From: an uncultured Bifidobacterium sp.
Lineage (GTDB): Bacteria > Bacteroidota > Bacteroidia > UKL13-3
Direction of reading: 5' to 3'
NCBI GenBank assembly: GCA_964442045.1
Contig: CAYTWI010000002.1
Coordinates: 26,509-90,508 of the forward strand
DNA length: 64,000 nt
Shown: positions 1 to 64,000 of the stretch, piece by piece
Numbering within the stretch: position 1 is the stretch's first letter
How the letters are laid out: the number at the start of each line of letters is the position of its first letter
Translations under genes and position numbers: made by a program
Notes under the pieces: model-generated
The model's input: the letters and a program-made list of their open reading frames with translations, nothing else
What the model was told of the DNA's origin: nothing
The model's database searches: none

Positions 1-375
1 GGTACCAATACGCGGAATAAATAAACCCGTAACCAAATACATATTACGGTTAAGGTTTGCTTTAAGGAAAAACTGCTCTAACGATATTTCGCCAGATGTA
101 CCGTTAGCTACTTTGGCATTTTCCAACTCTGTCTCGCTAAAAAAGCCAAATACATCGTTAAATTTGTGACCAAAAAATATAACGTTTCTGGTAATGTTGG
201 CTTCGCCTGTACCAAAACGTAAATCGTATGCTACTTTGGCTTGTCCGTAACCCGAAATAACGGTAGGATTGTTACCGGGAGTCAGCCCTGCATTCAATGA
301 ATCTTCTTTAGTAATTATTTGAGCATTAACCATTAAACAGCTAATTGATGCTATAATTAGTAGTATTTTTTTCAT
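1..375 (-). CDS. Outer-membrane beta-barrel/porin-like protein, N-terminal part (runs off window edge)
   Basis: Manual translation from ATG at 375: MKKILLIIASISCLMVNAQ signal peptide, then ISGYGQAKV...RNVIFFGHKF...FFSETELENAKV...GEISLEQ...GLFIPRIG; open to position 1; resembles a Bacteroidota porin-like family. Confidence 0.6.
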   Translation of the reverse strand, partial: MKKILLIIASISCLMVNAQIITKEDSLNAGLTPGNNPTVISGYGQAKVAYDLRFGTGEANITRNVIFFGHKFNDVFGFFSETELENAKVANGTSGEISLEQFFLKANLNRNMYLVTGLFIPRIGT

Positions 376-388
376 GCTGCAAATATGT

Positions 389-411
389 TTATTTTTAATT
401 AGTCTAAATAA
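389..411. promoter_or_regulatory. Putative Fur-like/iron-responsive operator (imperfect 9-5-9 inverted repeat)
   Basis: TTATTTTTA-ATTAG-TCTAAATAA, 14 bp upstream of the ATG at 375; its reverse complement matches the site upstream of sufB at 18/23 positions. Confidence 0.4.
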
Positions 412-544
412 GAATAATACTAATATTTGTCAGAAAAATAACTGATGCTGCTCTGATTAATGGGAAAAGAATTGATTTTAAATGTGATACCTGTGCCCCT
501 AAACGCAACGGTAACAATAATTTAATGTAATTGCCCGCCTTTTG

Positions 545-904
545 CTAAGAATGATATACCCTCGAAGCTATTATTTTACTCTCTTTAATGACTAATACTT
601 CCCCTACTCTCAAATCTTCTTCACCGGGTGTTTGGCGAATGTATTCCATAAAAACCTGCTCATCATCGGCAGTTAGTTTTATAACGTGGTAATACAATTC
701 AGGAAGTCGCTCAAAAGCATCGGTCCACCATGCACGGAGGGCTTCTTTACCTTTTATCAAACCATTGGTTTCAGGCTGACGCACTTTCAGTTTAGGGCTG
801 TAATGCTCAGCTTCGTCACTATACAAGGCTAATAGCGACTCTATATTGTGGGTATTGAATGCGGCAAACCAAGCCAGGGCAATTTCTTTTAAATCAACAG
901 TCAT
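545..904 (-). CDS. SnoaL-like / NTF2-family protein
   Basis: WFAAFNTHNIESLLALYSDEAEHYSP...GKEALRAWW pattern typical of SnoaL-like proteins, 119 aa. Confidence 0.8.
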   Translation of the reverse strand: MTVDLKEIALAWFAAFNTHNIESLLALYSDEAEHYSPKLKVRQPETNGLIKGKEALRAWWTDAFERLPELYYHVIKLTADDEQVFMEYIRQTPGEEDLRVGEVLVIKESKIIASRVYHS

Positions 905-935
905 GTTGTATGTTTTTTGTATAAATGATTCAACA

Positions 936-961
936 AAAAAGGCACGGTAACGTGCCTTTTT
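936..961 (-). terminator. Intrinsic terminator after gldC
   Basis: AAAAAGGCACG-GTAA-CGTGCCTTTTT hairpin with A/T tails. Confidence 0.7.
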
Positions 962-969
962 ATTTTGTA

Positions 970-1314
970 TTAATGTTGGTGATCAGGGCCAAAAATATCT
1001 GTTTTATGACCAAAATGATGTGCAAATTCTCTTATTTCATCTGCTATTTCTTTGTTGTTGGTAGCACGCTCATAAGTATCGCCTAAGGTAGCAAGGGTTT
1101 GAAACATAAATAAATTCATTTCATCAACCTGCATTTCATTGGTCCAAAGGTCAATACGCATAGCATTTTGCTGCAAGCCATCAAATAAGGAAAGCAATAC
1201 GGCTTTGGCTGGTTGTTGCCCGTCAAAATCCGCATCATCTGCATCCCATTTAATCATGGTAGGCATGTTTTCAGCATCTATTTCTACATCTATTCTAATT
1301 TGCGATTTTTTCAT
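970..1314 (-). CDS. gldC: Gliding motility protein GldC
   Basis: IRIDVEIDAENMP..IKW...KAVLLSLFD...MRIDLWT.EMQVDEM..F.FQTL matches the GldC pattern. Confidence 0.85.
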   Translation of the reverse strand: MKKSQIRIDVEIDAENMPTMIKWDADDADFDGQQPAKAVLLSLFDGLQQNAMRIDLWTNEMQVDEMNLFMFQTLATLGDTYERATNNKEIADEIREFAHHFGHKTDIFGPDHQH

Positions 1315-1403
1315 TTTCTATAGTTAATATGTTGATTGGTTAATAGGGTTTATTTGGTAGTTGACTTATACATCATAAATCATCATTCAAAAATCAGAAA
1401 TCT

Positions 1404-2765
1404 TTAGCTTATGGCTTCTATCAAATCCTGCTTGGTAATAATATGCACCTGATTCATTAAATCTTTAACCAATACGGCTGCATTGTCTTTGGTAATCATA
1501 CGCGATACATCTTCCATGCTGCTTTGCGGGTTTACAAACGGGAATGGTGCACTCATTACTTCACTCACAAGCTTTTGTTTCAGCTCATGGTTTTCTAACA
1601 ACATGCTAAATAACGCTGCATCGTTTAACGAACCTACAAACTCACCTTCTTCGTTGGTTACCGGTAATTGTGAAATAAAGAATTTCTTCATGGTTTGCAC
1701 AGCAGTACCTACGGTATCGGTTGTTTTAGCCGTAATTAATTTCTGGTGTTTATGAGAATCAATTAAATTGATGGCTTTGGTTTGCTCGCTTAATAAAAAC
1801 CCTCTGTCACGCATCCAATCATCATTAAACATTTTACCTAAATAACGGGTTCCGTGGTCATGAAAAATAACCACTACCACATCGTCTTTGGTAAACATAT
1901 CCTTCATTTGTAATATACCTGCCAAAGCTGAGCCTGCCGAATTACCAACAAAAATTCCTTCTTCGCGCGGAATCCTGCGGGTCATCATAGCTGCATCTTT
2001 ATCGGTTACTTTCTCAAAATGATCAATTAAATCGAAATTTACATTGGCCGGTAAAAAGTCTTCCCCAATACCTTCAGTTATGTATGGGTAAATTTCATTC
2101 TTATCAAAAATGCCTGTTTCTTTATATTTCTTAAATACCGAACCATAGGTATCTATACCTAATACTTTAATATTCGGGTTTTGTTCTTTTAAATATTTAC
2201 CTGTTCCACAAATGGTTCCACCTGTTCCCACACCTACTACTAAATGGGTAACTTTACCTTCGGTTTGCGCCCAAATTTCAGGTCCTGTTTGTTCGTAATG
2301 AGCCAGTGAGTTGGAAAGGTTGTCGTATTGGTTAGGTTTCCATGAATTAGGAACTTCATTAATCAACCTGCTCGACACCGAGTAATAAGAACGAGGGTCT
2401 TCCGGTTCTACATCGGTCGGACAAACAATCACTTCTGCACCAAATGCTTTTAAAGCATCTACTTTTTCTTTGCTTTGTTTATCAGTTGTAGTAAAAATAC
2501 ATTTATACCCTTTTATAACGGCAGCTATGGCTAAACCCATACCTGTATTTCCACTGGTTCCTTCAATAATAGTTCCGCCCGGTTTTAAACGACCATCGCG
2601 TTCGGCATCTTCTATCATTTTCAATGCCATTCTATCTTTTATACTGTTTCCCGGATTACTGGTTTCTATTTTGGCTAATACCGTGCAAGGAAGGTCTTTT
2701 ACTATATTATTTAGCTTTACCAAAGGCGTATTACCAATGGTTTCTAAAACATTGTTTTTCCACAT
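1404..2765 (-). CDS. Cystathionine beta-synthase / cysteine synthase with C-terminal CBS domains
   Basis: PLP motif NPGNSIKDRMA, GTSGNTG, GVGTGGT, EGIGEDF, C-terminal CBS pair; start placed at ATG 2765 (MWKNN), not the ORF-track 2840. Confidence 0.9.
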   Translation of the reverse strand: MWKNNVLETIGNTPLVKLNNIVKDLPCTVLAKIETSNPGNSIKDRMALKMIEDAERDGRLKPGGTIIEGTSGNTGMGLAIAAVIKGYKCIFTTTDKQSKEKVDALKAFGAEVIVCPTDVEPEDPRSYYSVSSRLINEVPNSWKPNQYDNLSNSLAHYEQTGPEIWAQTEGKVTHLVVGVGTGGTICGTGKYLKEQNPNIKVLGIDTYGSVFKKYKETGIFDKNEIYPYITEGIGEDFLPANVNFDLIDHFEKVTDKDAAMMTRRIPREEGIFVGNSAGSALAGILQMKDMFTKDDVVVVIFHDHGTRYLGKMFNDDWMRDRGFLLSEQTKAINLIDSHKHQKLITAKTTDTVGTAVQTMKKFFISQLPVTNEEGEFVGSLNDAALFSMLLENHELKQKLVSEVMSAPFPFVNPQSSMEDVSRMITKDNAAVLVKDLMNQVHIITKQDLIEAIS

Positions 2766-2821
2766 GGCGGCAAACTTAGCAATACTATACTTGAATACAA
2801 AACAATTTGTTTGGTGGGTAT

Positions 2822-2849
2822 GTAAAGACGTTGCATGCAACGTCTCTAC
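2822..2849. repeat. REP-like palindrome, copy 1
   Basis: GTAAAGACGTTGCATGCAACGTCTCTAC with a perfect 20-bp core palindrome; GTAG tetranucleotide on the minus strand; near-identical copy at 46109-46136. Confidence 0.7.
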
Positions 2850-2863
2850 GCGTCAGAATATTA

Positions 2864-4276
2864 TTATCCCAATTTAGGCTCTACCAATATTATTTCTTCT
2901 TTCTCTACAAACACCTGCCCTGGCTCGGCACCTTTGGGTTTGCGTACAAATTTTTTGGGTGTATAAATAACAGGTACCATAGCACTTCCTTTCGATTTGC
3001 TGTAATAGGCCGCAATCTGTGCTGCATAGGTAATTACATCGGTAGTAAAGTTATTTTTGTTTTGATGCTTAATAACTACATGGCTGCCGCTTACACCTTT
3101 GGCATGTAACCATAAATCGTTTTTATGCGCAATTTTTAAAGTCAATTCATCGTTATTGGCTGCACTTTTCCCTACCAGTATTTTAAAGCCTTTATAAGTA
3201 AATACCCTGTATTGCTCCCGTTGTTCCAGTTTGCTTTTTTGTTTACCGGCCGGCAATTCAAATGCTTTTAAATCGCGCATGGTTTGGGCGGCTAATACAA
3301 TGGCTAATTTCTCTTCGTTGACTTGTACTTTTTCCTGTGCTTGCTTTATTTTATTGGCTAATAATTGCTCTTCGTTTTTCTGGTTGCGGGCTTTTTTATA
3401 ATAATACTGCGCATTCTCTTGCGGATTTAAATGGGTCTTCAGTTTAATTTGAATAGGCTCATTGGTGTAAAAATCCAAGGTATTTAAATGCTCTTCTCCT
3501 TTACGCATGGTATGCAAATTAGCCATGATAATATGACCCAATTCTTCATTGCGTGCATTGCTTTGCAAGTACTGTAATGCTTGAGTCGCATTTTGCGCAA
3601 CAGGCCGCCAACGCTTTAACTCCCCTTCGCATTGTTGTTTTAGCTGATCGCGCTTTTGGGTAAAAAACCACTTGCCTAAATATTGCCGGCTAAACTCATT
3701 GTACGTTTCTAAAAGACTCTCTGAACTAAACAAAACAGGTTTATCGGCTATTTCATTTTGTAAAACAGGAAACCCTTTTTCGTCCTGTACAATATAAAAT
3801 TGCGGTGACAAGGCTGGCTGATATGCTGCATTTTCTAATGCGGTAAATTGAGCAAGAGTAGCTTGTTTATCACTTTCAATTTGTGGCCTGAATAAGTCTG
3901 CCATTTGCTCACCCTCAAAAAGCAATACATTGGCTAAAGAGCCATATAATTTAAATACAAGACTTTGATTGTTTTTAAACACCATACGAAATGAGCGTTC
4001 ATTTTCATGTAAATGAATACCTGCTACCGGTGCCTGCTTTAAACTTTCAAATAAAATATAGGTAGAACCTTTGCGCTCCATCGGGTAATCGTAAAACTGA
4101 ACAAAAAAGGTACGCGCTTCAATCATCAGTTTTATACTTAACCATTGGTCTATTTGGTTAAACACTAAAACCAACTCATTCTTATTCACGCTGAAAGCGT
4201 CATAAAACAAATAACCTTGCAAATGTTTTTGCAAGGTTAATCCTAATTGGTGTATCAGTGGGTGTTTATGATGCAA
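2864..4276 (-). CDS. NFACT (Rqc2/RqcH, FbpA-like) family protein
   Basis: LNPQENAQYYYKKARN and C-terminal NFACT-R motif VGKSAANNDELT...DLWLHAKGVSGSHV...AAYYSK. Confidence 0.85.
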   Translation of the reverse strand: MHHKHPLIHQLGLTLQKHLQGYLFYDAFSVNKNELVLVFNQIDQWLSIKLMIEARTFFVQFYDYPMERKGSTYILFESLKQAPVAGIHLHENERSFRMVFKNNQSLVFKLYGSLANVLLFEGEQMADLFRPQIESDKQATLAQFTALENAAYQPALSPQFYIVQDEKGFPVLQNEIADKPVLFSSESLLETYNEFSRQYLGKWFFTQKRDQLKQQCEGELKRWRPVAQNATQALQYLQSNARNEELGHIIMANLHTMRKGEEHLNTLDFYTNEPIQIKLKTHLNPQENAQYYYKKARNQKNEEQLLANKIKQAQEKVQVNEEKLAIVLAAQTMRDLKAFELPAGKQKSKLEQREQYRVFTYKGFKILVGKSAANNDELTLKIAHKNDLWLHAKGVSGSHVVIKHQNKNNFTTDVITYAAQIAAYYSKSKGSAMVPVIYTPKKFVRKPKGAEPGQVFVEKEEIILVEPKLG

Positions 4277-4364
4277 TGTGATATTAGTTTATGAGTCGAT
4301 AAATATATTAATTTAGCTTTTTGATGTTCGAAAATCAAAAATCACACATCAAAAATCAAAAAAT

Positions 4365-5891
4365 CTACTCCCATTCAATGGTAGCCGGTGGCTTACTGCT
4401 AATATCATATACTACGCGGTTAATGCCTTTTACTTCATTGATAATACGGTTTGATACATGGGCTAAAAACTCATGTGGCAAATGGCAAAAATCAGCAGTC
4501 ATTCCATCCACCGAAGTAACGGCTCTTAAGCAAACGGCATTTTCGTAAGTGCGCTCATCGCCCATAACGCCTACCGATTGTACAGGTAGGAATATAACAC
4601 CAGCCTGCCATACATTTTTGTATTGGTCTTTGCTTTTCAGTTCGCTTATAAATATATGGTCAGCCTCTTGTAATATAGCTACTTTTTCAGGAGTAATGTC
4701 GCCCAATATTCTAATAGCCAAACCAGGTCCGGGGAAAGGATGACGGTTCAATATAATATCGGCTATACCTAATTCCCTGCCTACTTTCCTTACTTCGTCT
4801 TTAAACAAAGTACGCAAAGGCTCTATTACTTTCAGGTTCATTTTTTCAGGTAATCCACCTACGTTGTGGTGCGACTTAATAGTAGCCGAAGGGCCTTTAA
4901 CGCTTACACTTTCTATTACATCGGGGTAAATAGTACCTTGTGCTAACCATCTTACACCTTCAATCTTCTTAGCTTCGTCATCAAATACTTCAATAAAAAC
5001 ACGGCCAATGGTTTTGCGTTTTTGCTCCGGGTCTGATATGCCTTTCAGTTCACTTAAAAATCTTTCACCAGCATCAACACCAATTACGTTTAAGCCCATG
5101 CCTTTGTAAGCTTCCAATACTTGTTCGTATTCGCCTTTGCGTAAAAGTCCGTTGTTTATAAATATACCTGTTAAATGATTGCCTATGGTATTTTTAAGCA
5201 ATACAGCCGCTACACTACTATCCACACCACCACTTAAACCCAATATTACTTTATCATCACCAATTTTTGCTTTCATTTCTGCTGTAATATTGGTAATAAA
5301 ATGGCTTGGTGTCCAGTCCTGATTTAGTTTGGCTACATGTTTTACAAAATTCTCCAACATCATTAAACCATCGGTACTGTGTGTAACTTCCGGATGGAAC
5401 TGGAATGCGTAAGTAGGCTCTCCTTCTATTTTAAAAGCCGCTACTTTCACCGCATCTGTGCTGGCTATTATTTTAAAATTATCAGGAACACTTTGTATGG
5501 TATCGCCATGGCTCATCCATACTTGTGTGTTTTTTTCAATGCCGGTAAATAATACATCATCCGACAAGTAACTTAAATTAGCACGGCCATATTCTCTTAT
5601 TTTTGATGGAACTACAAAACCGCCATTTTGCTGAGCCATTAACTGTGCACCGTAGCATAAACCCAATATAGGTAATTTACCGCGCCAGGCACTCATATCC
5701 ACGTTAGGCAATAAGCCATCGTTTACTGAATAAGGGCTTCCGCTCAATATAATGGCTTTGGTAGCCTCGTCAATAACTGGTAAATGGGTGCAAGGATGTA
5801 TTTCGGAATACACATTTAACTCGCGCAACCTACGAGCAATTAACTGTGTGTACTGACTCCCAAAATCGATTATTAATATTTTTTGTTCCAT
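4365..5891 (-). CDS. guaA: GMP synthase (glutamine-hydrolysing)
   Basis: [58 protein letters not shown]. Confidence 0.98.
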
Positions 5892-5969
5892 GATTTTGGG
5901 GCACGAAAGTGCGTTTTTTTTCTGATGTTTAAAAGGAGAAAGATGATTTTTTAAACAGCTAATAAAAAA

Positions 5970-7271
5970 TCAAAACAACACAAGCGTACTACCTATTTCA
6001 TCTCTCAGTTCTGGCGAAACATTGACTGCATCGGCAAAACTTTTCCATTCGCTCACTATTTCACTTATTTCTTTAATGGTTGCCAAAGCTTTTTTATTGT
6101 TTGTGGATTTACCAATAATCAGTAAATCTTCCTTCGTTATATCTTTTCTCTTGCCATTAATACTCAGTGCATGCTGGCTCACCCATTGGTGGTCCGGTTT
6201 ATAGGCATGGCAAATATCGTAAGCGGGAGCCAGTTCCCATTTACCTCCTTTTTTCAACCTGAACGAAAAATTTTTGGTATGGTCATCACAGTTTCGGGCA
6301 ACTACATTAAATACCATCCGCCTGAATAGTTGTTCTGCATCAGGGTAAGGCAACTTCAGTTCGCGCATGGTTTGAAACAATTGCTCATAACTAAAGCTTG
6401 TTACTTCATTGTAGTCAAAATGCTTTAGGCCGCAAAAAGTTTGTATGTGGTGTTTTATATCGCCACCTTCCCTGTCGAAACGTTTGGTCATAAAATGTGC
6501 CCGGCCATTTTCCTCCAACATTTTAGAGGGCATCATGTCTATACCACATGCCTTGGCCATATTGTAATAAGCCATCTCTACCCTGCCATAACCTTTACTA
6601 TTACCCAACTGCACATCGCTCACACCATCCAATTTTATTAACCAATGCTCAAATCCCTGAGGTGAATTGGTTTGTCCAGATTTTACTTCGCCCGTTTTTT
6701 CATTGTATGCAATAACGGCTTTAGGCCTTGCCCCACCTGCCGATGTGCCAATTTTTAATATTTCCATCACCGCATTTTCTTCCTCCTTTTGCAGGTTGGT
6801 TACAAAAGCTTCTTTTTTCCAAAGCATTTTTTGCGCAATGTCTACCAGGCTTTCTATTTCAATACCAAAGGTCCGCTTGTTTTCTTTGAATGTAGTAGGT
6901 TCAAATTCCAGCGCTCCCATTCCCCTTGTTCCAATAAAACAAAGCATCTCTACCGGATTCATGCTGTCTTGCGGACGGCCTTGCTGTGCCAGCCACATAT
7001 TAATTAACTGGCTTCCATATCTGTCAGGCAAAACATCAGCGAGTAAACCAGGAAGCCCTTTAAAAGTATCGTGGTCAGCATTTTTTCCTTTTCGTAATTC
7101 AGGAAACCTTATTTCTTTACGGGTATCGGTAATAGGCATTTTTAAGGGTGATAAATCCCAGCCCAACCTTTTAAACCGTGTATCATACTCAAACCCGGCA
7201 ATACCTGTAGCTTCGTTCCAGGCTACAGCACCAACCAATTCTCCCCATATTTTTACAAATGCAGTATTCAT
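5970..7271 (-). CDS. hipA: HipA-family Ser/Thr kinase toxin (type II TA)
   Basis: Coupling domain (VKIWGELVGAV, LPGLLADVLPDRYG), GTSAGGARPKA loop, DDHTKNFS catalytic motif, LAPAYD. Confidence 0.92.
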   Translation of the reverse strand: MNTAFVKIWGELVGAVAWNEATGIAGFEYDTRFKRLGWDLSPLKMPITDTRKEIRFPELRKGKNADHDTFKGLPGLLADVLPDRYGSQLINMWLAQQGRPQDSMNPVEMLCFIGTRGMGALEFEPTTFKENKRTFGIEIESLVDIAQKMLWKKEAFVTNLQKEEENAVMEILKIGTSAGGARPKAVIAYNEKTGEVKSGQTNSPQGFEHWLIKLDGVSDVQLGNSKGYGRVEMAYYNMAKACGIDMMPSKMLEENGRAHFMTKRFDREGGDIKHHIQTFCGLKHFDYNEVTSFSYEQLFQTMRELKLPYPDAEQLFRRMVFNVVARNCDDHTKNFSFRLKKGGKWELAPAYDICHAYKPDHQWVSQHALSINGKRKDITKEDLLIIGKSTNNKKALATIKEISEIVSEWKSFADAVNVSPELRDEIGSTLVLF

Positions 7272-7273
7272 AA

Positions 7274-7621
7274 TTACCAGTCGCTTTTGTTATCAGTATC
7301 CTTTTTAGTACCTCTTACCCTTTGCCTTTTGTCTTGCTCCAGTTTGGCTAATTCTAAGGGGCTGGGCGTTTTATCTATTTTGAATAAATCCATAACAGAT
7401 AATAAATCCAATGCCCGTAATACCTGTATAAAAGTATTTAAAGCCACAACACCACCGCGTTCCAATAAGCTGAGTGTAGAACGGCTAATACCGGCTGCTC
7501 GCGCCAGCTCGTCTTGTGTTTTGTGTTGTTCTATTCTATGTTGTTTTATATAAGCTCCGATTACCTCTGCAATACCTCGGTCACTCATGGCATTCCAGTT
7601 TGTGTATGATTTATCAGTCAT
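7274..7621 (-). CDS. XRE/HipB-like HTH antitoxin
   Basis: HKTQDELARAAGISRSTLSLLERG HTH; ends 2 bp before the hipA start. Confidence 0.85.
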   Translation of the reverse strand: MTDKSYTNWNAMSDRGIAEVIGAYIKQHRIEQHKTQDELARAAGISRSTLSLLERGGVVALNTFIQVLRALDLLSVMDLFKIDKTPSPLELAKLEQDKRQRVRGTKKDTDNKSDW

Positions 7622-7731
7622 AAAGTATCATATTTAGCTATAATGCATGATATGTCATACAAATATGATACTTTATTTATGAAATAAAAATAATAGCTAT
7701 CAAAAATTACAATTTATGTATGATATATCAT
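7621..7731. promoter_or_regulatory. Putative autoregulatory operators of the hipBA-like operon
   Basis: 15-bp perfect inverted repeat TAAAGTATCATATTT (7621-7635) / AAATATGATACTTTA (7661-7675) and 12-bp palindrome ATGATATATCAT (7720-7731), sharing TATCAT/ATGATA half-sites. Confidence 0.5.
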
Positions 7732-7895
7732 TCACAAAGCATATTATTTTGAGCTAATGAATGACTTACCATACATTAACTATATTTAACATCCGTATAA
7801 TTGCTGTTTATTATTCGCCAAAATTACAAGTAACTGACAACCATCAACCAATAACTAACACCTAAAAATATCACTGAAAATATTATTTTGCGCCC

Positions 7896-9143
7896 ATGGC
7901 AATAATAAAACCCTTTGCAGCATTGCGCCCTGCCAGAGACAAGGCAGCCCAAGTATCGGCCCCAAGTTACGACAGTAGTTTACGTGAATTATCAACCCAC
8001 GAAATTATGCGCAACCCATATAGCTACTTGCATGTGGTAAAGCCGTATTTGCATTTTAAAGGGGAAAAGAAAAACCCTGAAAAGCACTTTCCTCTGGGTT
8101 TGGATTATTTAAATAAATTTAAGGCTGAGCAGGTTTTGGTTAAAGATAACCAAGCCAATTATTATGTTTATCGTCTGATTAAAGGAAGTGTTGCTTACAC
8201 TACTTTAATTGCCGCTGCCTCGGTTGACGATTATAATAACAATGTAATTTTAAAGCATGAAAATACCTTAACCGAAAAGCAAAATGAACTGGCTGAACAT
8301 ATTGCTTTTTTCAGTGGTTTGGGTAATCCGGTATTGCTTACTTACCCTGATAACAATACTATTGAAGAAATAATTAATAAGGTAATTACGCACCACGCTC
8401 CGGATTATAACTTTATAAGCCAGGATCAGATAAAACACAATTTATGGCCTATTCACCATGCGGATGATGTAGCTGCCATTGAAGCTGCTTTTGCAGACAT
8501 TGACAAATTATATATTGCAGACGGACATCACCGCAGTGCAGGTTCAGCCGCTTATTGCGAAACCATGCGCCAGCAAGCGGGCAATTATACAGGAAAGGAG
8601 TTGTTTAACTTTTTTCCTGTTTGTTTAATTCCTTTTAACAAGCTGCATATTTTTGAATACCACCGTTTGGTGAAGGATGAGTTAATAGTAAATGGCGAAG
8701 ATTTTTTAAATAAAGTAAGCCAATACTTTAACATTATACCCAGCGGGCATGTACCGGTACAGCCTTTGGTAAAACGTGAGTTTGGTATATACTTTAATAA
8801 TGATGCCTATGTGCTTACGTTAAAACCTGCCTACGAAAAAGAACTGACAGGTACTTTAGCACAATTGGATGTAAGTATTGTGGAAGAATTTATATTGAAA
8901 CGTTTATTTAATATTCACGACAGCAAAACAGATAAACGTTTGAGTTTTTTAGATGGAAGCCGCGGCTTATTAACGCTTCAAAACTCGGTAGATAGTGGCG
9001 ATTTTGACCTGGCTATTACTTTGTACCCAACCAGTATTGAAGAAGTAAAACAAATAGCTGATGAAAACTTGATTATGCCACCTAAATCAACCTGGATTGA
9101 ACCAAAAATAAGAACGGGTTTAATTATTTACGAAACGGTTTAA
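7896..9143 (+). CDS. DUF1015 family protein
   Basis: IKPFAALRP, ILKHENTL, YIADGHHRSA, MPPKSTWIEPK. Confidence 0.88.
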   Translation: MAIIKPFAALRPARDKAAQVSAPSYDSSLRELSTHEIMRNPYSYLHVVKPYLHFKGEKKNPEKHFPLGLDYLNKFKAEQVLVKDNQANYYVYRLIKGSVAYTTLIAAASVDDYNNNVILKHENTLTEKQNELAEHIAFFSGLGNPVLLTYPDNNTIEEIINKVITHHAPDYNFISQDQIKHNLWPIHHADDVAAIEAAFADIDKLYIADGHHRSAGSAAYCETMRQQAGNYTGKELFNFFPVCLIPFNKLHIFEYHRLVKDELIVNGEDFLNKVSQYFNIIPSGHVPVQPLVKREFGIYFNNDAYVLTLKPAYEKELTGTLAQLDVSIVEEFILKRLFNIHDSKTDKRLSFLDGSRGLLTLQNSVDSGDFDLAITLYPTSIEEVKQIADENLIMPPKSTWIEPKIRTGLIIYETV

Positions 9144-9164
9144 GACTGTTGAGTAAATACTTTA

Positions 9165-9761
9165 TTAAAATCCGTAAGCCAAAGAAAGACCCAAACGTAA
9201 ATCAAATTCAGATACATTTTCAAAACGGCTTTCCAAAGCACCTCTTTTAAAATGTATGGGATAAAAACCTGCACCCGCAAATAGATTAAAACCTATACCC
9301 CATTTGCTTATTTTTTGGTAACCTATCTTAGCACCTACACCTATTTGGTTATGGTACTCATCTGCTTGGCCTAAATAAATGGAATTGCTTCCATTATTGG
9401 GGTCTATTTTATAATATACATTGTTTAAATAACTTATATTTCTATATTTTAAATAAGGCGCTAAGTAAAAACCTTTATTAGTTTGGCTAATATATTTATT
9501 TACATCAATGGTAACACCCGCCCAAGTTGAGTTTTTACTGTTGAATATGGGCTTATTTTCAAAATAATTAACACCTAAGCCAATAGTCCATTTTTCGCTA
9601 ACGGCTCTCTCATAAAATACATTGAAAGAGGTAAACAAAACAGGTAATAAATTAACTGAGACTACCTGTGTTATATTTTTGTTTTGAGTAGTCTGGGCGT
9701 TGGGCTCATAACCCAAAGACAGGCTAAGTAATAATAAAAAGGCAATTTTATGATGCATCAT
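9165..9761 (-). CDS. Outer-membrane beta-barrel protein (DUF3575-like)
   Basis: Signal peptide, amphipathic strands, C-terminal LGLSLAYGF. Confidence 0.55.
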   Translation of the reverse strand: MMHHKIAFLLLLSLSLGYEPNAQTTQNKNITQVVSVNLLPVLFTSFNVFYERAVSEKWTIGLGVNYFENKPIFNSKNSTWAGVTIDVNKYISQTNKGFYLAPYLKYRNISYLNNVYYKIDPNNGSNSIYLGQADEYHNQIGVGAKIGYQKISKWGIGFNLFAGAGFYPIHFKRGALESRFENVSEFDLRLGLSLAYGF

Positions 9762-9806
9762 TTAGACAGGTAAAATGTGATTGATTGACTAAAAATAAAG
9801 CCACTA

Positions 9807-10400
9807 TCAGGCCTGAACAAGTCGCTGATGCAACTCCACCACTTGTTGAATTAAGGAATGTGCTTCATCGTTTTTAATTTCAAAATGAGCTTTCTTTAGC
9901 TTTTCTTCTTGGCTCCATTGGTTATTCATACGGGCTTCAACCTGCTCTTTTGTTATATTGTCGCGTTTAATTGTACGGCTTATCCTTAGCTCAATGGGCG
10001 CTGTTACCACAATAAATTTTTCCAGACCTTTATAACTATCCGTTTCAAACATCAAAGCAGCTTCTTTTAAAATATATGGGTGATTTTGGGTGATTTGTTC
10101 CAATACCCAATCATCAAAATCGGCAAACACTAACGGATGTACAGTTTGGTTTAACTGGCTTAAAAGGGTTTTATCGTTAAAAGCCAGTTTTGCTATATGT
10201 GCCCTGTTTAATTCACCCTGACTACTATAACTGTCGGACCCGAACAATTCGCTTACACGGCTTATAATAGCTTTGTTTGACACCATTAAGTACTTGGCTC
10301 TTTCATCGGCATTATATACAGGCACGCCCAACTCTTTAAAAATAGTAGCCACAATAGTTTTGCCACTGCCTATACTGCCCGTAATTCCAATTTTTTGCAT
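9807..10400 (-). CDS. coaE: Dephospho-CoA kinase
   Basis: IGITGSIGSGKT P-loop, YNADERAK, VHPLV; start placed at ATG 10400. Confidence 0.95.
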   Translation of the reverse strand: MQKIGITGSIGSGKTIVATIFKELGVPVYNADERAKYLMVSNKAIISRVSELFGSDSYSSQGELNRAHIAKLAFNDKTLLSQLNQTVHPLVFADFDDWVLEQITQNHPYILKEAALMFETDSYKGLEKFIVVTAPIELRISRTIKRDNITKEQVEARMNNQWSQEEKLKKAHFEIKNDEAHSLIQQVVELHQRLVQA

Positions 10401-10458
10401 ATTCAAATAAAACAAAAAAGCCAGACTTTTCAGCCTGGCTCTTTACCCAATAGGATAA

Positions 10459-10788
10459 TTATTTTTTAGCCTCTTCTTTTTTAGGAGCTGTTAAAGCAAC
10501 AGTAGCTTCCATGCTCACAGCGCTTTTGTTAATACGTAACTTGGTACCTTCGCTTTCAATTAAAAAGCTGGTTTCTGCTACTTCAATAATTTTAGCTTGT
10601 ATACCGCCTAAGGTTACAATTTTATCGCCTTTACCAATTGATTCGATTAGCTTTTTTTGCTCTTTTTGTTTTTTCATTTGCGGACGAATCATAAAAAAGT
10701 AAAAAATAGCAATCATTGGAATAAAGAATAACATTTGTGTTAATCCTCCACCTTGCGCGGGCGCTGCCTGTAATAAAATAGTATTCAT
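10459..10788 (-). CDS. yajC: Preprotein translocase subunit YajC
   Basis: IFYFFMIRPQMKKQK, KGDKIVTLGGI. Confidence 0.95.
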   Translation of the reverse strand: MNTILLQAAPAQGGGLTQMLFFIPMIAIFYFFMIRPQMKKQKEQKKLIESIGKGDKIVTLGGIQAKIIEVAETSFLIESEGTKLRINKSAVSMEATVALTAPKKEEAKK

Positions 10789-10820
10789 GTTTTTGTGTAT
10801 GTGTTTTTTTTATTTAATGT

Positions 10821-11285
10821 TTATTGGTTTTTAGGAGTTACCTCGCCTTTAATTAATAACATGGTATTAGCAGGGCTGGTATTGGCAGTAACTGTAACTG
10901 TTTTTTCTACATGGTTTGGTTTACCATCACTGTTAAAAGTTACATCTATTTCACTCATCTGGCCGGGCTGAATAGGCTCTTTAGGCCAGTTAGGCACTGT
11001 ACAACCACAGCTGGCAACAGCATTGCTGATTAACAAAGGCATTTTACCTGTGTTTTTAAATTTAAATTTATAGTTAACCAACTCTCCTTCTTGAATGGTA
11101 CCAAAATCGTATATATTCTGGTCAAATGTAATTTCGGTTAAGTTATTGTTTTGTGCATTCGGATTTTCTGCACTTGCGGGGTTGTTTACAATGTCTGTTT
11201 CAGCTTGTTTAGTAGTGTTTTCATTACCACAAGCTATGGCTGATAAAATAAGCGCTGCGATGATTATTTTTTTCATGATTATCAA
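10821..11285 (-). CDS. DUF1573 domain lipoprotein
   Basis: Lipobox-like LSAIAC; FKNTGKMPLLI...ASCGCTVP. Confidence 0.88.
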   Translation of the reverse strand: MIIMKKIIIAALILSAIACGNENTTKQAETDIVNNPASAENPNAQNNNLTEITFDQNIYDFGTIQEGELVNYKFKFKNTGKMPLLISNAVASCGCTVPNWPKEPIQPGQMSEIDVTFNSDGKPNHVEKTVTVTANTSPANTMLLIKGEVTPKNQ

Positions 11286-11323
11286 TTTTGTTTGCGTTAA
11301 TTATTAGTTTAAAGAATAAAATT

Positions 11324-12271
11324 TTATTCCATTAAGCCTCTGCCCGTTTTATTTATTTTACTGTCCTTGCGTAAATCCAATTGAATTTTATCCAATACAC
11401 CGTTCATAAAGGTGTGGCTATTAGGGCTGCTGTATAATTTGGCTATCTCTAAATACTCATTAATACTTACCTTAACAGGTATCTGACTAAAATGCAATAT
11501 TTCGCACATTGCCATTTTCATTAAAATCATATCAACAGTAGCTATACGGTCAGCATCCCAATTTTGTGTTTTAGAGCTTATTAGTTGCAATAACTCATCT
11601 TCAAACTCCAGGGTTTTATAGAACAAATCCGATACAAACTGTGTATCTTCTGACTTATCATTATAAAATCCGGCCAGTATTTCTACTTGTTTGTGAAGTT
11701 TAACTGATGACAATGTTTTTTGAAAAGCCATTACAACCATTACTTCATCATCTTCCCAGTTTAAAAACTGCTCTTCCAGTTTATGGTTAAATACTTCGCT
11801 ATCGGCTATTAAGCTTTCAATTATCTCTAACAACACTTGCTTGTCGTTAAATATGCTTTGGTTGTTTTCATCTTTGGCCGCATTTACAATAGTATCAATG
11901 GCTTTAAGCTCAGTCAATATTTGTCTGAAAAAATCACCACTTTGACTCCAGTCAATTTTTAAGGCTTTTATTTTTTCCTGTAAAATAATATCATTCTCAA
12001 AAGCACTAATAGCACTGTTGGTGTATAATGAATTCAAGAAAGCAATTTGATCTGGTTGAGGAATGTATTTGTTCTGATGAATTTCCAATTCTTTTCCGAC
12101 AAAGAATTTCAACTCAACAATAAAGGCAAGCAAATAAATGTAAACATCATATGCTTTATCTAACGATTTAACAAGATTTTTTTGAGCCACAGCTCTGCTT
12201 ATACTTTCATCTTGTTTGAAAGCGTATAAGGCTTGAAATGTTTTTATGCGTAAAAAACGTCTGAATAGCAT
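11324..12271 (-). CDS. nusB: Transcription antitermination factor NusB (long Bacteroidota form)
   Basis: RRFLRIKTFQALYA; NWDADRIATVD; IPVKVSINEYLEIAKLYS...FMNGVLD. Confidence 0.92.
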   Translation of the reverse strand: MLFRRFLRIKTFQALYAFKQDESISRAVAQKNLVKSLDKAYDVYIYLLAFIVELKFFVGKELEIHQNKYIPQPDQIAFLNSLYTNSAISAFENDIILQEKIKALKIDWSQSGDFFRQILTELKAIDTIVNAAKDENNQSIFNDKQVLLEIIESLIADSEVFNHKLEEQFLNWEDDEVMVVMAFQKTLSSVKLHKQVEILAGFYNDKSEDTQFVSDLFYKTLEFEDELLQLISSKTQNWDADRIATVDMILMKMAMCEILHFSQIPVKVSINEYLEIAKLYSSPNSHTFMNGVLDKIQLDLRKDSKINKTGRGLME

Positions 12272-12376
12272 GGCTATTATTTTTTGTATTGACTAAATTA
12301 ATTATAGAAGTTCTAAAGGCTTAGCAATACCCATTTTCAATTACCTAAAGAACGATTTTGTTTTTATTATATAATT

Positions 12377-12415
12377 AAAGCAAGTCTTATTAAAAACATA
12401 AATAAGACTTGCTTT
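12377..12415 (-). terminator. Hairpin/terminator after Leu dehydrogenase
   Basis: 15-bp arms AAAGCAAGTCTTATT / AATAAGACTTGCTTT. Confidence 0.6.
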
Positions 12416-12425
12416 TAAATACTGC

Positions 12426-13493
12426 TTAGTAAGTTGAACCTACACGCATCATATCATGAATACGTTTTTCAGCCAATTCAGTAGCTGCTTTTTGTGTATG
12501 TACTTTGTCTTTTACTGATTTTTCGAAAATAGCCAAAGTGGTATCATAAATTTTCTCCGTGTTGCTGAATGCAGTTTCGCGGTTGTAACCAATATGTTCC
12601 TGGTATACATTAATTAAACCACCTGCATTAATTAAAAAGTCAGGAGCATAAGCAATACCTTTTTCCATTAACATTGGCCCATGAATGTTTTCATCAGCCA
12701 ATTGGTTATTTGCAGCACCGGCTACTACTTTGCATTTTAACTTGTTAATATTTACCGAATCTAAAATAGCACCTAAAGCGCAAGGAGCAAAAACATCTAC
12801 ATCTAAACCATATATTTCATCACCTTTTACTACTGTAGCACCGAATTCTTTGCTATATTTTTTAAGCATTTCTTCGTTAATATCAGTAACAAATAATTTA
12901 GCACCTTCTTTATGTAAATACTCAACTAAATGTCCACCCACTTTACCTAAACCTTGTATAGCTACTTTTTTGCCTGCTAAATCATCCGTTCCAAAAGTGT
13001 GTTTAATAGCTGCTTTCATACCTACAAATACTCCGTAAGCAGTTACAGGACTTGGATCTCCTCCTCCACCCATGCTTTCAGGTAAACCTACCACATGGTC
13101 AGTTTCCATGTTTACGTATTCCATATCACGGGTAGTAGTATTTACATCTTCAGCAGTTATATATTTACCATTTAAATTTTCTACAAAACGTCCAAACTTA
13201 CGCATTAGCGCTTCTGTTTTTAACGTTTTTGCATCACCAATAATTACTGCTTTAGCTCCCCCTAAGTTTAATCCTGAAATAGAAGCTTTATAAGTCATTC
13301 CCCTGCTTAATCGCAAAACATCGTTAACAGCATCAGCTTCGCTTGTATAATTCCAAACGCGCGTTCCACCTAAACCTGGCCCTAAAACTGTATTATGAAT
13401 AGCAATAATTGCTTTTAATCCAGTGTACTCATCTTGGCAAAATACTATTTGCTCATGATCGTGTTGTTGCAATTGAGAGAAAATATCCGACAT
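12426..13493 (-). CDS. Glu/Leu/Phe/Val dehydrogenase (leucine dehydrogenase-like)
   Basis: LSRGMTYKAS, GGAKAVI, ITAEDVNT, QGLGKVG, GAANNQL, PDFLINAGG; start placed at ATG 13493. Confidence 0.93.
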   Translation of the reverse strand: MSDIFSQLQQHDHEQIVFCQDEYTGLKAIIAIHNTVLGPGLGGTRVWNYTSEADAVNDVLRLSRGMTYKASISGLNLGGAKAVIIGDAKTLKTEALMRKFGRFVENLNGKYITAEDVNTTTRDMEYVNMETDHVVGLPESMGGGGDPSPVTAYGVFVGMKAAIKHTFGTDDLAGKKVAIQGLGKVGGHLVEYLHKEGAKLFVTDINEEMLKKYSKEFGATVVKGDEIYGLDVDVFAPCALGAILDSVNINKLKCKVVAGAANNQLADENIHGPMLMEKGIAYAPDFLINAGGLINVYQEHIGYNRETAFSNTEKIYDTTLAIFEKSVKDKVHTQKAATELAEKRIHDMMRVGSTY

Positions 13494-13624
13494 GTTTAAT
13501 TGTTTTTTAAAGCGTGCAAAAGTATATTTATTTTTCACATTTCATAAAACCTTTTTGCACCAAAAAACAGAACTATTTTAAGGTTATGGAATAAAGCCTC
13601 CAAGCATTATATTCGCGCACTTTT

Positions 13625-15406
13625 ATGATTCAACAAGTATTAAAAAAACATATAGCTGCGGCCCTTTTACACCTGTATAAAATAGAAACAGATGAAAACC
13701 AATTGGTAATTGAAAATACCAAGGCGGAATTTGAGGGCGATTTTACTTTTGTTGTTTTTTCCATTTTAAAACAAACCCAAAAGGGACCAGAACAAACTGC
13801 CAATGAAATTGGTAATTATTTAAAAGAGCATTTAGCTCAATTGGAGTCATTCAATGTCATAAAAGGATTTTTAAACCTAAGCCTGAATAAAGACTTTTGG
13901 TTTGAGTTTATTGAACAAACTTACACCAATACTGCGTTTGGCTTACAACAAAACCCAACCGGTAAAAAAGTTTTAGTAGAGTATTCATCGCCCAATACCA
14001 ACAAACCGCTACATTTAGGCCATATCAGAAACAACCTGTTAGGTTATTCCGTTTCGCAAATACTAAAAGCAAACGGACACCAGGTGAATACCTGTAATTT
14101 GGTAAATGACCGCGGGATTCATATTTGTAAAAGTATGTTAGCCTGGATGCGCGAGGGAAATGGAGAAACCCCACAATCAAGCGGGATAAAAGGCGACCAT
14201 TTGGTTGGCAAATATTATGTAGCCTTCGACAAACAATATAAAAAAGAAATCGAAGAGCTAAAAGCAACAGGACTAAGCAGCGAGGAGGCAGAAAAACAAG
14301 CTCCATCTATTATAGCAGCCCAGCAATTATTACAAAAATGGGAAGCCAACGACAAAGAAACCATTGACACCTGGAAAATGATGAATGGATGGGTTTACGA
14401 AGGTTTTGATGTTACATACAAAAAACTGGGCGTTCAGTTTGATAAATACTACTACGAATCAAATACCTATATTTTAGGAAAAGACATTGTACAGGAAGGC
14501 TTACAAGCCGGTGTGTTTTTCAAAAAAGATGATGGTTCTGTTTGGATAGATTTAACTGCTGATGGATTAGACCAAAAACTATTGCTGCGTGGTGATGGTA
14601 CTTCGGTTTACATAACCCAGGATATTGGCACAGCCGAACTTAAATACCAGGATTTTCATTGCGAAAACTCAGTTTATGTAGTAGGTAACGAGCAGGATTA
14701 CCATTTTAAAGTTTTACAGTTAATCTGTAAAAAATTAAACAAGCCTTTTGCCGATGGTATCTATCACCTTAGCTACGGTATGGTTGAGTTACCCGATGGT
14801 AAAATGAAAAGCCGCGAAGGTACAGTAGTAGATGCAGACGATTTAATTGACGAAATGATTGCTACCGCCACAGAAACCACTCAAGCTTTAGGCAAAACTG
14901 ATAATATACCTGCCGGTGAATTAGAGAAACTGTATGAAACCATTGGTATGGGTGCTTTAAAATACTTTTTATTAAAAGTTGACCCGAAAAAGAAAATGAT
15001 GTTTAACCCTAAAGAATCGATAGATTTCCAGGGAAACACAGGCCCTTTTATTCAATATACCCATGCGCGTATCAAGTCCATTTTACGCAATGCCGGAAGC
15101 ATTGATTATTCAAAATTTGATATCAATAACACTACTTTAAACAAAGCCGAACGTAATTTATTATTTACAGCTTACCAATATCCACAAGCTATTGCAGATG
15201 CAGGTAAAGAAATGAGCCCGGGTATTATTTGTAATTATGCTTACGATTTAGCCAAAGCTTTCAATCATTTTTACCATGAGTGCTCCGTGTTAAAAGAAGA
15301 AAATACAGACCAGCGTAATTTCAGAATTCAACTGGTTCAATTAAGTGCTCATATTATTAAATCAAGCTTTGCTTTGTTAGGAATTGATGTGCCTGAAAAA
15401 ATGTAG
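13625..15406 (+). CDS. argS: Arginine--tRNA ligase
   Basis: VEYSSPNTNKPLHLGHIRN, GKMKSREG, GNTGPFIQYTHARI, GIDVPEKM. Confidence 0.97.
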   Translation: MIQQVLKKHIAAALLHLYKIETDENQLVIENTKAEFEGDFTFVVFSILKQTQKGPEQTANEIGNYLKEHLAQLESFNVIKGFLNLSLNKDFWFEFIEQTYTNTAFGLQQNPTGKKVLVEYSSPNTNKPLHLGHIRNNLLGYSVSQILKANGHQVNTCNLVNDRGIHICKSMLAWMREGNGETPQSSGIKGDHLVGKYYVAFDKQYKKEIEELKATGLSSEEAEKQAPSIIAAQQLLQKWEANDKETIDTWKMMNGWVYEGFDVTYKKLGVQFDKYYYESNTYILGKDIVQEGLQAGVFFKKDDGSVWIDLTADGLDQKLLLRGDGTSVYITQDIGTAELKYQDFHCENSVYVVGNEQDYHFKVLQLICKKLNKPFADGIYHLSYGMVELPDGKMKSREGTVVDADDLIDEMIATATETTQALGKTDNIPAGELEKLYETIGMGALKYFLLKVDPKKKMMFNPKESIDFQGNTGPFIQYTHARIKSILRNAGSIDYSKFDINNTTLNKAERNLLFTAYQYPQAIADAGKEMSPGIICNYAYDLAKAFNHFYHECSVLKEENTDQRNFRIQLVQLSAHIIKSSFALLGIDVPEKM

Positions 15407-15416
15407 TGAAGCAATT

Positions 15417-16688
15417 TTACTCGCTCCATTTCAAGCCTGTAGTATCTTTTGGAGTAGATAAGTACACTTCTTCATTAGCTATTAAACCATTTAAAATAAC
15501 TATGTGAGTTTCGTTGCTGGCAGCTGTTTTTACAGCTTGTTTAACAATAGAGGCGCCTTTCTTTTTGTAAACAAAACTTTTAGGCCCCTCTGCATGCACA
15601 CTTTCAATAGGTACGCTCAATACCTTTTTTAAAGTATTGGTAGAAATAGTATTAGAGGTTGTCATAGCAGGTCTTAAAGAAGTATCGGCTGTTATTACAT
15701 CAATCACCACTTCAAATACCTTGGCTTCGCTATTTGGTTTTTGCTCACCAATACTGGCAACAGATTTTACTATTCCTTTTAATTTTTTACCGGGCTGAGC
15801 ATCCAGTCCAATTTCAACCTGCTGGTTTAATTTTATTTTTTGAATATCTACTTCATTAATATAAGTAACACTTTCCATGGTACGTAAGTCAGGTAAATTA
15901 GCCACCGTTGGATCCCACGTATTAACAGTACTACCCACTATTCTCTTTTTACCATCCCATTCCTTTGCATAAATAACCATTCCGCTTTTTGGTGCTGTAA
16001 TTGTTAATTGTTCCAAAGTAGTAGTTAATTCATTTAACCTGTTTTTAGCCTTAGCTAACTCACTACCTACAATTTGCATTTTAGTTACACTTTGCTCCTT
16101 TTTGGTTTTATAGTTTTGTTTTTTCTGTTCAAGATTTCTAACCGCTTTTTCATATTCAATTTCAGCTTGTCGCAATACAGCAGGCGGCTCGTAAATAGAC
16201 TGGTCTTTGGTTAATTTTCTTTCTTCAACTGCATATTGTAAATTAATCAATTCATCGCGTGCATCGCGCATGGTTAAGGTCGTATCCAATTGTGTTTGCG
16301 TGTACTCCGATTGCTTTTTCTGAACATTTAATTGTTCATCGTTCAGCTTATTCATAACTTCTGTTTTATCTAACTCTGCTACAAATTCACCTTCTTTTAC
16401 CACTGTTCCTTCAGCTATCAAATTACTTATTTTTATTTGCCATATATTTACTTGGCGCAAACTACTTGGAGCCGAAATTTCAGTATAATTTTTAGCCCTT
16501 AATTCACCGGTATTGGTTACCGTAACATTAAAATCACCATCAGAAACTGTGGTTACAATATCATTAGTAGCGGCTTTGGCTACAAACAAAAAATAAACGG
16601 CTAGTACCACTGCTACACATGCAGCTGCTATTATTTTATTTTTATTCTTTTTCAAACCTTTATTTTGTTTAACAGTTATTATAAGCAA
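15417..16688 (-). CDS. Efflux RND/ABC periplasmic adaptor (HlyD/MacA-like membrane fusion protein)
   Basis: N-terminal TM, lipoyl-like half motifs (EGTVVKEGEFVAELD; ITAPKSGMV), long coiled coil, EVDIQKIKLNQ; true start may be TTG 16655. Confidence 0.8.
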   Translation of the reverse strand: MLIITVKQNKGLKKNKNKIIAAACVAVVLAVYFLFVAKAATNDIVTTVSDGDFNVTVTNTGELRAKNYTEISAPSSLRQVNIWQIKISNLIAEGTVVKEGEFVAELDKTEVMNKLNDEQLNVQKKQSEYTQTQLDTTLTMRDARDELINLQYAVEERKLTKDQSIYEPPAVLRQAEIEYEKAVRNLEQKKQNYKTKKEQSVTKMQIVGSELAKAKNRLNELTTTLEQLTITAPKSGMVIYAKEWDGKKRIVGSTVNTWDPTVANLPDLRTMESVTYINEVDIQKIKLNQQVEIGLDAQPGKKLKGIVKSVASIGEQKPNSEAKVFEVVIDVITADTSLRPAMTTSNTISTNTLKKVLSVPIESVHAEGPKSFVYKKKGASIVKQAVKTAASNETHIVILNGLIANEEVYLSTPKDTTGLKWSE

Positions 16689-17039
16689 ATAAACATTAAG
16701 AAATCAATAAACAAAAAACTTTACGTCATTATTGATTTTTTATTGAAGAATGGTTCGTTTCACAACAAACAAGCTACAAGTTTTATTGCTAACGATTGTT
16801 GTTAAGAAATTATTATGTCGCGATTCCCAACAAACGCAAGTGAGCTATTTATAAACGAAGGGTGCATCCAATGTGCATAAAACAAATTTCATTATCAGTA
16901 CAATAACTTAATTTTGTGTAGATACTAACACTAGTCTAACATTCATTTTATTATGTGTACAAATATTTTGTCACTTGATTCTACTTCAAATAACATTGAT
17001 TTTTGATGCTGTCACTTAATAAATAACCAATACATTTTC

Positions 17040-18611
17040 ATGGCAGAGACCACTATAAATAGGAAAAAACGCACACTAACCACCACCAGCTTTCTTGAGT
17101 CGGGTAAATTACCTCCGCAGGCAAGAGATTTAGAGGAGGCGGTTCTTGGCGCTTTGCTATTGGAAAAAGATGCCATTAATATAGTAGCGGAGGTTTTAAA
17201 AGCTGATAGTTTTTACGATCCAAAACACCAGAATATATACAATGCCATACTAACACTTTGGCAAAACGGTAGTGCTGTTGATATACTAACCGTAACCCAA
17301 CAGTTGAAAAAAGAAGGCACGCTTGATATTTCCGGTGGTGCTTATTATGTAACTTCTTTAACCAATCGGGTAGCTTCATCGGCTAATATTGAATACCATG
17401 CAAGGATTATTGCTCAAAAGTTTTTACAAAGAGAACTAATAAGAATAAGTGGCGAAATAACTACTGATGCTTTTGAAGACAGTACCGATGCTTTTGAGTT
17501 ATTAGATAAAGCCGAAAGAAAATTATTTGAAGTATCGCAAGGCAATATAAAAAAGGATTACAGGGGCATACGCAGTGTAGTAAACGATGCTATTGCCGAA
17601 ATAGATAGCTTACGTGGAAAAGAAGGTGGTTTAACCGGTATTCCATCAGGTTTCTTGCGTTTAGACAGGGTGACATCAGGATTCCAGAAATCGGATTTAG
17701 TCATTATAGCTGCAAGACCCGGTATGGGTAAAACCGCTTTTGTATTAAGTGTGGCCCGTAACGCCTGTTTATCAAACACAGAAACACCACGTGCAGTAGC
17801 GGTATTCTCTTTGGAGATGAGCTCAAGGCAATTGGTAACCCGTATGATAAGTGCGGAAGCTGAGATTGAATCAGAAAAACTAAAAAAAGGTACATTAGAA
17901 GAACACGAATGGCAACAGTTAAACACAAAAATAGCCAAGTTGAGTGATGCTCCTATATTTATTGATGATACTCCTGCTATTTCAGTATTTGAGTTACGTG
18001 CAAAATGCAGGCGACTCAAACAACAAAACAATATTCAAATGATTATTGTCGATTACCTTCAGCTAATGCGTGGCGATGATGCCAACAACAAAAACGGTAA
18101 TCGTGAGCAAGAGGTAAGTTATATATCGCGAAGTTTAAAAGCTTTAGCCAAAGAGTTAGATGTACCTGTTTTAGCCCTGGCTCAGTTAAGCCGTCAGAGT
18201 GAAAAACGCGGAGCAGGCTCAACACCTGGAACAAGTACCGGTCGCCCTATCCTATCCGATTTACGTGAATCAGGATCAATTGAGCAGGATGCCGATATGG
18301 TAATGTTTATTTACCGTCCGGATTATTACAAATTAACCGAATGGGATGACGGAACACCTTGTAAAGACGAAGCAGAAATAATGATAGCCAAACACAGGAA
18401 TGGAGAGTTGGATAACGTACGCTTACGCTTTATAGGTAAATACACTAAATTTGCTGATAAAACAGATTTCGATAATTTCTCTACACCTGATTATAACCCG
18501 GGTGGTAATAACAATGGTACCATTACCATCAGCTCAAGCATTAACTGGGACAGTGATGTAGAAGACGATTTAAATTCAAGCACTTCTTTCGACTCTGAAG
18601 CTCCATTTTAA
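17040..18611 (+). CDS. dnaB: Replicative DNA helicase
   Basis: PPQARDLEEAVLG, AARPGMGKT, FSLEMS, IVDYLQLM, LAQLSR, SDLRESGSIEQDAD. Confidence 0.98.
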   Translation: MAETTINRKKRTLTTTSFLESGKLPPQARDLEEAVLGALLLEKDAINIVAEVLKADSFYDPKHQNIYNAILTLWQNGSAVDILTVTQQLKKEGTLDISGGAYYVTSLTNRVASSANIEYHARIIAQKFLQRELIRISGEITTDAFEDSTDAFELLDKAERKLFEVSQGNIKKDYRGIRSVVNDAIAEIDSLRGKEGGLTGIPSGFLRLDRVTSGFQKSDLVIIAARPGMGKTAFVLSVARNACLSNTETPRAVAVFSLEMSSRQLVTRMISAEAEIESEKLKKGTLEEHEWQQLNTKIAKLSDAPIFIDDTPAISVFELRAKCRRLKQQNNIQMIIVDYLQLMRGDDANNKNGNREQEVSYISRSLKALAKELDVPVLALAQLSRQSEKRGAGSTPGTSTGRPILSDLRESGSIEQDADMVMFIYRPDYYKLTEWDDGTPCKDEAEIMIAKHRNGELDNVRLRFIGKYTKFADKTDFDNFSTPDYNPGGNNNGTITISSSINWDSDVEDDLNSSTSFDSEAPF

Positions 18612-18621
18612 AGTATTATAA

Positions 18622-18654
18622 TTTAGATACGAGCTTTAGTTGCTCGTATCTAAA
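18622..18654. terminator. Bidirectional terminator between dnaB and the pirin gene
   Basis: 13-bp arms TTTAGATACGAGC / GCTCGTATCTAAA between convergent genes. Confidence 0.65.
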
Positions 18655-19510
18655 ACTCTTCAATCAATACACCCATTTTACCCATTTGATAATCGCGTAT
18701 GGCCTGCATAATTTCTGTTTGATTGTTCATTACAAACGGGCCATAAGTAGCTATTGGCTCATCAATGGCTTCCATATCAAAAAACAACAAACGGGTCGGT
18801 TCATTAAACTCAATATTAACTTCAGTTGCATCTTTATCAAATACAACAAGGTGCGAACCAAATATGGGCTGCCCGTTCACTAGTATGCTATTGTCAAGGT
18901 TATAAATAGCGTGTTCCCAACCTTTATGCATTTTAAAAATATGTGAAGCTTTACCTGTGCCATGCACTTCCAACATAGTCATCGGGCTTTGCATTTCATT
19001 AAAGCCCTGTACTCCATTATAATCCCCTGCTACCACTTTTATCAATAAATTTTCCTGTTTAATAGTAGGAATAATGTCTTTGTGCAAAGCATAATATTTC
19101 GGTTGCTCCTGCTTAAATTTAGCAGGTGAGTTAATCCATATTTGAATAATTTCCTGTGTACCTCCGGTAGCAGCTAATTCCAACGAAGGGCGTTCGCTGT
19201 GTATAATTCCTTTACCTGCATTCATCCACTGCACTCCACCTGCTTCTACTATAGAGTTATTACCTCTCGAGTCCCTGTGGTTTACATCTCCATCAAAAAT
19301 AAAAGTAACAGGTGCAAAACCTGTATGCGGATGCGGCCCAACACCAACGTTACCTTGTCTTGAACCCGCAGGAATAGTTGACTGGTGATGGTGAATTAAT
19401 AACAAAGGGCCTATATTTTCTATTGATTTATTAGGCAAAGGCTGACGTAACGGATGTCCGCCCATCTCCACCCAATCTGCCGGAATTATTTGTTTAATTA
19501 TATTTTGCAT
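18650..19510 (-). CDS. Pirin family protein
   Basis: GPHPHTGF, HRDSRG, QWMNAGKGIIHSE, YGPFVMN. Confidence 0.93.
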   Translation of the reverse strand: MQNIIKQIIPADWVEMGGHPLRQPLPNKSIENIGPLLLIHHHQSTIPAGSRQGNVGVGPHPHTGFAPVTFIFDGDVNHRDSRGNNSIVEAGGVQWMNAGKGIIHSERPSLELAATGGTQEIIQIWINSPAKFKQEQPKYYALHKDIIPTIKQENLLIKVVAGDYNGVQGFNEMQSPMTMLEVHGTGKASHIFKMHKGWEHAIYNLDNSILVNGQPIFGSHLVVFDKDATEVNIEFNEPTRLLFFDMEAIDEPIATYGPFVMNNQTEIMQAIRDYQMGKMGVLIEEF

Positions 19511-19575
19511 AACACTTTATTTAGCGTTTCAAAAGTACATAAGCTTTTACAACCTAAGCATTAAACTAGTTCAAT

Positions 19576-19605
19576 AAAAAAGCCCTGTTTCTATTAAACA
19601 GGGCT
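19576..19605 (-). terminator. Intrinsic terminator after enoyl-CoA hydratase
   Basis: AGCCCTGTTT / AAACAGGGCT stem with U-tract on the minus strand. Confidence 0.65.
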
Positions 19606-19636
19606 CTTAAGTAATCTTATTAAAATCCTTATCTGT

Positions 19637-20416
19637 TTATTTACCGGTAAAAACCGGCTTACGCTTTTCAACAAAAGCTTTCATTCCTTCTTTCTGGTCT
19701 TCAGCCGCAAAACACATATAAAAGTTTTTACGCTCAAAATATAAACCTTCCTGTAATCCGCTATCAAAAGCTTTCAATACACTTTCTTTAGCCAGCCTGA
19801 TAGCAATGGGGCTTTGTAAAGTGACTTCTTTCGCCAGTTTTACGGCTTCCTCTAAATACAATTCTGTTGGTACCACCCTATTGATTAAACCTGCACTCAA
19901 TGCTTCCTCTGCGCTGATAAATTTACCCGTTAACACCATTTCCATAGCCAATGCTTTGCCAACAGCTTTGGTTAAACGCTGTGTACCACCTGCACCCGGC
20001 ATAATGCCAATTTTTATTTCAGGTTGCCCAAATTTAGCTGTTTCACTGGCCACTATCATATCGCAAGTCATGGCCAATTCGCAACCGCCACCTAAAGCAA
20101 ATCCGCTTACGGCTGCTATAATAGGCTTTTTGGTTTTACGTATCTGATCCCAGGTTTCAAACTGGTCTATTTTCAATAAATCAATGGGTGTGCGGCTTTC
20201 CATTTGCTTAATATCGGCTCCTGCTGCAAATGCCTGCTCATTACCGGCAATAACAATACAACGTACATCATCATTATCATCCAGATTGCTTAAAGCCTGC
20301 TTTAACTCAAGCATTAACTGTAAGTTCAAAGCATTTAATTCTTTTGGGCGATTTAACTGAATTAATGCAATATGTTGTGCATACTGCTCGTTTACCAATA
20401 TAAATTCAAAACTCAT
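19637..20416 (-). CDS. Enoyl-CoA hydratase (PaaF-like)
   Basis: AFAAGADIK, GFALGGGCELAM, FGQPEIKIGIMPGAGGTQRL. Confidence 0.93.
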   Translation of the reverse strand: MSFEFILVNEQYAQHIALIQLNRPKELNALNLQLMLELKQALSNLDDNDDVRCIVIAGNEQAFAAGADIKQMESRTPIDLLKIDQFETWDQIRKTKKPIIAAVSGFALGGGCELAMTCDMIVASETAKFGQPEIKIGIMPGAGGTQRLTKAVGKALAMEMVLTGKFISAEEALSAGLINRVVPTELYLEEAVKLAKEVTLQSPIAIRLAKESVLKAFDSGLQEGLYFERKNFYMCFAAEDQKEGMKAFVEKRKPVFTGK

Positions 20417-20457
20417 TGCTTATTATAAATTTTACTTTTGTTATAAATATTCTTCTT

Positions 20458-21120
20458 TTAAAGGGAAAGCTCTCCTTCGTTAGCTTTAGCCATGGCTTCC
20501 CTTAATTTTTGTCCTTCGGTAAATGGTTTTTGAAACAATAAAATCAATACAAAACCCACACTGATAGTAGCATCAGCTACATTAAATACCGGTCTGAAAA
20601 ATTCAAAGCTTTGTCCTCCCCAACCGGGAAACCAACTAGGAAAAGTACCTTTAAACAATGGAAAATAAAGCATATCAACTACCGAACCATGAAACCAGGC
20701 AGCATAACCATGTTCTGGTGGTAAAAACTGCGCCACTGTCCATGAATCACTTTCAGAGAACAACACCCCGTAGAAAACACTGTCTATAATATTACCTAAG
20801 GCTCCCACTAATATCATTGTCCAGCTAATGGTATAACCAAGATGGGCTTTGGCTTTTATCAAGGAGCTTATATAATAGATAATAACGCCACAAAATATAA
20901 TCCTGAAAAAAGTGAGTACTATTTTACCCCAACTTCCGCCAAACTCAATTCCAAAAGCCATTCCATAATTTTCTAAAAAATGTAGCTTAAACCAATTGCC
21001 TAAAACATTTATCTCTTCCCCTAAATTAAAATGTGTTTTTATGTAAAACTTACTCCATTGGTCAATCAATAGCAATAATAAACCAATAACAATAGGATAC
21101 ACAAGGTGCTTATTTTTCAT
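20458..21120 (-). CDS. lspA: Lipoprotein signal peptidase II
   Basis: DQWSK, NYGMAFG, GALGNIID, VVDM, VFNVAD; in the ileS-dksA-lspA order. Confidence 0.93.
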   Translation of the reverse strand: MKNKHLVYPIVIGLLLLLIDQWSKFYIKTHFNLGEEINVLGNWFKLHFLENYGMAFGIEFGGSWGKIVLTFFRIIFCGVIIYYISSLIKAKAHLGYTISWTMILVGALGNIIDSVFYGVLFSESDSWTVAQFLPPEHGYAAWFHGSVVDMLYFPLFKGTFPSWFPGWGGQSFEFFRPVFNVADATISVGFVLILLFQKPFTEGQKLREAMAKANEGELSL

Positions 21121-21135
21121 GCTGCTTTATAAAAA

Positions 21136-21170
21136 AAATAGAGACGCAATTTATATTTACGTCTCTATTT
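21136..21170. terminator. Hairpin between dksA and lspA
   Basis: AAATAGAGACG / CGTCTCTATTT arms; core resembles the arms of the REP-like copies. Confidence 0.45.
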
Positions 21171-21188
21171 ATATTCAAAAATTATTAA

Positions 21189-22403
21189 CTATTTATACTG
21201 CTGTAATTTAGCTTCCATACTTAAAGTAGTATGAGGCACGGCACGTAAACGCTCTTTAGCAATTAACTTACCTGTTACTTTACAAATACCATATGTTTTG
21301 TTTTCAATACGTATCAAAGCGTTTTCTAAGTTTTCAATAAACTTACGCTGGCGGGCAGCTAATTGGCTTAAATGCTCTTTTTCGCTGCTTGATTGACCAT
21401 CTTCCAAAGTTTGGTAACTGCTATCAGTATCGTTACCGCCATTGGCGTTAGGATTTTGCATTTGCTCTAATAGGTTTGTCAACTCTTCTTTAGCCGAGTT
21501 CATTTTTTTTACAATGATTTCTTTAAACTCAGCTAAATCTGCATCGCTATAACGTTTTGCTTCAGTAGCCATTTCTAAATCTTTGTACTCAAAACGAGCA
21601 GGTGCCTGGTAAGGAGGTGCCTCAACAATATCGTTAGCCCTGTCTGTTTTAGGTTTAGACACTTTTGGTGTTTTTACCACTTTAGGCTTAGCTATTTCTG
21701 TGCTTATTGGTTTGTTAACCAATACAGATTTTTTCTCTACCTTTTTAGTTGTTACTACAGGTTTTTTAGCAATAACCGGTTTAGTTACCACTACTGCTTT
21801 TTTAGCTGGCTTGGCTACCACTTTTGATTTGGTAACTTTAACCGCCTTTTTAGCAACTACCACTTTTTTAGGAGCTGCTTTTTTGGCAATTGGCTTAACA
21901 GTTACTTTTTTAGCCACTTTTGCTACTGCTTTTTTAATTACCTTAGCTACTTTTTTAACTGGTTTAGCAATAACTTTGGCTTTGGCAACTTTAGTAGCTT
22001 TTTTAGCAACTACTACTTTATTAACTGCTTTTTTAGCAATTACTTTCTTAACTACTTTTTTAGGGGCTGCTTTTTTTACTGCTTTAGCTACCTTTTTAGG
22101 GGCAACTTTCTTAACCGCTTTTTTAGGAGCAACCTTTTTAACTGCTACTTTCTTTACGGCTTTTACTACTTTTTTAGGAGCCGCTTTTTTAGTTGCTACC
22201 TTTTTAACAGTTTTTACAACTTTTTTAGCAGCCTTTTTGATGGCTTTTTTTACCACTTTAACTACTTTTTTAGCAGTTTTTACTGGCTTTGCTTTCTTTG
22301 CAGGAACTACTTTCTTAACTGCAGCTTTTTTAGCTACTTGTTTTTTCACTGCCTTTTTAACTGCTTTTTTAGGAGCAGCTTTCTTCACAATTTTCTTGGC
22401 CAT
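21189..22403 (-). CDS. dksA: TraR/DksA-family protein with ~250-aa Lys/Ala/Val-rich histone-H1-like N-terminus
   Basis: C-terminal LAARQRKFIENLENALIRIENKTYGICKVTGKLIAKERLRAVPHTTLS; N-terminal repeats KKAAPKKVVK. Confidence 0.85.
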   Translation of the reverse strand: MAKKIVKKAAPKKAVKKAVKKQVAKKAAVKKVVPAKKAKPVKTAKKVVKVVKKAIKKAAKKVVKTVKKVATKKAAPKKVVKAVKKVAVKKVAPKKAVKKVAPKKVAKAVKKAAPKKVVKKVIAKKAVNKVVVAKKATKVAKAKVIAKPVKKVAKVIKKAVAKVAKKVTVKPIAKKAAPKKVVVAKKAVKVTKSKVVAKPAKKAVVVTKPVIAKKPVVTTKKVEKKSVLVNKPISTEIAKPKVVKTPKVSKPKTDRANDIVEAPPYQAPARFEYKDLEMATEAKRYSDADLAEFKEIIVKKMNSAKEELTNLLEQMQNPNANGGNDTDSSYQTLEDGQSSSEKEHLSQLAARQRKFIENLENALIRIENKTYGICKVTGKLIAKERLRAVPHTTLSMEAKLQQYK

Positions 22404-22410
22404 TGTAATA

Positions 22411-25400
22411 TTAAGCTTTATTTATTTTTACTTTAATTTGAATTTCGTCAACCTCAACAATTACACCGTCTTCCATATTCTCAACAATTTGTAATGTATC
22501 TGCTAAAATTTCGGTGCAAATATAGGTGTTGTAGTTTAATATAGCTACATCGGTATAAACATTCTTAGTTACCTGAACATTAATTTTATCCATTACCTCC
22601 AAGCCTGATTCTTTGCGTAGATTTTGTAATTTGCTGATAAGCTCCCTTGCCACTCCCTCATTTTTCAAGGCTTCACTAATTTCGATATCCAGCGCTACGG
22701 TTATTTTACCTTCGTTAGCAACCTTATAACCAGTTATTTCTTTCGATAAAATTTCTACATCTGTGAGTAAAATGTCAATTATTTCCTGGTCAATAGTAAG
22801 GCTTATAACCCCTTTTTGCTCTATAGTTTCAATTTCTGTTTGCGTAAAATTAGTTATTGCAGCTGCAACATCTTTCATTTTAGCTCCCACTTTTTTACCC
22901 AAAGTTTTAAAATTAGGTTTTATTGATTTATCTATCGCATCAATATATTCCAGTTCTTTTACGTTTACTTCCGCTAATATCAGGTTTTTAACGTGGGTAA
23001 TTTCGTCTTTTATTCTTTGGTCAATTACCGGGATTAAAATGCGTTGTAAAGGTTGACGAACCTTGATATTTTCCTTTTTACGGATAGAAAGTACTAATGA
23101 AGATATGCGTTGTGCATAACTCATTTGTTCTTCCAAAATCACATCAATAAGCTCATTATTAGCTATTTTTAAATCTGTTAAATGAACTGATTCCTTAACA
23201 TTATGACCTGCTAATTTTAAACTTTCTGTTAGATTACGGTATAACCAGTCAGCAAAAAATGGAGCAACACTGCTCATTAATTGGCTCACTGTTTCTAAGC
23301 ATTCGAATAAGGTTTCATAAGCAGCTTTTTTCTCATCATTCATTTCTCCTTTCCAGAAACGTCTGCGACTCAAACGAATATACCAATTTGATAAATGATC
23401 ACTCACAAACTCTTCAATAGCTCTCACTGCCGGAGTTGGGTCATAATCATCCATTTTTTCGCTTACCAGTTTAATTAAGCTGTTCAGTTTACTGATAATC
23501 CACCTATCCAATTCGGTTCTGTTGGCTACGGCAACCGTTTTGGTATCATCATAAAGGAAACCATCAATATTGGCATAAATAGCAAAGAATGAGTAGGTAT
23601 TATATAAAGTACCAAAAAACTTACGTTGTATTTCGCCTATTCCTTCTAAGTCAAACTTCAAGTTATCCCATGGGTCGTTATTGCTAATCATATACCAACG
23701 CGTAGCATCGGCACCATATTTAGCAATAGTAGTGAATGGATCAACCACATTACCCAAACGTTTACTCATTTTTTGACCGTTTTTATCCAAAACCAAACCG
23801 TTGGCAATTACATTTTTAAAGGCAATAGCCGGGTTTCCTGTTTTTTCATTAAAAGCTTTTACTTCGTCTGAACTTTCGTTTAACAATACAGCCAAAGCAT
23901 GTAAAGTAAAAAACCATCCACGTGTCTGATCAACACCCTCAGCAATATAATCAGCCGGGTAAGCTGATTCAAATTGTGCTTTTGCTTCGTCAGTCGAATC
24001 TTTACCCATATAATTCCATTGGGCATAAGGCATAGCACCACTATCAAACCAAACATCTATTAAATCAGCTTCACGTTTCATTGGTTTACCCGAATCTGAA
24101 ACTAAAATAATATCGTCTACAAATGGTTTATGTAAATCAATATCCAATGTATTGTTTTGAACACTGAAATTAGAATCTTTATTAAATCCTGCTTTTACCG
24201 CTTTTTCAAACTCAATAGTTAACTCCGTTTTCGAACCTATACATTTTTCTTCCAAGCCATCTTCAGTTCGCCAAATCGGAAGCGGAGTCCCCCAATAACG
24301 CGAACGCGACAAATTCCAATCAACCAGATTTTCTAACCAATTACCAAAACGACCTGTTCCTGTTGAAGCAGGTTTCCAGTTTATTTTTGCATTACTGGCT
24401 ACCAATTTATCTTTTACGGCTGTGGTTTTTATAAACCAGCTTTCTAAGGGATAATATAAAATAGGTTTATCTGTTCTCCAGCAATGCGGATAAGTATGGT
24501 CGTATTTTTCTTTTTTAAATAACTTGTTTTCGTTTTGTAGCTTTAAAGTGATACGTTCATCCACACTTAAATAATGTAGCTTGCTGGTATCCTTCATAAA
24601 GCTTTTCAGCTTTTCCTTTTGTACAGTTAACGCTGCTTCTTTCTCCGCATCGTTTAAATAAGCTTCTTTTACAAACTCTTCTCCATAAAGAAAAAAATCG
24701 TCTTTTATCTCCGGTAAAAACTTACCTCGTTTATCAACTAAAGTTAATGACCCTATTCCGTTTTGTTTGGCTACCCTGAAATCGTCTGCCCCAAAACTAG
24801 GCGCAATATGTACTATACCCGTTCCATCTTCGGTAGTTACAAAATCGCCCAGAATTACTTCAAAAGCATTTCCGTTATCTACTGTAATACTCTCAAAAGG
24901 CATTAACTGCTCGTATTTTATACCCGCTAAATCTTTGCCTTTGTATTCAGCTAAAACCTGAAAAGGAACCAATTTATCACCGGCTTTATATTCTTCAAAT
25001 TTCAAATCGGCTTGTTCCGGTTTAAAATATTTGCCTAATAAGTTTTTAGCTAAAATTACATGAACTACTTCGTGGCTGTAATGGTTAATAGTTTTTACCA
25101 AAACATAGTCTATTTTAGCACCCACTGCCAAAGCTGTATTTGAAGGTAATGTCCAGGGAGTAGTTGTCCAGGCGAGGAAATGAACCACTCCATCAACTGA
25201 CAAAGGGCTACTGTCAACTACTTTAAACATAGCTACGGCCGTCATGTCTTTTACATCCTTATACGTGCCCGGTTGGTTTAACTCGTGTGAGCTTAAGCCA
25301 GTTCCTGCTGCAGGTGAATAAGGCTGAATGGTATAACCTTTATACAAATAACCTTTATTATGTAATTGCTTTAAGCACCACCATAAACTTTCTATATAAC

Positions 25401-25863
25401 TGTTTTCGTAAGTTATATAAGGATTGTTCAAATCAACCCAGTAACCAATGCGTGTAGTTAACTCATTCCACACATCAGTATATTTCATTACATCTTTACG
25501 GCAAGCTTCATTATAATCTTCAATAGAAATTTTTTTACCAATATCTTCTTTGGTTATTCCCATTGTCTTTTCTACTTGTAATTCCACAGGTAAACCATGG
25601 GTATCCCACCCTGCTTTGCGTTTTACCTGAAAACCTTTAATAGTATTATACCTGCAAAAAATATCTTTAATGGCACGACTCATTACGTGGTGAATACCCG
25701 GCATACCATTGGCGCTGGGTGGCCCCTCATAAAATACAAATGATTTTGCGTCTTTGCGGTTAGCTACGCTTTTATCAAAAATTTTCTCATCGTTCCAAAA
25801 CTTCAATATTTCCTGTTCAAAAGCCGGAAAATCGAGTTTTTTATATTCTTTATATTTGGTCAT
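22411..25863 (-). CDS. ileS: Isoleucine--tRNA ligase (IleRS2 type)
   Basis: GPPSANGMPGIHHV, GWDTHGLPVE, WTTTPWTL, DWNLSRSRYWG, KMSKR. Confidence 0.97.
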   Translation of the reverse strand: MTKYKEYKKLDFPAFEQEILKFWNDEKIFDKSVANRKDAKSFVFYEGPPSANGMPGIHHVMSRAIKDIFCRYNTIKGFQVKRKAGWDTHGLPVELQVEKTMGITKEDIGKKISIEDYNEACRKDVMKYTDVWNELTTRIGYWVDLNNPYITYENSYIESLWWCLKQLHNKGYLYKGYTIQPYSPAAGTGLSSHELNQPGTYKDVKDMTAVAMFKVVDSSPLSVDGVVHFLAWTTTPWTLPSNTALAVGAKIDYVLVKTINHYSHEVVHVILAKNLLGKYFKPEQADLKFEEYKAGDKLVPFQVLAEYKGKDLAGIKYEQLMPFESITVDNGNAFEVILGDFVTTEDGTGIVHIAPSFGADDFRVAKQNGIGSLTLVDKRGKFLPEIKDDFFLYGEEFVKEAYLNDAEKEAALTVQKEKLKSFMKDTSKLHYLSVDERITLKLQNENKLFKKEKYDHTYPHCWRTDKPILYYPLESWFIKTTAVKDKLVASNAKINWKPASTGTGRFGNWLENLVDWNLSRSRYWGTPLPIWRTEDGLEEKCIGSKTELTIEFEKAVKAGFNKDSNFSVQNNTLDIDLHKPFVDDIILVSDSGKPMKREADLIDVWFDSGAMPYAQWNYMGKDSTDEAKAQFESAYPADYIAEGVDQTRGWFFTLHALAVLLNESSDEVKAFNEKTGNPAIAFKNVIANGLVLDKNGQKMSKRLGNVVDPFTTIAKYGADATRWYMISNNDPWDNLKFDLEGIGEIQRKFFGTLYNTYSFFAIYANIDGFLYDDTKTVAVANRTELDRWIISKLNSLIKLVSEKMDDYDPTPAVRAIEEFVSDHLSNWYIRLSRRRFWKGEMNDEKKAAYETLFECLETVSQLMSSVAPFFADWLYRNLTESLKLAGHNVKESVHLTDLKIANNELIDVILEEQMSYAQRISSLVLSIRKKENIKVRQPLQRILIPVIDQRIKDEITHVKNLILAEVNVKELEYIDAIDKSIKPNFKTLGKKVGAKMKDVAAAITNFTQTEIETIEQKGVISLTIDQEIIDILLTDVEILSKEITGYKVANEGKITVALDIEISEALKNEGVARELISKLQNLRKESGLEVMDKINVQVTKNVYTDVAILNYNTYICTEILADTLQIVENMEDGVIVEVDEIQIKVKINKA

Positions 25864-25985
25864 TGTCGCTATGTGTAGTATCGTTACTTTTTTGAAACGA
25901 GGCGCAAAAATAAAGGTTTGTTAAATGAATAACAAACCTTTAAAACAGCGGCTTCAATATATTTTTAAACCTTGGCTGTTAAGAA

Positions 25986-26020
25986 AAAAGCTGTCTTCAA
26001 ATTAATTGAAGACAGCTTTT
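25986..26020 (-). terminator. Terminator after TonB-dependent receptor
   Basis: 15-bp arms AAAAGCTGTCTTCAA / TTGAAGACAGCTTTT. Confidence 0.7.
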
Positions 26021-26041
26021 CATTGATTCATTTAAACTGTT

Positions 26042-28345
26042 TTAGAAAGTTAAACTAAAACCCAGTGTAGGTATAAATGGTAATTGATTTAATCGTTTAT
26101 AGTTTAATACATCAAAATAGAAAATGTTTTCGCGGTTATAAGCATTGGTAGCTGCTGCTGTTACATTTAGAACTGATGTTTTACTTAATGTGAACTTGCG
26201 TGATAACGACAAATCTAACCTATGAAAATAAGGTAATCTGCCGGTATTTATCTGGTCATAATAAACACCTAAGTTACCATTTTGCGCCAATGGGCTGGTA
26301 TTAATACCACCGGCAAAATTTAATTTTTCATACAAACCCTGTGTTTGTGTAAAAGGGAAACCCGAACCAAAGTTCCAGCGCCCGTTAAATGTCCAGGCAT
26401 TTTGTTTACCAAAATTATAGTTTAATACTACATTTAAATTATGGCGCCTGTCAAAATGGGGTGTATATTCCATAATACCATCATTACGGGTTACATAGGT
26501 AAGTGAGTAAACCATCCAGATGTATAGTTTCTTATTTTCGTATTTTAAAGTAGCATCAGCACCATAAGCCAGCCCTTTTTCAGCTATATAGTCCAGTTTT
26601 AAAATATCCGGCTTATCTATATTTGACTGGTCGTTTTCGTAAATTTTATTGCGGTTAATACTAATAATCTGCATAAAGTTCTTGTAGAAACCTTCTACAT
26701 TTAAGCTTATTTTTCTGGAAATATCATACTCAAACCCAAAGGCAGCATGCCAGGCTTTTTGTAATTTGTAATCAATGCTTTGCATACTACCAGATCTGGC
26801 TATCTCATCAGGACTCGATAAAAATCCATAGAATAAATTAACCACATCCTGGTCGCTTACCGCACTCATTAAGTTTTGCGAGTAAAGTCCTCCAGCTGTT
26901 TTAAGCCTGAAATTACTGGTTACATTGTATTTTACACCTAAGCGAGGCTCAATACTGCTTTCTGATAATGAAGCATAATAAACCATTCTTAAACCCGGCT
27001 CAACTACCAAACGACTGCCAAATACTTTTTTATACTTTAAATAACCGGCAGCTTCTGTATTGTAATTGGTTTGATCAACCGAACCTCCGGTTGAGTTTTT
27101 ATAACTGTAAGCGGTATTGAAACCAACTATTTCAAATCCGTATTTTATATCGTCTTTACCAATAAAATTAGTAAAACCAAACGATGCATTAAAACTATTG
27201 ATTCCACTGGTACGTGGGCGTCCGTTAGCTTCTGTTAAGTTCATTTGGTAATTTGAATAGCCAACAGCAGCATTGATTAATGTACTACTTTCTTCCGGTA
27301 TAATAAGCATATTACCACCAAAACCTATATTATTCCAATTGTATTTCAGGTTATTAAAGCTTGAATTATCATCAAACCTGAAACCGAAAAAATTAAGCCT
27401 GCTTCCATTGGAACCAATATAAGAATACTTTCCATACAAATCGGTAAATGAATAAGGTAAGCCATTATCGGGATCAGCATTTTTGTAGAACAAAGGAGCT
27501 GTTTTATCTAAATACGATGTTTTGCATGATAATACATAAGATGCAGAACCATTGCCTTCACTGAATTTGCTGATAGGACCTTCAATGTTAAGTTTAGCTG
27601 TTATTGGATTAACACTCAATTTACCAGAGAATTTTTTTCTGTTCCCCTCACGAGTGGTAACATCAATAATACCTGAAATACGTCCGCCATATTGTGCATT
27701 AAAACCACCTGCACTTACATCGGCTGTTTTAATTAAATCGGCATCAAACACACTAAACAAACCAATGGAGTGAAACGGGTTGTAAATAATCATTCCATCC
27801 AACATTACTTTATTCATAACCGGAGGACCTCCCCTTATATATAATTGCCCACCCTGGTCACCGCTGAAATTAACACCCGGTAACACTTGTAAATACTGCA
27901 CCAAATCAGGCTCACCACCAAAGGTAGGTAACCTTGCCAAATCTTTTTGGGTAATAATATTGGTGGAAATATTTACATTTTCTCTGGCTTTTTCTTTTTC
28001 GCCACTAATGGTTATTTCTGATAAGGTATTGTTTTTCTTGATAACGTTAAAGTTTAACTGAACAGGGTCTGCATTTTTTATTTCAACTGTTTTCGACTGT
28101 GTTTCGTAACCAGTTAATGAAAACCTTACTGTATAGGTACCATTATTCAACTTGGTAATATTGTATAAACCATTTGCATCTGTTTGAACCACGGTATTAG
28201 GAAGTTCCATAATTTTAATAGCAGCGTAAATAATGGGTTCTCCATTTTCCTTATCTACAATTAAACCTCTTATTTTTCCTTGCTGAGCAAAAGCTAACTG
28301 ACTTACCAGTAATAATATAAGTATTCCTAAATAGTTGTTCTTCAT
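26042..28345 (-). CDS. TonB-dependent receptor with N-terminal carboxypeptidase-regulatory-like domain
   Basis: Signal peptide, GLIVDKENGEPI, plug LPGV...LYIRGG, SAGGFNAQYGGRISGII, C-terminal PTLGFSLTF. Confidence 0.88.
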   Translation of the reverse strand: MKNNYLGILILLLVSQLAFAQQGKIRGLIVDKENGEPIIYAAIKIMELPNTVVQTDANGLYNITKLNNGTYTVRFSLTGYETQSKTVEIKNADPVQLNFNVIKKNNTLSEITISGEKEKARENVNISTNIITQKDLARLPTFGGEPDLVQYLQVLPGVNFSGDQGGQLYIRGGPPVMNKVMLDGMIIYNPFHSIGLFSVFDADLIKTADVSAGGFNAQYGGRISGIIDVTTREGNRKKFSGKLSVNPITAKLNIEGPISKFSEGNGSASYVLSCKTSYLDKTAPLFYKNADPDNGLPYSFTDLYGKYSYIGSNGSRLNFFGFRFDDNSSFNNLKYNWNNIGFGGNMLIIPEESSTLINAAVGYSNYQMNLTEANGRPRTSGINSFNASFGFTNFIGKDDIKYGFEIVGFNTAYSYKNSTGGSVDQTNYNTEAAGYLKYKKVFGSRLVVEPGLRMVYYASLSESSIEPRLGVKYNVTSNFRLKTAGGLYSQNLMSAVSDQDVVNLFYGFLSSPDEIARSGSMQSIDYKLQKAWHAAFGFEYDISRKISLNVEGFYKNFMQIISINRNKIYENDQSNIDKPDILKLDYIAEKGLAYGADATLKYENKKLYIWMVYSLTYVTRNDGIMEYTPHFDRRHNLNVVLNYNFGKQNAWTFNGRWNFGSGFPFTQTQGLYEKLNFAGGINTSPLAQNGNLGVYYDQINTGRLPYFHRLDLSLSRKFTLSKTSVLNVTAAATNAYNRENIFYFDVLNYKRLNQLPFIPTLGFSLTF

Positions 28346-28441
28346 TTTTTAAAAAGTGTGGCGAATATAGCCATATATGGCAATGCAAAAAGCCCTTTGT
28401 TTAAAATTGTTATTTGTTGTTAAATTTGGCAAAAATTAAAT

Positions 28442-29236
28442 ATGAAAAATACTTGCTTTAAACTAGTCGCATTTTTTTGCTTAACAGTTGCATTAAGCTC
28501 TTGTGGTGACGGCTGGAAAGATTACATAAGCATTAGTATTGATAAAGAACTTGGAGAACAAGCAAACAATCAATATATGCATATGTATGAGAATCAAATT
28601 TTACCGGAAAATGAAAATCAGAAGTTATACGACCATATTAATTTAATAAAAGAAAGAATTCTAAAATCAGGGGAGGTTACCCATGCTGATGATTTTAACT
28701 GGGACCTGAAAATAATAAATGACTCTGTACTTAATGCCTTTTGCTTGCCGGGAGGTAAAATATATGTTTATACAGGCTTAATAAAATACCTGGACAATGA
28801 AGCGCAGCTGGCAGGGGTAATAGGTCATGAAATTGCGCATGCTGACAAACGCCATGCTGTTGATAATATGGCAAAACAACTCGGCTTATCTGCTTTAATA
28901 AGCTTGGTTTTTGGCGATGGCAGCAGTTTGGTAAACATTGCTCAGAATTTAATTGGCCTTAAATTTAGCCGAGGCAATGAGGCGCAGGCTGATGAGTATT
29001 CCGTTAAATATTTGTATAAAACCGTATACGATGCCAGTGAGGCGAATGCATTTTTTGATAAAATTCAAAAAGAGAAAGATGAAACAGAGGTAGCTGAAAT
29101 GTTGAGTACACACCCTGCACCCGCAAACAGAAAAGAGGAAATGTTAAATATTTGGCGCGAACTGGGCGGTAAAAAAGGTTTAAAGTTTGAAGAACAATAC
29201 CAGGAAACCAAAAAACTAATACCAGCTTACCAATAA
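28442..29236 (+). CDS. M48 family metalloprotease, lipoprotein
   Basis: Lipobox LSSC, NAFCLPGG, GHEIAH, FSRGNEAQAD, STHP. Confidence 0.92.
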   Translation: MKNTCFKLVAFFCLTVALSSCGDGWKDYISISIDKELGEQANNQYMHMYENQILPENENQKLYDHINLIKERILKSGEVTHADDFNWDLKIINDSVLNAFCLPGGKIYVYTGLIKYLDNEAQLAGVIGHEIAHADKRHAVDNMAKQLGLSALISLVFGDGSSLVNIAQNLIGLKFSRGNEAQADEYSVKYLYKTVYDASEANAFFDKIQKEKDETEVAEMLSTHPAPANRKEEMLNIWRELGGKKGLKFEEQYQETKKLIPAYQ

Positions 29237-29239
29237 GCC

Positions 29240-29713
29240 ATGATAAAAATAACGCTTATACAAATGGGTAAAACCCATTTTAAGTTTGTGGAGGAAGGTT
29301 TTGCGGAATTCAACAAACGACTTACTCATTATTGTAAATTTGAGTGCAAAACATTTGAATTACCAACCAAACTTAAAAGCAAAGATGCCGATGCTACAAA
29401 AAAAGCAGAAGCTGAAATTATACTGAAACAAATCAAACCAACTGATTTCATTATACTATTGGATGAGAATGGCAAAACATATAATTCTGTTCAATTTGCC
29501 AAACAAATGGAAAAACTGAGTACACAATATAGTCATGTAATTTTTATTATTGGTGGTGCTTTTGGTTTTGATGAAAGCATTTATAAACGTGCCAATCACC
29601 AATTATCTATCTCAGCTTTCACCTTTTCGCACCAACTAATCAGGCTCATATTTATTGAACAATTGTATAGGGTATTTACCATTATTAAAGGTGAGCCTTA
29701 TCACCACCAATGA
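29240..29713 (+). CDS. rlmH: 23S rRNA m3Psi1915 methyltransferase
   Basis: LLDENGK, FIIGGAFGF, FSHQLIRLIFIEQLYR...GEPYH. Confidence 0.95.
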   Translation: MIKITLIQMGKTHFKFVEEGFAEFNKRLTHYCKFECKTFELPTKLKSKDADATKKAEAEIILKQIKPTDFIILLDENGKTYNSVQFAKQMEKLSTQYSHVIFIIGGAFGFDESIYKRANHQLSISAFTFSHQLIRLIFIEQLYRVFTIIKGEPYHHQ

Positions 29714-29801
29714 GTAAAGTAAAATTTATGTTTTGCCCAAAACTTAAGTTGCAAGTTTTCAAGTATTAAGTATATTTGAATTATAAACAACTAAAAACAT
29801 C

Positions 29802-30095
29802 ATGAAAAAAATATTAATCGTTGCTGCTTTTGCAGCATTTGGCTTTGCAAGCAAAGCACAAACTACAGTTGCTCCAAGCCAATCATTACAAGTTGCAGCT
29901 CCTTCAGAAGAGTTGGTAGTTGTTGATGACAAGCCAGCAAAAACAGAAGACAAAAAAGACAAGAAAAGCGCTGATAAAAAAGCAGAAACAAAAGAGTGTG
30001 CTGACAAAAAAGACAAAAAATGCAGTTCTAAAAAACAGTGCTGTGCAAAAAAAGCAGAAAAAACTGATGCTGTTAAAACAGAAGAACCTAAATAA
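29802..30095 (+). CDS. Small secreted low-complexity Lys/Cys-rich hypothetical protein
   Basis: Signal peptide MKKILIVAAFAAFGFASKA; ECADKKDKKCSSKKQCCAKK; followed by a terminator. Confidence 0.65.
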   Translation: MKKILIVAAFAAFGFASKAQTTVAPSQSLQVAAPSEELVVVDDKPAKTEDKKDKKSADKKAETKECADKKDKKCSSKKQCCAKKAEKTDAVKTEEPK

Positions 30096-30110
30096 ACCTT
30101 TTAGTTTATC

Positions 30111-30158
30111 AGCAATAAAAAAGCCTGACTATTCAAATAGTCAGGCTTTTTTATTGCT
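30111..30158. terminator. Bidirectional terminator (23-bp perfect arms)
   Basis: AGCAATAAAAAAGCCTGACTATT-CA-AATAGTCAGGCTTTTTTATTGCT between convergent genes. Confidence 0.8.
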
Positions 30159-30170
30159 AGAGAGTTTTGA

Positions 30171-30608
30171 TTATTTTTTAGGCTCTTCTACCGGTTTTAC
30201 TTCACCTTTTAGGTAAAGAACTACCTGAGATTTTTTAGCATTACTCATAACAGTTACAGTTTTGTTGAAACTACCAGCAGATGCTGCATTGTAAGTAGCT
30301 TTTACATAACCTTTTTGACCTGGTTTAATTGGCTCTTTTGTCCAATCAGGAGTAGTACAACCGCAACCAGCAGCAGCATTAGTAATAATTAATGGTTCTT
30401 TACCTGTATTTTTAAATACATAGGTATAAGTAGCAGGAACTCCTTGTGGAATAACGCCAAAATCATGTGTTTCTTCAACAAATTGAATGTCTGCTTGATT
30501 TGGATTATCCTGCGTAGTTGCTGCGGGAGTGGGAGTTGTTGTTGTTTGTGCATTGGCTGCTACAAAACTAGCAACTGCAACAAACGCGGTAATGATTAAC
30601 TTTTTCAT
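30171..30608 (-). CDS. DUF1573 domain protein
   Basis: Signal peptide, FKNTGKEPLII...AGCGCTTP...PIKPG. Confidence 0.88.
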   Translation of the reverse strand: MKKLIITAFVAVASFVAANAQTTTTPTPAATTQDNPNQADIQFVEETHDFGVIPQGVPATYTYVFKNTGKEPLIITNAAAGCGCTTPDWTKEPIKPGQKGYVKATYNAASAGSFNKTVTVMSNAKKSQVVLYLKGEVKPVEEPKK

Positions 30609-30730
30609 GTGTTTATTATTTTTTGTTTTAATTATAATGTTAGATTTAGCAAAGGTTATACCAATTTTGAATTCAAATGTAATAATTTATTAAAAACAAC
30701 GAACTAAAAATTTACTAAATTTTATTTTTT

Positions 30731-31972
30731 TTACTTTTCCAGTGCTTTGCGCGTGCGCATAAGCATTATGGCTGCCAGTAAAAGGAACAAAGCCATAATT
30801 GCATAAGTATAAATAATATTGTTTGATATAGTGAAAAAAGCTTGTGAGAAAGCAAATATGAAAAGGCTTCGTATCAATACATTGATTAAGTTAAAAATGC
30901 TTCCTACCCTACCCATAATTTGATTGGGAATAACTGTAAATAAATAGGTTAAGCGCAATACACGTATGCCTGCATTGCAAAAGCCTAGTATTAAACTGAT
31001 TGTATATATTACCAGAACGCTTTTAGTAGCAAAAGCCCAAAAGAATATACCCACTACACCCAATGTTAGCAATATAATGGCTTTAACCAACGATGTTTTT
31101 TGAAATACTTTGCTTACAAACAAACCGGCACTCAATGCACCAACGGCATAAATAGTATCTGCCAAAGCAAACACATACCCTTTCTTCTGTAAATGTTGTT
31201 TTATATAAGTAGGCAATACGGCATGTATTTCAACCAATAGCATAGCAAATACCAAATAGCTGCATACACCAAATATAAAAATGGCTCTATGTTGGTTTAA
31301 ATAAGTAAAGCCTTTTCTTAACCTAGCCGCAATGCCTTCATTAATATCCGACACTTTTTCAACGGGTACATAAGGTATAAAGTAAATAAGTATAGCAGCC
31401 ATAAAGTAGGTTATGGCATCCATCATAAATACATCGTAAATATGCCATGCATGTATATGAAATGTTTTGTTAAATACAGAAAAATCAAAGCCATCTAATA
31501 AAACCGCAGCAAAACCACCGGAAAGTATAGAGGTTGATTGGCCTACTATTTCAATATTTGAATTTACTTTATTGTATTGGTGTGGGCTTGATATTTCCTG
31601 CCCAAAGGCGTACAATGTAGGGTAATGTATATTATAGTTGAGCATGGTTATAGCAAACACGGCAATAACCCAAATACTTGATAATTCTCCTTGCCAATAA
31701 CCAACCGCAGCTATCATAAAAATTAATATACCACATACCAATGAAGTAACTAAGAAATTATTTTTACGACTGAATTTATCAACTAAGGTACCTGCATATA
31801 AACCAAAGAACATAACAAAGAAAGTTAAGGCAGCATACGCATAATTAAATACTTGAGAGTTATTGTTGCTGGCAAAATACCAGGGAATAGCTAACATACT
31901 TACACCTTGTGCAAATCCGCTTATACCATTGGCAATAAATAAAAGACTTAAAGATTTGCTATTTTTGTGCAT
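30731..31972 (-). CDS. MFS transporter
   Basis: About 12 hydrophobic segments, GTLVDKFSRK motif A, MGRVGSIF. Confidence 0.85.
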   Translation of the reverse strand: MHKNSKSLSLLFIANGISGFAQGVSMLAIPWYFASNNNSQVFNYAYAALTFFVMFFGLYAGTLVDKFSRKNNFLVTSLVCGILIFMIAAVGYWQGELSSIWVIAVFAITMLNYNIHYPTLYAFGQEISSPHQYNKVNSNIEIVGQSTSILSGGFAAVLLDGFDFSVFNKTFHIHAWHIYDVFMMDAITYFMAAILIYFIPYVPVEKVSDINEGIAARLRKGFTYLNQHRAIFIFGVCSYLVFAMLLVEIHAVLPTYIKQHLQKKGYVFALADTIYAVGALSAGLFVSKVFQKTSLVKAIILLTLGVVGIFFWAFATKSVLVIYTISLILGFCNAGIRVLRLTYLFTVIPNQIMGRVGSIFNLINVLIRSLFIFAFSQAFFTISNNIIYTYAIMALFLLLAAIMLMRTRKALEK

Positions 31973-32020
31973 GCCTCAAAACTATTAATAGATTTTGATT
32001 GAAAAACCTTTTTTTATAAA

Positions 32021-32500
32021 ATGGACATAAAAAAACAAAAGTTAACTCCTCAACAAGCCTTACTTAAACTGGCTGCTTACTGTGCTTACCAGGAACGTTG
32101 CCACGAAGAAGTACGTGAAAAGTTAAGCGAGTTAGGTGTTTACGGTGATGAAGCTGAGTTTATAATATATGAGCTTATACAACAGAACTATTTGAATGAG
32201 GAGCGTTTTGCAAAAGCTTTTGCAGGTGGTAAGTTCAGGATAAAAAAATGGGGAAAGAATAAAATACGTATAGAGCTGAAACAAAAAAAGGTTTCGGACT
32301 ACTGCATTCAGCAAGGCTTAAAGGAAATAGATAATGAAGTTTATTATGACACCTTAAACGAATTAGGTCAAGATAAATTCAATAGTATTAAGGATAGCAA
32401 TCCATTAATTAAAGCCAATAAAACAGCCAGCTACTTAATAAGCAAAGGTTACGAAACTGATTTGGTTTGGGATGTTATCAATGAAATAAAAAAGGGCTAA
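32021..32500 (+). CDS. recX: Regulatory protein RecX
   Basis: YCAYQERCHEEV, YLNEERFA, WGKNKI..ELKQK, YLISKGY. Confidence 0.92.
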   Translation: MDIKKQKLTPQQALLKLAAYCAYQERCHEEVREKLSELGVYGDEAEFIIYELIQQNYLNEERFAKAFAGGKFRIKKWGKNKIRIELKQKKVSDYCIQQGLKEIDNEVYYDTLNELGQDKFNSIKDSNPLIKANKTASYLISKGYETDLVWDVINEIKKG

Positions 32501-32527
32501 TGCCCTTTCTTTTTTTTATTATATAAA

Positions 32528-33865
32528 TTACCTGATAAATTTTAAACGTTCGCCCATTTTACTTTCATTAAATATTCCGTTATGGTAAGTTAAATGGCCG
32601 CTTACAATGGTTGAATCAACACTTGCTTTAAAAGTATAATCTTCAAACGGACTCCATTTACATTTATACAAAATATTGTTTTTGGTCACGGTATAAGGCT
32701 TATTCAAATCTACCAAAACCAAGTCAGCCCAAAAGCCTTCTCTAATAAAACCTCTTCTGTCTATATCAAATAATATGGCCGGATTATGACTCATTTTTTC
32801 TACTACTTTTTCTAAGCTTATTTTGTCCTGCCTATAAAATTCAAGCATTGCCTGTAAAGTGTGCTGCACTAATGGTCCCCCACTTGGTGCATTGATATAA
32901 GCTTGTTCTTTTTCTTCCATAGTATGTGGCGCATGATCAGTAGCTATAACATCTATGCGTCCATCATTTACGGCTTTCCAAATAGCTTCCCTGTCTTCGG
33001 CTGTTTTAACAGATGGATTCCATTTTATAAAATTACCTTTTGTTACATAATCAGCATCACTGAACAACAAGTGGTGTATACAAGCTTCTGAAGTAATACG
33101 TTTTTCAGCTAAGGGAATTTTGTTAGTAAATAAATCTAACTCCTCTTTAGTACTGATATGTAAAATATGTAAACGTGTATTGTATTTTTTAGCCAAATCA
33201 ACTGCAAAGCTCGATGATTGGTAACATGCTTCCCTGCTTCTTATTAAATGATGGTAAATGGCAGAAAGGTTATCGCCATACTTTTCTTTAAACGCAGCAT
33301 TGTTTTGTTTAATTAAAGGATCATACTCACAATGGGTAGCAATTAATGCTTTCACATTTTTAAAAATAGCTTCCAGTGCGTTGTTGTCATCCACTAACAT
33401 ATCACCTGTACTGCTACCCATAAATATTTTTACACCACAAACATTGGCTTCATCTACTGCTAATAATTCTTCCAAATTATTATTGGTAGTACCTAAATAA
33501 AATGAGTAATTAGCCAATGAGCATTGTGATGCACGGCTGTATTTTTGCTCCAATAACTCATTGGTTACGGCACTTGGAATGGTGTTAGGCATTTCCATAT
33601 ACGTAGTAACCCCACCGGCAACTGCGGCTTTGGCTTCTGTATATATTTCACCTTTATGCGTTAAACCCGGCTCCCTGAAATGAACCTGGTCATCAATAAC
33701 ACCCGGCAATAAATATTTACCTGTTGCATCAATTTCAATATCAGCCTTCATGGCTATTGCATTGGTATCTATTTTTTCAATAAAACCATTTCTAATTAAA
33801 ACATCAGCACCATATATTTTTCCTTCGTTAACTAAAGTGGCATTTCTTATTAATATTGACTGCAT
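32528..33865 (-). CDS. pyrC: Dihydroorotase
   Basis: PGVIDDQVHFREPG, EMPNT, KWNPSVK, ATDHAPH. Confidence 0.92.
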   Translation of the reverse strand: MQSILIRNATLVNEGKIYGADVLIRNGFIEKIDTNAIAMKADIEIDATGKYLLPGVIDDQVHFREPGLTHKGEIYTEAKAAVAGGVTTYMEMPNTIPSAVTNELLEQKYSRASQCSLANYSFYLGTTNNNLEELLAVDEANVCGVKIFMGSSTGDMLVDDNNALEAIFKNVKALIATHCEYDPLIKQNNAAFKEKYGDNLSAIYHHLIRSREACYQSSSFAVDLAKKYNTRLHILHISTKEELDLFTNKIPLAEKRITSEACIHHLLFSDADYVTKGNFIKWNPSVKTAEDREAIWKAVNDGRIDVIATDHAPHTMEEKEQAYINAPSGGPLVQHTLQAMLEFYRQDKISLEKVVEKMSHNPAILFDIDRRGFIREGFWADLVLVDLNKPYTVTKNNILYKCKWSPFEDYTFKASVDSTIVSGHLTYHNGIFNESKMGERLKFIR

Positions 33866-33941
33866 AAAAATGTGGATTATATAAATTGACCTGTATACGT
33901 AAACAGGTATAATAAAAAGTTAATTCAATAAACAACTGCTG

Positions 33942-34355
33942 CTAATCAATAGTCGCAATAACTTTCAATTCAATAGCAATAGGAGTTGGCAGGCAGTTTA
34001 TTTCTATAGTTGTTCTGCAAGGTTGAGTATCTTTAAAGTATTCTGCCCATAATTGGTTATACACTTTAAAGTCATCTTTCATGTTGGTCAAGAACACTGT
34101 TACATCTACCATTTTATCCCAACTACTTCCTGAATCCTCCAATATGTATTTTATATTTTGAAAAACAGAGCGGCATTGTGTGGCTATATCGTAACTCAAT
34201 ATATTTCCATTTTCATCCAACTCAACCCCTGGTATTTTTTTTGTTCCTTTTTCTCTTGGCCCTACACCTGAAAGAAATAATAAATTACCTACTCGTTTTG
34301 CGTGAGGATATAAACCTACAGGTTCCGGTGCTTTTGATGAGTGTATATCTGACAT
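33942..34355 (-). CDS. RidA/YjgF family protein (2-aminomuconate deaminase-like)
   Basis: PVGLYPHAKRVGNLLFLSG, PCRTT, LPTPIAIELK. Confidence 0.9.
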   Translation of the reverse strand: MSDIHSSKAPEPVGLYPHAKRVGNLLFLSGVGPREKGTKKIPGVELDENGNILSYDIATQCRSVFQNIKYILEDSGSSWDKMVDVTVFLTNMKDDFKVYNQLWAEYFKDTQPCRTTIEINCLPTPIAIELKVIATID

Positions 34356-34388
34356 ATTATTTAGTATTTAAATTGAAAATATTATACT

Positions 34389-34973
34389 TTACTTTTTCCA
34401 CTCCAATGTTTCAATCATTCTGAGCATATCTTTCTTTAAAAAATTAAGTACAGGCATAATTGAATCCTGATTGGTAGTTGAATTAAAATATAAAGAACCT
34501 CTTAAAAAATGGGTAGTACTATCGGTTACATAAAACTGAGCATTGGTAGCAGTGCTACCGTCTAATTCATAGAATATACCATATTTATTAGGCTTGCTAA
34601 TGTAGTTTTCTATTATTTCATCAGCCTTTATTACATGCTTATAGACCATTACACGACTATCGTTAATGAGTTTAAATAGGGAATCGCGGCTTTGTATAGG
34701 CCTGTAACTTAAATGTAAGGTAACATTAAATGGTTTATATTGTATGTTGTACCAGCATGGTTCAGCATTGGGATATTTATCTAAAACCATTTCTGAGTAA
34801 ACAGGTATTTCCATAGAATAATTACACGGATTGGTAACCCTATAGTATTTTTTTGCAGGTAACTCTATGCGCTGGTAACCCTTTGGCTTGGGAATTAAAG
34901 CCTCATCGCCCCCACATGCCACAATGAGTAAAACAAAAATTATTACTAAATAGCTTCCTTTTACTTTATTCAT
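34389..34973 (-). CDS. gldD: Gliding motility lipoprotein GldD
   Basis: Lipobox LIVAC, PKPKGYQRIELP, KHVIKAD, QFYVTDSTTHFLRGSLYF. Confidence 0.92.
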   Translation of the reverse strand: MNKVKGSYLVIIFVLLIVACGGDEALIPKPKGYQRIELPAKKYYRVTNPCNYSMEIPVYSEMVLDKYPNAEPCWYNIQYKPFNVTLHLSYRPIQSRDSLFKLINDSRVMVYKHVIKADEIIENYISKPNKYGIFYELDGSTATNAQFYVTDSTTHFLRGSLYFNSTTNQDSIMPVLNFLKKDMLRMIETLEWKK

Positions 34974-34976
34974 TCT

Positions 34977-36308
34977 TTATCTGTCAATAGTTACTTTTAC
35001 TCTTTTTATCCTGCGCTTGTCAACAGCTTCAATTTTAAAAAGAACCGGGTGGTATTTTATTTCCTGATTTTGTTTAGGCATATTACCATTTAGTTCCAAT
35101 ATTAAACCGGCTAAAGTATCAGCTTCATTTCTTACCTCATCAAATATATCCGGGTCAATATCCATGTATTTGCAAGCATCATTTAACTGCATTTTGGCTT
35201 CAAACACAAAAGTATTTTCATCCAGCTTGCTGTAATAAATTTCGTCTTCATCAAATTCGTCATTTATTTCGCCAAATACCTCTTCTAAAATATCTTCCAT
35301 TGTCACCAAACCGCTCGTTCCGCCAAATTCATCTACCACTATAGCCATGTGTGTGCGTTTATTCTGGAAATCTTTCAGCAAATCGTCAATCATTTTTGAT
35401 TCAGGCACATAAAACGGAGGGCGGATTAGTTCCTGCCATTTAAAGTCGGCACCTTTATGTATATGGGGTAAAATATCTTTTATTGATAAAATACCTTTTA
35501 TATTATCCAAACTGTCATCATAAACGGGTAAACGAGAATAGCCTTGCTCATCAATAAACTGAAGCAAATCGGTAAAATTAATTTCAGTCTCAATAGCTGC
35601 CATATCCGGCCTTTGGCACATGATTTCAGTTACATTTATATTACCAAAATTAACAATTCCTTTTAATATTGACTTTTCCTGTTTAGGCGCATCGTCTTCA
35701 GTAGTTATATCAATAGCGTGGCTTAATTCATCTACGCTTAATATATGGCCTCTTTTGGTTACACGCTTATCAATAATAGATGTTGAGTTTTCCAATAAAT
35801 ACACCAAAGGCCTGAAAATTTTATACATGTAAAACATGAAAACAGCCACCCAAGCCGATACCTTACTGTTATTTTGAACAGCATATATTTTGGGAATAAC
35901 CTCTCCAAACAATACAATCATAAATGTAACAAAAACAACCTCAATCAAAAAACCGAAAATCGGGTTGTTTTCAAAATCAAAAATGGTTGTCAATAAAACT
36001 GTTGACACCATAACCATAGCTACATTGATAAAAGTATTTCCAATTAAAATAGTAGCTAAAAGCTTTTTAGGGTGGTTAATTAAGTATTTGATGGCTTTGG
36101 CTGTTGCCGTTTCATTATCTGTTAATTCTTCAACCTGAGGTTTACTTAAAGAGAACAATGCATTTTCAGAACCTGAAAATAAAGCCGATAGCAATATAAA
36201 AATACAAATAGCAATGGATGTTCCTATAATTGAAGGCCAATCGGACGATTGTAAATTAGCATTAAGATATGATAATAGTATAAAATGCGTATTAAGCGGG
36301 GGTTCCAT
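34977..36308 (-). CDS. gldE: Gliding motility-associated GldE (DUF21-CBS-CorC)
   Basis: SGSENALFSL, FGEVIPK, GYSRLPVY, VVDEFGGTSGLVTMED; adjacent to gldD. Confidence 0.9.
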   Translation of the reverse strand: MEPPLNTHFILLSYLNANLQSSDWPSIIGTSIAICIFILLSALFSGSENALFSLSKPQVEELTDNETATAKAIKYLINHPKKLLATILIGNTFINVAMVMVSTVLLTTIFDFENNPIFGFLIEVVFVTFMIVLFGEVIPKIYAVQNNSKVSAWVAVFMFYMYKIFRPLVYLLENSTSIIDKRVTKRGHILSVDELSHAIDITTEDDAPKQEKSILKGIVNFGNINVTEIMCQRPDMAAIETEINFTDLLQFIDEQGYSRLPVYDDSLDNIKGILSIKDILPHIHKGADFKWQELIRPPFYVPESKMIDDLLKDFQNKRTHMAIVVDEFGGTSGLVTMEDILEEVFGEINDEFDEDEIYYSKLDENTFVFEAKMQLNDACKYMDIDPDIFDEVRNEADTLAGLILELNGNMPKQNQEIKYHPVLFKIEAVDKRRIKRVKVTIDR

Positions 36309-36477
36309 TTATTGAATAAATAAGTTGTGCAATTATAAATAAATTTAAATGTAAAATTATATTCTAAAATCATTTTAAAACCTTAGTTGCTAACAAGTGT
36401 TAGTTTAATGATTAAAGTCTTTTACAATAATGTTATTAGTTTAATTTATTTTCGTAGAGTTTTTTAAATTAAAATAC

Positions 36478-38328
36478 ATGAGTTCAGCTATAGAAAAAGA
36501 GTTAGAGTCGGTGGTAATTCGCTTTGCAGGCGATAGTGGTGATGGGATGCAGCTTACCGGCACTCAATTTACCAATGCAACCGCATTGCACGGTAACGAT
36601 TTATCAACTTTTCCTGATTTCCCCGCAGAAATACGCGCCCCATTAGGAACCTTAGCAGGTGTTTCGGGCTTTCAGATACATTTTGGTTCTACCCGCATCC
36701 ATACGCCTGGCGATATGTGTGATGTTTTAGTGGTAATGAACGTGGCTGCATTAAAAGCCAACCTAAAAAACCTGAAAAAAGGTGGTGTTATTATTGCCAA
36801 CACTGATGGTTTTGATTCAAAAAACATGCGTTTGGCTAATGTTCCGGAGGATAAAAACCCATTAGAAGACGGGTCTTTATCGGAATACGACCTTAAAACC
36901 ATTGATGTTACCAAAATTACTCGTGCTGCATTGGGCGACAGTGGTTTAAGTACCAAAGAAATTGACCGTTGCAAAAACATGTTTGTATTAGGTTTAATTT
37001 ACTGGATGTACCACAGACCAACCGAAGGCACTATTGACTTTATAAAAGCCAAGTTTAAAAAGAACGAAGCCGTTATGAATGCCAATATAAAAGTAATGCA
37101 GGCAGGTTGGAACTACGGTGAAACCACTGAAACTTTCGCCAACCGTTATACAGTTGCTCCTGCAAAAATGGACGCAGGTGTTTACCGCGGTATAATGGGA
37201 AATCAGGCTACAGCATTGGGTTTAATAGCTGCTTCCGTTAAAAGTAAATTACCTCTTTTTTACGGAACCTACCCTATTACCCCGGCTTCTGATGTATTAC
37301 ACGAATTATCAAAATACAAAAACTACAATATAAAAACTTTCCAGGCTGAAGACGAAATTGCAGCTATTTGCTCAGCAATAGGTGCTTCTTTTGGTGGAAG
37401 CTTAGCAATTACTGGTTCATCAGGACCGGGTATAGCACTAAAAACAGAAGCTATTGGTTTAGCTACCATGCTTGAAATGCCTTTGGTTATTGTAAATGTA
37501 CAAAGAGCCGGACCAAGTACAGGCTTACCAACTAAAACAGAACAATCTGATTTATTACAGTCATATTATGGAAGAAACGGAGAATGCCCGGTTGTTATTT
37601 TAGCAGCCCAATCTCCTTCTGATTGTTTTGATATGGCCTTTGAAGCCTGCCGTATAGCATTAGACCACATGATTCCTGTATTTTTCCTGAGTGACGGGTA
37701 CATTGCCAATGGTGCTGAACCTTGGCGTTTTCCTCAATCAAGTAATTTACCTGATATAAAAGTAAGTTTTGCTCCTGCCAGAAATAAAGAAGATGGTAAA
37801 TTTATGCCTTACGAGCGCGATGAAAAATTGAGTCGTCCATGGGCATTACCTGGAACAAAAGGTTTGGAACACCGTATTGGTGGCTTAGAAAAACAAAACA
37901 TTACCGGTAATATCAGCTACGACCCTAATAACCATGAAGACATGGTTCATTTACGTCAGGAAAAAGTAAACAAAGTGGCTAACTATATTCCACTTCAAAA
38001 AGTTGACAATGGCCCTGAAACAGGTGATTTATTAATACTTGGCTGGGGAGGAACTTATGGTGCGCTAAAAACGGCCACTACCATTTTACGTGGCGAAGGT
38101 TATAACGTATCGCATGCACATATTCGTTACTTAAGCCCATTCCCTAGTAATTTAGGCGATATTATAAAAGGATTTAAAACTGTGGTTGTTCCGGAATTAA
38201 ACAATGGACAACTGGTAAAAATAATCCGTGATAAATACTTTGTTGATGCAATTCCATACAACAAAATTCAGGGATTACCTTTTATGAGTACTGAAGTAGT
38301 GAATAAAATTAAAGAAATTTTAGCTTAA
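36478..38328 (+). CDS. korA: 2-oxoacid:acceptor oxidoreductase alpha subunit
   Basis: RFAGDSGDGMQLTG, YPITPASD, QAEDEIAA, SSGPG, QRAGPSTGLPTK. Confidence 0.93.
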   Translation: MSSAIEKELESVVIRFAGDSGDGMQLTGTQFTNATALHGNDLSTFPDFPAEIRAPLGTLAGVSGFQIHFGSTRIHTPGDMCDVLVVMNVAALKANLKNLKKGGVIIANTDGFDSKNMRLANVPEDKNPLEDGSLSEYDLKTIDVTKITRAALGDSGLSTKEIDRCKNMFVLGLIYWMYHRPTEGTIDFIKAKFKKNEAVMNANIKVMQAGWNYGETTETFANRYTVAPAKMDAGVYRGIMGNQATALGLIAASVKSKLPLFYGTYPITPASDVLHELSKYKNYNIKTFQAEDEIAAICSAIGASFGGSLAITGSSGPGIALKTEAIGLATMLEMPLVIVNVQRAGPSTGLPTKTEQSDLLQSYYGRNGECPVVILAAQSPSDCFDMAFEACRIALDHMIPVFFLSDGYIANGAEPWRFPQSSNLPDIKVSFAPARNKEDGKFMPYERDEKLSRPWALPGTKGLEHRIGGLEKQNITGNISYDPNNHEDMVHLRQEKVNKVANYIPLQKVDNGPETGDLLILGWGGTYGALKTATTILRGEGYNVSHAHIRYLSPFPSNLGDIIKGFKTVVVPELNNGQLVKIIRDKYFVDAIPYNKIQGLPFMSTEVVNKIKEILA

Positions 38329-38333
38329 GAATT

Positions 38334-39356
38334 ATGACTGAAGTAGTAGAAAAATTAACATCGAAAGATTTTGCTTCGGACCAGGAAGTACGTTGGTGCC
38401 CCGGTTGTGGAGATTATAGTATATTAAAACAGGTACAAACTGTTTTACCCGATTTAGGCAGGCCAAAAGAAGAGTTTGTATTTATTTCAGGTATTGGTTG
38501 CTCAAGCCGCTTTCCTTATTATATGGATACTTTTGGTATGCATAGTATACATGGACGCGCCACCGCAATAGCTACCGGATTAAAAGCTACCCGCCCTGAT
38601 TTATCTGTTTGGATTATTACAGGTGATGGAGACTCCATGAGTATTGGTGGAAATCATTTTATACATATGTTACGCAGAAATCCTGATGTAAATGTTTTGT
38701 TGTTTAACAACCAGATTTATGGTTTAACCAAAGGCCAATACTCACCTACCAGCGAACAGGGAAAAGTAACAAAATCTACGCCAATGGGTAGTGTTGACTA
38801 CCCTTTTAATCCTATTGCTCTAGCACTTGGAGCAGACGCGACATTTGTTGCCCGCACCATGGACAGGGACCCAAAACACCAGCAAGCTGTTATTAAAAAA
38901 GGATACGAACATAAAGGTACTTCTATGATTGAAATATACCAGAACTGTAATGTATTTAACGATGGTGCCTTTGAAATATATACAGAAAAAGCCAGCAAAA
39001 AGGAACAAACATTAATGATGGAAAATGGCAAACCATTAATTTTTGGTGCTAACGATGATAAAGGTATTATGCTTGATGGTTTTAAACCTGTTATTGTAAA
39101 TTTAGCTGATGTTTCTGCTAACGACTTATGGATACATGACGAAACAGATTTAGTAAAAGCAACTATATTATCTCGCTTTTACGATGACCCGACACATGAA
39201 GACCATAAACCAAGACCTTTTGGGGTATTCTATATCAACAGTAAAAAATCAACATTTGATGAGTTATTTAACAACCAAATGGAAGCTGCTTTAGCTAACG
39301 GTATGGGCGATTTAGATAAACTTATTGCAGGAAAAGAAACCTGGGTAGTTAACTAA
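38334..39356 (+). CDS. korB: 2-oxoacid:ferredoxin oxidoreductase beta subunit
   Basis: WCPGCGD, SGIGCSSR, GDGDSMSIGGNH...NNQIYGLTKGQ. Confidence 0.93.
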   Translation: MTEVVEKLTSKDFASDQEVRWCPGCGDYSILKQVQTVLPDLGRPKEEFVFISGIGCSSRFPYYMDTFGMHSIHGRATAIATGLKATRPDLSVWIITGDGDSMSIGGNHFIHMLRRNPDVNVLLFNNQIYGLTKGQYSPTSEQGKVTKSTPMGSVDYPFNPIALALGADATFVARTMDRDPKHQQAVIKKGYEHKGTSMIEIYQNCNVFNDGAFEIYTEKASKKEQTLMMENGKPLIFGANDDKGIMLDGFKPVIVNLADVSANDLWIHDETDLVKATILSRFYDDPTHEDHKPRPFGVFYINSKKSTFDELFNNQMEAALANGMGDLDKLIAGKETWVVN

Positions 39357-39370
39357 ATACTATTTATAAA

Positions 39371-39733
39371 TTATAATTGATCAGCCAGTCTTTTAACCAA
39401 AAGCTGGCTGATTCTTTTATTAATAGATGTGTCGTGTAGCTTATAAAAGCTAAATTCATCCATCGAAAATAAGGCTATAATCACGCCAAGTAATCTTTGT
39501 TTAATAGTATTATTCTGTAAAACTCCTTTTATAAAGTCTAATTTTTCCTGCTGTAAACCAGGAACGCTCCTATCTCCTATTTCAATCATTACTATCGCTA
39601 ATATTAGCTCATTTTGAAATTTTAAAATGGGTCGTAAAGTATTGTTTTGAAAAGCCTCTTCGTCCAAACTTATTTTTGTATCATCTATTTGAACAGGTGT
39701 TCTCCAACCTAAAATAATTTCATCTCTACTCAT
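39371..39733 (-). CDS. Hypothetical protein (Bacteroidota conserved)
   Basis: 120-aa ORF; FQNNTLRPILKFQNELI; GVIIALF; no functional motif recognised. Confidence 0.65.
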   Translation of the reverse strand: MSRDEIILGWRTPVQIDDTKISLDEEAFQNNTLRPILKFQNELILAIVMIEIGDRSVPGLQQEKLDFIKGVLQNNTIKQRLLGVIIALFSMDEFSFYKLHDTSINKRISQLLVKRLADQL

Positions 39734-39812
39734 TATTTACATGTTTCTATTTAGTAAAAAGGGTTGAAAGCTTCATTTGTTTTAAATTATAAATAATTGC
39801 TTTATTTGCTCA

Positions 39813-40433
39813 ATGATACCGAAAAAGGCACTTCAACTCTTAGAAAAAGATATCGTATTTAAACCTTTTGTCGCTCCTTGTTTACCTCAGGTTCAGAAAA
39901 GATACGATACCATTAACAAACTAAGTGACTTGTACATCAGTTTAATCAGGAGTATTGTTTCCCAACAGTTATCTACCAAAGCTGCGGATACTATTTACGG
40001 ACGTTTCATTGATTTATTCAAAGACAAATACCCCCATGCAAAACAAGTTATCAAGCTAAAAGAGGAGCAGTTACGGGCAGTTGGATTATCTTACCAGAAA
40101 ATAAGTTATATAAAAGCCGTTGCAACATACTCCTTAACAAACAACCTAAGCCCTGAACATATTGGAAAGTTAAGCAATGAAGAAATTATTGAGCAACTTT
40201 CTTCAATAAAAGGAGTTGGTAAATGGACCGTTGAAATGATTTTGATATTTGGTTTGAAACGCCTGGATGTTTTTCCGTACGATGATTTAATTGTAAGAAA
40301 CAGCATTATAAAAATGTATAAGCTGACTTCAACAGGGAAACAGTTAAAAGCCGATTGCCATGATATAGCTGAACAATGGAAACCTTACAGAAGTATTGCC
40401 AGCCTATTTTTATGGCAATCGAAAAGTTTGTAA
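39813..40433 (+). CDS. DNA-3-methyladenine glycosylase II (AlkA/HhH-GPD)
   Basis: SIVSQQLSTKAA, IKGVGKWTVEM HhH, DVFPYDD, WKPYRS. Confidence 0.92.
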   Translation: MIPKKALQLLEKDIVFKPFVAPCLPQVQKRYDTINKLSDLYISLIRSIVSQQLSTKAADTIYGRFIDLFKDKYPHAKQVIKLKEEQLRAVGLSYQKISYIKAVATYSLTNNLSPEHIGKLSNEEIIEQLSSIKGVGKWTVEMILIFGLKRLDVFPYDDLIVRNSIIKMYKLTSTGKQLKADCHDIAEQWKPYRSIASLFLWQSKSL

Positions 40434-40461
40434 AAGGATAAAATAATTTTAAATTGAAATA

Positions 40462-41547
40462 CTAGCCTTCCATCAAAGCCTCATCATGCTTTTTATTGGC
40501 TAACTGACCACATGCTGCATCAATGTCTTTGCCCCTGCTTCTGCGTACAGTAGCTTTTACACCGTTTTTTTCTAAGTAGGCACAAAATGCATCTATTTTG
40601 CTGCTATCTGCCTTTACAAATTGGCCGTCACCGGTTGGGTTGTATTCAATAATATTAACTTTAGCAGGTACTTTTTTGCAAAACTTGAGCAGCATTTTGG
40701 CATCTTCTATACTTTCATTAAAGTCTTTAAAAGCTATGTATTCAAAAGTAATACGGCTTTTGGTTTTATTATAAAAGTGTTGTAATGCCTTCCCAACTGC
40801 TTCTAAACTGTTGCTTTCATTAATAGGCATTATCATATTGCGTTTTTCATCGCTGGCCGCGTGTAATGAAAGGGCTAACCTGAATTTCACATTATCGTCA
40901 CCCAGTTTTTCAATCATTTTGGCAATACCTGCAGTACTAACTGTAATGCGCTCGTTACTCATACCTAAACCTTCGGGTAAGGTTATTTTTTTAATGGCTG
41001 CCATTACATTACTGTAATTTAACAACGGCTCACCCATACCCATAAATACAATATTAGTAAGTGGTTTTCCGTAATGGTGCTGAGCCCAGTTTTTTATATG
41101 AACTACTTGGTCATAAATTTCGGCAGGGGTTAAATTGCGCTCACGTTTCATGGTACCTGTAGCACAAAACTTACAGGTTAAGCTACAGCCTACCTGACTA
41201 CTTACGCAGGCAGTCATTCTATCATCGGCAGGAATTAAAACGCCTTCCACCAAAAAACCATCGTGCAACCTGAAACTGCTTTTAATGGTTCTGTCTTCAC
41301 TTACCTGCTTATCCTGAACCTTTATATGATTAATGCAAAACTCTTCATTTAACAAATGGCGTAATTCAACTGATAAATTACTCATTTCATCGAAGCTGGT
41401 GGCTGATTTTTTCCAAAGCCACTCATACACTTGCTTACCTCTGAAAGCAGGTTGACCTTTTTTTACAAAAATGTCTTTCAGTTCCTCAAGCGTAAGTTCG
41501 CGTATATCTATTTTATTCAATGCTGAATTATTATTTAATCTCGGCAA
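40462..41547 (-). CDS. rlmN: 23S rRNA m2A2503 / tRNA methyltransferase RlmN (radical SAM)
   Basis: CVSSQVGCSLTCKFCAT, FMGMGEP, DIDAACGQL; start could be TTG 41520. Confidence 0.96.
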   Translation of the reverse strand: MPRLNNNSALNKIDIRELTLEELKDIFVKKGQPAFRGKQVYEWLWKKSATSFDEMSNLSVELRHLLNEEFCINHIKVQDKQVSEDRTIKSSFRLHDGFLVEGVLIPADDRMTACVSSQVGCSLTCKFCATGTMKRERNLTPAEIYDQVVHIKNWAQHHYGKPLTNIVFMGMGEPLLNYSNVMAAIKKITLPEGLGMSNERITVSTAGIAKMIEKLGDDNVKFRLALSLHAASDEKRNMIMPINESNSLEAVGKALQHFYNKTKSRITFEYIAFKDFNESIEDAKMLLKFCKKVPAKVNIIEYNPTGDGQFVKADSSKIDAFCAYLEKNGVKATVRRSRGKDIDAACGQLANKKHDEALMEG

Positions 41548-42181
41548 TTACGGTTTTTCCACCTTTAACTACCTGGTTTAAAGTAACGTTTATTTTAGCA
41601 TCTATGGGTAAAAACAAATCAACCCTTGAGCCAAATTTAATAAAACCCATTTCTGCACCTTGCTCTGCTTGTTGGCCTTCTTTTACATACCAAACTATAC
41701 GTTTTGCTAAAGCTCCGGCAATTTGACGGAACAATACAGAAACACCATTGGTTTTTTCAATAACCGTAGTAGTACGCTCGTTTTCGGTTGACGATTTTGG
41801 GTGCCAGGCAACTAAATACAAACCAGGGTGATATTTAAAATATTTTACAATTCCGCCAATTGGATTGCGGTTTACATGCACGTTAAAAGGACTCATAAAT
41901 ACAGAAACCTGTAATCTTTTTTCATTGTAATATTCGGTTTCCATTACCTCTTCTATTACAACTACTTTACCATCGGCAGGGCAAATTACATGGTTTTCGT
42001 TTTGACTTACTTTAACACTTGGATTTCTGAAAAACTGAAGTATAATAATTAAAAATACTACCGACAAGAATAAAATACTGTTAATTAACCAGTTAATTCC
42101 AGTAAAACCGATAGCAAAATTAAGTGCAAATAACCCAATTAAAGTGATAAGTATAGTTGCTTTTCCTTCTTTATGTAGCAT
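41531..42181 (-). CDS. psd: Phosphatidylserine decarboxylase
   Basis: FFRNP, PADGKV, SVFMSPFNVHVNR, GFIKFGSRVD cleavage motif; start placed at ATG 42181. Confidence 0.93.
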   Translation of the reverse strand: MLHKEGKATILITLIGLFALNFAIGFTGINWLINSILFLSVVFLIIILQFFRNPSVKVSQNENHVICPADGKVVVIEEVMETEYYNEKRLQVSVFMSPFNVHVNRNPIGGIVKYFKYHPGLYLVAWHPKSSTENERTTTVIEKTNGVSVLFRQIAGALAKRIVWYVKEGQQAEQGAEMGFIKFGSRVDLFLPIDAKINVTLNQVVKGGKTVIAEIK

Positions 42182-42328
42182 ATAATATTTTCTTAAAGGG
42201 CGCAAATATAATCAAAGCTTATTTAAACGGGTATAATTTTAGGTTCTTTATTTTTAACTACGCTTTATTGAGAGCACTTTTCATGATAAAAAATAAACTC
42301 AAAACTCTTATTCTCTTTTTTTGTATTT

Positions 42329-42374
42329 CTATCTAGACTAAATATAAATAGTTTGGTTTTTTAGTTTAAATTTG
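42329..42374 (+). promoter_or_regulatory. suf promoter: Fur-like box (42329-42351) and Bacteroidota -7 element TAAATTTG (42367-42374)
   Basis: CTATCTAGA-CTAAA-TATAAATAG imperfect inverted repeat; TAnnTTTG 30 bp before the sufB ATG. Confidence 0.5.
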
Positions 42375-42403
42375 CAACCCTAAACTTAAATAAAAGTTAG
42401 AAA

Positions 42404-43855
42404 ATGTCAGATACACAGGAAGTTGATATAATTGACCAGGTAGTTAGCCAAGAATATAAATATGGATTTACTACGGATATAGAAATGGATTCTGCCCCAA
42501 TGGGCTTAAGTGAAGACATTGTCCGTTTTATTTCTGCTAAAAAAAACGAACCGGAATGGATGTTGGAATGGCGATTAAAAGCTTACCGTTACTGGCTGAC
42601 ATTGGAAGAGCCTAATTGGCAAAACTTTAAATTAAAACCGATTAACTACCAAGACATTATATACTACGCTGCTCCTAAGGAAAAAATAAAATTAGATAGT
42701 TTAGATCAGGTTGACCCGGAATTATTAAAAACTTTTGAAAAATTAGGTATCAGCTTAACTGAACAAAAGCGTTTAACGGGTGTAGCGGTAGATGCAGTTT
42801 TTGATTCAGTTTCCATTGCCACTACTTTTAAAGAACAGTTAGCTGAAAAAGGAGTTATTTTTTGTGCCATTAGCGAAGCTTTACACGAGCACCCTGAATT
42901 GGTAAAAAAATACATTGGTTCAGTTGTTCCATACACTGATAATTATTTTTCAGCTTTAAATGCTGCCGTATTCAGCGATGGAAGTTTTGTATATATTCCA
43001 AAAGGCGTTCGTTGCCCAATGGAGCTTTCTACTTATTTCCGTATCAATGCGGAGAATACAGGCCAGTTTGAGCGTACCCTTATTATAGCTGACGATAACA
43101 GCTATGTAAGTTACCTGGAAGGTTGTACGGCTCCTATGCGCGATGAAAACCAATTACACGCTGCTGTAGTGGAACTGATTGCGATGGAAAAAGCAGAAAT
43201 AAAATACTCAACCGTTCAAAACTGGTATCCTGGAGATAAAGAAGGAAAAGGTGGTATTTACAATTTTGTAACCAAACGCGGTAGCTGCGAAGGTGCTTAT
43301 TCAAAAATTAGCTGGACTCAGGTAGAAACAGGAAGCGCAATTACCTGGAAATACCCGAGCTGTATTTTAAAAGGCGATTACTCAAACGGAGAATTTTTCT
43401 CGGTAGCTGTAACCAATAACATGCAACAAGCCGATACCGGAACTAAAATGATCCATATTGGTAAAAACACTAAAAGCAGAATTGTATCGAAAGGGATTTC
43501 AGCAGGTAAATCGCATAACACTTACAGAGGCTTGGTTAAAGTTAACAAAAAGGCAGAAAACGCACGTAACCATACACAATGCGACAGTATGCTGATAGGT
43601 AACCGAAGCGGTGCCCATACTTTTCCTTACCTGGAAATAAGCAATAATACAGCCACTGTTGAACATGAAGCAAGTACCAGTAAAATTGGCGAAGACCAAA
43701 TATTTTACTGTAACCAACGCGGTATAGGAACAGAAGAAGCAATAGGACTGATTGTAAACGGATTTTGTAAAGAGGTATTAAACCAATTACCAATGGAGTT
43801 TGCTGTTGAAGCCCAAAAGCTTTTAGCTGTAAGTTTGGAAGGTTCAGTTGGATAA
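42404..43855 (+). CDS. sufB: Fe-S cluster assembly protein SufB
   Basis: [50 protein letters not shown]. Confidence 0.98.
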
Positions 43856-43862
43856 ATAGCCG

Positions 43863-43965
43863 CTGGCGGCTGGCTTCTAGCCTCTGGCAAAAAATAATTA
43901 ATAATAAAAAATATAAACGTTAACGGTGTTTGGCTAGAAGCCAGAGGCCAGTTGCCAAAAGCAAA
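43863..43965. repeat. Inverted 7-bp-period repeat arms between sufB and sufC
   Basis: Left CTGGCGG-CTGGCTT-CTAGCCT-CTGGCAA; right TGGCTAG-AAGCCAG-AGGCCAG-TTGCCAA; CTGGCTTCTAGCC is the exact reverse complement of GGCTAGAAGCCAG. Confidence 0.65.
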
Positions 43966-43967
43966 AT

Positions 43968-44729
43968 ATGTTATCAATAAAAAATCTAAAAGCAGAAATA
44001 GAAGGAAAGAAAATTCTTAATGGATTAAGCCTTGAAGTAAAAGCAGGTGAAGTACATGCTATAATGGGACCAAATGGTGCAGGAAAAAGTACTTTATCGG
44101 CTGTATTAGCCGGTAGAGCTGATTACCAGGTAACCGAAGGTACTGTTGACTTTGATGGTAAAGATTTATTAGAAATGAGCCCTGAAGACAGAGCGCGTGA
44201 AGGTGTATTTTTAGCTTTTCAATATCCGATAGAAATTCCTGGTGTAAGTAATACCAATTTTTTAAAAACCGCCATTAACGAAAAACGTAAATACCAAGGT
44301 TTAGAGCCAATGGAAGCTACTGATTTTTTGAAAATGATGCGCGAAAAAATGGAATTGGTAGAAATGGACAAATCATTAACAAGCCGTTCGTTAAATGAAG
44401 GATTTAGTGGTGGAGAGAAAAAACGTAACGAGATTTTCCAAATGGCCATGTTAGAGCCTAAATTAGGTATTTTAGATGAAACAGATTCAGGTTTGGATAT
44501 TGATGCCTTACGTTTAGTTTCGGAAGGTGTAAATAAATTACGTAACAAAGAGCGTGCTTTTATAGTTATTACCCACTACCAACGTTTGTTGGATTATATA
44601 GTGCCTGATTTTGTACATGTATTATACAAAGGCAGAATTGTAAAAAGCGGTGATGCCAGCCTGGCTAAGGAATTAGAAGAAAAAGGCTACGATTGGATTA
44701 AACAGGAAGTAGAAGCCAGCGCAAAGTAA
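43968..44729 (+). CDS. sufC: Fe-S cluster assembly ATPase SufC
   Basis: [36 protein letters not shown]. Confidence 0.98.
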
Positions 44730-44799
44730 ATTCAAAATACAAAGAATTTACATAAACAATTTCCGGGTATTCATATTCGGATTTAGAATTTAGAACTAT

Positions 44800-46086
44800 A
44801 TGTTATTAGAGAATATAAAAGCAGCGTTTAACCAATATAAAAATCAGGCTGAAAAAAGTGATTTCTTTTTCAAACGTGAGCAGGCTTTTGCTGAATTTGA
44901 AAAAACGGGATTTCCTACTACTAAGAACGAGGAATGGAAATACACCAATTTGAAATCATTAACCAATAAATCATTTCAATCAACAGGTTTAAGCAATAGT
45001 GGAGCTGAAACTTTATTGGCAAAATCGTTTTTAAAGGATTTAACTGCGAACCGCTTGGTATTTGTAAACGGCCATTTCAGTAGTAGCTTATCAAATATTA
45101 TTGAAACAGATTCAAGCATTATAATCTCTACTTTATCGCAAGCCAGAATAAATAACAGTGATTTATTCAATGCGCATTTTAACAAATATGTTCCTTTAGA
45201 AGGACAAGGTTTAAATGCCATGAACACTGCTTTGTTTAGCGATGGCGCATTTATTTATGTACCTGATAACAAAAGAGTAGCCAACCCTGTTTTTATTATA
45301 AACATCACTGATTCAAGCAGTATCAATGTGTTATGCCAGCCACGAAATTTAATTGTAGTTGAAAAAAATGCATTTGCCACTGTCATTGAAAGCAGTTATT
45401 CTATTGGCACAAATCCATCGTTTACCAATGTAGTTAATGAAATGTATGTGAACGAAAATTCACATATTGAATACTATAAAATCCAACACCAGGAAGGCGA
45501 AAGTTACCAGAATAACTATACACAGATTTTTCAGGAAGCCAATACCAATATAAACCATGTAACGCTTACCTTAAGCGGAACCTTTGTAAGAAACAACTTG
45601 CATTTCTTTATGAATGGTCAAAACTGTAACAGTTTATTATACGGATTATACATGCCGCATGGAACTGAGTTTGTTGACAACCATACACGTGTAGACCATG
45701 CTTTTCCTAATTGCCATAGCGATGAGTTATATAAAGGCATTATGATGGATAAATCGGTTGCGGTATTTAACGGTAAAATTATGGTGCACTTAGATGCTCA
45801 AAAAACCAATGCTTACCAACGTAACCAAAACATATTGTTAAGCAACGATGCTACAGTAAACACCAAACCGCAATTGGAAATTTTTGCTGACGATGTAAAA
45901 TGTACGCATGGTGCTACCATTGGCCAGTTAGATGAAGAGCCTATGTTCTATTTACGCAGTCGTGGAATACCGGAAGACGCAGCCCGAAAAATGTTATTGA
46001 ATGCTTTTGCTGACGATATAGCTGAAAGAATAAAAATACCAGAGTTGGTTGTTTTATTGGAACAGGAGATTGAGAAAAAACTATAG
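44800..46086 (+). CDS. sufD: Fe-S cluster assembly protein SufD
   Basis: EEWKYTNL, KTNAYQ..QNILLS, KPQLEIFADDVKCTHGATIGQLDEE..FYLRSRGI. Confidence 0.96.
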   Translation: MLLENIKAAFNQYKNQAEKSDFFFKREQAFAEFEKTGFPTTKNEEWKYTNLKSLTNKSFQSTGLSNSGAETLLAKSFLKDLTANRLVFVNGHFSSSLSNIIETDSSIIISTLSQARINNSDLFNAHFNKYVPLEGQGLNAMNTALFSDGAFIYVPDNKRVANPVFIINITDSSSINVLCQPRNLIVVEKNAFATVIESSYSIGTNPSFTNVVNEMYVNENSHIEYYKIQHQEGESYQNNYTQIFQEANTNINHVTLTLSGTFVRNNLHFFMNGQNCNSLLYGLYMPHGTEFVDNHTRVDHAFPNCHSDELYKGIMMDKSVAVFNGKIMVHLDAQKTNAYQRNQNILLSNDATVNTKPQLEIFADDVKCTHGATIGQLDEEPMFYLRSRGIPEDAARKMLLNAFADDIAERIKIPELVVLLEQEIEKKL

Positions 46087-46108
46087 TAACGTATATACGT
46101 TTCATTTA

Positions 46109-46136
46109 TAAAGACGTTGCCATGCAACGTCTCTAC
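46109..46136. repeat. REP-like palindrome, copy 2
   Basis: TAAAGACGTTGCCATGCAACGTCTCTAC; differs from 2823-2849 by one inserted C. Confidence 0.7.
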
Positions 46137-46149
46137 ATACAGATAAAAT

Positions 46150-47427
46150 ATGTCAAAACTAGATATTACAGCCATCAGGAGTAAGTTTCCGATACTTGAT
46201 CAAAAAGTAAATGGCAAACCCTTGGTTTATTTTGACAATGCTGCCACTACACAGAAACCTCAAGCGGTTATTGATGCTTTGGTTAAATACTACAAAACTG
46301 ATAATGCAAATATTCACAGAGCAGCACATACGTTAGCGGCACGCTCTACCGATATGTTTGAAGATACCCGTAAAACCATACAGGCTTTTATTAATGCTAA
46401 GGAAGTAGAAGAATGTATTTTTACTAAAGGAGTTACTGAAAGTATAAATTTAGTTGCTCAAACTTGGGGACGTAAATTCTTAAATGCGGGCGATGAAGTA
46501 ATTATTACCAGCATGGAACACCATAGTAATATAGTTCCGTGGCAATTAATCTGCGAAGAAAAAGGAGCTGTTTTAAAGGTAATTCCAATAAATGAAAAAG
46601 GCGAACTGTTAATGGATGCGTACGAAAAAATGCTTTCGTCAAAAACCAAAATGGTAGCCTGTGTTTGGGTAAGTAATGCATTGGGCACTATTAACCCTGT
46701 TAAAGAAATTATAGCCAAAGCACATGCCGTTGGTGCCAAAGTATTGTTAGATGGCGCACAAGCCTGCTCTCATTTAACAGTTGATGTACAAGATTTAGAT
46801 TGCGATTTTTTAGCCGTTTCATCACATAAACTATATGGCCCTACTGGTGTAGGTGTTTTATATGGTAAACGTGCTTTGTTAGATGCCATGCCACCTTACC
46901 AGGGTGGTGGTGAAATGATAAAAGAAGTAAGTTTTGAAAAAACTACTTACAATGAAATTCCTTACAAATTTGAAGCAGGAACACCCAATATTGGTGATGT
47001 AATTGCTTTTAAATATGCATTGGACTTTGTTAACGAAACCGGTAAAGAAAACATAGCTGCCCATGAAAATGCATTGCTAAAACATTGCGTGGAGGGTTTA
47101 TTAGCTATCAATAATTCGTTCACGGGCACTTCGACTTCGCTCAGTGACCGTGAAGTCGGAGCAAAACCGATAACCTTAATAGGAACTGCAAAAGAAAAAG
47201 TATCTGTTCAATCGTTTGTTATTAACGGCATGCACCATTTTGATGCGGGTATGCTGTTAGATTCAAAAGGAATAGCGGTAAGAACAGGACACCATTGTAC
47301 ACAGCCTTTAATGAATTGTTTGGGAGTAGACGGAACTATACGTGCTTCATTTTCGGTATACAATACTTTGGAAGAAGTAGATGTATTTTTAGCAGCGGTT
47401 AAAAACTTAATACAATTAGCCAATTGA
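46150..47427 (+). CDS. sufS: Cysteine desulfurase SufS (with ~18-aa insertion)
   Basis: YFDNAATTQKP, MEHHSNIVPWQ, SSHKLYGP, GTPN, VRTGHHCTQPL. Confidence 0.97.
   Translation: MSKLDITAIRSKFPILDQKVNGKPLVYFDNAATTQKPQAVIDALVKYYKTDNANIHRAAHTLAARSTDMFEDTRKTIQAFINAKEVEECIFTKGVTESINLVAQTWGRKFLNAGDEVIITSMEHHSNIVPWQLICEEKGAVLKVIPINEKGELLMDAYEKMLSSKTKMVACVWVSNALGTINPVKEIIAKAHAVGAKVLLDGAQACSHLTVDVQDLDCDFLAVSSHKLYGPTGVGVLYGKRALLDAMPPYQGGGEMIKEVSFEKTTYNEIPYKFEAGTPNIGDVIAFKYALDFVNETGKENIAAHENALLKHCVEGLLAINNSFTGTSTSLSDREVGAKPITLIGTAKEKVSVQSFVINGMHHFDAGMLLDSKGIAVRTGHHCTQPLMNCLGVDGTIRASFSVYNTLEEVDVFLAAVKNLIQLAN
47119..47160. repeat. Palindromic repeat-like element inside the sufS reading frame
   Basis: TTCACGG...CCGTGAA arms enclosing CACTTCGACTTCGCTCAGTGAC; encodes FTGTSTSLSDREVG. 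Confidence 0.6.
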
Positions 47428-47852
47428 AAAGTATTAACGATATACAAAACGAAATAATAGAAAACTTTGAGCTGTTTGATGGCGACATGGAAAGCACTTT
47501 GTTTTACTTAATGGATTTAGGTAAAAAGTTGCCTGTTATGCCAGATGAACATAAGACGGATGATTTTATAGTAAAAGGGTGCCAGAGTAAAGTATGGCTC
47601 TACCCTGCTTTTACGGATGGTAAAGTTGTTCTTGAGGCTGACAGCAATACAGAAATAACAAAAGGGCTGGTAAGTTTGTTAGTACAGGTATGGAGTAACC
47701 AAACGCCTGATGATATATTAAACAGCGAATTGTTTTTTATTGAAAAAATAGGCATGAGCCGTATGATTGGAAGCCAGCGAAGCAATGGTTTTGCCAGTAT
47801 GATTAAACAAATAAGAATGTACGCTTTGGCGTATAAGGCTTCCAACTCCTAG
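47424..47852 (+). CDS. sufE: SufE family Fe-S metabolism protein
   Basis: VKGCQSKVW, EADS..EITKGL, SQRSNGF; TTG start overlapping the sufS stop. Confidence 0.92.
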   Translation: MKSINDIQNEIIENFELFDGDMESTLFYLMDLGKKLPVMPDEHKTDDFIVKGCQSKVWLYPAFTDGKVVLEADSNTEITKGLVSLLVQVWSNQTPDDILNSELFFIEKIGMSRMIGSQRSNGFASMIKQIRMYALAYKASNS

Positions 47853-47921
47853 CCTATAGCTTTTAACAAAATAATAAAATAAAAGCCAATAGCCAAAGGC
47901 TGGAGGCCAGCAGTAATAAAA

Positions 47922-48263
47922 ATGGAAGAAACTAATAATATAAAGCCATTGAGAACATTTGTAGATGTACAAAATGAAGCGATTCAAGTTTTACAAACCG
48001 TATACGATCCTGAAATTCCGGTAAACATTTATGAGTTGGGATTGATTTATGAAGTAAATGTTTCCAATGACCTGAACATTGAAATTATTATGTCGCTTAC
48101 TTCACCTTTTTGCCCGGCAGCGCAAAGTATGCCTGCTGAAATAAAAGAGAAATTAGGTGCTATGGAGGGTGTAAAAGAGGTAACTGTTACGGTTACTTTT
48201 GAACCACCATGGAGCCAGGACTTAATGAGCGAGGCCGCCAAACTGCAATTAGGCTTTTTATAA
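47922..48263 (+). CDS. DUF59 / SufT-like Fe-S assembly protein
   Basis: VYDPEIPVNIYELGLIY, SLTSPFCPAA, TFEPPW...MSEAAKL. Confidence 0.93.
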   Translation: MEETNNIKPLRTFVDVQNEAIQVLQTVYDPEIPVNIYELGLIYEVNVSNDLNIEIIMSLTSPFCPAAQSMPAEIKEKLGAMEGVKEVTVTVTFEPPWSQDLMSEAAKLQLGFL

Positions 48264-48349
48264 AACTGACTTTTGTTCCACATAAAATCATGTTTATGCT
48301 TAATAAATAGTATATACTTTTGTAGCGTTCAAACAATTAGTATACAATT

Positions 48350-48565
48350 ATGGAAGCAGTAGTATTCTTAGTGTTTTTTGCCCCGGTAATGGGTTATTTA
48401 GCCATTACCAAAGGGTATAAATTCTGGCCCTGGTTTTTTATCGGCCTTTTTTTACCCATTATATCTTTGTTCATCTTATTCTTTTTAAAGGATAAACCTG
48501 TTGTAATAAACCCTGATGATATGATTGTTCATCAGCAAACAGACAAAGTATTATATAAAGCATAA
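48350..48565 (+). CDS. Small membrane hypothetical protein
   Basis: 71 aa, two hydrophobic segments (GYKFWPWFFIG). Confidence 0.6.
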   Translation: MEAVVFLVFFAPVMGYLAITKGYKFWPWFFIGLFLPIISLFILFFLKDKPVVINPDDMIVHQQTDKVLYKA

Positions 48566-48566
48566 C

Positions 48567-48600
48567 AAAAAAGCCTTTGGAAAAATCCAAAGGCTTTTTT
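48567..48600. terminator. Bidirectional terminator
   Basis: AAAAAAGCCTTTGGA-AAAA-TCCAAAGGCTTTTTT between convergent genes. Confidence 0.8.
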
Positions 48601-48607
48601 TATTTCC

Positions 48608-50821
48608 TTACTTCAAAAAGTCGTTGAAGTACTGGTTTATCTTTTTAAACAAATGAACCCTGTCCGGCCCTAACACATTATGTGCATGTGTAGGATACAC
48701 GGCATAATCTACCAATACACCATCATCTACACTTTTTTTCACGTAGTTTAAAGTATGGTTCCAAAGTACCACATCATCGTTGGTACCATGTATTAGCAAT
48801 AATCTTCCTTTCAAGTTTTTGGTATAGTTTAACAGGTTGTTTTCTTTGTAACCTTCCGGGTTTTCTTCGGGTGTATCCATATATCTTTCGGTATACATTA
48901 TTTCGTACATGCTCCAATCAATAACCGCTCCACCGGCCACGCCTACTTTAAACACATCAGGTGTTCTGGTCATTAAGCTGGTAGTCATAAAACCACCGAA
49001 ACTCCAGCCATAAACACCTAATTTGGTGCTATCAACAAAGGTTTGTTGTTTTAAAAAGTTAACACCTGCTAACTGGTCGGCTATTTCTATTTTACCTAAC
49101 TGGCGATGGGTAATATTTTCGAAATTTAAACCACGATTGAGTGAACCCCTGTTATCAACCGTAAATATAACATAGCCTTGCTGGGCAAAAGCAATCATCC
49201 ATAATTCGGCCTGACCTAACCAGCTATTGGTAACCATTTGGGCATGTGGCCCACCATAAACATATACTATACAAGGGTATTTTTTAGTGGCGTCAAAATT
49301 AGCCGGTTTAATTAAACGGTAATTTAAATCGGTAGTACCATCGGTTGATTTTATTTTACCTAAGCTGATTTCGGTAGTCTGGTAGTTGATGATTGGGTTA
49401 ATGGCATTTACTATAGAACCATATAACCTGCCTTTATTATCGCTTAGTATAATCTGACGTGGTGTGGTTAAATTGCTGAAATTATCTACTATATAAACGC
49501 CATCATCGCTTACCAGTGGAGTGTGAATACCTTCTATTTTGGTGTGCTGGGTTATTTTGCTTGTTTTTAACTCAACCGAGTACAGGTATTTATTCATACC
49601 ATCGGCTGAAAAAGCCATAAAATACAAGTTGTTACCTGTGGCATCAAAGCTTAATACCTCGCTTATGTGTTGTTTCAGATTGGTTAATTGTTTTAATAGC
49701 TTACCTCCTCTTTCGTATAAATACAGGTTATTAAAACCATCGCGCTCACTTTGCCATATAAATTGTTTTTCGTTGTTTTTAACAAATAATACGGGCTTTT
49801 CTGGTTCTACATATTTATCGTGTGTTTCAATAAACAGTGTTTTAATAAACTTACCTGTTAAGCCATCGTACATATTCATTTTCATTTCGTTTTGCGCACG
49901 GTTTACAACGGCTATGTACAGGTAATCTTCATTAGGACTCCAGGCTATATTGGTTAAATACTGCTCAGCAGGCTCTCCTGTTTCAACCATCAGGTTGCGC
50001 TTTTTGGTAAAATCATAAAAATATACTTTTACTTCATGGCTTTTGGCTCCGGCCATCGGGTATTTTATGTTTTCAATACCTGAGGGTTTGCTGTCAAATT
50101 TCATCAAACCATAATCGGTAACCATGGTTTCATTCATTCGGTAATACGCTAATTTATTACCTTTAGGACTCCAGAAAGTGCCCTTGGTAATACCAAACTC
50201 GCTTCTGTGCACTGTTTTACCTACTACTAAAGCATAACCTCCGTCATTGGTGTTTATGGCATCGGTTTGTACCACACCTTCTTTTTTACCGCGTTTCTGG
50301 TAATCCATTAACACATCTTTCGATGTTATATCGCTTACATATAAATTATTACCTACCGTATAAGCTATGCGGTTATTAATTTTTTCATAATCAAAGTTTT
50401 CTGCTGTACCGGGCATTTTAACTTTAAGCGTTGTTTTTTTGCTGTTTATATCATACACATACATGGTATTGTTGTAGTTGTATAAAATAGTATTGTTATC
50501 AGCCCAGCTAAAAAAAGGAAAACGCTCCATTTTCTTTTCCTCCGGCATAATGCTGTAAAACGAGTTGTAAAAATCTTCTATGGTTAAAACGGTATCGCGG
50601 GTTAAGCCGGGCGTGTTGATGTAAATTAAAACTTCTTTACCATTCTTTTTGCCTACATAACTTATTGTTTTACTATCGGGCTTCCACATCATCTGGCTTA
50701 AACGTTCAGGAGCTAAAGTTGTGCGGCCTTTTAAAATGGCATCATCAATGGATAATAGTTGATTTTGTCCGTAGGAAAAACCAACTATAGCCAACGACAG
50801 CAATAAAAATATTTTTTTCAT
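48608..50821 (-). CDS. Dipeptidyl-peptidase IV (S9B)
   Basis: HRSEFGITKG..WSP, VYGGPHAQ, GWSFGG nucleophile, HGTNDDVV, H in YPTHAH. Confidence 0.95.
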   Translation of the reverse strand: MKKIFLLLSLAIVGFSYGQNQLLSIDDAILKGRTTLAPERLSQMMWKPDSKTISYVGKKNGKEVLIYINTPGLTRDTVLTIEDFYNSFYSIMPEEKKMERFPFFSWADNNTILYNYNNTMYVYDINSKKTTLKVKMPGTAENFDYEKINNRIAYTVGNNLYVSDITSKDVLMDYQKRGKKEGVVQTDAINTNDGGYALVVGKTVHRSEFGITKGTFWSPKGNKLAYYRMNETMVTDYGLMKFDSKPSGIENIKYPMAGAKSHEVKVYFYDFTKKRNLMVETGEPAEQYLTNIAWSPNEDYLYIAVVNRAQNEMKMNMYDGLTGKFIKTLFIETHDKYVEPEKPVLFVKNNEKQFIWQSERDGFNNLYLYERGGKLLKQLTNLKQHISEVLSFDATGNNLYFMAFSADGMNKYLYSVELKTSKITQHTKIEGIHTPLVSDDGVYIVDNFSNLTTPRQIILSDNKGRLYGSIVNAINPIINYQTTEISLGKIKSTDGTTDLNYRLIKPANFDATKKYPCIVYVYGGPHAQMVTNSWLGQAELWMIAFAQQGYVIFTVDNRGSLNRGLNFENITHRQLGKIEIADQLAGVNFLKQQTFVDSTKLGVYGWSFGGFMTTSLMTRTPDVFKVGVAGGAVIDWSMYEIMYTERYMDTPEENPEGYKENNLLNYTKNLKGRLLLIHGTNDDVVLWNHTLNYVKKSVDDGVLVDYAVYPTHAHNVLGPDRVHLFKKINQYFNDFLK

Positions 50822-51041
50822 TTGTAATTATTTAGAGTTGCGATAATACCAATCTTAACCTAAATAGTAAAACCTTTTATCAATTTATGTAAAAGTGCCC
50901 ATAAACCTTTCAACAAATCCAACTGCCTGTTTTAATAAAGTAGTTTAAACACCTGTGTTAATTTGTTAGTTAAAATTTAATGCTAATTATAAAACATTAG
51001 GCTCAATCACTTACTTTGCGACTCTTATTATTAAAAAACAA

Positions 51042-51809
51042 ATGTCTGATAAGCCATTAATACTTATTACCAACGATGATGGTATAACTGCTCCGGGTAT
51101 AAAAGCTTTGGTTAATGCAGTAAAACACCTTGGCGAAATTATAATTGTAGCGCCCGATGCACCGCAAAGTGCCATGGGGCATGCAGTAACTATTAGCAAA
51201 CCTTTGCGTTTGGCCAAGACTGATTTGTATGGCGATATTGTTTCGTACCAATGCAGCGGTACGCCTGCTGATTGTGTAAAGCTGGCTGTTGATAAAGTAT
51301 TGCACCGCAAACCAGATTTGTTGCTTTCGGGTATTAACCACGGCAGTAACTCTTCTATTAATGTAATATACAGCGGTACCATGAGTGCTGCAGTAGAAGG
51401 AGCTATTGAAGGTATTCCTTCGGCAGGTATAAGCTTATGCGATTTTGCTTACGAGGCAGACTTTACACTGGCTGCTGAAATAGCTACACAGGTAGCTGAA
51501 AATATTTTAAAAAATGGTTTACCTGCGAGTGTTTTATTAAATGTAAACGTACCTAAAATTACCAGCAGCGAACTACAGGGTATAAAAATTTGCCGCCAGG
51601 CCAATGCCAAATGGGAAGAAGATTTTGATGAGCGTACAGACCCTAACGGACGCAAATACTACTGGCTTACGGGTAAATTTGTAAATAACGATAAAGGAGA
51701 AGATACGGATGAATGGGCACTGGCCAACAACTTTGTTTCCATAGTACCTGTTCAGTTTGATTTAACCGCCCACCATGCTATTGCTAACATTAACCAATGG
51801 ACTTTTTAA
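51042..51809 (+). CDS. surE: 5'/3'-nucleotidase SurE
   Basis: ILITNDDGITAPG, SGTPADCV, SGINHGSN, YSGTMSAA. Confidence 0.97.
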   Translation: MSDKPLILITNDDGITAPGIKALVNAVKHLGEIIIVAPDAPQSAMGHAVTISKPLRLAKTDLYGDIVSYQCSGTPADCVKLAVDKVLHRKPDLLLSGINHGSNSSINVIYSGTMSAAVEGAIEGIPSAGISLCDFAYEADFTLAAEIATQVAENILKNGLPASVLLNVNVPKITSSELQGIKICRQANAKWEEDFDERTDPNGRKYYWLTGKFVNNDKGEDTDEWALANNFVSIVPVQFDLTAHHAIANINQWTF

Positions 51810-51810
51810 C

Positions 51811-52116
51811 ATGCAAAAAATTAAATTCGATCATATATTAATTGGTGTTCTTATAGGTTTATTAGCCCCTTCGCTGGGTATTATTATATTTTACTTCAGT
51901 AAGTTTGAGGGCAGCAGCCTGGAGTTATTCATTACCACTTCGGTACAGGAAAAGCTCTTGTCGCCCCTATTGAGTTTATGTGCTGTTATTAACCTGGCGG
52001 TATTTTATTTAATTATACAGTTTGAAAAATACCAAACTGCAAAAGGCGTTATATTAGCCACTTTCCTATACGGATTAGCAATTGTTTTATTAAAATTTGG
52101 AATTGTAAGTTTGTAA
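51811..52116 (+). CDS. Membrane hypothetical protein
   Basis: Three hydrophobic segments; ATG at 51811 directly after the surE stop is preferred over 51775. Confidence 0.65.
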   Translation: MQKIKFDHILIGVLIGLLAPSLGIIIFYFSKFEGSSLELFITTSVQEKLLSPLLSLCAVINLAVFYLIIQFEKYQTAKGVILATFLYGLAIVLLKFGIVSL

Positions 52117-52126
52117 AATATATTTG
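52096..52126 (+). promoter_or_regulatory. Bacteroidota sigmaA-type promoter for tRNA-Ala
   Basis: -33 TTTG (52096-52099), 19-nt spacer, -7 TATATTTG (52119-52126). Confidence 0.65.
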
Positions 52127-52165
52127 CAGCCCGATTGACATAAAAATGATGGCAATTGGTACTTC

Positions 52166-52241
<76 letters not shown>

Positions 52242-52242
<1 letters not shown>

Positions 52243-52276
52243 ATAATGCCCCGGTTGTTTAGACCGGGGCATTATT
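52242..52276 (+). terminator. Hairpin after tRNA-Ala
   Basis: 14-bp arms AATAATGCCCCGGT / ACCGGGGCATTATT. Confidence 0.65.
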
Positions 52277-52389
52277 ATTTATAGCACAAGGGTAAGCAAA
52301 GCTTACTAAGGTGTGCTATTAATAATAATGCATCCTTTGCGTATGCAAAAGGCATTCATTGTTAGGTTCACCAAACAGGAAAAAGTATT

Positions 52390-52406
52390 AATCCGATATC
52401 CTCCAC
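52390..52406 (+). mobile_element. att-like direct repeat of the tRNA-Ala 3' end
   Basis: AATCCGATATCCTCCAC identical to 52224-52240. Confidence 0.75.
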
Positions 52407-52410
52407 ACTC

Positions 52411-52440
52411 AAAGGTTTCAATAGTACTATTGAAACCTTT
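52411..52440. terminator. Perfect 30-bp palindrome following the att-like repeat
   Basis: AAAGGTTTCAATAGTACTATTGAAACCTTT followed by a T-run. Confidence 0.65.
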
Positions 52441-52583
52441 TTTATTTTATGCTTAATAAGTTGGGTAGTTTGATGACTTATAAAATATTAATACATTGCA
52501 ATATGAAATATATCCACTTAGTTGTGGCACAAATCCATCATATTTTAGGTAGATATGTGCCATTTTATGACACATATATGTAG

Positions 52584-52591
52584 GTTAGGTG
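52584..52591 (+). mobile_element. Integron-like core site (GTTRRRY)
   Basis: GTTAGGTG, 24 bp upstream of the first cassette ATG; reverse complement of CACCTAAC at 56009-56016. Confidence 0.55.
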
Positions 52592-52615
52592 TAAGCAAAA
52601 ATACAAACTGAAAGA

Positions 52616-53524
52616 ATGAATAAGAAATTAAAATGCTATATCTCGACTGACTCTAGTAACGACTTATCAAAAGTTGAAATTTTACTACATAACTTAAATG
52701 TTGACACGAATAATTTCTATGATTTTTCAATAGGTTCGTCTTTTTCAGATTTGATTAAGCGAAAAATTAGAGAATCGGATTTTATACTAGCCTTAATCAC
52801 AAAAAATAATCAAAATGTTTTGTTTGAACTAGGAGTCGCAGAAGCGCTTGGCAAACCAATTTTTTTATTGGTAGATCAAGATTTAAAACTCCCCTTTTTT
52901 CTCGAAGGTAAAATGCATTATCAATTGGATTGGTCAAAAAACACACAACTGTTGGAACTCTCTCTGAAAAATTACATATTAGATATTAGTAATCCCTATA
53001 GACGTTATAAGAAAAAAACGCAAAAAGAAAAACCGAATCTTACAATCGATGAGACGAATAAGGCGCTTGTTAGTCTAAGACAATTTAGGAAAGGTGATTA
53101 TAAAGAATATGATTTAATTAATGTTATAATGGATGTTTTTAAAAAGATAAACGTTCAAGCTGTTTCGGAATTGGCCATAGGAGACAAATCAAGAGTAGAT
53201 ATCGCAATTACAAATGAAGGTTTATCAAGTTACTTTGGAAATCCTTTGCTAATAGAGGTTAAGTATGGAAGAATAGATAAGGAAACAATTGATAGAGCTC
53301 AACAACAACTTCAAAATTACATAAGTAAAACAGATGCTAATTTTGGAATTTTGCTCTATTTCGACAAAAATGATAGACGATTTAATTTAGACACTCCCAG
53401 ATTACCAAACATATTAATGTTTGACGTTGAAGACTTTGTTCAAGGTATTTCATCTGAGGGGTTTGAAAATTTCTTAATAAAAAAGAGAAATGAGTATGTA
53501 CATACTTTAAATAATCTAAGTTAG
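52616..53524 (+). CDS. NDT/TIR-like domain fused to PD-(D/E)xK restriction-endonuclease-like domain
   Basis: N-term IRESDFILALIT..NQNVLFELGVAEALGKPIFLL; C-term SRVDIAI...LLIEVKYG...AQQQLQNY...FGILLY. Confidence 0.75.
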   Translation: MNKKLKCYISTDSSNDLSKVEILLHNLNVDTNNFYDFSIGSSFSDLIKRKIRESDFILALITKNNQNVLFELGVAEALGKPIFLLVDQDLKLPFFLEGKMHYQLDWSKNTQLLELSLKNYILDISNPYRRYKKKTQKEKPNLTIDETNKALVSLRQFRKGDYKEYDLINVIMDVFKKINVQAVSELAIGDKSRVDIAITNEGLSSYFGNPLLIEVKYGRIDKETIDRAQQQLQNYISKTDANFGILLYFDKNDRRFNLDTPRLPNILMFDVEDFVQGISSEGFENFLIKKRNEYVHTLNNLS

Positions 53525-53525
53525 T

Positions 53526-54059
53526 ATGCCTAAATATAGCCAAACAAAAATAAGGCAGCTACTAAATCAATCTGATGCTGGAAATACTCATGTGAAAGGA
53601 AGAGTTTTTGAAGATTTAGTACTTTATTTATTTGAAAAATTCAATGGTGTTCGTTTAGCAGATAGAAATGTATTAGATGCAACAGGTTCTCAAGAAATAG
53701 ATTTAGCGCTTTGGAACAATAGGGTTATTGGGCCATTTGATATCCTTGACCCAATAGTAATTTGCGAATGTAAAAATGAAGTTCCCCCTTTAAGTAGCGC
53801 AAAAGTCCGTGAATTTGTACATAAGTTAAGGACAAGGGGGGCGAAATCAGGAATCCTTGTGTCATCTAGCGGTATTGCTGGTCAATTAAATGGTTACAGA
53901 TATGCAAACTCTGTAATAATGGATGCTTTGTCCATTGATGGTATTAAAATAATTGCTATCGATAGAGACGACATTTTATCATACGCGAACACTAATGATA
54001 TGTTTAATGATATTACAGAAAAATATTTGAAATTGACAATTAGAAGAACGATGGATTAA
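53526..54059 (+). CDS. Mrr-like (type IV-like) restriction endonuclease domain protein
   Basis: KGRVFEDLV, QEIDLAL, ICECKN, KVREF..KL, GILVSSSG. Confidence 0.8.
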   Translation: MPKYSQTKIRQLLNQSDAGNTHVKGRVFEDLVLYLFEKFNGVRLADRNVLDATGSQEIDLALWNNRVIGPFDILDPIVICECKNEVPPLSSAKVREFVHKLRTRGAKSGILVSSSGIAGQLNGYRYANSVIMDALSIDGIKIIAIDRDDILSYANTNDMFNDITEKYLKLTIRRTMD

Positions 54060-54089
54060 GCTATTTCATGACAAATTAAGAACAAAAAT

Positions 54090-56000
54090 ATGAGCACAAA
54101 ACAAATAGCACTTTTTGATGATAGATTTTTAGAATCATTTGTTGGAAAAGGAATTATCTCCGATTCTAAAATTGCAATCATTGAGCTAATAGCAAACTCA
54201 TGGGATGCTGCAGCAACAAAGGTTGAAATAAAGTGGCCATTAGAAGACGGGGACAATTTTTCAATTATTGACAATGGTCACGGAATGACCGAATCACAAT
54301 TTAATAAAAGATTTCGAACTTTAGCTTATGATAGAAACAAAGAGCAGGGTGGATATGCAGAGGTACCACAAGACCACAAATCACTAATTGGGAAAAGACC
54401 AACTTTCGGTAGAAATGGTAAAGGTAGATTATCTGGTTTTGCTTTCGGGGAATTTTTCCAAGTGAAAAGCTGGAGAGATACAAAGCAAATACATTATAAA
54501 GTATTTGCTGACAATACTAATATCTTAGCGTTTGAAAAATTAGGTGAAGAAAAAAAGGAACATCACGGAACAGAAATATTCGTTAATAATGCAATCAAAC
54601 CAAGTACTAGTTTTGATCAAATAAAAATTGAAATTGGAATGCGATTTATGACGGATCCTCATTTTGAAGTAATCGTTAACAATGAAAAAATTACATTTTT
54701 GGACATACCAGAAGAAAATATCAATAACATCGAAGTTGAAATTGATGGCATTGGAAAAATACCTATTACAGTAATTGATGTTAAAGGAACAGATAAGACA
54801 ACTCATCAACATGGTATTGCTTGGCATGTAAAAAACAGACTCGTTGGCGAATGTACTTGGAAAGGTAGTGGAAACGAACATTTGATTGATGGTAGAAGAA
54901 TTGCCGCAAAACGATATATTTTTATAGTAAAAGCAGACTGTTTAGAAAATGCTGTTTCTCCGGATTGGACAACATTTTTTCAAACAGACGAAAAATTCAA
55001 GAAGGTATTTCCTGCAGTTCAAGAAAAAATCAAAGATTATATTTTAGAACTTTACAAGGAAAATAGAGAAACAACATTTAAAGAAATTGAGGAAATTACC
55101 AAACCGATATTGAAAAACATTGGACTTGTTGGTCGAGAGAAATGGGAAACATTTATAACCAATGTTCAAGAAGAATGTCCTTCAATTACTCAAAATGATT
55201 TAGAAAAGGTTGCTAAACTTTTAGCTAATCTTGAACAAAGCGAATCAAAATATAACCTAATTGCCATATTGTCTAATTCAACATCAGAGGAATTAGAAAG
55301 TTTGAATACTGTTTTAAAAAAATGGAATATAAATTTAGCAAAAGTTGTACTTGACGAGGTAGAATATAGAATGAGACTAATTGAAAAATTACAAAGTAGA
55401 GTACTGACTAATTTAACAGACGAAGTTCATGATTTACAACCTTTATTTCACAGAGGTTTATGGATATTTGGTCCTGAGTATGAAACAATCGAATACACAT
55501 CAAATGTTGGTATGACAAAGGTTATACAAGATTTATTTGGAAAAGAAATAAAGGGTACGCGTATAAGACCTGACTTTGCAATCTTGAAAGATAGTTCGGT
55601 TGGTCTTTACAGTTTTCCAAAATATGATGACGAAGGAGGGGAAATAGGAATTGATAGGCTAACAATTGTTGAGCTTAAAAAGCCAGGAGTGCCGCTTGGA
55701 CTTGATGAGGTAAATCAATCCTGGAAATATGTTAGTGAATTATTAAATAAGGGATTAATTAAAAACTATTCTAAGGTGACATGTTTTGTTTTAGGTTCTG
55801 AGCTAGTGCCTTATGAAACGGAGAAGACAACGAAAATGAATGGCAATGTTATTATTCAGCCACTAGCCTACGATACCATTATGAGACGTGCAAAGAGCCG
55901 CCTTCTAAACTTGTTTGACAAGGTTAAGACTGCGCCATACTTAGAAGACACAAGAATTAAAGAATATTTGCGTGAAAAGGAACAGTCAGAATTATTTTAA
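54090..56000 (+). CDS. GHKL (HATPase_c/MORC-like) ATPase fused to C-terminal PD-(D/E)xK nuclease (Shedu/DUF4263-like)
   Basis: AIIELIANSWDA, DNGHGM, GRNGKGR, HGTEI; C-term LQPLFHRGLWIFGPEY, RPDF, IVELKKP, NQSWKY. Confidence 0.8.
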   Translation: MSTKQIALFDDRFLESFVGKGIISDSKIAIIELIANSWDAAATKVEIKWPLEDGDNFSIIDNGHGMTESQFNKRFRTLAYDRNKEQGGYAEVPQDHKSLIGKRPTFGRNGKGRLSGFAFGEFFQVKSWRDTKQIHYKVFADNTNILAFEKLGEEKKEHHGTEIFVNNAIKPSTSFDQIKIEIGMRFMTDPHFEVIVNNEKITFLDIPEENINNIEVEIDGIGKIPITVIDVKGTDKTTHQHGIAWHVKNRLVGECTWKGSGNEHLIDGRRIAAKRYIFIVKADCLENAVSPDWTTFFQTDEKFKKVFPAVQEKIKDYILELYKENRETTFKEIEEITKPILKNIGLVGREKWETFITNVQEECPSITQNDLEKVAKLLANLEQSESKYNLIAILSNSTSEELESLNTVLKKWNINLAKVVLDEVEYRMRLIEKLQSRVLTNLTDEVHDLQPLFHRGLWIFGPEYETIEYTSNVGMTKVIQDLFGKEIKGTRIRPDFAILKDSSVGLYSFPKYDDEGGEIGIDRLTIVELKKPGVPLGLDEVNQSWKYVSELLNKGLIKNYSKVTCFVLGSELVPYETEKTTKMNGNVIIQPLAYDTIMRRAKSRLLNLFDKVKTAPYLEDTRIKEYLREKEQSELF

Positions 56001-56003
56001 TTT

Positions 56004-56064
56004 GCCAGCACCTAACAGCAACTACAAGAAATTGGCGCTTCAGTGGTTAAATGAAGTTTTGTGC
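56004..56064 (+). mobile_element. Truncated attC-like site (inverse core RYYYAAC plus left arm)
   Basis: GCCAGCACCTAACAGCAACTACAAGAAATTGGCG...GTGGTTAAATGAAGTTTTGTGC starting 4 bp after the stop codon; complementary right arm not found. Confidence 0.55.
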
Positions 56065-56097
56065 CTTATACCCACCCTTCTCAAGCCTCACACAAAC

Positions 56098-56129
56098 AAA
56101 AAGCCCTTGTAGTACTACAAGGGCTTTTT
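56098..56129. terminator. Perfect 32-bp palindrome / bidirectional terminator
   Basis: AAAAAGCCCTTGTAGTACTACAAGGGCTTTTT between convergent genes. Confidence 0.75.
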
Positions 56130-56156
56130 TGTTAATTAATTACTACAATCATATTC

Positions 56157-56858
56157 TTAAGGTGTAACAGGCGGTTCTTCCGAAGGACTTGGGTTCTCGT
56201 TATCAACCTCCAACAAACTAAAGTTAAAGTAACTGTTAAAAGCAGCTTCGTTACCTATGGTACGGGCAGCTATAAGCAGTACACAAGTGGTTAAATGCTC
56301 GGTTAATGCTTTTCGGTTTTGTTGCATTTCGGTTTGTGCCGTTTTTTTGCTGGATTTAGATGATACCTGTGTATCCCTTGCATCTACATAAGCGGTTTGT
56401 AATGTACCCAAAGTGCGCACAAAGTCGGTTGATAAGAGGGCTTTGTATTTGTCGGCAGTGGCACTGTACCTGAATAGCAATACTTTTATGCCCTCTACCG
56501 TAGCACCATAATACTCCCGGAGCCCCTGCGGGTAAAACTCGATGTAAATGGGTGTGTTTTTACCAAACTTAGATTTAATGGCACCTTCTTCGCGCGAAAT
56601 AAATTCTAAAATGGCATCGTAAGCATCTTGTCGGCTAAGGGTACCACCCTTTTGTATGGCACTGCTAATGGCCAGCGTACCAAAGGTGTTTACAAAGGCC
56701 TCGTGTAAATCAATCAGCAGCGTTTTATCGGCTGCGGGTAATAAGGAGTTTTGCATGCTGCTTAATCGGCTAATTAAGTCGGTAGCAAACAGGTTGAGTT
56801 CGTTTCGGCTAAAGTTGTTACTGCCGAATAAATTTCTGGTGAATCGTGCGTAATTCAT
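56157..56858 (-). CDS. Hypothetical protein (predicted helical)
   Basis: 233-aa ORF, visibly more GC-rich than neighbours; C-terminal YFNFSLL plus an acidic/Pro tail. Confidence 0.75.
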   Translation of the reverse strand: MNYARFTRNLFGSNNFSRNELNLFATDLISRLSSMQNSLLPAADKTLLIDLHEAFVNTFGTLAISSAIQKGGTLSRQDAYDAILEFISREEGAIKSKFGKNTPIYIEFYPQGLREYYGATVEGIKVLLFRYSATADKYKALLSTDFVRTLGTLQTAYVDARDTQVSSKSSKKTAQTEMQQNRKALTEHLTTCVLLIAARTIGNEAAFNSYFNFSLLEVDNENPSPSEEPPVTP

Positions 56859-56894
56859 ATCGGTAAGTTTTTTAGTAACTAAACGTAGGCTGAA

Positions 56895-57188
56895 TTATTT
56901 TTAGTATACCCTAAAAACAGAAAGTGCATGTAAAAATTATTTTACATACTCCCTCAAAAATGAGGGCGTATATAAAAACTATTTTTAGTACACCATAGAA
57001 AATGAGGGACTATGAAAAAACTATTTTACCTACTCCCTCAAAAACGAGGGAGTATATAAAAACTATTTTTAGTACACCCTAAAAATTAGAGGTGCATATA
57101 AAACATGTTTTGGGTACATGTTAGAAACTGAACATATAGTTAAAACATGTTTTTGGTATAGTCCCAAAATGCGGAATGCCGGTAAAAA
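56895..57188. repeat. Array of 7 x 42-bp imperfect palindromic units
   Basis: Units start at 56895, 56937, 56979, 57021, 57063, 57105, 57147; units 2 and 4 share 38/42 nt; stops in all six frames. Confidence 0.85.
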
Positions 57189-57252
57189 ATGGTAATTTAT
57201 AAGTATAGCCTTATTTACAAAGACCTTCAATTTATAGGGCCTGTATTGTATA

Positions 57253-57714
57253 CTATTTATGTAAAACACCGGAAATCATCTTTTTCAGGCTTTCAGGTTG
57301 TATTTTATCAAGGTGCTGTTTTATATAGCGTTCATCCTCTATAATATTTTCACTATATCCTAAAAATTGAGGACAGTTTTTTTGTACCGAAAGTCTTATA
57401 AAACGAATTTCTATATTGTCTTTTTCATTGCTTACAGCTTGCTCTATATTGGCTTTTCCTGTATTAAATGTTTTTAACTTAGCAATAGGACTTATGGTAT
57501 GTTTGGCCCAAATGGTTTGTAAGCCCCCCAAATAAGCCATTTCAATGTTATTTAGTTTTGATTTTGTCAAAACGCTTATCATGGTATTGCATACTTCTTT
57601 ATGGGTAACTGCCTGCTCATAATGAGTTCTTATATAGTTCAGATCAATATTTACCTGACTGCTTTTAAATGCGCATAATATATACAAGCTCAATATCAGT
57701 AAAAACCTCTTCAT
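57253..57714 (-). CDS. Secreted hypothetical protein downstream of crtB
   Basis: Signal peptide, AYLGGLQTIWAKH..SPIAKL..F..GK, EIRFIRLSVQ; overlaps the crtB stop by 4 bp. Confidence 0.7.
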   Translation of the reverse strand: MKRFLLILSLYILCAFKSSQVNIDLNYIRTHYEQAVTHKEVCNTMISVLTKSKLNNIEMAYLGGLQTIWAKHTISPIAKLKTFNTGKANIEQAVSNEKDNIEIRFIRLSVQKNCPQFLGYSENIIEDERYIKQHLDKIQPESLKKMISGVLHK

Positions 57715-58547
57715 AATACGGCAAACTTATATCTAATATAGCTTAAAACCATAACCGAAAACTTTTGAGTATTGGGTATGCGTATTCGGTTTTGCAACAC
57801 ACGCTCCAGCGGAGTTGATTTTATTTTTTTGAACAGGAACCTGTAGTATGTATATGCCAGGTAAACACCAAACTTTGAGGAGCTTGGCAGTGTTTGAATA
57901 CCTACTAAAGCTTCTTTAAATTCATTGTCTATTTCATTTTCTATATTGCACTTGGCTGTATTATCAAGCTGGCGGAAATCAATATTGGGGAAATAGGTAC
58001 GTCCTAGTGTTTGATAATCGTCTTTTAAATCGCGTAAGAAATTTACTTTTTGAAAAGCCGAACCTAATTTCATAGCATAAGGCTTTAGTCTTTCGTACTC
58101 AGCTTTGTTTCCATCGGTAAAAACCTGCAAACACATTAAACCAACTACCTCTGCCGAACCATATATGTATTCATTGTACAATTCGGAGGTATAATCAATT
58201 TTATTTAAGTCCATTTCCATACTATGCAGAAACTGGTCTATCAATGTTGTATCAATATTGTATTTATGCACAGTTTCCTGAAAGGCGTGTAAAATAGGGT
58301 TTAGCGATATGCGTTCTGTTAAGGCTTGGTTTGTTTCTGTTTTAAACCTACTTAACAAGGTAGCTTTATCGTAACCGTGGAAACTATCCACTATTTCATC
58401 GGCCAGTCTTACATAGCCGTAAATAGCATATATAGCAGGCCTTATGGTATTATTTAATGCCAATATACCCAGAGAAAAACTGGTACTGTACTTTTTTGTT
58501 GTTGCTTTGCTTATTTCGTAAGCGAGTTCATCAAATAACTTTTTCAT
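57711..58547 (-). CDS. crtB: Phytoene synthase
   Basis: YSTSFSLG, YGYVRLADEIVDS, YIYGSAEVVGLM, LGSAFQKVNFLRD. Confidence 0.95.
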   Translation of the reverse strand: MKKLFDELAYEISKATTKKYSTSFSLGILALNNTIRPAIYAIYGYVRLADEIVDSFHGYDKATLLSRFKTETNQALTERISLNPILHAFQETVHKYNIDTTLIDQFLHSMEMDLNKIDYTSELYNEYIYGSAEVVGLMCLQVFTDGNKAEYERLKPYAMKLGSAFQKVNFLRDLKDDYQTLGRTYFPNIDFRQLDNTAKCNIENEIDNEFKEALVGIQTLPSSSKFGVYLAYTYYRFLFKKIKSTPLERVLQNRIRIPNTQKFSVMVLSYIRYKFAVL

Positions 58548-58558
58548 AGATATCAGAT

Positions 58559-60025
58559 TTAATTTTTATTTACTTCATTGGCCACTATTTTACCCGAGAT
58601 GATGGATGGAGGTACACCCGGCCCGGGTACAGTTAACTGACCTGTATAAAAAATATTGTTAATTTTTTGGTTCTTTATTTTGGGTTTCAATACGGCTGTT
58701 TGAGCAAGTGTATTGGCAAGTCCGTATGCATTGCCTCCGTATGCATTATAATCCTTCATAAAATCGGAAACGCAATAGCTTCGTTTGTATTCAATTTTCG
58801 ATGATAGATTTTCTGTTTTGGTTAATTGCTCTAAACGCTCAAGCATTTGTTTTAAATACTTTTCACGTATTTCTTCTTCATCATTAATTCCAATAGCCAA
58901 AGGCATCAGCAAAAAAATATTTTCGCCATAAGCCGGAGCAACATGGGGGTCTGTTTTGGAAGGGCAACAACTATAAAACAATGGATTTTCGGGCCATTCC
59001 TTATTGGTATAAATAGCGTCAATATGTTCGTCTAAATTGTTTTCAAAAAACAGGGTATGGTGTTTCAGATTTGGTATTTTTTCTTTAAAACCTAAGTAGT
59101 ATATAAGACACGATGGGGCAAAGGTTTTCTTTTTCCAATATGCTTCATTATAATTCCTGTATTGGTCTTCCAGTAAACTTTCTGTGTGGTGATAATCAGA
59201 TGAAGCAATTATTGCATCAAAATATTGCTGTTCGCCATTAATTTGAAGGGAGCTCACTTGATTGTTCTCTACATTTATTTTCTCAACTGTTTTATTAAAA
59301 TGGAAAGTAGCACCTTGCTGCTCTGCCACTTTTTGCATAGCCAATACCAACTGATAAAATCCACCCATGGGGTAATGAGTACCCAATGCATAGCCGCCAT
59401 AATTCATTAAACTGTATAAAGCAGGAATATTTTTGGGTGAAGCACCCAGAAAAATAACAGGAAACTCCATGAGTGTACGCAATTTTTCATCGGAAAAATA
59501 CTTTGCCACATAGCTCCTGAAATTGCTTAGTAAGTCTAATTGCAAAGCGTTTTTTAAAGTTTTAAGCGAAGCAAATTCCATCCAGCTATGGCAAGGTTTA
59601 TTCACAAAATCGCCCATCCCTACTTTGTATTTAAACTGAGCCGCCTGCATAAATTCGTCTAATTTATTTCCTGCCCCGGTTTCTATACTTTCAAAAAGTT
59701 GTTTTAACTCCTGGTAAGACTCCGGTATAGCCAGCTTCTCCTCTTTAAATATCATTTCAAACTGTGGGTTCAGCGAAACCAGTTCAAAAAAATCGGAAGT
59801 TTTATAACCAAAATCCGAAAAGAAAGCTTCCATTACGTCAGGCATCCAATACCAGCTTGGCCCCATATCAAACACATAACCTTGTTCAGTAACAAACTGC
59901 CTGGCCCTGCCTCCTGGTTGCGGGTGCTTTTCAAACACGTGCACTTCATGACCCTGTCTGGCTGCATAGGCAGCTGCAGACAATCCTGAAAATCCTGAAC
60001 CTATTATGGCTATTTTCTTTTTCAA
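58559..60025 (-). CDS. crtI: Phytoene desaturase
   Basis: IIGSGFSGLSAA FAD motif, FDMGPSWYWMP, GQLTVPGPGVPPSIISG; TTG start. Confidence 0.93.
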   Translation of the reverse strand: MKKKIAIIGSGFSGLSAAAYAARQGHEVHVFEKHPQPGGRARQFVTEQGYVFDMGPSWYWMPDVMEAFFSDFGYKTSDFFELVSLNPQFEMIFKEEKLAIPESYQELKQLFESIETGAGNKLDEFMQAAQFKYKVGMGDFVNKPCHSWMEFASLKTLKNALQLDLLSNFRSYVAKYFSDEKLRTLMEFPVIFLGASPKNIPALYSLMNYGGYALGTHYPMGGFYQLVLAMQKVAEQQGATFHFNKTVEKINVENNQVSSLQINGEQQYFDAIIASSDYHHTESLLEDQYRNYNEAYWKKKTFAPSCLIYYLGFKEKIPNLKHHTLFFENNLDEHIDAIYTNKEWPENPLFYSCCPSKTDPHVAPAYGENIFLLMPLAIGINDEEEIREKYLKQMLERLEQLTKTENLSSKIEYKRSYCVSDFMKDYNAYGGNAYGLANTLAQTAVLKPKIKNQKINNIFYTGQLTVPGPGVPPSIISGKIVANEVNKN

Positions 60026-60690
60026 AGTTTTTCTTTTTTACTTTTAATTGCTTCTTCTAACAAATTTTCGGGTTCTATGTTTTGCGAATAAAGCGGATTA
60101 TGAAAATCGTTTAGTTTATTTAATAAGCGTATCAGTTCCATCTTTTCCCGATGGTTTAAATTGCCGGTTACAATATGGGTGGCTTGCCTTATTTTATCCA
60201 TTTGCTGCTCCAATGTCTGTAAACCTTTGGGAGTTATACTAATTACCTTACTGCGTTTATCTGTTTCCGAATCTTGCTGTGCTACCCAGCCTTGTGCAAT
60301 AAGCCTGTTGATAATTTGCATGCCAACGGGTTTATCCTGTATATTCTTTTTAATTAACTCCATTTTGGTCATGCTGCCAAAAGCCTTTAGGTTAATCAGG
60401 TATATAAAATCTTCCTGGGTAGTGAAATCGGAACCATGAATAGCTGATTTTGAATAATTTTTAGCATAGCGATTCATGTGCAGAATAAGGGTATTGATAA
60501 CACTTTCAGGGCTTCGGCCATGCTCCTTACCATCCCAATGAGGCTCCGGTGCAAAAGTTTCTGTTGCAAATGTTGTTAGCATCCACTGCTTAAAGCCATT
60601 AACATCAGCGGAGTATTGCTTTGATTTGGAATTAGTTTGCTCAAATTCCTTTATCAAATCAATGGTATCTTTTATTAATAGATTATTCAT
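60022..60690 (-). CDS. MarR-family transcriptional regulator
   Basis: MTKMELIKK...GMQIINRLIAQGWV....ETDKRSKVISITPKG winged HTH; overlaps the crtI start. Confidence 0.85.
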   Translation of the reverse strand: MNNLLIKDTIDLIKEFEQTNSKSKQYSADVNGFKQWMLTTFATETFAPEPHWDGKEHGRSPESVINTLILHMNRYAKNYSKSAIHGSDFTTQEDFIYLINLKAFGSMTKMELIKKNIQDKPVGMQIINRLIAQGWVAQQDSETDKRSKVISITPKGLQTLEQQMDKIRQATHIVTGNLNHREKMELIRLLNKLNDFHNPLYSQNIEPENLLEEAIKSKKEKL

Positions 60691-60699
60691 TGAAACATT

Positions 60700-60762
60700 A
60701 AATTAGTTTACAAATAAACTAATTTTAACTAATAAAGCAATAAATAGTATATTAAATATACT
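60700..60762. promoter_or_regulatory. Putative MarR operators
   Basis: AAATTAGTTTA-CAAA-TAAACTAATTT (60700-60725) and AGTATAT-TAA-ATATACT (60746-60762) just upstream of the marR ATG. Confidence 0.5.
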
Positions 60763-60806
60763 TTATTTAATTAATGAGTACCTCAAACTGATAGATTACT
60801 AAACTA

Positions 60807-60835
60807 AAAAGGCTTCAAGTTTTGAAGCCTTTTTT
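60807..60835. terminator. Terminator-like hairpin with no gene ending at it
   Basis: AAAAAGGCTTCAA-GTT-TTGAAGCCTTTTT. Confidence 0.5.
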
Positions 60836-61147
60836 TTAAATCTGTTTATGAATTTAACCTAACAATAACTATTTATATTCTTTTGGGTTGTTACCCCAAT
60901 TTAGTGCTCTGTTAATAGTAAAGTAAGCCTCTCTGTTACAATTGTCTTTTGTTTGTATTAGGGTGCATTCAATAAAAAACACCGGAATAAAATAAACGAT
61001 TGTTTTAATAACTATGTTGCTACTATCCAAACATACCCATTTTTTATAAAACCCATTAAAACTTACATTGCATTTAGCAGCCCATCCCCTTATTTTGAAA
61101 GCATAATATTAAACTTTTTATTGCAGATAAGAAAATAAATACAACAC

Positions 61148-61630
61148 ATGGAACACCAACACCATTACAAATTACAAGCCGTTTGGCATGGCAACAAAGG
61201 CACCGGAACAAGTACTGTAAAAGGATATGACCGAAGCCATACCATCAGTATTGAAGGCAAACCTGAATTGCATTTAACTACCGATAATGCCCAGGTTGGC
61301 GATAAAACCAAACTAAACCCGGAAGATTTACTGGTGAGTGCTTTATCATCATGCCACATGCTTTCATACCTGTATGTATGTGCGCTGGAAGGCATTGTTG
61401 TGGTTGATTACAAAGACAACGCAACAGGTATTATGATAGAAAAAAGTAGCGGTGGTGGTAGCTTTAAAGAGGTTACTTTAAATCCTGTATTTACCGTTGC
61501 AAGTGCAGAAATGGTACAAAAAGCCATTGAACTGCATCACAAAGCACACGAAATTTGTTACATAGCCAATTCTGTTAATTTTGAAGTAAAATGCAACCCT
61601 GTTTGTGAAGTTGCTAAAACTAAAACATAA
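61148..61630 (+). CDS. OsmC family protein
   Basis: NPEDLLVSALSSCHMLSYL, AHEICYIANSV. Confidence 0.92.
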   Translation: MEHQHHYKLQAVWHGNKGTGTSTVKGYDRSHTISIEGKPELHLTTDNAQVGDKTKLNPEDLLVSALSSCHMLSYLYVCALEGIVVVDYKDNATGIMIEKSSGGGSFKEVTLNPVFTVASAEMVQKAIELHHKAHEICYIANSVNFEVKCNPVCEVAKTKT

Positions 61631-61635
61631 CCAAC

Positions 61636-63309
61636 ATGAAAAAAACTATTCTACATACCTTATTCATAAGCATTGCTATTGTTTTATGTAGCAATCATAT
61701 TCTGGCGCAAACAAAACAGAAAACCATGAAAAAGGAATACCTGTTTTTTTTACACAACAGGTTTGTAGAGTTATTTGATTTAAAAACAGTAAACCCGGAA
61801 TATGGGAGGGCTGAGTACAAAGAAATTTTAGACTCCTTTAAACGAGATGGTTTTATTGTTTTCAGTGAAAAACGCCCTGCCGATACGGATGCAAAAATAT
61901 ATGCACAAAAAGTAGTTACTCAAATTAAAGGCTTATTGAAATCTGGGGTAGAACCCAATCATATTACCGTAATAGGCACTTCAAAAGGAGGCTATATTGC
62001 ACAATACGTTTCTACCTTTTTAGCTAACCCTGATGTCAATTTTGTTTTTATTGGCTGTTATCAAGACACAGATTTAACAGAAAACTCTGACATAAATTTT
62101 TGTGGTAATATTTTATCCATTTACGAAGCAACAGACCCTTATGGAGTTTCAGCCATTAAACGAAAAGAAACCTCCAAACTAACAGTAAACCATTTTAGCG
62201 AGATAGAATTACACACCAACTTACGGCATGGCTTCTTATACAAAGCCTTACCCGAGTGGATTGAACCATGTAAAAAATGGGCCAGAAGAAATTATGACCT
62301 GCGCAGCAATAAAACCATTGCTCCGAAAATTGATGCCTTGCTGGCCGAAAAAACAAGCAAGCCTTTTAACGGAGTTATTCTTATTACACAAAACAATAAA
62401 ACAATCTATACAAAAACCGTTGGTTATGCTGACATTGAAAACAAAACAATACTGCAACCAAACAACCGGTTTTGTGTGGGCTCCATTAGTAAACAATTTA
62501 CAGCCGTTTTGGTATTACAACAATTTGAGAAAGGGAACGTAACATTACACACGCCTATTAAAAAATATTTACCACAACTTACACAAAGCTGGGCCGATAC
62601 TGTAACGATACACCACCTGCTCACCCACACACATGGTGTTAAAGCGCTTGACAAACCAACTTTGTTTCCTGTTGGCACCCAATATGATTACTCACAACTG
62701 GGTTTTAAACTATTGGCCGATATTATAGAAAACGTTTCCGGTAAATCGTTTGAACAATTGTCAATGGAGTTATTTAACACCTGCGGTATGGCAAATACTT
62801 TTCATCCGGATAGGAAACAATACCATATAATAAAAGGCTATACAGAACAAGCCAATGGAAGTTTGCTTTACGATTCAACAAGCCTGCAAAATTATCCGGC
62901 AGCAGGCTCATTTATTTCTACCGCGCACGATTTGATTATATGGAATAAACATTTACACAATGGTAAATTACTGAAAGACTCCACCTACCAAATAATGTTA
63001 ACCAAACAAAAAAATGCCATTCGCTTACACCCTATATTTGGTAAAACTACATATGGTTATGGTATTACCGTAGGTAATGAAAACAATATTGAACAATTAG
63101 GACAAACAGGCTTTGCACCCGCTTTTCCATGTATGAATTTTTATTACCCTCAAACAAAAACAAACGTTATAGTACTAAGTAATATAGCTTATGATAATGA
63201 TGATTTAAAGAAAGCTTTCCATTTTCATACCAGTATTTTAAATATAGTAAAAGAAGACCTTTATGAAAATAGCCGCAGCACAAACAAAACCAATACACAG
63301 AAACATTGA
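61636..63309 (+). CDS. Fusion: alpha/beta-hydrolase-like domain + serine hydrolase (beta-lactamase-fold)
   Basis: Signal peptide; GTSKGG nucleophile elbow and ...LRHGFLY; then FCVGSISKQF (SxxK), HHLLTHTHG, YDYSQLG, GQTG. Confidence 0.75.
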   Translation: MKKTILHTLFISIAIVLCSNHILAQTKQKTMKKEYLFFLHNRFVELFDLKTVNPEYGRAEYKEILDSFKRDGFIVFSEKRPADTDAKIYAQKVVTQIKGLLKSGVEPNHITVIGTSKGGYIAQYVSTFLANPDVNFVFIGCYQDTDLTENSDINFCGNILSIYEATDPYGVSAIKRKETSKLTVNHFSEIELHTNLRHGFLYKALPEWIEPCKKWARRNYDLRSNKTIAPKIDALLAEKTSKPFNGVILITQNNKTIYTKTVGYADIENKTILQPNNRFCVGSISKQFTAVLVLQQFEKGNVTLHTPIKKYLPQLTQSWADTVTIHHLLTHTHGVKALDKPTLFPVGTQYDYSQLGFKLLADIIENVSGKSFEQLSMELFNTCGMANTFHPDRKQYHIIKGYTEQANGSLLYDSTSLQNYPAAGSFISTAHDLIIWNKHLHNGKLLKDSTYQIMLTKQKNAIRLHPIFGKTTYGYGITVGNENNIEQLGQTGFAPAFPCMNFYYPQTKTNVIVLSNIAYDNDDLKKAFHFHTSILNIVKEDLYENSRSTNKTNTQKH

Positions 63310-63433
63310 AGCCAATTTAGCTGCTCATTTTCACTTAGCAACAATAGCGGCCGATAAAGGAGTACAATTGATAGTCTTTCCTGAAATGTCGTTAACAGGC
63401 TACCAGCATGAGTCTGTGGCTCAATTGGCTTAT
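63263..63433 (+). pseudogene. Carbon-nitrogen hydrolase (nitrilase family) N-terminal fragment
   Basis: MKIAAAQ...LIVFPEMSLTGY with the catalytic Glu; similarity stops after about 57 codons; Lys and Cys of the triad missing. Confidence 0.75.
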
Positions 63434-63918
63434 CATATATGTCAGGAGTTTATAATAAATTTCAAAAAGATGGTTTAACTATTGATAGAAAAAGAACAGC
63501 TACTGCTTTCGATTTCAATACATCACTGCTTAAAAACAACCTAAACATTACAGGTGAAGTAGTGAAAGTATTGGTTGATGTGCCCGATACATACAGCCAA
63601 ACTTTCGGCAATAAACAGTTTGGTGGCTTTATTAATATAATAGGTACCCTGCTACAAAGACAAATGTTTGGTTGGGATAAAGCAAAATTAAATGTAGGTG
63701 TAAGGCTTGAATATGCGGATTATAATCAGGGAAAATCTAGGGAAACAAACGGAAATATAGCTGATGATATATGGGCTATTGTACCTGCAATTGCTTTCAG
63801 GCCCGTTGGTACAACTGTTTTACGTTTTAACTATCGTTACCAGGAGCAAACAGATTTTTTAGGCAACCGGCCTGCACGTACAGGTATTATTCAGTTTGGT
63901 TTCTCAACTTACTTTTAA
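63424..63918 (+). pseudogene. C-terminal fragment of an outer-membrane porin-like protein
   Basis: IGLSYMSGVYNKFQKDG...RLEYADYN...TVLRFNYRY...IQFGFSTYF (terminal Phe); in-frame TGA at 63409; no signal peptide. Confidence 0.7.
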
Positions 63919-64000
63919 AACTATTTATAACAGCCTTTTTAACAGTAATAGTATATATGAATAAACAATACCATAAAACCAATTGCAAGCATGAGGATTA

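What the first reader, a model, noticed from the sequence alone, without database searches (positions are those of the whole stretch)
52525..56064. The nuclease operon is packaged like an integron gene cassette
Seen: GTTAGGTG (52584-52591, fits GTTRRRY) lies 24 bp before the first ATG. Its exact reverse complement CACCTAAC (56009-56016, fits RYYYAAC) lies 8 bp after the last stop and begins an arm I recognise as Bacteroidota attC-like. The right half of that site is missing. Left of the core there is a TGGCACA/TGTGCCA inverted pair (52525-52562), possibly attI-like. Known: in an integrated cassette the 5' TTRRRY and 3' RYYYAAC come from the same attC and are complementary. Inference: a 3.4-kb three-gene defence cassette captured by an integron-like system and then fixed by attC truncation, with no integrase nearby. 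Multi-gene cassettes this large are unusual.
Basis: partly seen in the sequence, partly recalled or inferred. Interest (0 to 1): 0.75.

Follow-up and report, generated by a model that had tools for sequence, protein, structure and literature searches.

The report
Stranded integron-like three-gene cassette
A three-gene, probably anti-phage, operon in this Bacteroidota chromosome is a stranded mobile gene cassette of an integron-like system; its recombination sites are common in Bacteroidota genomes and their phages, but the recombinase found beside them is not a classical integron integrase.

Summary
Window 52584-56064 recurs as one 3481-bp block (96.4% identity) in another genome (L082) with unrelated flanks. 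The block starts exactly at the G of GTTAGGTG and ends at 56064. In L082 it lies between two complete ~135-nt attC-like imperfect palindromes. The window keeps only the left 57 nt of the 3' site (covariance model, truncated hit, E 2e-6).

This site family (TAAC-AGCAC...stem...CTGCAAAMC-GTTA) has a strongly covarying stem. Its arrays hold cassettes whose ends are reverse complements: 32 of 40 cassettes over at least 8 nt, the window over 8.

A pattern scan of phage contigs gave more than 120 hits. Five hits carry a divergently placed tyrosine recombinase next to arrays of 2-10 sites. That recombinase is short and Xer-like. It lacks the IntI-specific insertion and scores below the NCBIfam integron-integrase cut-off.

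The window's left junction (ACATATATGTAG|GTTAGG) resembles the recombinase-proximal attI-like junctions. A relative (L096) has a multi-cassette array at the same locus.

The 64-kb window has no recombinase and no complete site. Rfam, including Flavo-1, does not match.

Verdict: a real fossil cassette of an integron-like, non-IntI system.

The parts
52584..56064 (+). Cassette block: 5' core, three genes, left half of the 3' recombination site.
   Evidence: Single blastn HSP with L082 8495-11975, 96.35% over 3481 nt, with unrelated flanks. In L082 the block is bounded by two complete sites.
52584..52591 (+). 5' cassette end G|TTAGGTG (the R'-derived core). It is the exact reverse complement of 56009-56016.
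   Evidence: The same end-complementarity is seen in 32 of 40 cassettes of this site family over at least 8 nt.
52572..52583 (+). attI-like junction ACATATATGTAG, immediately 5' of the core.
   Evidence: ACATATA(N3-6)|GTTA is found at 4 of 5 recombinase-proximal junctions (L173, L141, L124, L169). It occurs only once in the window on either strand, at this position.
52616..53524 (+). Gene A, 302 aa. Weak TIR / nucleoside 2-deoxyribosyltransferase-like N-terminal region.
   Evidence: Pfam Nuc_deoxyrib_tr 25.5 bits and TIR_2 19.3 bits, both below the gathering score. PADLOC TIR effector E 0.0035. No PDB relative by sequence.
53526..54059 (+). Gene B, 177 aa. Mrr-type PD-(D/E)xK nuclease domain.
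   Evidence: Pfam Mrr_cat 26.5 bits, above the cut-off of 21.
54090..56000 (+). Gene C, 636 aa. GHKL-type ATPase (HATPase_c_3). Elsewhere it occurs as a single-gene cassette.
   Evidence: Pfam 65.7 bits. Homologues of 78-86% identity are alone in their cassettes in L084, L088 and L095.
56008..56064 (+). Left half of the attC-like site: R'' (CACC)TAAC at 56009-56016, L'' arm at 56018-56037, and the start of the central loop. The L' arm and R' are absent.
   Evidence: 3'-truncated hit of model R2, model positions 1-57 of 136, 28.1 bits, E 2.2e-6. Aligns with the complete sites of L082 and L084 up to 56064. The ssDNA fold of 56008-56143 shows no site hairpin.
56098..56129 (.). Bidirectional intrinsic terminator shared with the convergent orf233. 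This is host sequence, not part of the cassette.
   Evidence: Homologous to L096 10723-10773, next to the orf233 orthologue.
52166..52242 (+). tRNA-Ala(GGC), the left landmark of the locus.
52390..52407 (+). Direct repeat of the tRNA 3' end (17 of 18 nt), followed by the terminator at 52411-52440. Together with 52224-52241 it brackets only a ~150-nt hairpin element.
   Evidence: 0.02 matches expected by chance.
52525..52562 (.). TGGCACA / TGTGCCA inverted pair. Present, but no support for any role.
   Evidence: No counterpart at the related junctions.

Best explanation
Window 52584-56064 is a gene cassette of an integron-like site-specific recombination system of Bacteroidota and their phages.

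Such cassettes consist of G|TTAxxxxx, then cargo, then an imperfect-palindrome site of about 125-136 nt: xxxxxTAAC-A-GCAC[stem]...loop...[stem]CTGCAAAMC-GTTA. They lie in same-strand arrays. By analogy with integrons, they are excised and inserted by a tyrosine recombinase that cuts at G|TT in the folded single-stranded site.

The cargo here is gene C, a GHKL ATPase that elsewhere is a one-gene cassette or an ordinary defence-island gene. Two extra genes lie between the cassette leader and C: A (TIR/NDT-like) and B (Mrr-type nuclease). The combination is most likely an anti-phage module.

The cassette was inserted at an attI-like junction (ACATATATGTAG|GTTAGG) in a chromosomal locus between tRNA-Ala and orf233. 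A relative holds a multi-cassette array at the same locus. A later deletion removed the right half of the 3' site and whatever lay beyond it. The site can therefore no longer fold, and the cassette is immobilised.

Shown:
- the block boundaries;
- the half-site's membership of the family;
- the family's structure and covariation;
- the complementarity of cassette ends;
- the recombinase-plus-array layout in phage contigs;
- the absence of a recombinase and of any complete site in the window.

Inferred:
- the catalytic mechanism;
- the order of events (insertion, then deletion);
- the defence function.
For: 1. Boundaries. One HSP, 52584-56064, with L082 at 96.35%. The flanks are unrelated. In L082 the upstream flank is the right arm of another site, ending ...CTGCAAAAC|GTTAGC, and the 3' arm continues into a complete site.
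2. Half site. Truncated hit of model R2, E 2.2e-6.
3. Family structure. 75 aligned sites; 13 of the 16 stem pairs show compensatory changes. 96.0% of cells are paired, against 70.7% in shuffles (0 of 500 reach the observed value) and 25-38% when the partners are slid. Bottom strands of the two L082 sites fold into the TAAC/GTTA-closed hairpin (z about -2.6).
4. Cassette signature. In L095 (Gramella sp. Hel_I_59, at least 20 same-strand cassettes) and in phage arrays, 32 of 40 cassettes have at least 8 nt of perfect reverse complementarity at their ends. The window has 8.
5. Recombinase. All five IMG/VR loci that carry a tyrosine recombinase have it on the opposite strand, upstream of 2-10 sites. 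Domains are Phage_int_SAM_4 plus Phage_integrase.
6. attI-like junction.
7. Same locus in a relative. L096 has the orf233 orthologue, the same terminator, the tRNA-proximal hairpin element, and about 8 kb of cassettes with sites of this family in between.
8. Gene C is alone in its cassette in L084, L088 and L095. Those cassettes have similar leaders, GTTRGGCACAAGC....
Against: - No recombination or excision has been shown for this family.
- The associated recombinases are not IntI. They lack the insertion that binds the extrahelical bases of attC and fall below the TIGR02249 and NF040815 cut-offs. The mechanistic analogy is therefore an inference.
- No recombinase was seen in the window or in any of the ~20-kb bacterial array loci (L082, L088, L095, L096). 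Which enzyme acts on chromosomal arrays is unknown.
- L082 has only 2-3 sites.
- The attI-like motif is short and AT-rich.
- The right junction at 56064 has no recognisable mechanism.
- The relatedness of the L082 organism to the window organism is unknown, so 96% identity does not by itself prove recent transfer.
- The defence function rests on weak domain matches and on context.
Confidence: 0.8

Rival explanations
1. The cassette and its attI-like junction arrived inside a larger element that integrated into tRNA-Ala, for example a prophage carrying a recombinase and an array. That element has since decayed to the present 3.9 kb. On this view the locus was never a resident chromosomal array.
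For: - There is an 18-nt direct repeat of the tRNA-Ala 3' end at 52390-52407.
- Recombinase-bearing arrays were found only on phage-like contigs.
- That recombinase family has 2908 members at E<=1e-30, and the longest contigs recorded for the 120 listed are all below 81 kb.
- The operon's GC content is about 0.29-0.35, against 0.34-0.43 for the neighbours.
Against: - The two tRNA-end repeats enclose only a ~150-nt hairpin element. No third copy lies to the right of the operon.
- L096 has an array at the same locus without phage genes in the 20 kb seen.
- The segment shared with L082 starts at GTTAGG, not at the repeat.
- This rival is compatible with the cassette reading. It differs only in how the cassette was delivered.
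Confidence: 0.25
2. The ~130-nt palindromes are REP/MITE-like repeats or terminators that spread on their own. On this view the operon is an ordinary defence-island operon that happens to have half of one repeat behind it.
For: - The sites are abundant, intergenic and palindromic.
- At 59% identity, gene C also occurs in a plain defence island of Chitinophaga pinensis with no sites.
Against: - The gene and its site move together as a unit with exact ends. The same 3.48-kb block sits in two contexts. Gene C with its 3' site recurs in L084 and L082.
- The two ends of each cassette are reverse complements in 32 of 40 cases. Independent repeat insertion does not predict this.
- The arrays are strictly co-oriented and start at a divergent recombinase.
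Confidence: 0.05
3. Chance: an ordinary operon flanked by a fortuitous 8-mer inverted pair.
For: Some inverted 8-mer is shared by the two intergenic regions in 69% of shuffles. There are 77 GTTRRRY and 78 RYYYAAC words on the + strand of the window.
Against: The block boundaries with L082 fall on those very positions. The half site matches the family model.
Confidence: 0.01
4. Assembly artefact: the contig is chimeric at 56064, inside a repeat, and the site is complete in the real genome.
For: Short-read contigs do break inside these sites. L083 ends at the position equivalent to window 56042, and L081 ends inside the tRNA.
Against: Both flanks of the cassette are syntenic with one locus of L096: the tRNA-proximal element on the left, and the terminator plus orf233 on the right. 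A chimera would have to join the correct neighbours.
Confidence: 0.03

Closest known systems
Classical integrons (IntI, attI, attC cassettes), including sedentary chromosomal integrons
   Same: - One-way arrays of promoterless cassettes.
- Each cassette ends in an imperfect palindrome whose outer boxes are ...YAAC and GTTR....
- Crossover-type boundary at G|TT.
- The 5' and 3' cassette ends are complementary.
- Asymmetric unpaired spacer between the R and L boxes.
- Site sequences are uniform within a genome.
- Divergent tyrosine recombinase next to the first cassette.

   Different: - The recombinase is 267-287 aa and Xer-like. It lacks the IntI-specific insertion and falls below the TIGR02249 cut-off.
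- The stem irregularities of the main family are mostly 1x1 mismatches rather than bulged bases.
- In phage arrays most ORFs are antisense to the sites.
- According to IntegronFinder 2.0, Bacteroidetes had only In0 elements plus one complete integron, in Salinibacter (PMC9024848).
CALINs (clusters of attC sites lacking an integrase) and solitary attC sites
   Same: Sites and cassettes without a neighbouring recombinase. This holds for L082, L095 and L096.
   Different: The window has no complete site at all, only one half site. It is a remnant and falls below the CALIN definition.
attC sites and CALINs in phage genomes (Qi et al. 2023, PMC9892861), including Polaribacter phage P12002L
   Same: Cassette-type sites carried by phages of Flavobacteriia. 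Phages are proposed as a route for cassette exchange.
   Different: That study used IntegronFinder and HattCI and tested the sites with IntI1. It did not describe this site family or an insertion-less recombinase beside arrays. I did not test P12002L.
Anti-phage systems in integron cassettes (bioRxiv 10.1101/2024.07.02.601686)
   Same: Defence genes as cassette cargo. Cassette size is argued to constrain such systems.
   Different: That work concerns Vibrio and Pseudomonadota integrons, and it counts Bacteroidota among the clades previously found without integrons. The cassette here is a three-gene unit of ~3.55 kb.
Xer/dif recombination and elements that exploit it (IMEX, e.g. CTX phage with its folded single-stranded attP)
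   Same: A short 'simple' tyrosine recombinase of Xer type acting, presumably, on a folded hairpin site. This comparison rests on established knowledge and PMC8138268.
   Different: Here there are arrays of many sites with cassettes, and a dedicated recombinase gene next to the array. There is no dif-like 28-bp site.
tRNA-linked genomic islands
   Same: The cassette lies directly downstream of tRNA-Ala, and the tRNA 3' end is duplicated.
   Different: The duplication brackets ~150 nt, not the operon. There is no integrase.

Membership tests
Integron-type gene cassette | 5' boundary at the G|TTRRRY core | tested here: met
   Similarity to L082 starts at the G of GTTAGGTG (52584). In L082 that G closes the preceding site.
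Integron-type gene cassette | 3' end carries a complete imperfect-palindrome site (R''-L''...L'-R') | tested here: not met
   In the window only model positions 1-57 of 136 are present, and there is no complete site in 64 kb. The feature is met by the 96%-identical copy in L082.
Integron-type gene cassette | 5' core and 3' R'' box are reverse complements | tested here: met
   8 of 8 nt in the window. At least 8 nt in 32 of 40 family cassettes.
Integron-type gene cassette | The same cassette occurs in different contexts or arrays | tested here: met
   Window versus L082, with unrelated flanks. Gene C cassettes occur in L084, L088 and L095.
Integron-type gene cassette | Excision as a circle and re-insertion by the recombinase | not testable with these tools
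   Needs PCR or a recombination assay.
Integron integrase (IntI) | IntI-specific additional domain in the catalytic region, and a score above the TIGR02249 cut-off | tested here: not met
   Tested on the five recombinases beside arrays. TIGR02249 gives 145-176 bits against a cut-off of 265, in two stretches.
Integron platform (intI, attI, array) | Recombinase gene divergent from, and adjacent to, the first cassette | tested here: met
   5 of 5 recombinase-bearing phage loci. Not met in the window, which has no recombinase.
CALIN | At least two attC sites without an integrase nearby | tested here: not met
   The window has 0 complete sites. L082, L095 and L096 would qualify.
Canonical attC (IntegronFinder/HattCI models) | Match to the attC covariance model | not testable with these tools
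   Neither tool nor model is available here. Rfam gave no match at the sites in the window region or in L082, L084, L087, L088 and L095.
Rfam Flavo-1 (RF01705) | Match to the family model | tested here: not met
   No hit at E<=10 in window 51500-57000, nor at E<=1 in L082, L084, L087, L088 and L095.
tRNA-integrated genomic island | Island bracketed by direct repeats of the tRNA 3' end, with an integrase | tested here: not met
   The repeats at 52224-41 and 52390-407 bracket ~150 nt. There is no further copy and no integrase.
Known anti-phage defence systems (PADLOC) | Proteins match the models of a defined system | tested here: inconclusive
   Only partial matches. The N-terminus of C matches a type II REase model (E 1.9e-14). 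A matches a TIR effector weakly (E 0.0035). B matches nothing.

The most novel reading that the evidence does not exclude
Bacteroidota and their tailed phages share an abundant, so far undescribed class of integron-like elements. In these, a compact Xer-like tyrosine recombinase without the IntI insertion shuffles cassettes that end in ~125-136-nt hairpin sites. Phage-borne arrays and chromosomal arrays draw on one cassette pool that includes defence genes. The window holds a fossil of that traffic: a three-gene defence cassette locked in place by loss of half its site.
Probability: 0.4. Interest if true: 0.85.

Novelty: new variant of a known kind. Interest (0 to 1): 0.74.

Why it matters
Integrons are regarded as essentially absent from Bacteroidota. 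IntegronFinder 2.0 reports only In0 elements plus one complete integron, in Salinibacter (PMC9024848). The IntI-specific insertion is held to be essential for recombining folded attC sites (PMC8138268, PMC7790495).

This study finds cassette arrays with every sequence hallmark of integron cassettes in Gramella and in uncultured Bacteroidota. It also finds them, in large numbers, in phage contigs, next to a recombinase that lacks that insertion.

If this recombinase works as the layout suggests, three things follow:
- Hairpin-site cassette recombination would have arisen, or persisted, without the I2 helix.
- There would be a direct phage-host route for exchanging defence and counter-defence genes in a major environmental phylum.
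- Standard integron finders would be missing a large class of cassettes.

For this window in particular, it explains why a three-gene defence operon sits alone between housekeeping genes, and how it was fixed there.

Tried and rejected
- Rfam on the window region and on L082, L084, L087, L088 and L095: no family matches the sites, so the Flavo-1 lead is rejected.
It was no use for finding an empty site.
- Exact-protein look-ups of SurE, orf233 and gene C: only a 3.7-kb contig that ends inside the tRNA, or nothing on record. P0123 was not on record.
- Model R1, built from the Gramella sites, finds only Gramella sites. The site sequence is lineage-specific.
- The full-length search with R2 misses the half site. 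It needed a search on a stretch ending at 56064.
- A third copy of the tRNA 3' end to the right of the operon: none with up to 3 mismatches.
- The TGGCACA/TGTGCCA pair as an attI feature: it is not conserved at any related junction.
- PDB sequence searches for A, B and C: nothing useful.
- Polaribacter Freya phages as cultured carriers: the gene layout is similar, but R2 gives no convincing site (best E 0.043).
- Chitinophaga pinensis locus: gene C lies there in a plain defence island without sites.
- The fused-cassette origin (A-B cassette joined to the C cassette by loss of the middle site) is judged less likely than insertion of A-B into the leader of the C cassette. The 5' end still pairs with the R'' of C's own site and resembles the leaders of C-only cassettes. 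This is an inference only.


Full report
**1. The observation**

- GTTAGGTG at 52584-52591, 24 nt before the ATG of the first gene.
- CACCTAAC, its reverse complement, at 56009-56016, 8 nt after the last stop codon.
- TGGCACA at 52525-52531 and TGTGCCA at 52556-52562.

On statistics alone the pair is unconvincing. The 373-nt upstream and 156-nt downstream intergenic regions share some inverted 8-mer in 69% of shuffles. A shared inverted 8-mer that contains GTTRRRY occurs in 0.56% of shuffles, before correcting for the many places a reader could have looked.

**2. The genes and their setting**

The three co-oriented genes encode the following:
- A, 302 aa, with weak, sub-threshold TIR / nucleoside-deoxyribosyltransferase-like matches.
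- B, 177 aa, a Mrr-type PD-(D/E)xK nuclease domain above Pfam's cut-off.
- C, 636 aa, a GHKL ATPase (HATPase_c_3, 65.7 bits).

No PADLOC system matches as a whole, and the PDB holds no sequence relative.

The neighbours are housekeeping genes. Upstream are the Suf proteins, DPP-IV, SurE and tRNA-Ala(GGC) at 52166-52242. Downstream are a conserved hypothetical gene (orf233, minus strand) and the carotenoid genes crtB and crtI. The operon has about 0.29-0.35 GC, its neighbours 0.34-0.43. A bidirectional terminator at 56098-56129 serves orf233.

**3. The decisive comparison**

Gene C has hundreds of homologues in Bacteroidota. One, 99% identical in protein, lies in GCA_964529175.1 (locus L082), preceded by the same genes A and B.

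blastn of the whole window against L082 gives a single HSP: window 52584-56064 = L082 8495-11975, 3481 nt, 96.35% identity. The flanks are unrelated.

In L082 the sequence just upstream is ...CCCGCCCATCGCCAATCTGCAAAAC|GTTAGC, the right arm of a palindromic repeat. Downstream, the 3' arm continues as ...GACAGTTTTGTGCTCCGAAATCGCCAACTTCTTGTAGCTGCAAACC GTTATC. That stretch is the complement of the arm AGCACCTACAAGAAATTGGCG, which the window also carries.

In L084, L088 and L095, homologues of 78-86% identity are the only gene of their cassette. Similarity starts 3 nt before the ATG of C. These cassettes have leaders GTTRGGCACAAGC..., like the window's GTTAGGTGTAAGC.... In Arenibacter (L087), C also lacks A and B, has the same kind of leader, and lies downstream of another repeat type and near an unrelated integrase.

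**4. The sites form real cassette arrays**

L095 (Gramella sp. Hel_I_59) is an array of at least 20 same-strand genes, each followed by a ~130-nt repeat. Twenty of these sites align, with AAC pairing to GTT at the ends, an asymmetric unpaired spacer, stems with bulged bases, and compensatory changes. For each cassette, the 9-10 nt from GTT at its 5' end are the reverse complement of the 9-10 nt ending in AAC at its 3' end. This is the signature expected when a circular cassette is opened at G|TT of its own folded site.

Model R1, built from the Gramella sites, finds only Gramella sites. The sequence is therefore lineage-specific, as in sedentary chromosomal integrons.

**5. The window's site type is a large family**

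The modal site length is 125-126 nt.

In an alignment of 75 sites, 13 of the 16 stem pairs show compensatory changes. 96.0% of cells form pairs, against 70.7% in column shuffles (0 of 500 reach the observed value) and 25-38% when the partners are slid. Bottom strands of the two complete L082 sites fold into the expected TAAC/GTTA-closed hairpin (z about -2.6), whereas the window's 56008-56143 does not.

Model R2, built from this alignment, gives these results:
- No complete site anywhere in the window (best E 0.94, filters off).
- 56008-56064 as a 3'-truncated match, model positions 1-57 of 136, 28.1 bits, E 2.2e-6.

Over 40 cassettes bounded by two detected sites, 32 have at least 8 nt of perfect end complementarity. 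Several of the low values come from missed sites or from my crude end-finding. Those cassettes are 130-2217 nt long. The A-B-C cassette is about 3.55 kb in L082, the largest seen here.

**6. The recombinase**

It found five tyrosine recombinases, all on IMG/VR contigs, and none in the window.

In all five loci the gene lies on the strand opposite to the sites and upstream of them, next to arrays of 2-10 sites. L173 has 10, L135 has 7, L141 has 6. This is the intI-attI-array layout.

The proteins are 267-287 aa with Phage_int_SAM_4 and Phage_integrase domains. Their best NCBIfam matches are XerA/'integron integrase' NF040815 (168-198 bits, cut-off 220) and TIGR02249 (145-176 bits, cut-off 265, split into two stretches). 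The alignment shows that the IntI-specific segment is absent. They are therefore not IntI by the family's defining feature.

Their contigs are phage-like. The neighbouring genes are an HNH endonuclease, a DnaB-like helicase, NinB and RusA, or an RNA ligase, a phosphoesterase and a kinase-like ATPase. The family has 2908 members at E<=1e-30. The longest contigs recorded for the 120 listed are all below 81 kb, and one is named as from an uncultured Caudovirales phage.

In the phage arrays most ORFs are antisense to the sites, that is, co-directional with the recombinase gene. In the bacterial arrays and in the window they are sense.

**7. The left junction and the locus**

Four of the five recombinase-proximal junctions read ACATATA(N3-6)|GTTA. 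The window has exactly one match to that pattern on either strand: ACATATATGTAG|GTTAGG at 52572-52587. An attI-like insertion point is therefore plausible. The TGGCACA/TGTGCCA pair is not part of any conserved feature.

A relative with an 83%-identical orf233 (L096, GCA_040384165.1) shows the same locus, with these shared landmarks:
- the orf233 orthologue, with the same terminator and the same 42-nt repeats;
- on the far side, four tandem copies of the hairpin element that follows tRNA-Ala in the window;
- between them, about 8 kb of same-strand genes (including GmrSD, an FRG-domain gene and others) with at least three sites of this family, and first-cassette junctions ...TTATATACAA|GTTAGC.

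The window's locus is therefore a shrunken version of a cassette array.

The 18-nt repeat of the tRNA 3' end (52390-52407; 0.02 matches expected by chance) brackets only the ~150-nt hairpin element, not the operon.

**8. Mechanism proposed**

Shown:
- The block is a discrete mobile unit with a canonical 5' core.
- Its 3' site is a truncated member of a structured, cassette-forming family.
- The window contains no recombinase and no complete site.

Inferred:
- The cassette entered at the attI-like junction by G|TT recombination of its folded site.
- A later deletion, from the loop of the site to a point 29 nt before the orf233 terminator, removed L', R' and any downstream cassettes.
- Without the second arm the site cannot fold, so the cassette is fixed.
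- A and B were probably inserted between the leader and C. The 5' end still pairs with the R'' of C's own site and resembles the leaders of C-only cassettes.
- The cargo is probably a defence module: a nuclease, a GHKL ATPase and a TIR/NDT-like protein, with homologues in defence islands next to Gabija-like genes, GmrSD and DarTG. This is not established.

**9. Comparison with what is known**

The system works like an integron, and the window element is a cassette remnant. It is not a classical integron, for three reasons: the recombinase fails the IntI test, Rfam has no match, and I could not run IntegronFinder.

The literature held here says the following:
- Bacteroidota are listed among phyla with integrons (PMC8618304).
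- IntegronFinder 2.0 found only In0 elements plus one complete integron in Bacteroidetes (PMC9024848).
- The defence-cassette preprint counts Bacteroidota among clades previously found without integrons.
- Phage-borne attC clusters, including one in a Polaribacter phage, have been reported and recombined with IntI1 (PMC9892861).

I found no description of this site family or of an insertion-less recombinase at the head of arrays. The library is incomplete, so prior description cannot be excluded.

**10. Verdict**

The element in the window is a fossil. Its interest lies in the system it points to.

Noticed in passing
window 52243-52394 (with 52224-52241 and 52390-52407); L096 18997-19508: A hairpin-rich ~150-nt element directly after tRNA-Ala is bracketed by an 18-nt repeat of the tRNA 3' end. 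The relative L096 has four tandem ~115-nt copies of it next to a decayed tRNA 3' end. It may be a small tRNA-targeting element or an att remnant.
   Followed up: partly
window 56893-57144; L096 9623-9928; L082 6658-7362: A tandem array of 42-nt units with internal hairpins lies upstream of orf233 and is conserved in L096. L082 has an array of different sequence but the same 42-nt period, inside its cassette region.
   Followed up: no
window 52411-52440 and 56098-56129: The two intrinsic terminators on either side of the cassette region share the same TAGTACTA loop and a similar design. The left one recurs twice inside the L096 array (L096 15052-15132 and 15955-16004).
   Followed up: partly
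L173 944-5565; L141 374-3941; L135 1722-6136; L124 8388-10120; L169 109-1613: Phage-like IMG/VR contigs carry a 267-287-aa Xer-like recombinase at the head of arrays of 2-10 sites. The small cassette ORFs there run mostly antisense to the sites, towards the recombinase gene. This is the opposite of the bacterial arrays.
   Followed up: partly
L095 1-21911 (Gramella sp. Hel_I_59, VFME01000001.1 2196009-2217919): An array of at least 20 cassettes extends beyond both ends of the locus. Its cargo includes GAPS4 (two genes), Abi_alpha, a DpnII/MboI-like gene and an SMC_N-like gene. No recombinase lies in the 22 kb seen.
   Followed up: partly
MT732463-MT732472 (Polaribacter phages Freya_1 to Freya_10); L217: The ten Freya isolates differ by 0 to ~4 kb of small hypothetical ORFs upstream of an integrase that is 31% identical to the L141 recombinase and is followed by an HNH endonuclease. 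The layout matches L141, but model R2 finds no clear sites.
   Followed up: partly
L218 (Chitinophaga pinensis CP001699.1 5268592-5290514): At 59% identity, gene C is followed 22 nt later by a 400-aa gene. It lies in a defence island with OLD-TOPRIM/UvrD (Gabija-like) genes, GmrSD and DUF4238, without any cassette sites.
   Followed up: partly
L096 ~13528-13654, 14924-15202, 18787-18990: A repeated module ...CAACTTGGATATGTAAATAAATAAAATACTTTTGT... precedes several cassettes or genes of the array. It contains a TAnnTTTG word, like the Bacteroidota -7 promoter box, which suggests that the cassettes carry their own promoters.
   Followed up: no
L001, L009, L016, L020 (record titles): Several freshwater MAGs titled 'Chitinophaga pinensis' have SurE only 68-78% identical to the window's. 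They are low-GC Bacteroidota and are probably mislabelled records.
   Followed up: no

What the first reader, a model, noticed from the sequence alone, without database searches (positions are those of the whole stretch)
52616..56000. Candidate new anti-phage system: three PD-(D/E)xK nucleases with NDT/TIR-like and GHKL modules, no methyltransferase
Seen: three co-oriented genes with 1-bp and 30-bp gaps, AT-rich (two spot-counted 60-bp lines gave 27-28% GC versus 35% for one line of korA), beside a tRNA hotspot. Each encodes a restriction-endonuclease fold: VDIAI/IEVK/QQQLQNY; EIDL/CECK; RPDF/VELKKP/NQSWKY. Gene 1 adds an NDT/TIR-like domain (NVLFELG..EALGKP), and gene 3 adds an intact GHKL ATPase. 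No DNA methyltransferase, specificity subunit or helicase is adjacent. Known: GHKL/MORC ATPases pair with REases in restriction systems; Mrr-type enzymes cut modified DNA without a cognate MTase; TIR/NDT domains act in nucleotide-based immunity. Inference: a modification-dependent restriction or abortive-infection system in which a nucleotide-processing domain and an ATPase clamp gate nucleases. I do not recognise this combination as a named system.
Basis: partly seen in the sequence, partly recalled or inferred. Interest (0 to 1): 0.9.

Follow-up and report, generated by a model that had tools for sequence, protein, structure and literature searches.

The report
Two defence modules fused in one cassette
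The three genes are real and probably defend against phages, but they are two independent modules (a known GHKL-ATPase "Shedu" nuclease, and an unnamed, strictly conserved pair of a TIR/NDT-like nuclease and an Mrr-type nuclease) that travel together here in one integron-type gene cassette.

Summary
There are three co-oriented ORFs (52616-53524, 53526-54059, 54090-56000) with 1-bp and 30-bp gaps. Their GC is 32.0% against 35.5% for the window, and every quoted motif is present.

The interpretation as one new three-gene system is not supported.
- **Gene 3** is a GHKL ATPase with an S5-like middle domain and a C-terminal PD-(D/E)xK nuclease. This is the published paraMORC3 / type I-D Shedu architecture, validated as a single-gene defence (VcSduA). 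Of 74 genomic loci holding a homolog, 73 lack genes 1-2.
- **Genes 1 and 2** form a strictly conserved pair. All roughly 28 independent loci keep them adjacent, down to about 20-25% identity. Gene 1 is a TIR/NDT-like domain fused to a nuclease, and gene 2 is a minimal Mrr-type nuclease. The gene 1 family has at least 476 clusters at 50% identity. No PADLOC or NCBIfam model or searched paper names the pair.

Elsewhere, genes 1-2 alone and gene 3 alone are each bounded by attC-like sites. Here, and in one unrelated contig, the whole 3,481-bp block is a single cassette, apparently a fusion.

One puzzle remains. A very divergent copy of the pair in a Bacteroidales genome also has a divergent GHKL-nuclease cassette next to it.

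The parts
52166..52242 (+). tRNA-Ala (anticodon GGC). It is the only tRNA in the window and lies 374 bp upstream of g1.
   Evidence: ARAGORN. A Bacteroidetes-type promoter motif lies at 52096-52126.
52390..52406 (+). 17-bp exact direct repeat of the tRNA-Ala 3' end (52224-52240). It is followed by a terminator-like hairpin at 52411-52440. I read it as the scar of an earlier integration at the tRNA.
   Evidence: 2 matches against 0.06 expected by chance. Hairpin.
52584..56064 (+). 3,481-bp block shared at 96.4% nucleotide identity with contig CAZGVO010000008.1 (L001), whose flanks are otherwise unrelated. It holds g1, g2 and g3 and behaves as one mobile cassette.
   Evidence: blastn. In L001 the block lies between two attC-like hairpin sites.
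52584..52590 (+). GTTAGGT, an attC R'-type core (GTTRRRY), sitting exactly at the left end of the shared block.
   Evidence: Sequence. The equivalent GTTAGCT in L001 ends an attC-like hairpin. GTTAGGC cores bound g1-g2 cassettes in L122 and L131.
52616..53524 (+). g1, 302 aa. An N-terminal TIR/NDT(DNPH1)-like N-glycosidase-type domain (aa 1-125, nt 52616-52990) is joined by a helical linker to a PD-(D/E)xK nuclease (aa ~160-270, nt 53093-53425; D195, E214-x-K216, QxxxY). The C-terminal tail carries an invariant R291-N-x3-H296-G.
   Evidence: Pfam. Alignment. AF2 model with pLDDT 82.8. Foldseek hits: SfSTING TIR 1e-6, NDT 5e-5, DNPH1 8e-5. E72 aligns with the YELG Glu of Rcl/DNPH1.
53526..54059 (+). 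g2, 177 aa. A minimal Mrr-type restriction-fold nuclease (E29, D59, E81-C-K83) with no N-terminal DNA-reading domain. It is the obligate partner of g1.
   Evidence: Pfam Mrr_cat above threshold. Invariant residues. Adjacent to g1 in every locus examined.
54090..56000 (+). g3, 636 aa. A GHKL ATPase (aa 1-~200) with an S5-like plus helical middle region (aa ~200-460) and a C-terminal PD-(D/E)xK nuclease (aa ~460-615; GLWIFGPEYE, R493-P-D495, E528-L-K530). This is the paraMORC3 / type I-D Shedu architecture.
   Evidence: Pfam 5.7e-18. AF2 model. Foldseek hits to Hsp90/TRAP1, MORC2-4 and MutL at ~1e-13. SduA_C is the only recurrent Pfam hit on homolog C-termini. Literature.
54060..54089 (+). 30-bp g2-g3 spacer with no hairpin and no attC. 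This is where an attC would be expected if g1-g2 and g3 were still separate cassettes. 'ATTAAGAACAA' resembles the GTTAGGAACAA start of the g3-only cassette in L002.
   Evidence: Sequence. The fold shows no structure. The resemblance to L002 is inference.
56008..56064 (+). First half only of the cassette's 3' attC-like site (CCTAAC core plus left arm). Homology to L001 stops at 56064 and the partner arm is missing, so the cassette is probably fixed in place here.
   Evidence: The remnant does not fold (z = +1.6), whereas the L001 copy folds as an attC-type hairpin.
56098..56129 (.). Bidirectional terminator-like hairpin shared by g3 and the convergent 233-aa ORF (56157-56858, - strand, no family hit).
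   Evidence: for the ORF.

Best explanation
The block 52584-56064 is one integron-type gene cassette that carries two autonomous anti-phage modules. It most likely arose by fusion of two neighbouring cassettes through loss of the attC site between them.

**Module B (g3).** g3 is a GHKL-ATPase Shedu (paraMORC3 / type I-D Shedu). It is a single protein, presumably a GHKL-type dimer. Its ATPase and clamp-like middle domain control a C-terminal PD-(D/E)xK nuclease that cuts invading DNA directly. The architecture and its autonomy are shown here. The mechanism is inferred from the validated homolog-type VcSduA.

**Module A (g1-g2).** This is a strictly conserved, translationally coupled pair, and I take it to be a separate, so far unnamed defence system. 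My preferred mechanism is all inference:
1. g1 and g2 form a complex.
2. Their intact restriction-fold domains bind and cut phage DNA.
3. DNA-dependent assembly switches on the N-terminal TIR/NDT-like N-glycosidase of g1.
4. That domain most likely hydrolyses NAD+, like the TIR effectors of TIR-STING, Cap12 and PycTIR, giving abortive infection.

In the window the cassette lies next to a tRNA-Ala integration scar. It has lost half of its 3' attC, so it is probably fixed in place.
For: **Autonomy of g3.**
- 74 genomic loci across Bacteroidota, Planctomycetota, Acidobacteriota, Chloroflexota and archaea hold a homolog. Only the 96%-identical twin L001 has g1/g2.
- The neighbours are highly variable and no partner is conserved.

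**Identity of g3.**
- GHKL motifs and the E-D-ExK nuclease motifs are invariant.
- Its fold matches Hsp90, MORC and MutL GHKL-plus-transducer modules.
- SduA_C (PF14082) is the only Pfam family recurring on the C-termini of homologs: 4 of 13 (best 1.5e-5) and 10 of 59 at E <= 0.01.
- The literature describes exactly this architecture as paraMORC3 (PMC2292703) and as type I-D Shedu (10.1101/2023.08.10.552793).
- VcSduA protects as a single gene, and its E27A and K557A mutants are dead (PMC12137116).

**The g1-g2 pair.**
- g2 lies from a 50-bp overlap to 17 bp downstream of g1 in every independent locus with downstream sequence, about 28 in all. This holds down to about 20-25% g1 identity, in Bacteroidota, Ignavibacteriota and alphaproteobacterial plasmids.
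- g1 and g2 were found on contigs of matching lengths, apparently the same ones.
- In L204 and L205 the pair sits alone among housekeeping genes.
- Elsewhere its neighbours are defence genes: AbiH, Hachiman-like, SoFic, U49/Lit peptidase, Abi_C, a PD-T4-6-type kinase, SIR2 and TIR.

**Cassette structure.**
- g1-g2 alone is bounded by textbook attC sites (GCCTAAC...GTTAGGC) in L122 and L131. g3 alone is bounded by attC-like sites in L002.
- Bottom strands fold as R-box, unpaired spacer, L-box hairpins, with z from -2.6 to -6.8.
- The window and L001 share only 52584-56064.
- There is no attC in the g2-g3 spacer.
Against: - A very divergent g1-g2 pair in L087 is also followed by a divergent GHKL-nuclease (hhalign prob 82%, E 1e-5). 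That is 2 of about 23 contexts, more than I would expect if neighbours were random. In L087, however, an attC-like site separates the pair from the GHKL gene.
- The window's own g3 gives no SduA_C hit, and all homolog hits are below Pfam's threshold. Homology to canonical Shedu is therefore indirect.
- No direct comparison with the VcSduA sequence was possible.
- No integron integrase was looked for or found.
- The attC calls rest on inspection and folding, not on a calibrated attC model. My own crude scanner could not separate real sequence from shuffles.
- Nothing here shows that g1 and g2 interact. Nothing shows what the N-terminal domain hydrolyses, or that either module protects against phage.
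Confidence: 0.72

Rival explanations
1. **One integrated three-gene system.** The GHKL ATPase clamp (g3) and the TIR/NDT-like domain (g1) jointly gate the three nucleases, and all three genes are needed.
For: - The genes are co-oriented, with 1-bp and 30-bp gaps and no attC or terminator between them.
- The whole block moved as a unit between two unrelated contigs.
- A second, very divergent trio exists in L087.
- Other ATPases (AAA_15, AAA_13) are fused to or adjacent to some g1 relatives, so ATPase partners may be a theme.
Against: - 73 of 74 g3 loci lack g1-g2.
- About 22 g1-g2 loci with readable downstream DNA lack any GHKL gene. Two of them sit among housekeeping genes.
- Each module occurs as its own attC-bounded cassette.
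- In L087 an attC-like site separates the pair from the GHKL gene.
- The GHKL-Shedu architecture works as a single gene in V. cholerae. It sits there beside an independent two-gene system, GrwAB, and the authors showed the two to be independent.
Confidence: 0.1
2. **g1-g2 is a modification-dependent (type IV-like) restriction module.** The NDT/DNPH1-like domain of g1 is a nucleotide or DNA N-glycosidase. It acts on hypermodified pyrimidines (hmU or hmC type) of phage nucleotides or DNA. The two nucleases then cut the damaged or modified DNA. The host is spared because its DNA is unmodified.
For: - The best Pfam hit of g1 is Nuc_deoxyrib_tr (1.6e-5). It is above threshold in a relative (31.5 bits).
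- The SDF..NVLFELG..GKP stretch aligns residue for residue with the ADVV..GYELG..GKP stretch of Rcl/DNPH1. From my own knowledge, not tested here, that stretch holds the catalytic Glu.
- Foldseek hits include DNPH1 bound to 5hmdUMP and the (hm)CMP glycosidases BcmB/MilB.
- g2 is Mrr-type, the classic methyltransferase-less, modification-dependent nuclease family.
- No methyltransferase is nearby.
Against: - The top structural matches are TIR domains of NADase effectors (SfSTING 1e-6; SPARTA). The best PDB profile hit is a TIR domain.
- The beta1 'CYIS..D' signature and the PF10137/PycTIR hits favour the TIR-like clade.
- g2 lacks the N-terminal modified-DNA reader of Mrr.
- Nothing indicates substrate specificity.
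Confidence: 0.2
3. **g1-g2 is an addiction (toxin-antitoxin-like) pair, not a defence system.** It would stabilise cassette arrays or islands, as TA cassettes do in sedentary integrons.
For: - It is a small, tightly coupled two-gene operon.
- It is frequent in attC-bounded cassettes.
- Both products are potentially toxic enzymes.
Against: - Both proteins keep intact catalytic motifs, and neither looks like an antitoxin: there is no DNA-binding repressor or small neutraliser.
- The pair also sits outside arrays among housekeeping genes.
- Relatives gain sensor-type inserts, such as HEAT repeats and a wHTH domain, which is typical of immune proteins.
Confidence: 0.06

Closest known systems
VcSduA / type I-D (GHKL) Shedu, earlier called paraMORC3 (PMC12137116; bioRxiv 10.1101/2023.08.10.552793; PMC2292703)
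   Same: - g3 has the same three-part architecture: an N-terminal GHKL ATPase with all motifs, an Hsp90/MORC-like middle domain, and a C-terminal PD-(D/E)xK nuclease with E-D-ExK.
- It is about 640 aa and stand-alone, with patchy lateral distribution that includes Bacteroidota.
- The catalytic Glu (E32 against E27 in VcSduA) and Lys (K530 against K557) lie at similar positions.
   Different: - The window's own copy gives no Pfam SduA_C hit. Only a minority of family members hit it, and all do so below threshold.
- Sequence identity to VcSduA could not be measured.
- Here the gene is welded into a cassette with another module.
GrwAB + VcSduA island (VSP-II of WASA Vibrio cholerae)
   Same: A two-gene, methyltransferase-less nuclease module lies directly beside a GHKL-Shedu gene. 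In V. cholerae the two were shown to be independent and rarely co-occur elsewhere, which is the same pattern found here.
   Different: GrwAB are DUF262/GmrSD-type proteins and are unrelated to g1-g2. That island is not an integron cassette.
TIR NADase effectors of the 'TIR-like' clade (TIR-STING, CBASS Cap12, Pycsar PycTIR; Pfam PF10137)
   Same: - The g1 N-domain fold is closest to the SfSTING TIR domain (Foldseek 1e-6).
- It shares the NV(L/I)FE(L)G..G(K/R)P motif.
- Both are effector-sized domains fused to a second domain that could drive oligomerisation.
   Different: - No cyclic-nucleotide sensor (STING or SAVED) and no cyclase gene is present.
- The fused domain is an apparently active restriction-fold nuclease.
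- All hits are below family thresholds.
Nucleoside 2-deoxyribosyltransferase / DNPH1 (Rcl) N-glycosidases (Pfam PF05014)
   Same: The best Pfam match of g1 is to this family. The D...E-L-G...K-P stretch aligns with DNPH1/Rcl, including the Glu that (from my own knowledge) is its catalytic nucleophile.
   Different: - The match is below threshold for the window's protein (25.5 bits against 28.8).
- It covers only aa 50-91.
- g1 lacks the phosphate-binding glycine-rich loop after beta1.
Mrr / type IV modification-dependent restriction enzymes
   Same: g2 has the Mrr_cat catalytic domain with intact E-D-ExK, and no methyltransferase is present.
   Different: g2 is only the catalytic core (177 aa), without the N-terminal winged-helix reader of Mrr. 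It never occurs without g1.
Thoeris (ThsB TIR + ThsA effector)
   Same: A two-gene module that includes a TIR-type protein.
   Different: - No ThsA-type SIR2, Macro or SLOG sensor-effector is present.
- No PADLOC Thoeris model hits either gene.
- g1 fuses the TIR-like domain to a nuclease, and g2 has no recognisable ligand-binding domain.
BbrUII/HgiDII-family type II restriction enzymes (NCBIfam NF050001)
   Same: An N-terminal GHKL module fused to a restriction-type protein, which is also the best NCBIfam and PADLOC REase_II hit of g3.
   Different: - The match is only 97 bits against a cut-off of 550.
- It covers only the GHKL region (aa 30-205).
- No cognate methyltransferase is present.
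Integron gene cassettes that encode phage defence (for example bioRxiv 10.1101/2024.07.02.601719)
   Same: Promoter-poor, same-orientation genes are bounded by attC-type imperfect inverted repeats with RYYYAAC/GTTRRRY cores, and the cargo is defence genes.
   Different: - At 3.5 kb and three genes, this is large for a cassette.
- The hosts are Bacteroidota-type genomes.
- In the window the cassette lies outside any visible array, next to a tRNA, with a truncated attC.
- No integron integrase was identified.

Membership tests
Shedu, type I-D (GHKL N-terminal domain) | C-terminal Shedu nuclease domain (Pfam SduA_C / DUF4263, PF14082) | tested here: inconclusive
   - The window's g3 C-terminus gives no hit, even at E <= 10.
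- Homologs hit it in 4 of 13 cases (best 1.5e-5) and in 10 of 59 at E <= 0.01. It is the only recurrent family, but every hit is below the 27-bit cut-off.
- There is no sequence hit to solved structures.
Shedu, type I-D (GHKL N-terminal domain) | Intact PD-(D/E)xK catalytic residues | tested here: met
   E/E in GLWIFGPEYE, R493-P-D495 and E528-L-K530 are invariant over 59 sequences down to 32% identity.
Shedu, type I-D (GHKL N-terminal domain) | N-terminal GHKL ATPase with Bergerat motifs, plus an Hsp90/MORC-like middle domain | tested here: met
   HATPase_c_3 at 5.7e-18. E32, N36, D61xGxG and G107-G112 are invariant. Foldseek matches Hsp90/TRAP1, MORC2-4 and MutL N-terminal plus middle domains at 2e-13 to 1e-11.
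Shedu, type I-D (GHKL N-terminal domain) | Works as a single gene with no conserved partner | tested here: met
   No neighbour family is shared across the 74 loci, and 73 of them lack g1-g2. Function itself was not testable.
paraMORC3 (Iyer, Abhiman & Aravind 2008) | GHKL + S5 module with an extra conserved C-terminal restriction-fold domain bearing E-D-ExK. Sporadic distribution that includes Bacteroidetes, often stand-alone. | tested here: met
   Architecture and motifs. Distribution. Published description.
BbrUII/HgiDII type II restriction-modification | Full-length match to NF050001 and an adjacent cognate DNA methyltransferase | tested here: not met
   97.3 bits against a cut-off of 550, over aa 30-205 only. 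No methyltransferase ORF lies next to the block.
Thoeris | ThsB-type TIR protein plus a ThsA effector (SIR2, or TM/Macro-SLOG) | tested here: not met
   PADLOC gives no Thoeris model for g1 or g2. g2 is Mrr_cat only.
Mrr-type (type IV) restriction enzyme | Mrr_cat catalytic domain | tested here: met
   g2 scores 26.5 bits against a cut-off of 21. E29, D59 and E81-x-K83 are invariant.
Mrr-type (type IV) restriction enzyme | N-terminal winged-helix domain that reads modified DNA, in a single-polypeptide enzyme | tested here: not met
   g2 is 177 aa and the catalytic domain starts at aa ~23. It is always paired with g1 (and others).
TIR / NDT-like N-glycosidase superfamily (g1 N-domain) | Flavodoxin-like TIR/NDT fold with a conserved acidic catalytic residue | tested here: met
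   - AF2 model with pLDDT 82.8.
- Foldseek probability 1.0 to SfSTING-TIR, NDT, DNPH1 and SPARTA-TIR.
- E72 (Asp in a few members) sits in an otherwise invariant N67..G73..K80 motif and aligns to the YELG Glu of Rcl.
- Which sub-family it belongs to, NADase or nucleotide glycosidase, is unresolved.
Integron gene cassette | Bounded by attC sites: RYYYAAC/GTTRRRY cores, with an imperfect hairpin in the bottom strand | tested here: inconclusive
   - Met by inspection and folding in L001 (both ends), L122, L131, L002 and L085, with z from -2.6 to -6.8.
- In the window only the left core GTTAGGT and half of the right attC remain.
- No calibrated attC model was available, and my own scanner was not specific.
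Integron gene cassette | An integron integrase (IntI) and attI upstream of the array | not tested
   No ORF in the 21.9 kb held for L001 was assessed as a candidate; its ORFs were only listed by coordinates and not classified. The window and the larger contigs were not searched for IntI.

The most novel reading that the evidence does not exclude
The TIR/NDT-like-nuclease plus minimal-Mrr pair (g1-g2) is a widespread anti-phage system that has not been described. In it, an N-glycosidase domain is wired directly to two restriction-fold nucleases. That domain would be either a DNA-triggered NADase or an enzyme attacking modified phage nucleotides or DNA. The pair would also preferentially team up with GHKL-Shedu nucleases, having been brought together at least twice, in the window/L001 and in L087.
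Probability: 0.35. Interest if true: 0.7.

Novelty: new variant of a known kind. Interest (0 to 1): 0.5.

Why it matters
If the reading is right, the headline three-nuclease system dissolves into one already known defence type and one new candidate.

The useful product is that candidate. It is a compact pair of about 1.45 kb, kept together in every locus examined. The gene 1 family has at least 476 clusters at 50% identity, and the pair carries no name in PADLOC, NCBIfam or the literature I could search. It would add a new way of coupling a TIR/NDT-type N-glycosidase to DNA recognition.

The locus also gives a clean natural example of two integron-type defence cassettes fusing into one mobile unit in Bacteroidota-type genomes. 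That is one way multi-gene defence loci could be assembled. It also warns that tight spacing inside a cassette is not evidence of a functional unit.

Tried and rejected
- **Profile search of the g3 C-terminus against PDB sequences.** It found nothing, so the nuclease fold of g3 rests on motifs, predicted secondary structure and the weak SduA_C hits. Full-length Foldseek was dominated by the GHKL module. I had no way to crop the model and no prediction jobs left.
- **Home-made attC scanners.** The first versions missed even textbook sites. The relaxed version found as many hits in shuffled sequence, 4-14. I dropped it and relied on inspection plus folding of specific sites.
- **Supplementary tables of PMC12137116.** I hoped to find the VcSduA sequence or its homolog list, but Table 7 is truncated in the held copy.
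- **The 636-aa gene after the Sphingomonas plasmid g1-g2 pair.** It looked like a second g3 by size but is a HAD-type hydrolase protein.
- **Phage origin of g1.** There are no relatives in IMG/VR viral contigs.
- **Strain comparison for an empty site.** The 233-aa neighbour is not on record, and the only other contig carrying the same SurE ends before the tRNA.
- **HEPN reading of the g1 C-terminal RNxxxH motif.** There is no HEPN family hit and too few helices, so it stays unexplained.
- **Sigma-70 promoter scan.** It was uninformative, with 15 hits against 19 expected.

Full report
**1. What is there**

The three ORFs exist exactly as described:
- g1: 52616..53524, 302 aa
- g2: 53526..54059, 177 aa
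- g3: 54090..56000, 636 aa

All three are on the + strand, with gaps of 1 bp and 30 bp. The region has 32.0% GC against 35.5% for the window, which puts it in the lowest 1% of same-size sliding windows. g1 alone is 29.6%.

A single tRNA-Ala(GGC) lies at 52166..52242. Its last 17 bases recur at 52390..52406, where 0.06 matches are expected by chance. A hairpin terminator follows at 52411..52440. This looks like an old integration scar. One tRNA is not a 'hotspot' of several.

**2. Domains**

*g2.* It matches Mrr_cat above Pfam's threshold (26.5 bits against 21). E29, D59 and E81-C-K83 are invariant in 22 homologs.

*g3, N-terminal and middle parts.*
- It has a GHKL ATPase (HATPase_c_3 5.7e-18). 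E32, N36, D61xGxG and G107-G112 are invariant.
- The AF2 model (pLDDT 77.9) matches the N-terminal plus middle modules of Hsp90/TRAP1, MORC2/3/4 and MutL, at E of 2e-13 to 1e-11.

*g3, C-terminal part.*
- The last 200 residues keep GLWIFGPEYE, R-P-D and E-L-K invariant across 59 sequences down to 32% identity.
- The predicted strand and helix order fits a restriction-endonuclease core.
- The window's own copy hits no nuclease family.
- On homologs, the Shedu nuclease domain SduA_C is the only family that recurs: 4 of 13 (best 1.5e-5) and 10 of 59 at E <= 0.01. All hits are below threshold.

*g1, N-terminal domain.* The model has pLDDT 82.8.
- It matches TIR domains (SfSTING 1e-6; SPARTA) and NDT/DNPH1 glycosidases (5e-5 to 1e-3).
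- The profile's best PDB sequence hit is a Hydra TIR (2e-4), followed by Rcl/DNPH1.
- The stretch SDF..NVLFELG..GKP aligns with ADVV..GYELG..GKP of Rcl. This places g1 E72 on the Glu that, to my knowledge, is the catalytic nucleophile of that family.

*g1, C-terminal half.* It has an alpha-beta-beta-beta-alpha-beta order. D195 is invariant and E214-x-K216 nearly so. Hits to PDDEXK_3 and HSDR_N_2 are weak.

**3. Do the three genes belong together?**

*From the g3 side.* A genome scan returned 74 loci from Bacteroidota, Planctomycetota, Acidobacteriota, Chloroflexota, Pseudomonadota and archaea.
- Only L001, which is 99% identical in protein, has g1 and g2.
- Clustering of all neighbours found no conserved partner.
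- Homologs also sit on Rhizobium and Agrobacterium plasmids.

*From the g1 side.* Every locus with a full-length g1 relative and readable downstream DNA has a g2 relative next to it. The spacing runs from a 50-bp overlap to a 17-bp gap.
- 8 genomes
- about 8 metagenome contigs
- 10 further contigs, down to 25% identity
- 2 alphaproteobacterial plasmid types, at 20% identity for g1 and 34% for g2

g1 and g2 relatives were found on contigs of matching lengths, apparently the same ones. An exhaustive HMM search shows the g1 family is large: 476 representatives of 50%-identity clusters at E <= 1e-30.

In about 22 of these loci the gene after g2 is something else:
- a PD-T4-6-type kinase
- a Hachiman-like DUF1837 plus helicase pair
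- Abi_C
- a U49/Lit peptidase
- a TIR_2 protein
- DUF3800
- a HAD hydrolase
- plain housekeeping genes

In L204 and L205 the pair sits alone among metabolic genes. g1-g2 and g3 are therefore each self-sufficient units.

**4. The exception**

In L087, a Bacteroidales MAG, a distant pair (35% and 40% identity) is followed on the same strand by a 675-aa protein.
- That protein has a GHKL domain (5.9e-5).
- Its C-terminus aligns with the g3-family nuclease profile (hhalign probability 82%, E 1e-5, including RPD...E-F-K...Q..Y).
- tblastn with g3 does not detect it.

So a trio of this kind exists twice, in very different sequence versions. Between g2 and this gene, however, lies an attC-like site ending in GTTAGGC. 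They are neighbouring cassettes there, not one operon. Two of about 23 contexts is more than I would expect from random neighbours. Defence genes do cluster, so I cannot decide between coincidence and a preferred partnership.

**5. How the block moves**

- The window and L001 share only 52584..56064 (3,481 bp, 96.4%). Their flanks are unrelated.
- In L001 the block lies between two imperfect inverted repeats of about 130 nt. These have AAC/GTT cores, and their bottom strands fold as attC-type hairpins: a paired R box, a short unpaired spacer, then an L-box stem with bulges.
- The same repeat family separates same-orientation genes in L094.
- g1-g2 alone is bounded by textbook sites (GCCTAAC...GTTAGGC) in L122 and L131. 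g3 alone is bounded by such sites in L002.
- In the window the block starts precisely at GTTAGGT (52584-52590). It ends inside the first half of its 3' site (56008-56064), which no longer folds.
- The 30-bp g2-g3 spacer has no hairpin.

My inference is that two adjacent cassettes lost the attC between them and became one cassette. That cassette reached this chromosome and was then fixed by truncation of its attC. No integrase was identified, and no calibrated attC model was available. This part is well grounded but not proven.

**6. Comparison with what is known**

*g3.* Its architecture is the one Iyer et al. called paraMORC3. They describe a GHKL plus S5 module with a C-terminal restriction-fold domain bearing E-D-ExK, prevalent in proteobacteria and Bacteroidetes, and often stand-alone (PMC2292703).
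- Gu et al. place HATPase_c_3-bearing proteins in type I-D Shedu.
- Adams et al. showed that VcSduA protects E. coli and V. cholerae as a single gene. Both the ATPase Glu and the nuclease Lys are needed.
- In the same island, the neighbouring two-gene GrwAB is an independent system (PMC12137116).
- The weaker match to BbrUII/HgiDII restriction enzymes covers only the GHKL part and fails the family cut-off.

*g1-g2.* PADLOC and NCBIfam give no named system, and literature searches found no description. Relatives of g1 show typical immune-protein plasticity: HEAT repeats or a CBM48 between the two domains, or an N-terminal wHTH or AAA_15 ATPase.

**7. Mechanism**

*g3.* I adopt the published model: an ATP-driven GHKL dimer or clamp licenses its own nuclease on foreign DNA, restricting it directly.

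*g1-g2.* I commit to a complex whose restriction-fold domains engage invading DNA. That engagement switches on the N-terminal N-glycosidase, most likely as an NADase, causing abortive infection. I give that specific mechanism about 0.35. The main alternative, at about 0.2, is a modification-dependent restriction module in which the DNPH1/NDT-like domain attacks modified nucleotides or bases. None of this is shown by the data here.

An invariant R291-N-x3-H296-G at the C-terminus of g1 resembles a HEPN motif and remains unexplained.

**8. Verdict**

The domains and the defence role hold. A single new three-gene system does not.
- What is new is the unnamed g1-g2 pair and the fused-cassette arrangement. 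g3 is a new member of a known kind.

Noticed in passing
window 52224-52240 and 52390-52406 (with hairpins at 52243-52390 and 52411-52440): An exact 17-bp direct repeat of the tRNA-Ala 3' end lies only about 150 bp downstream of the tRNA. Several hairpins and another GTTAGGT (about 52361) lie between the two copies. It looks like the remnant of an element that once integrated at the tRNA.
   Followed up: partly
L087 9455-9592 and 9660-11687 (JAXLTR010000004.1, Bacteroidales MAG): A divergent GHKL plus PD-(D/E)xK protein (675 aa) lies directly after a divergent g1-g2 pair, separated from it by an attC-like site. This is a second, independent-looking instance of the trio.
   Followed up: partly
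g1 residues 291-297 (window 53486-53506): An invariant R-N-x3-H-G sits at the C-terminal helix of the whole g1 family. It resembles a HEPN Rx4-6H motif, but no HEPN fold or family hit supports that reading.
   Followed up: partly
proteins P0287, P0293, P0307, P0362, P0366, P0256, P0274, P0365: Some g1-family variants carry HEAT repeats or a CBM48 module inserted between the TIR-like and nuclease domains. Others have an N-terminal winged-helix (Trans_reg_C) or AAA_15/AAA_21 ATPase fusion. These suggest interchangeable sensor parts.
   Followed up: no
L001 6633-7362: A tandem array of about 17 copies of a 42-bp unit (TATGCATTACATCATCATG...) lies upstream of the cassette, in the contig that shares the block. 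Its nature is unknown.
   Followed up: no
L001 2797-3174: Two tandem copies of a 189-bp unit, each flanked by a CGCCCTnnAGGGCG palindrome.
   Followed up: no
L094 14922-15206 (Cyclobacteriaceae MAG): A short ORF runs into an attC-like site whose loop is 93% identical to the attC after g3 in L001. The same attC family is therefore shared between different genomes' cassette arrays.
   Followed up: partly
L003 11900-11960 (Chryseobacterium kimseyorum) and L048 650-700: g3-only copies in other genomes are also followed by half or degenerate attC-like sites (GCCTAACAG...). Fossilised single cassettes therefore seem common in isolate genomes.
   Followed up: partly
window 56157-56858 (- strand): A 233-aa ORF convergent with g3 has no hit in Pfam, PADLOC or NCBIfam and is not on record as an exact protein. 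It lies in a stretch (56001-57000) that is locally GC-richer, at 40%.
   Followed up: partly
L191 6972-9793 and L200 9877-13379: Hachiman-like gene pairs (DUF1837 plus DEAD/ResIII helicase) lie close to g1-g2 in two unrelated loci, one a metagenome contig and the other an Agrobacterium plasmid.
   Followed up: no

Follow-up and report, generated by a model that had tools for sequence, protein, structure and literature searches.

Several described systems pair short tandem repeats with a neighbouring gene or promoter. In the type III toxin-antitoxin systems (ToxIN, CptIN, TenpIN, and AbiQ/antiQ), direct repeats of 34–45 nt immediately precede a gene of about 170–230 aa and share its orientation; these systems are found in defence islands, and their repeats and proteins have diversified as cognate pairs. 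Iterons and plasmid centromeres of the sopC type are non-coding tandem repeats with a period of whole helical turns and a dyad in each unit, located beside one or more partner genes; the F-plasmid centromere sopC, which SopB binds, is made of 43-bp repeats in 12 tandem copies that each contain a short inverted repeat. Phased operator and activator arrays, including the pho boxes, the ARG boxes at 21-bp spacing, and the OmpR sites, present repeated sites on one helical face, upstream of or overlapping the −35/−33 element, and are defined by a whole-helical-turn spacing that abuts the core promoter. The REP/BIME elements of enterobacteria are tandem, intergenic, palindromic units of alternating A and B type, and CRISPR arrays are built of regularly spaced, partly palindromic repeats and occur in defence neighbourhoods. 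AbiF, a helical, toxin-like protein of the Abi_2 family, is accompanied by an upstream non-coding RNA, RCd22, with two tandem abiF motifs (bioRxiv 10.1101/2025.04.15.648962).

The locus described here lies within a 64-kb stretch of DNA, hereafter the window, and consists of a strictly periodic non-coding array and an orphan gene. The order of the module is a short 5′ flank, an array with a 42-bp period, a core promoter, a gene for an all-alpha protein, and a terminator. In the window, the array is flanked by two minus-strand genes, a 153-aa ORF upstream (57253–57714) and a 233-aa ORF downstream, and the parts are, in the direction of transcription of the latter:

57190–57252, no strand assigned: short 5′ flank that separates the array from the stop of the 153-aa gene (57253), read from the sequence.
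56896–57189, non-coding: tandem array of seven 42-bp units, from Tandem Repeats Finder (TRF), an ungapped repeat finder, and an identity matrix.
Unit starts: U1 56896, U2 56938, U3 56980, U4 57022, U5 57064, U6 57106, U7 57148.
56880–56887, minus strand: putative −7 promoter box TACGTTTA (TAnnTTTa), read from the sequence as a consensus match only.
56157–56858, minus strand: ORF of the partner gene, encoding the 233-aa protein.
56098–56129, no strand assigned: perfect palindrome of 16+16 bp, flanked on each side by A/T runs, from a terminator scan and an inverted repeat search.

The seven units of the array follow one another head-to-tail in exact 42-bp steps, without indels. This regularity had been the first claim of the original prediction and was confirmed by both TRF and the ungapped repeat finder. 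TRF called the region 56896–57103 with a period of 42 bp (5.0 copies, 72% matches) and with a period of 84 bp (1.9 copies, 90% matches). U2 and U4 are nearly identical, as had been noted, although at 39 of 42 positions in the identity matrix rather than the 38 originally counted. U1, U3, and U5 form the second subtype that had been proposed, with 29–33 of 42 positions shared, and the resulting A/B alternation gives the array its 84-bp super-period. U6 and U7, previously described as degenerate, indeed share only 20–27 of 42 positions with the other units, and represent an ancestral-looking third unit type.

The predicted self-complementarity of the units was borne out. U2 and U4 form near-perfect hairpins, TACTCCCTC-N6-GAGGGAGTA, and the single-strand fold of the whole array has a z-score of −7.3 against 100 dinucleotide shuffles. 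At least three distinct palindromes stand side by side within the array. Each unit holds two dyads 21 bp apart, in keeping with the dyad about every 21 bp that had been read earlier, and the same arrangement is seen in two homologous arrays (L023 and L026). The lag-42 autocorrelation at the array is the strongest periodicity of the entire 64-kb window, and the unit motifs are confined to the array (chance expectation, 0.00–0.02 matches), with the exception of one weak half-unit at 57345–57368. This lone half-unit-like sequence (TATTTTCACTATATCCTAAAAATT, 83% identical) falls within the upstream 153-aa ORF, and may be a chance match or a relic of a longer array. A scan of 56800–57300 against Rfam found no family near its gathering score. 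Stops occur in all six frames of the window array, 4–11 in each, as had been stated, and the longest open stretch is 39 codons. Since all six frames are closed by stops, the reading of the window array as a decayed coding repeat was rejected. No intact ORF of 14-aa repeats was found in the homologues, the observation that the original prediction had named as pointing to such a decayed coding repeat.

The original prediction had also spoken of a downstream gene. This gene exists, but it is encoded on the minus strand (56157–56858), and U1 is therefore the promoter-proximal unit, abutting the promoter, with U6 and U7 at the promoter-distal end. The gap between the array and the ATG is 37 bp. The G+C content of the gene is 0.42–0.45, compared with about 0.31–0.35 in the neighbouring DNA. 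Its 233-aa product matched no family in Pfam, NCBIfam, PHROGs, PADLOC, or the PDB sequences and profiles. An AF2 model (pLDDT 78) is entirely helical, with one helix of 56 residues, and the C-terminal tail is Pro-rich and disordered. Foldseek searches of the PDB and BFVD with this protein returned generic helical bundles only, all at E > 0.1, and the model shows no recognisable DNA-binding motif. Downstream of the gene, the palindrome at 56098–56129 looks like a bidirectional intrinsic terminator that would be common to the 233-aa gene and a convergent gene for a 636-aa protein. It is homologous to the region behind the stop codon in the locus of the closest homologue (L006), and marks the 3′ edge of the module. 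No terminator-like site was found between array and gene, either in a scan of the window or by reading of the homologous loci.

The 233-aa protein belongs to a sizeable family. An exhaustive profile search yielded 693 homologous clusters at E ≤ 1e-3, counted at 50% identity in the library searched. Members fall into two size classes, of about 230 aa and about 315 aa, and a C-terminal CarboxypepD_reg beta-sandwich was present in three of the ten longer members scanned. The core of the protein has a near-neutral pI (median 6.25). Members come from Bacteroidota, plus one from Verrucomicrobiota and one from Ignavibacteria, and are without exception named "hypothetical" in their sources.

The array was found to accompany the gene throughout most of this family. 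Nearly every homologous locus with enough upstream DNA has an array with a period of 42 or 83/84 bp beside the gene, and the strongest autocorrelation of the window and of loci L001–L011, L013/14, L016–19, L021–27, and L031 is at a lag of 42 or 83/84. The array is kept beside the gene down to about 25–34% protein identity (L011, L013, and L031), and where it is too degenerate for TRF (L004, L013, and L031), lag 42 is still the top autocorrelation. Four paralogous array-plus-gene loci are present in one Daejeonella genome and two in another Bacteroidota genome, and many more lie on metagenome contigs. In more than 20 homologous loci the array, of 4–9 units, is located upstream of the gene, and its orientation is conserved wherever it could be judged. 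One array, that of L009, appeared in blastn to be inverted relative to the gene; this is probably an artefact of unit palindromy, and the orientation of the asymmetric linker motif GTACTAAAAA is unchanged. In the GC-rich Verrucomicrobiota locus (L015), an array of 42-bp units (5.2 copies, with an 83/84-bp super-period) lies at 4829–5044, 118 bp downstream of the gene and between convergent genes, and is co-oriented with the gene. A clear array is absent from L029. The Ignavibacteria locus (L032, 2737–2900) has no 42-bp array, and has 14-bp and 8-bp repeats instead. The upstream repeats there comprise a 14-bp sequence, GCAATTAGCAATGA, in about six copies, an 8-bp sequence, TTTTCCAA, and a further repeat of AACCTGT type; a repeat length of 14 is one third of 42.

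The sequences of the units differ between loci, even between paralogues of one genome, and what recurs is a loose grammar, in which a TTCC...GGAA dyad precedes a linker that contains GGCAT or GTAC and an A-run. The 84-bp super-period with its A/B alternation is found again in many homologous arrays. Across arrays, GGAA(T) is followed by the next TTCC at a distance of 30–34 nt, the remainder is 8–12 nt, and the two always sum to 42. Selection therefore appears to act on the repeat period itself.

Array and gene also share their limits and their history. In blastn, homology between paralogues begins about 130–160 bp before the array, on its 5′ side, and ends about 60 bp behind the stop codon; it thus spans the array through the gene, indicating that both are inherited together, as one unit. 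The module measures about 1.1–1.5 kb, and is often present in multiple copies. Paralogous modules are 70–88% identical in nucleotide sequence and, judged by this divergence, are old, rather than recent transposition copies. The outermost unit is conserved among paralogues, while the inner units are homogenised within arrays and different between arrays, which indicates frequent unequal exchange. U6 and U7 of the window match the unit type of the L006 array, and the homology of the window to L006 starts at 57158, inside U7. In four DNA runs from relatives of the window organism (X1–X4), a second copy, 94% identical, was detected, in which the 3′ half of the gene (56269–56399) is joined via GTATA to array units (56951/57035). 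These junctions skip 551 or 635 bp, a difference of 84 bp, and in the same runs array words have 3–5 times the depth of gene words. The junction could represent a truncated paralogue or a recombination at the array.

Whether the array acts as DNA or as RNA was approached through the promoter, the transcript, and the folding of the two strands. The −7 promoter consensus of Bacteroidetes, known from the promoters of Bacteroides and Flavobacterium, is TAnnTTTG. A perfect TAnnTTTG box lies between array and ATG, on the sense strand, in 12 of 18 loci, compared with an expectation of about 8% per locus, and in 10 of these 12 it is located at −25 to −32. The window box, TACGTTTA, at −29 to −22 from the ATG and about 8 bp from U1, matches the position of these 10 boxes; elsewhere, the distance from the end of the array to the perfect box is 40–70 bp. 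In the 150 nt upstream of the array, by comparison, TAnnTTTG was found in only 1 of 16 loci, so that no promoter box beyond chance precedes the arrays; both strands of 57190–57252 in the window are free of it, and boxes inside an array occur only in L002, which has two.

A transcript was recovered for one homologue. The lake metatranscriptome X24 contains one 749-nt contig, 100% identical to positions 276–1024 of L022, in which the gene occupies 289–1011. This contig runs from −13 before the ATG to +13 past the stop and omits the array, and the box of this locus, TAATTTTA, lies at −28 to −21. Array words of L022 are absent from X24, where the word share of 0.64 equals that of the contig alone. 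Since the flanks are missing, the signal was attributed to RNA and not to contaminating DNA. This transcript is one assembled contig of low depth from one homologue, and a standard library would lose processed RNAs of about 42 nt.

Folding gave little indication of a conserved RNA. Stem mismatches show no strand asymmetry (27 G:T versus 24 A:C), and the sense and antisense folding energies give no consistent signal across arrays. Only about one array in three has a strong local fold z-score, the score is near 0 in 9 of 18, and the palindromy is therefore a property of the window array rather than of the family. The absent strand asymmetry and the unconserved hairpin stability together make the array unlike a conserved structured RNA. 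Intrinsic curvature, one of the three roles suggested by the original prediction, was not supported either. In a wedge model with approximate parameters, the predicted path of the window array is straight, with an end-to-end/contour ratio of 0.97 (shuffles, 0.91; phased A-tract control, 0.36), and no consistent curvature is predicted across arrays. Taken together, the promoter, transcript, strand, hairpin, and curvature results favour an element that acts at the DNA level, upstream of the promoter, over a leader or an abundant repeat RNA.

The window module is placed between a tRNA and a carotenoid operon. The carotenoid cluster (57253–60690, minus strand) includes a 222-aa MarR-type regulator, a phytoene synthase (Pfam SQS_PSY), and a 488-aa ORF that was read from its sequence as a putative phytoene desaturase; the 153-aa ORF is the last of this operon, has a signal-peptide-like N-terminus, and matched no family. 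On the other side, a plus-strand islet of three genes (52616–56000, G+C about 0.30) is convergent to the 233-aa gene and constitutes a candidate defence system. It encodes a 302-aa TIR/nucleoside-deoxyribosyltransferase-like protein, a 177-aa Mrr_cat nuclease, and the 636-aa protein, a GHKL ATPase related to restriction enzymes of the BbrUII/HgiDII family. The 3′ end of a tRNA-Ala(GGC) gene (52166–52242), a 17-bp sequence, AATCCGATATCCTCCAC, at 52224–52240, is repeated exactly at 52390–52406, 166 bp downstream. This repeat resembles an att scar left long ago by an integrative element, and the islet follows it directly. A search for tRNA-derived or direct repeats as integration scars flanking the module found this 17-bp scar only, which is unrelated to the module edges. 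Elsewhere in the window, a minus-strand gene (21189–22403) for a 404-aa protein has overlapping tandem-repeat calls, with periods of 27, 36, and 51, at 21988–22371, and these are coding; they correspond to a Lys/Ala/Val-rich, histone-H1-like N-terminal region, and the C-terminal region contains a single Cys-containing stretch that is reminiscent of a zinc-finger motif.

In roughly 10 of 16 contexts, modules lie beside restriction-modification or defence genes. The window module has BbrUII-like, Mrr, and TIR-like neighbours. Elsewhere the neighbours are GmrSD with FRG (L006), LRR-Roc-COR (L007), a caspase with a resolvase (L009), an AAA_15/AAA_23 ATPase that adjoins the array (L015), Mrr (L029), an MmeI-like enzyme (L002), D12 adenine methyltransferases (L025 and L027), and a C5 cytosine methyltransferase (L026). 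Other loci have polysaccharide or ordinary metabolic surroundings. Modules often mark the transition from variable defence genes to housekeeping genes. Searches by tblastn with two family members found nothing in 72,556 plasmids and 50,697 phages, and the family was absent from an IMG/VR search. Directly downstream of one Daejeonella module (L003, 4879–6783) lies the gene for a 634-aa protein with collagen, YadA_head, and Peptidase_S74 (endosialidase chaperone) domains, which resembles a phage tail fibre and has its own coding repeat, also of 42-bp period, at 5925–6042.

The likeness to type III toxin-antitoxin systems extends to repeat length, position, orientation, gene size, defence setting, and the diversified pairs of repeat and protein. 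The partner protein, however, is all-alpha and shows no alpha/beta fold of the ToxN, AbiQ, CptN, or TenpN type and no match to these families, and the promoter box is found between array and gene instead of upstream, with no intervening terminator. Membership in this class was ruled out by the all-alpha model, the lack of a ToxN-like match, the promoter position, and the RNA contig. With iterons and sopC, the array shares its non-coding nature, whole-turn period, dyads, and adjoining partner gene, and by analogy it may share their role as protein-loading DNA; in contrast to those systems, no Rep, ParA/SopA, or ParB/SopB is encoded in or beside the module, the partner has no such domain, the locus is chromosomal, the family is missing from the plasmid collection, and unit sequences vary within an array. 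AbiF-RCd22 is similar in its helical toxin-like protein, its upstream repeated non-coding element, and its association with defence, but it has two motifs, whereas the arrays described here have 4–9 units of exactly 42 bp. None of 54 family members matched Abi_2 (PF07751), and the abiF motif of Rfam was not found in 56800–57300.

The remaining systems differ mainly in scale and in layout. Module arrays do show the whole-helical-turn spacing abutting the core promoter that defines phased operator arrays, and some have the 21-bp dyad spacing, but they are far longer (170–350 bp), have a period of 42/84 bp, and are not conserved between paralogues. The alternating palindromic units of the window are reminiscent of BIMEs, which, however, are dispersed at hundreds of sites per genome, whereas the window units stand beside one gene family and keep a strict 42-bp spacing. 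CRISPR arrays share the regular spacing, partial palindromy, and defence neighbourhoods, yet here the variable part is constant or A/B-alternating within an array. That the array is not a CRISPR had been concluded previously, and this conclusion stands, as the whole 42-bp unit repeats and unique spacers are absent; no cas genes were found among the neighbouring genes examined by Pfam scan or by precomputed Pfam labels in the window and the homologous loci. Type III toxin-antitoxin systems, CRISPR, iterons and centromeres, REP/BIME, and AbiF each fail at least one defining feature tested. No description of the array-gene pairing was found in Rfam, Pfam, NCBIfam, PADLOC, or full-text literature searches. 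The module resembles known repeat-plus-protein systems in its anatomy but fits none of them, and looks like a regulatory or defence module of a kind that has not been described.

The explanation that we favour, tentatively, is that a helically phased, protein-binding DNA array controls the adjacent promoter. In this model, the array, which is the non-coding half of a conserved two-part module, would act as double-stranded DNA. Protein-binding units would be stacked at intervals of exactly four helical turns (42 bp, with 10.5 bp to the turn), and the stack would abut the −33/−7 promoter, such that a protein binding cooperatively along one face of the helix could set transcription of the gene. 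Tight silencing with conditional release would be the more likely mode of regulation, and the binder might be the product of the module itself or a host factor. A phased multi-operator or protein-loading array was one of the three roles put forward by the original prediction, and it is the best supported of them, through the conservation of the period and the position of the promoter box; we infer the protein binding itself, as well as the direction of regulation and a role in restriction or defence islets. Several observations fit this model poorly. The differences in unit sequence between paralogues of one genome are awkward for a single host factor, and the three or more palindromes of the window array are awkward for one sequence-specific dimer. 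The L015 array lies downstream of its gene, and both L029 and the Ignavibacteria locus are without a clear 42-bp array. The partner protein, with its near-neutral core, offers no recognisable DNA-binding motif.

A broader proposal, which we consider rather unlikely, is that array and protein constitute an unrecognised two-component defence or addiction system of Bacteroidota and their relatives. The element, as an RNA or as a DNA scaffold, would restrain an orphan all-alpha effector until phage infection or the loss of the adjoining restriction-modification genes, making the module a functional analogue of type III toxin-antitoxin systems with an unrelated fold and a different transcriptional layout. 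The RNA form of such a system, in which the repeat RNA is transcribed, perhaps cut into 42-nt units, and neutralises or guides the all-alpha protein in abortive infection or addiction, we regard as unlikely on the present evidence. It would account for the 4–9 direct 42-nt repeats that closely precede a gene of about 230 aa and run in its direction, for the multi-copy modules with diversified arrays in one genome, for the restriction-modification and defence neighbours in roughly 10 of 16 contexts, and for the L015 array, which has been relocated downstream yet is still co-oriented. The gene-sense strand of the window also folds better than the opposite strand in U1, U2, U4, and U5, and there is a precedent for an all-alpha toxin that is neutralised by a tandem-motif RNA (bioRxiv 10.1101/2025.04.15.648962). 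The protein, however, has no ToxN/AbiQ fold and no HEPN/Abi_2 signature, and its pI is neutral. The promoter box stands between array and gene, with none upstream of the arrays beyond chance, and no terminator separates the array from the gene. The only metatranscriptome to contain the mRNA lacks array words, and the arrays show no G:U strand bias, no conserved hairpins, and no Rfam match.

An array that serves recombination, maintenance, or mobility, akin to iterons, a sopC-type centromere, or an att-like cluster, by which modules or defence cassettes duplicate, move, and exchange, appears improbable. Multi-copy modules in different contexts, at the boundaries between variable defence genes and housekeeping genes, would be expected of such an element, as would the second copy with its array units joined to the 3′ half of the gene across skips of 551/635 bp, the signs of unequal exchange in the homogenised inner and conserved outermost units, and an anatomy like that of F-plasmid sopC. 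Against this, no recombinase, transposase, Rep, or ParA/ParB is encoded in the module or consistently nearby, with a resolvase only at L009. The plasmid, phage, and IMG/VR searches found no member of the family, its paralogues are old (70–88% nucleotide identity), and the surroundings of the window module showed neither terminal repeats nor target duplications. Distinctly improbable is a satellite without function, or a decayed coding repeat, that unequal crossing-over maintains beside the gene. The concerted evolution of the units is clear, copy number and unit types vary, and two homologues are without a 42-bp array, all of which a satellite could explain; yet the array is retained to about 25–30% protein identity and in a second phylum, the period is held at 42 despite compensating internal length changes, all six frames are closed in the window, and the units of different loci diverge too far in sequence to code for one common peptide. 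Finally, a multi-hairpin 5′ leader RNA, the third role suggested by the original prediction, might stabilise or attenuate the mRNA. Such a leader would suit the upstream, co-oriented position and the strong hairpin potential of the window array, but it is highly improbable, because in 12 of 18 loci the −7 box follows the array and precedes the start codon, and because the L022 mRNA contig, which starts at −13, contains no array; it is further disfavoured by the downstream L015 array and the unconserved hairpins.

If the coupling of array and gene is functional, the module would represent a new kind of genetic module, in which a strictly 42-bp-periodic array is tied to an orphan protein family. 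It occurs widely in environmental Bacteroidota, extends to one further phylum at least, and is concentrated next to genes of restriction-modification and other defence. One possible outcome is that a long DNA scaffold in helical phase controls the promoter in an unusual way, in a phylum about whose transcriptional regulation little is known; the other is a new repeat-plus-protein immunity or addiction system. Either outcome would provide a handle for function discovery on a sizeable family of "hypothetical proteins", and the module offers a testable case of selection on the period of a repeat rather than on its sequence.
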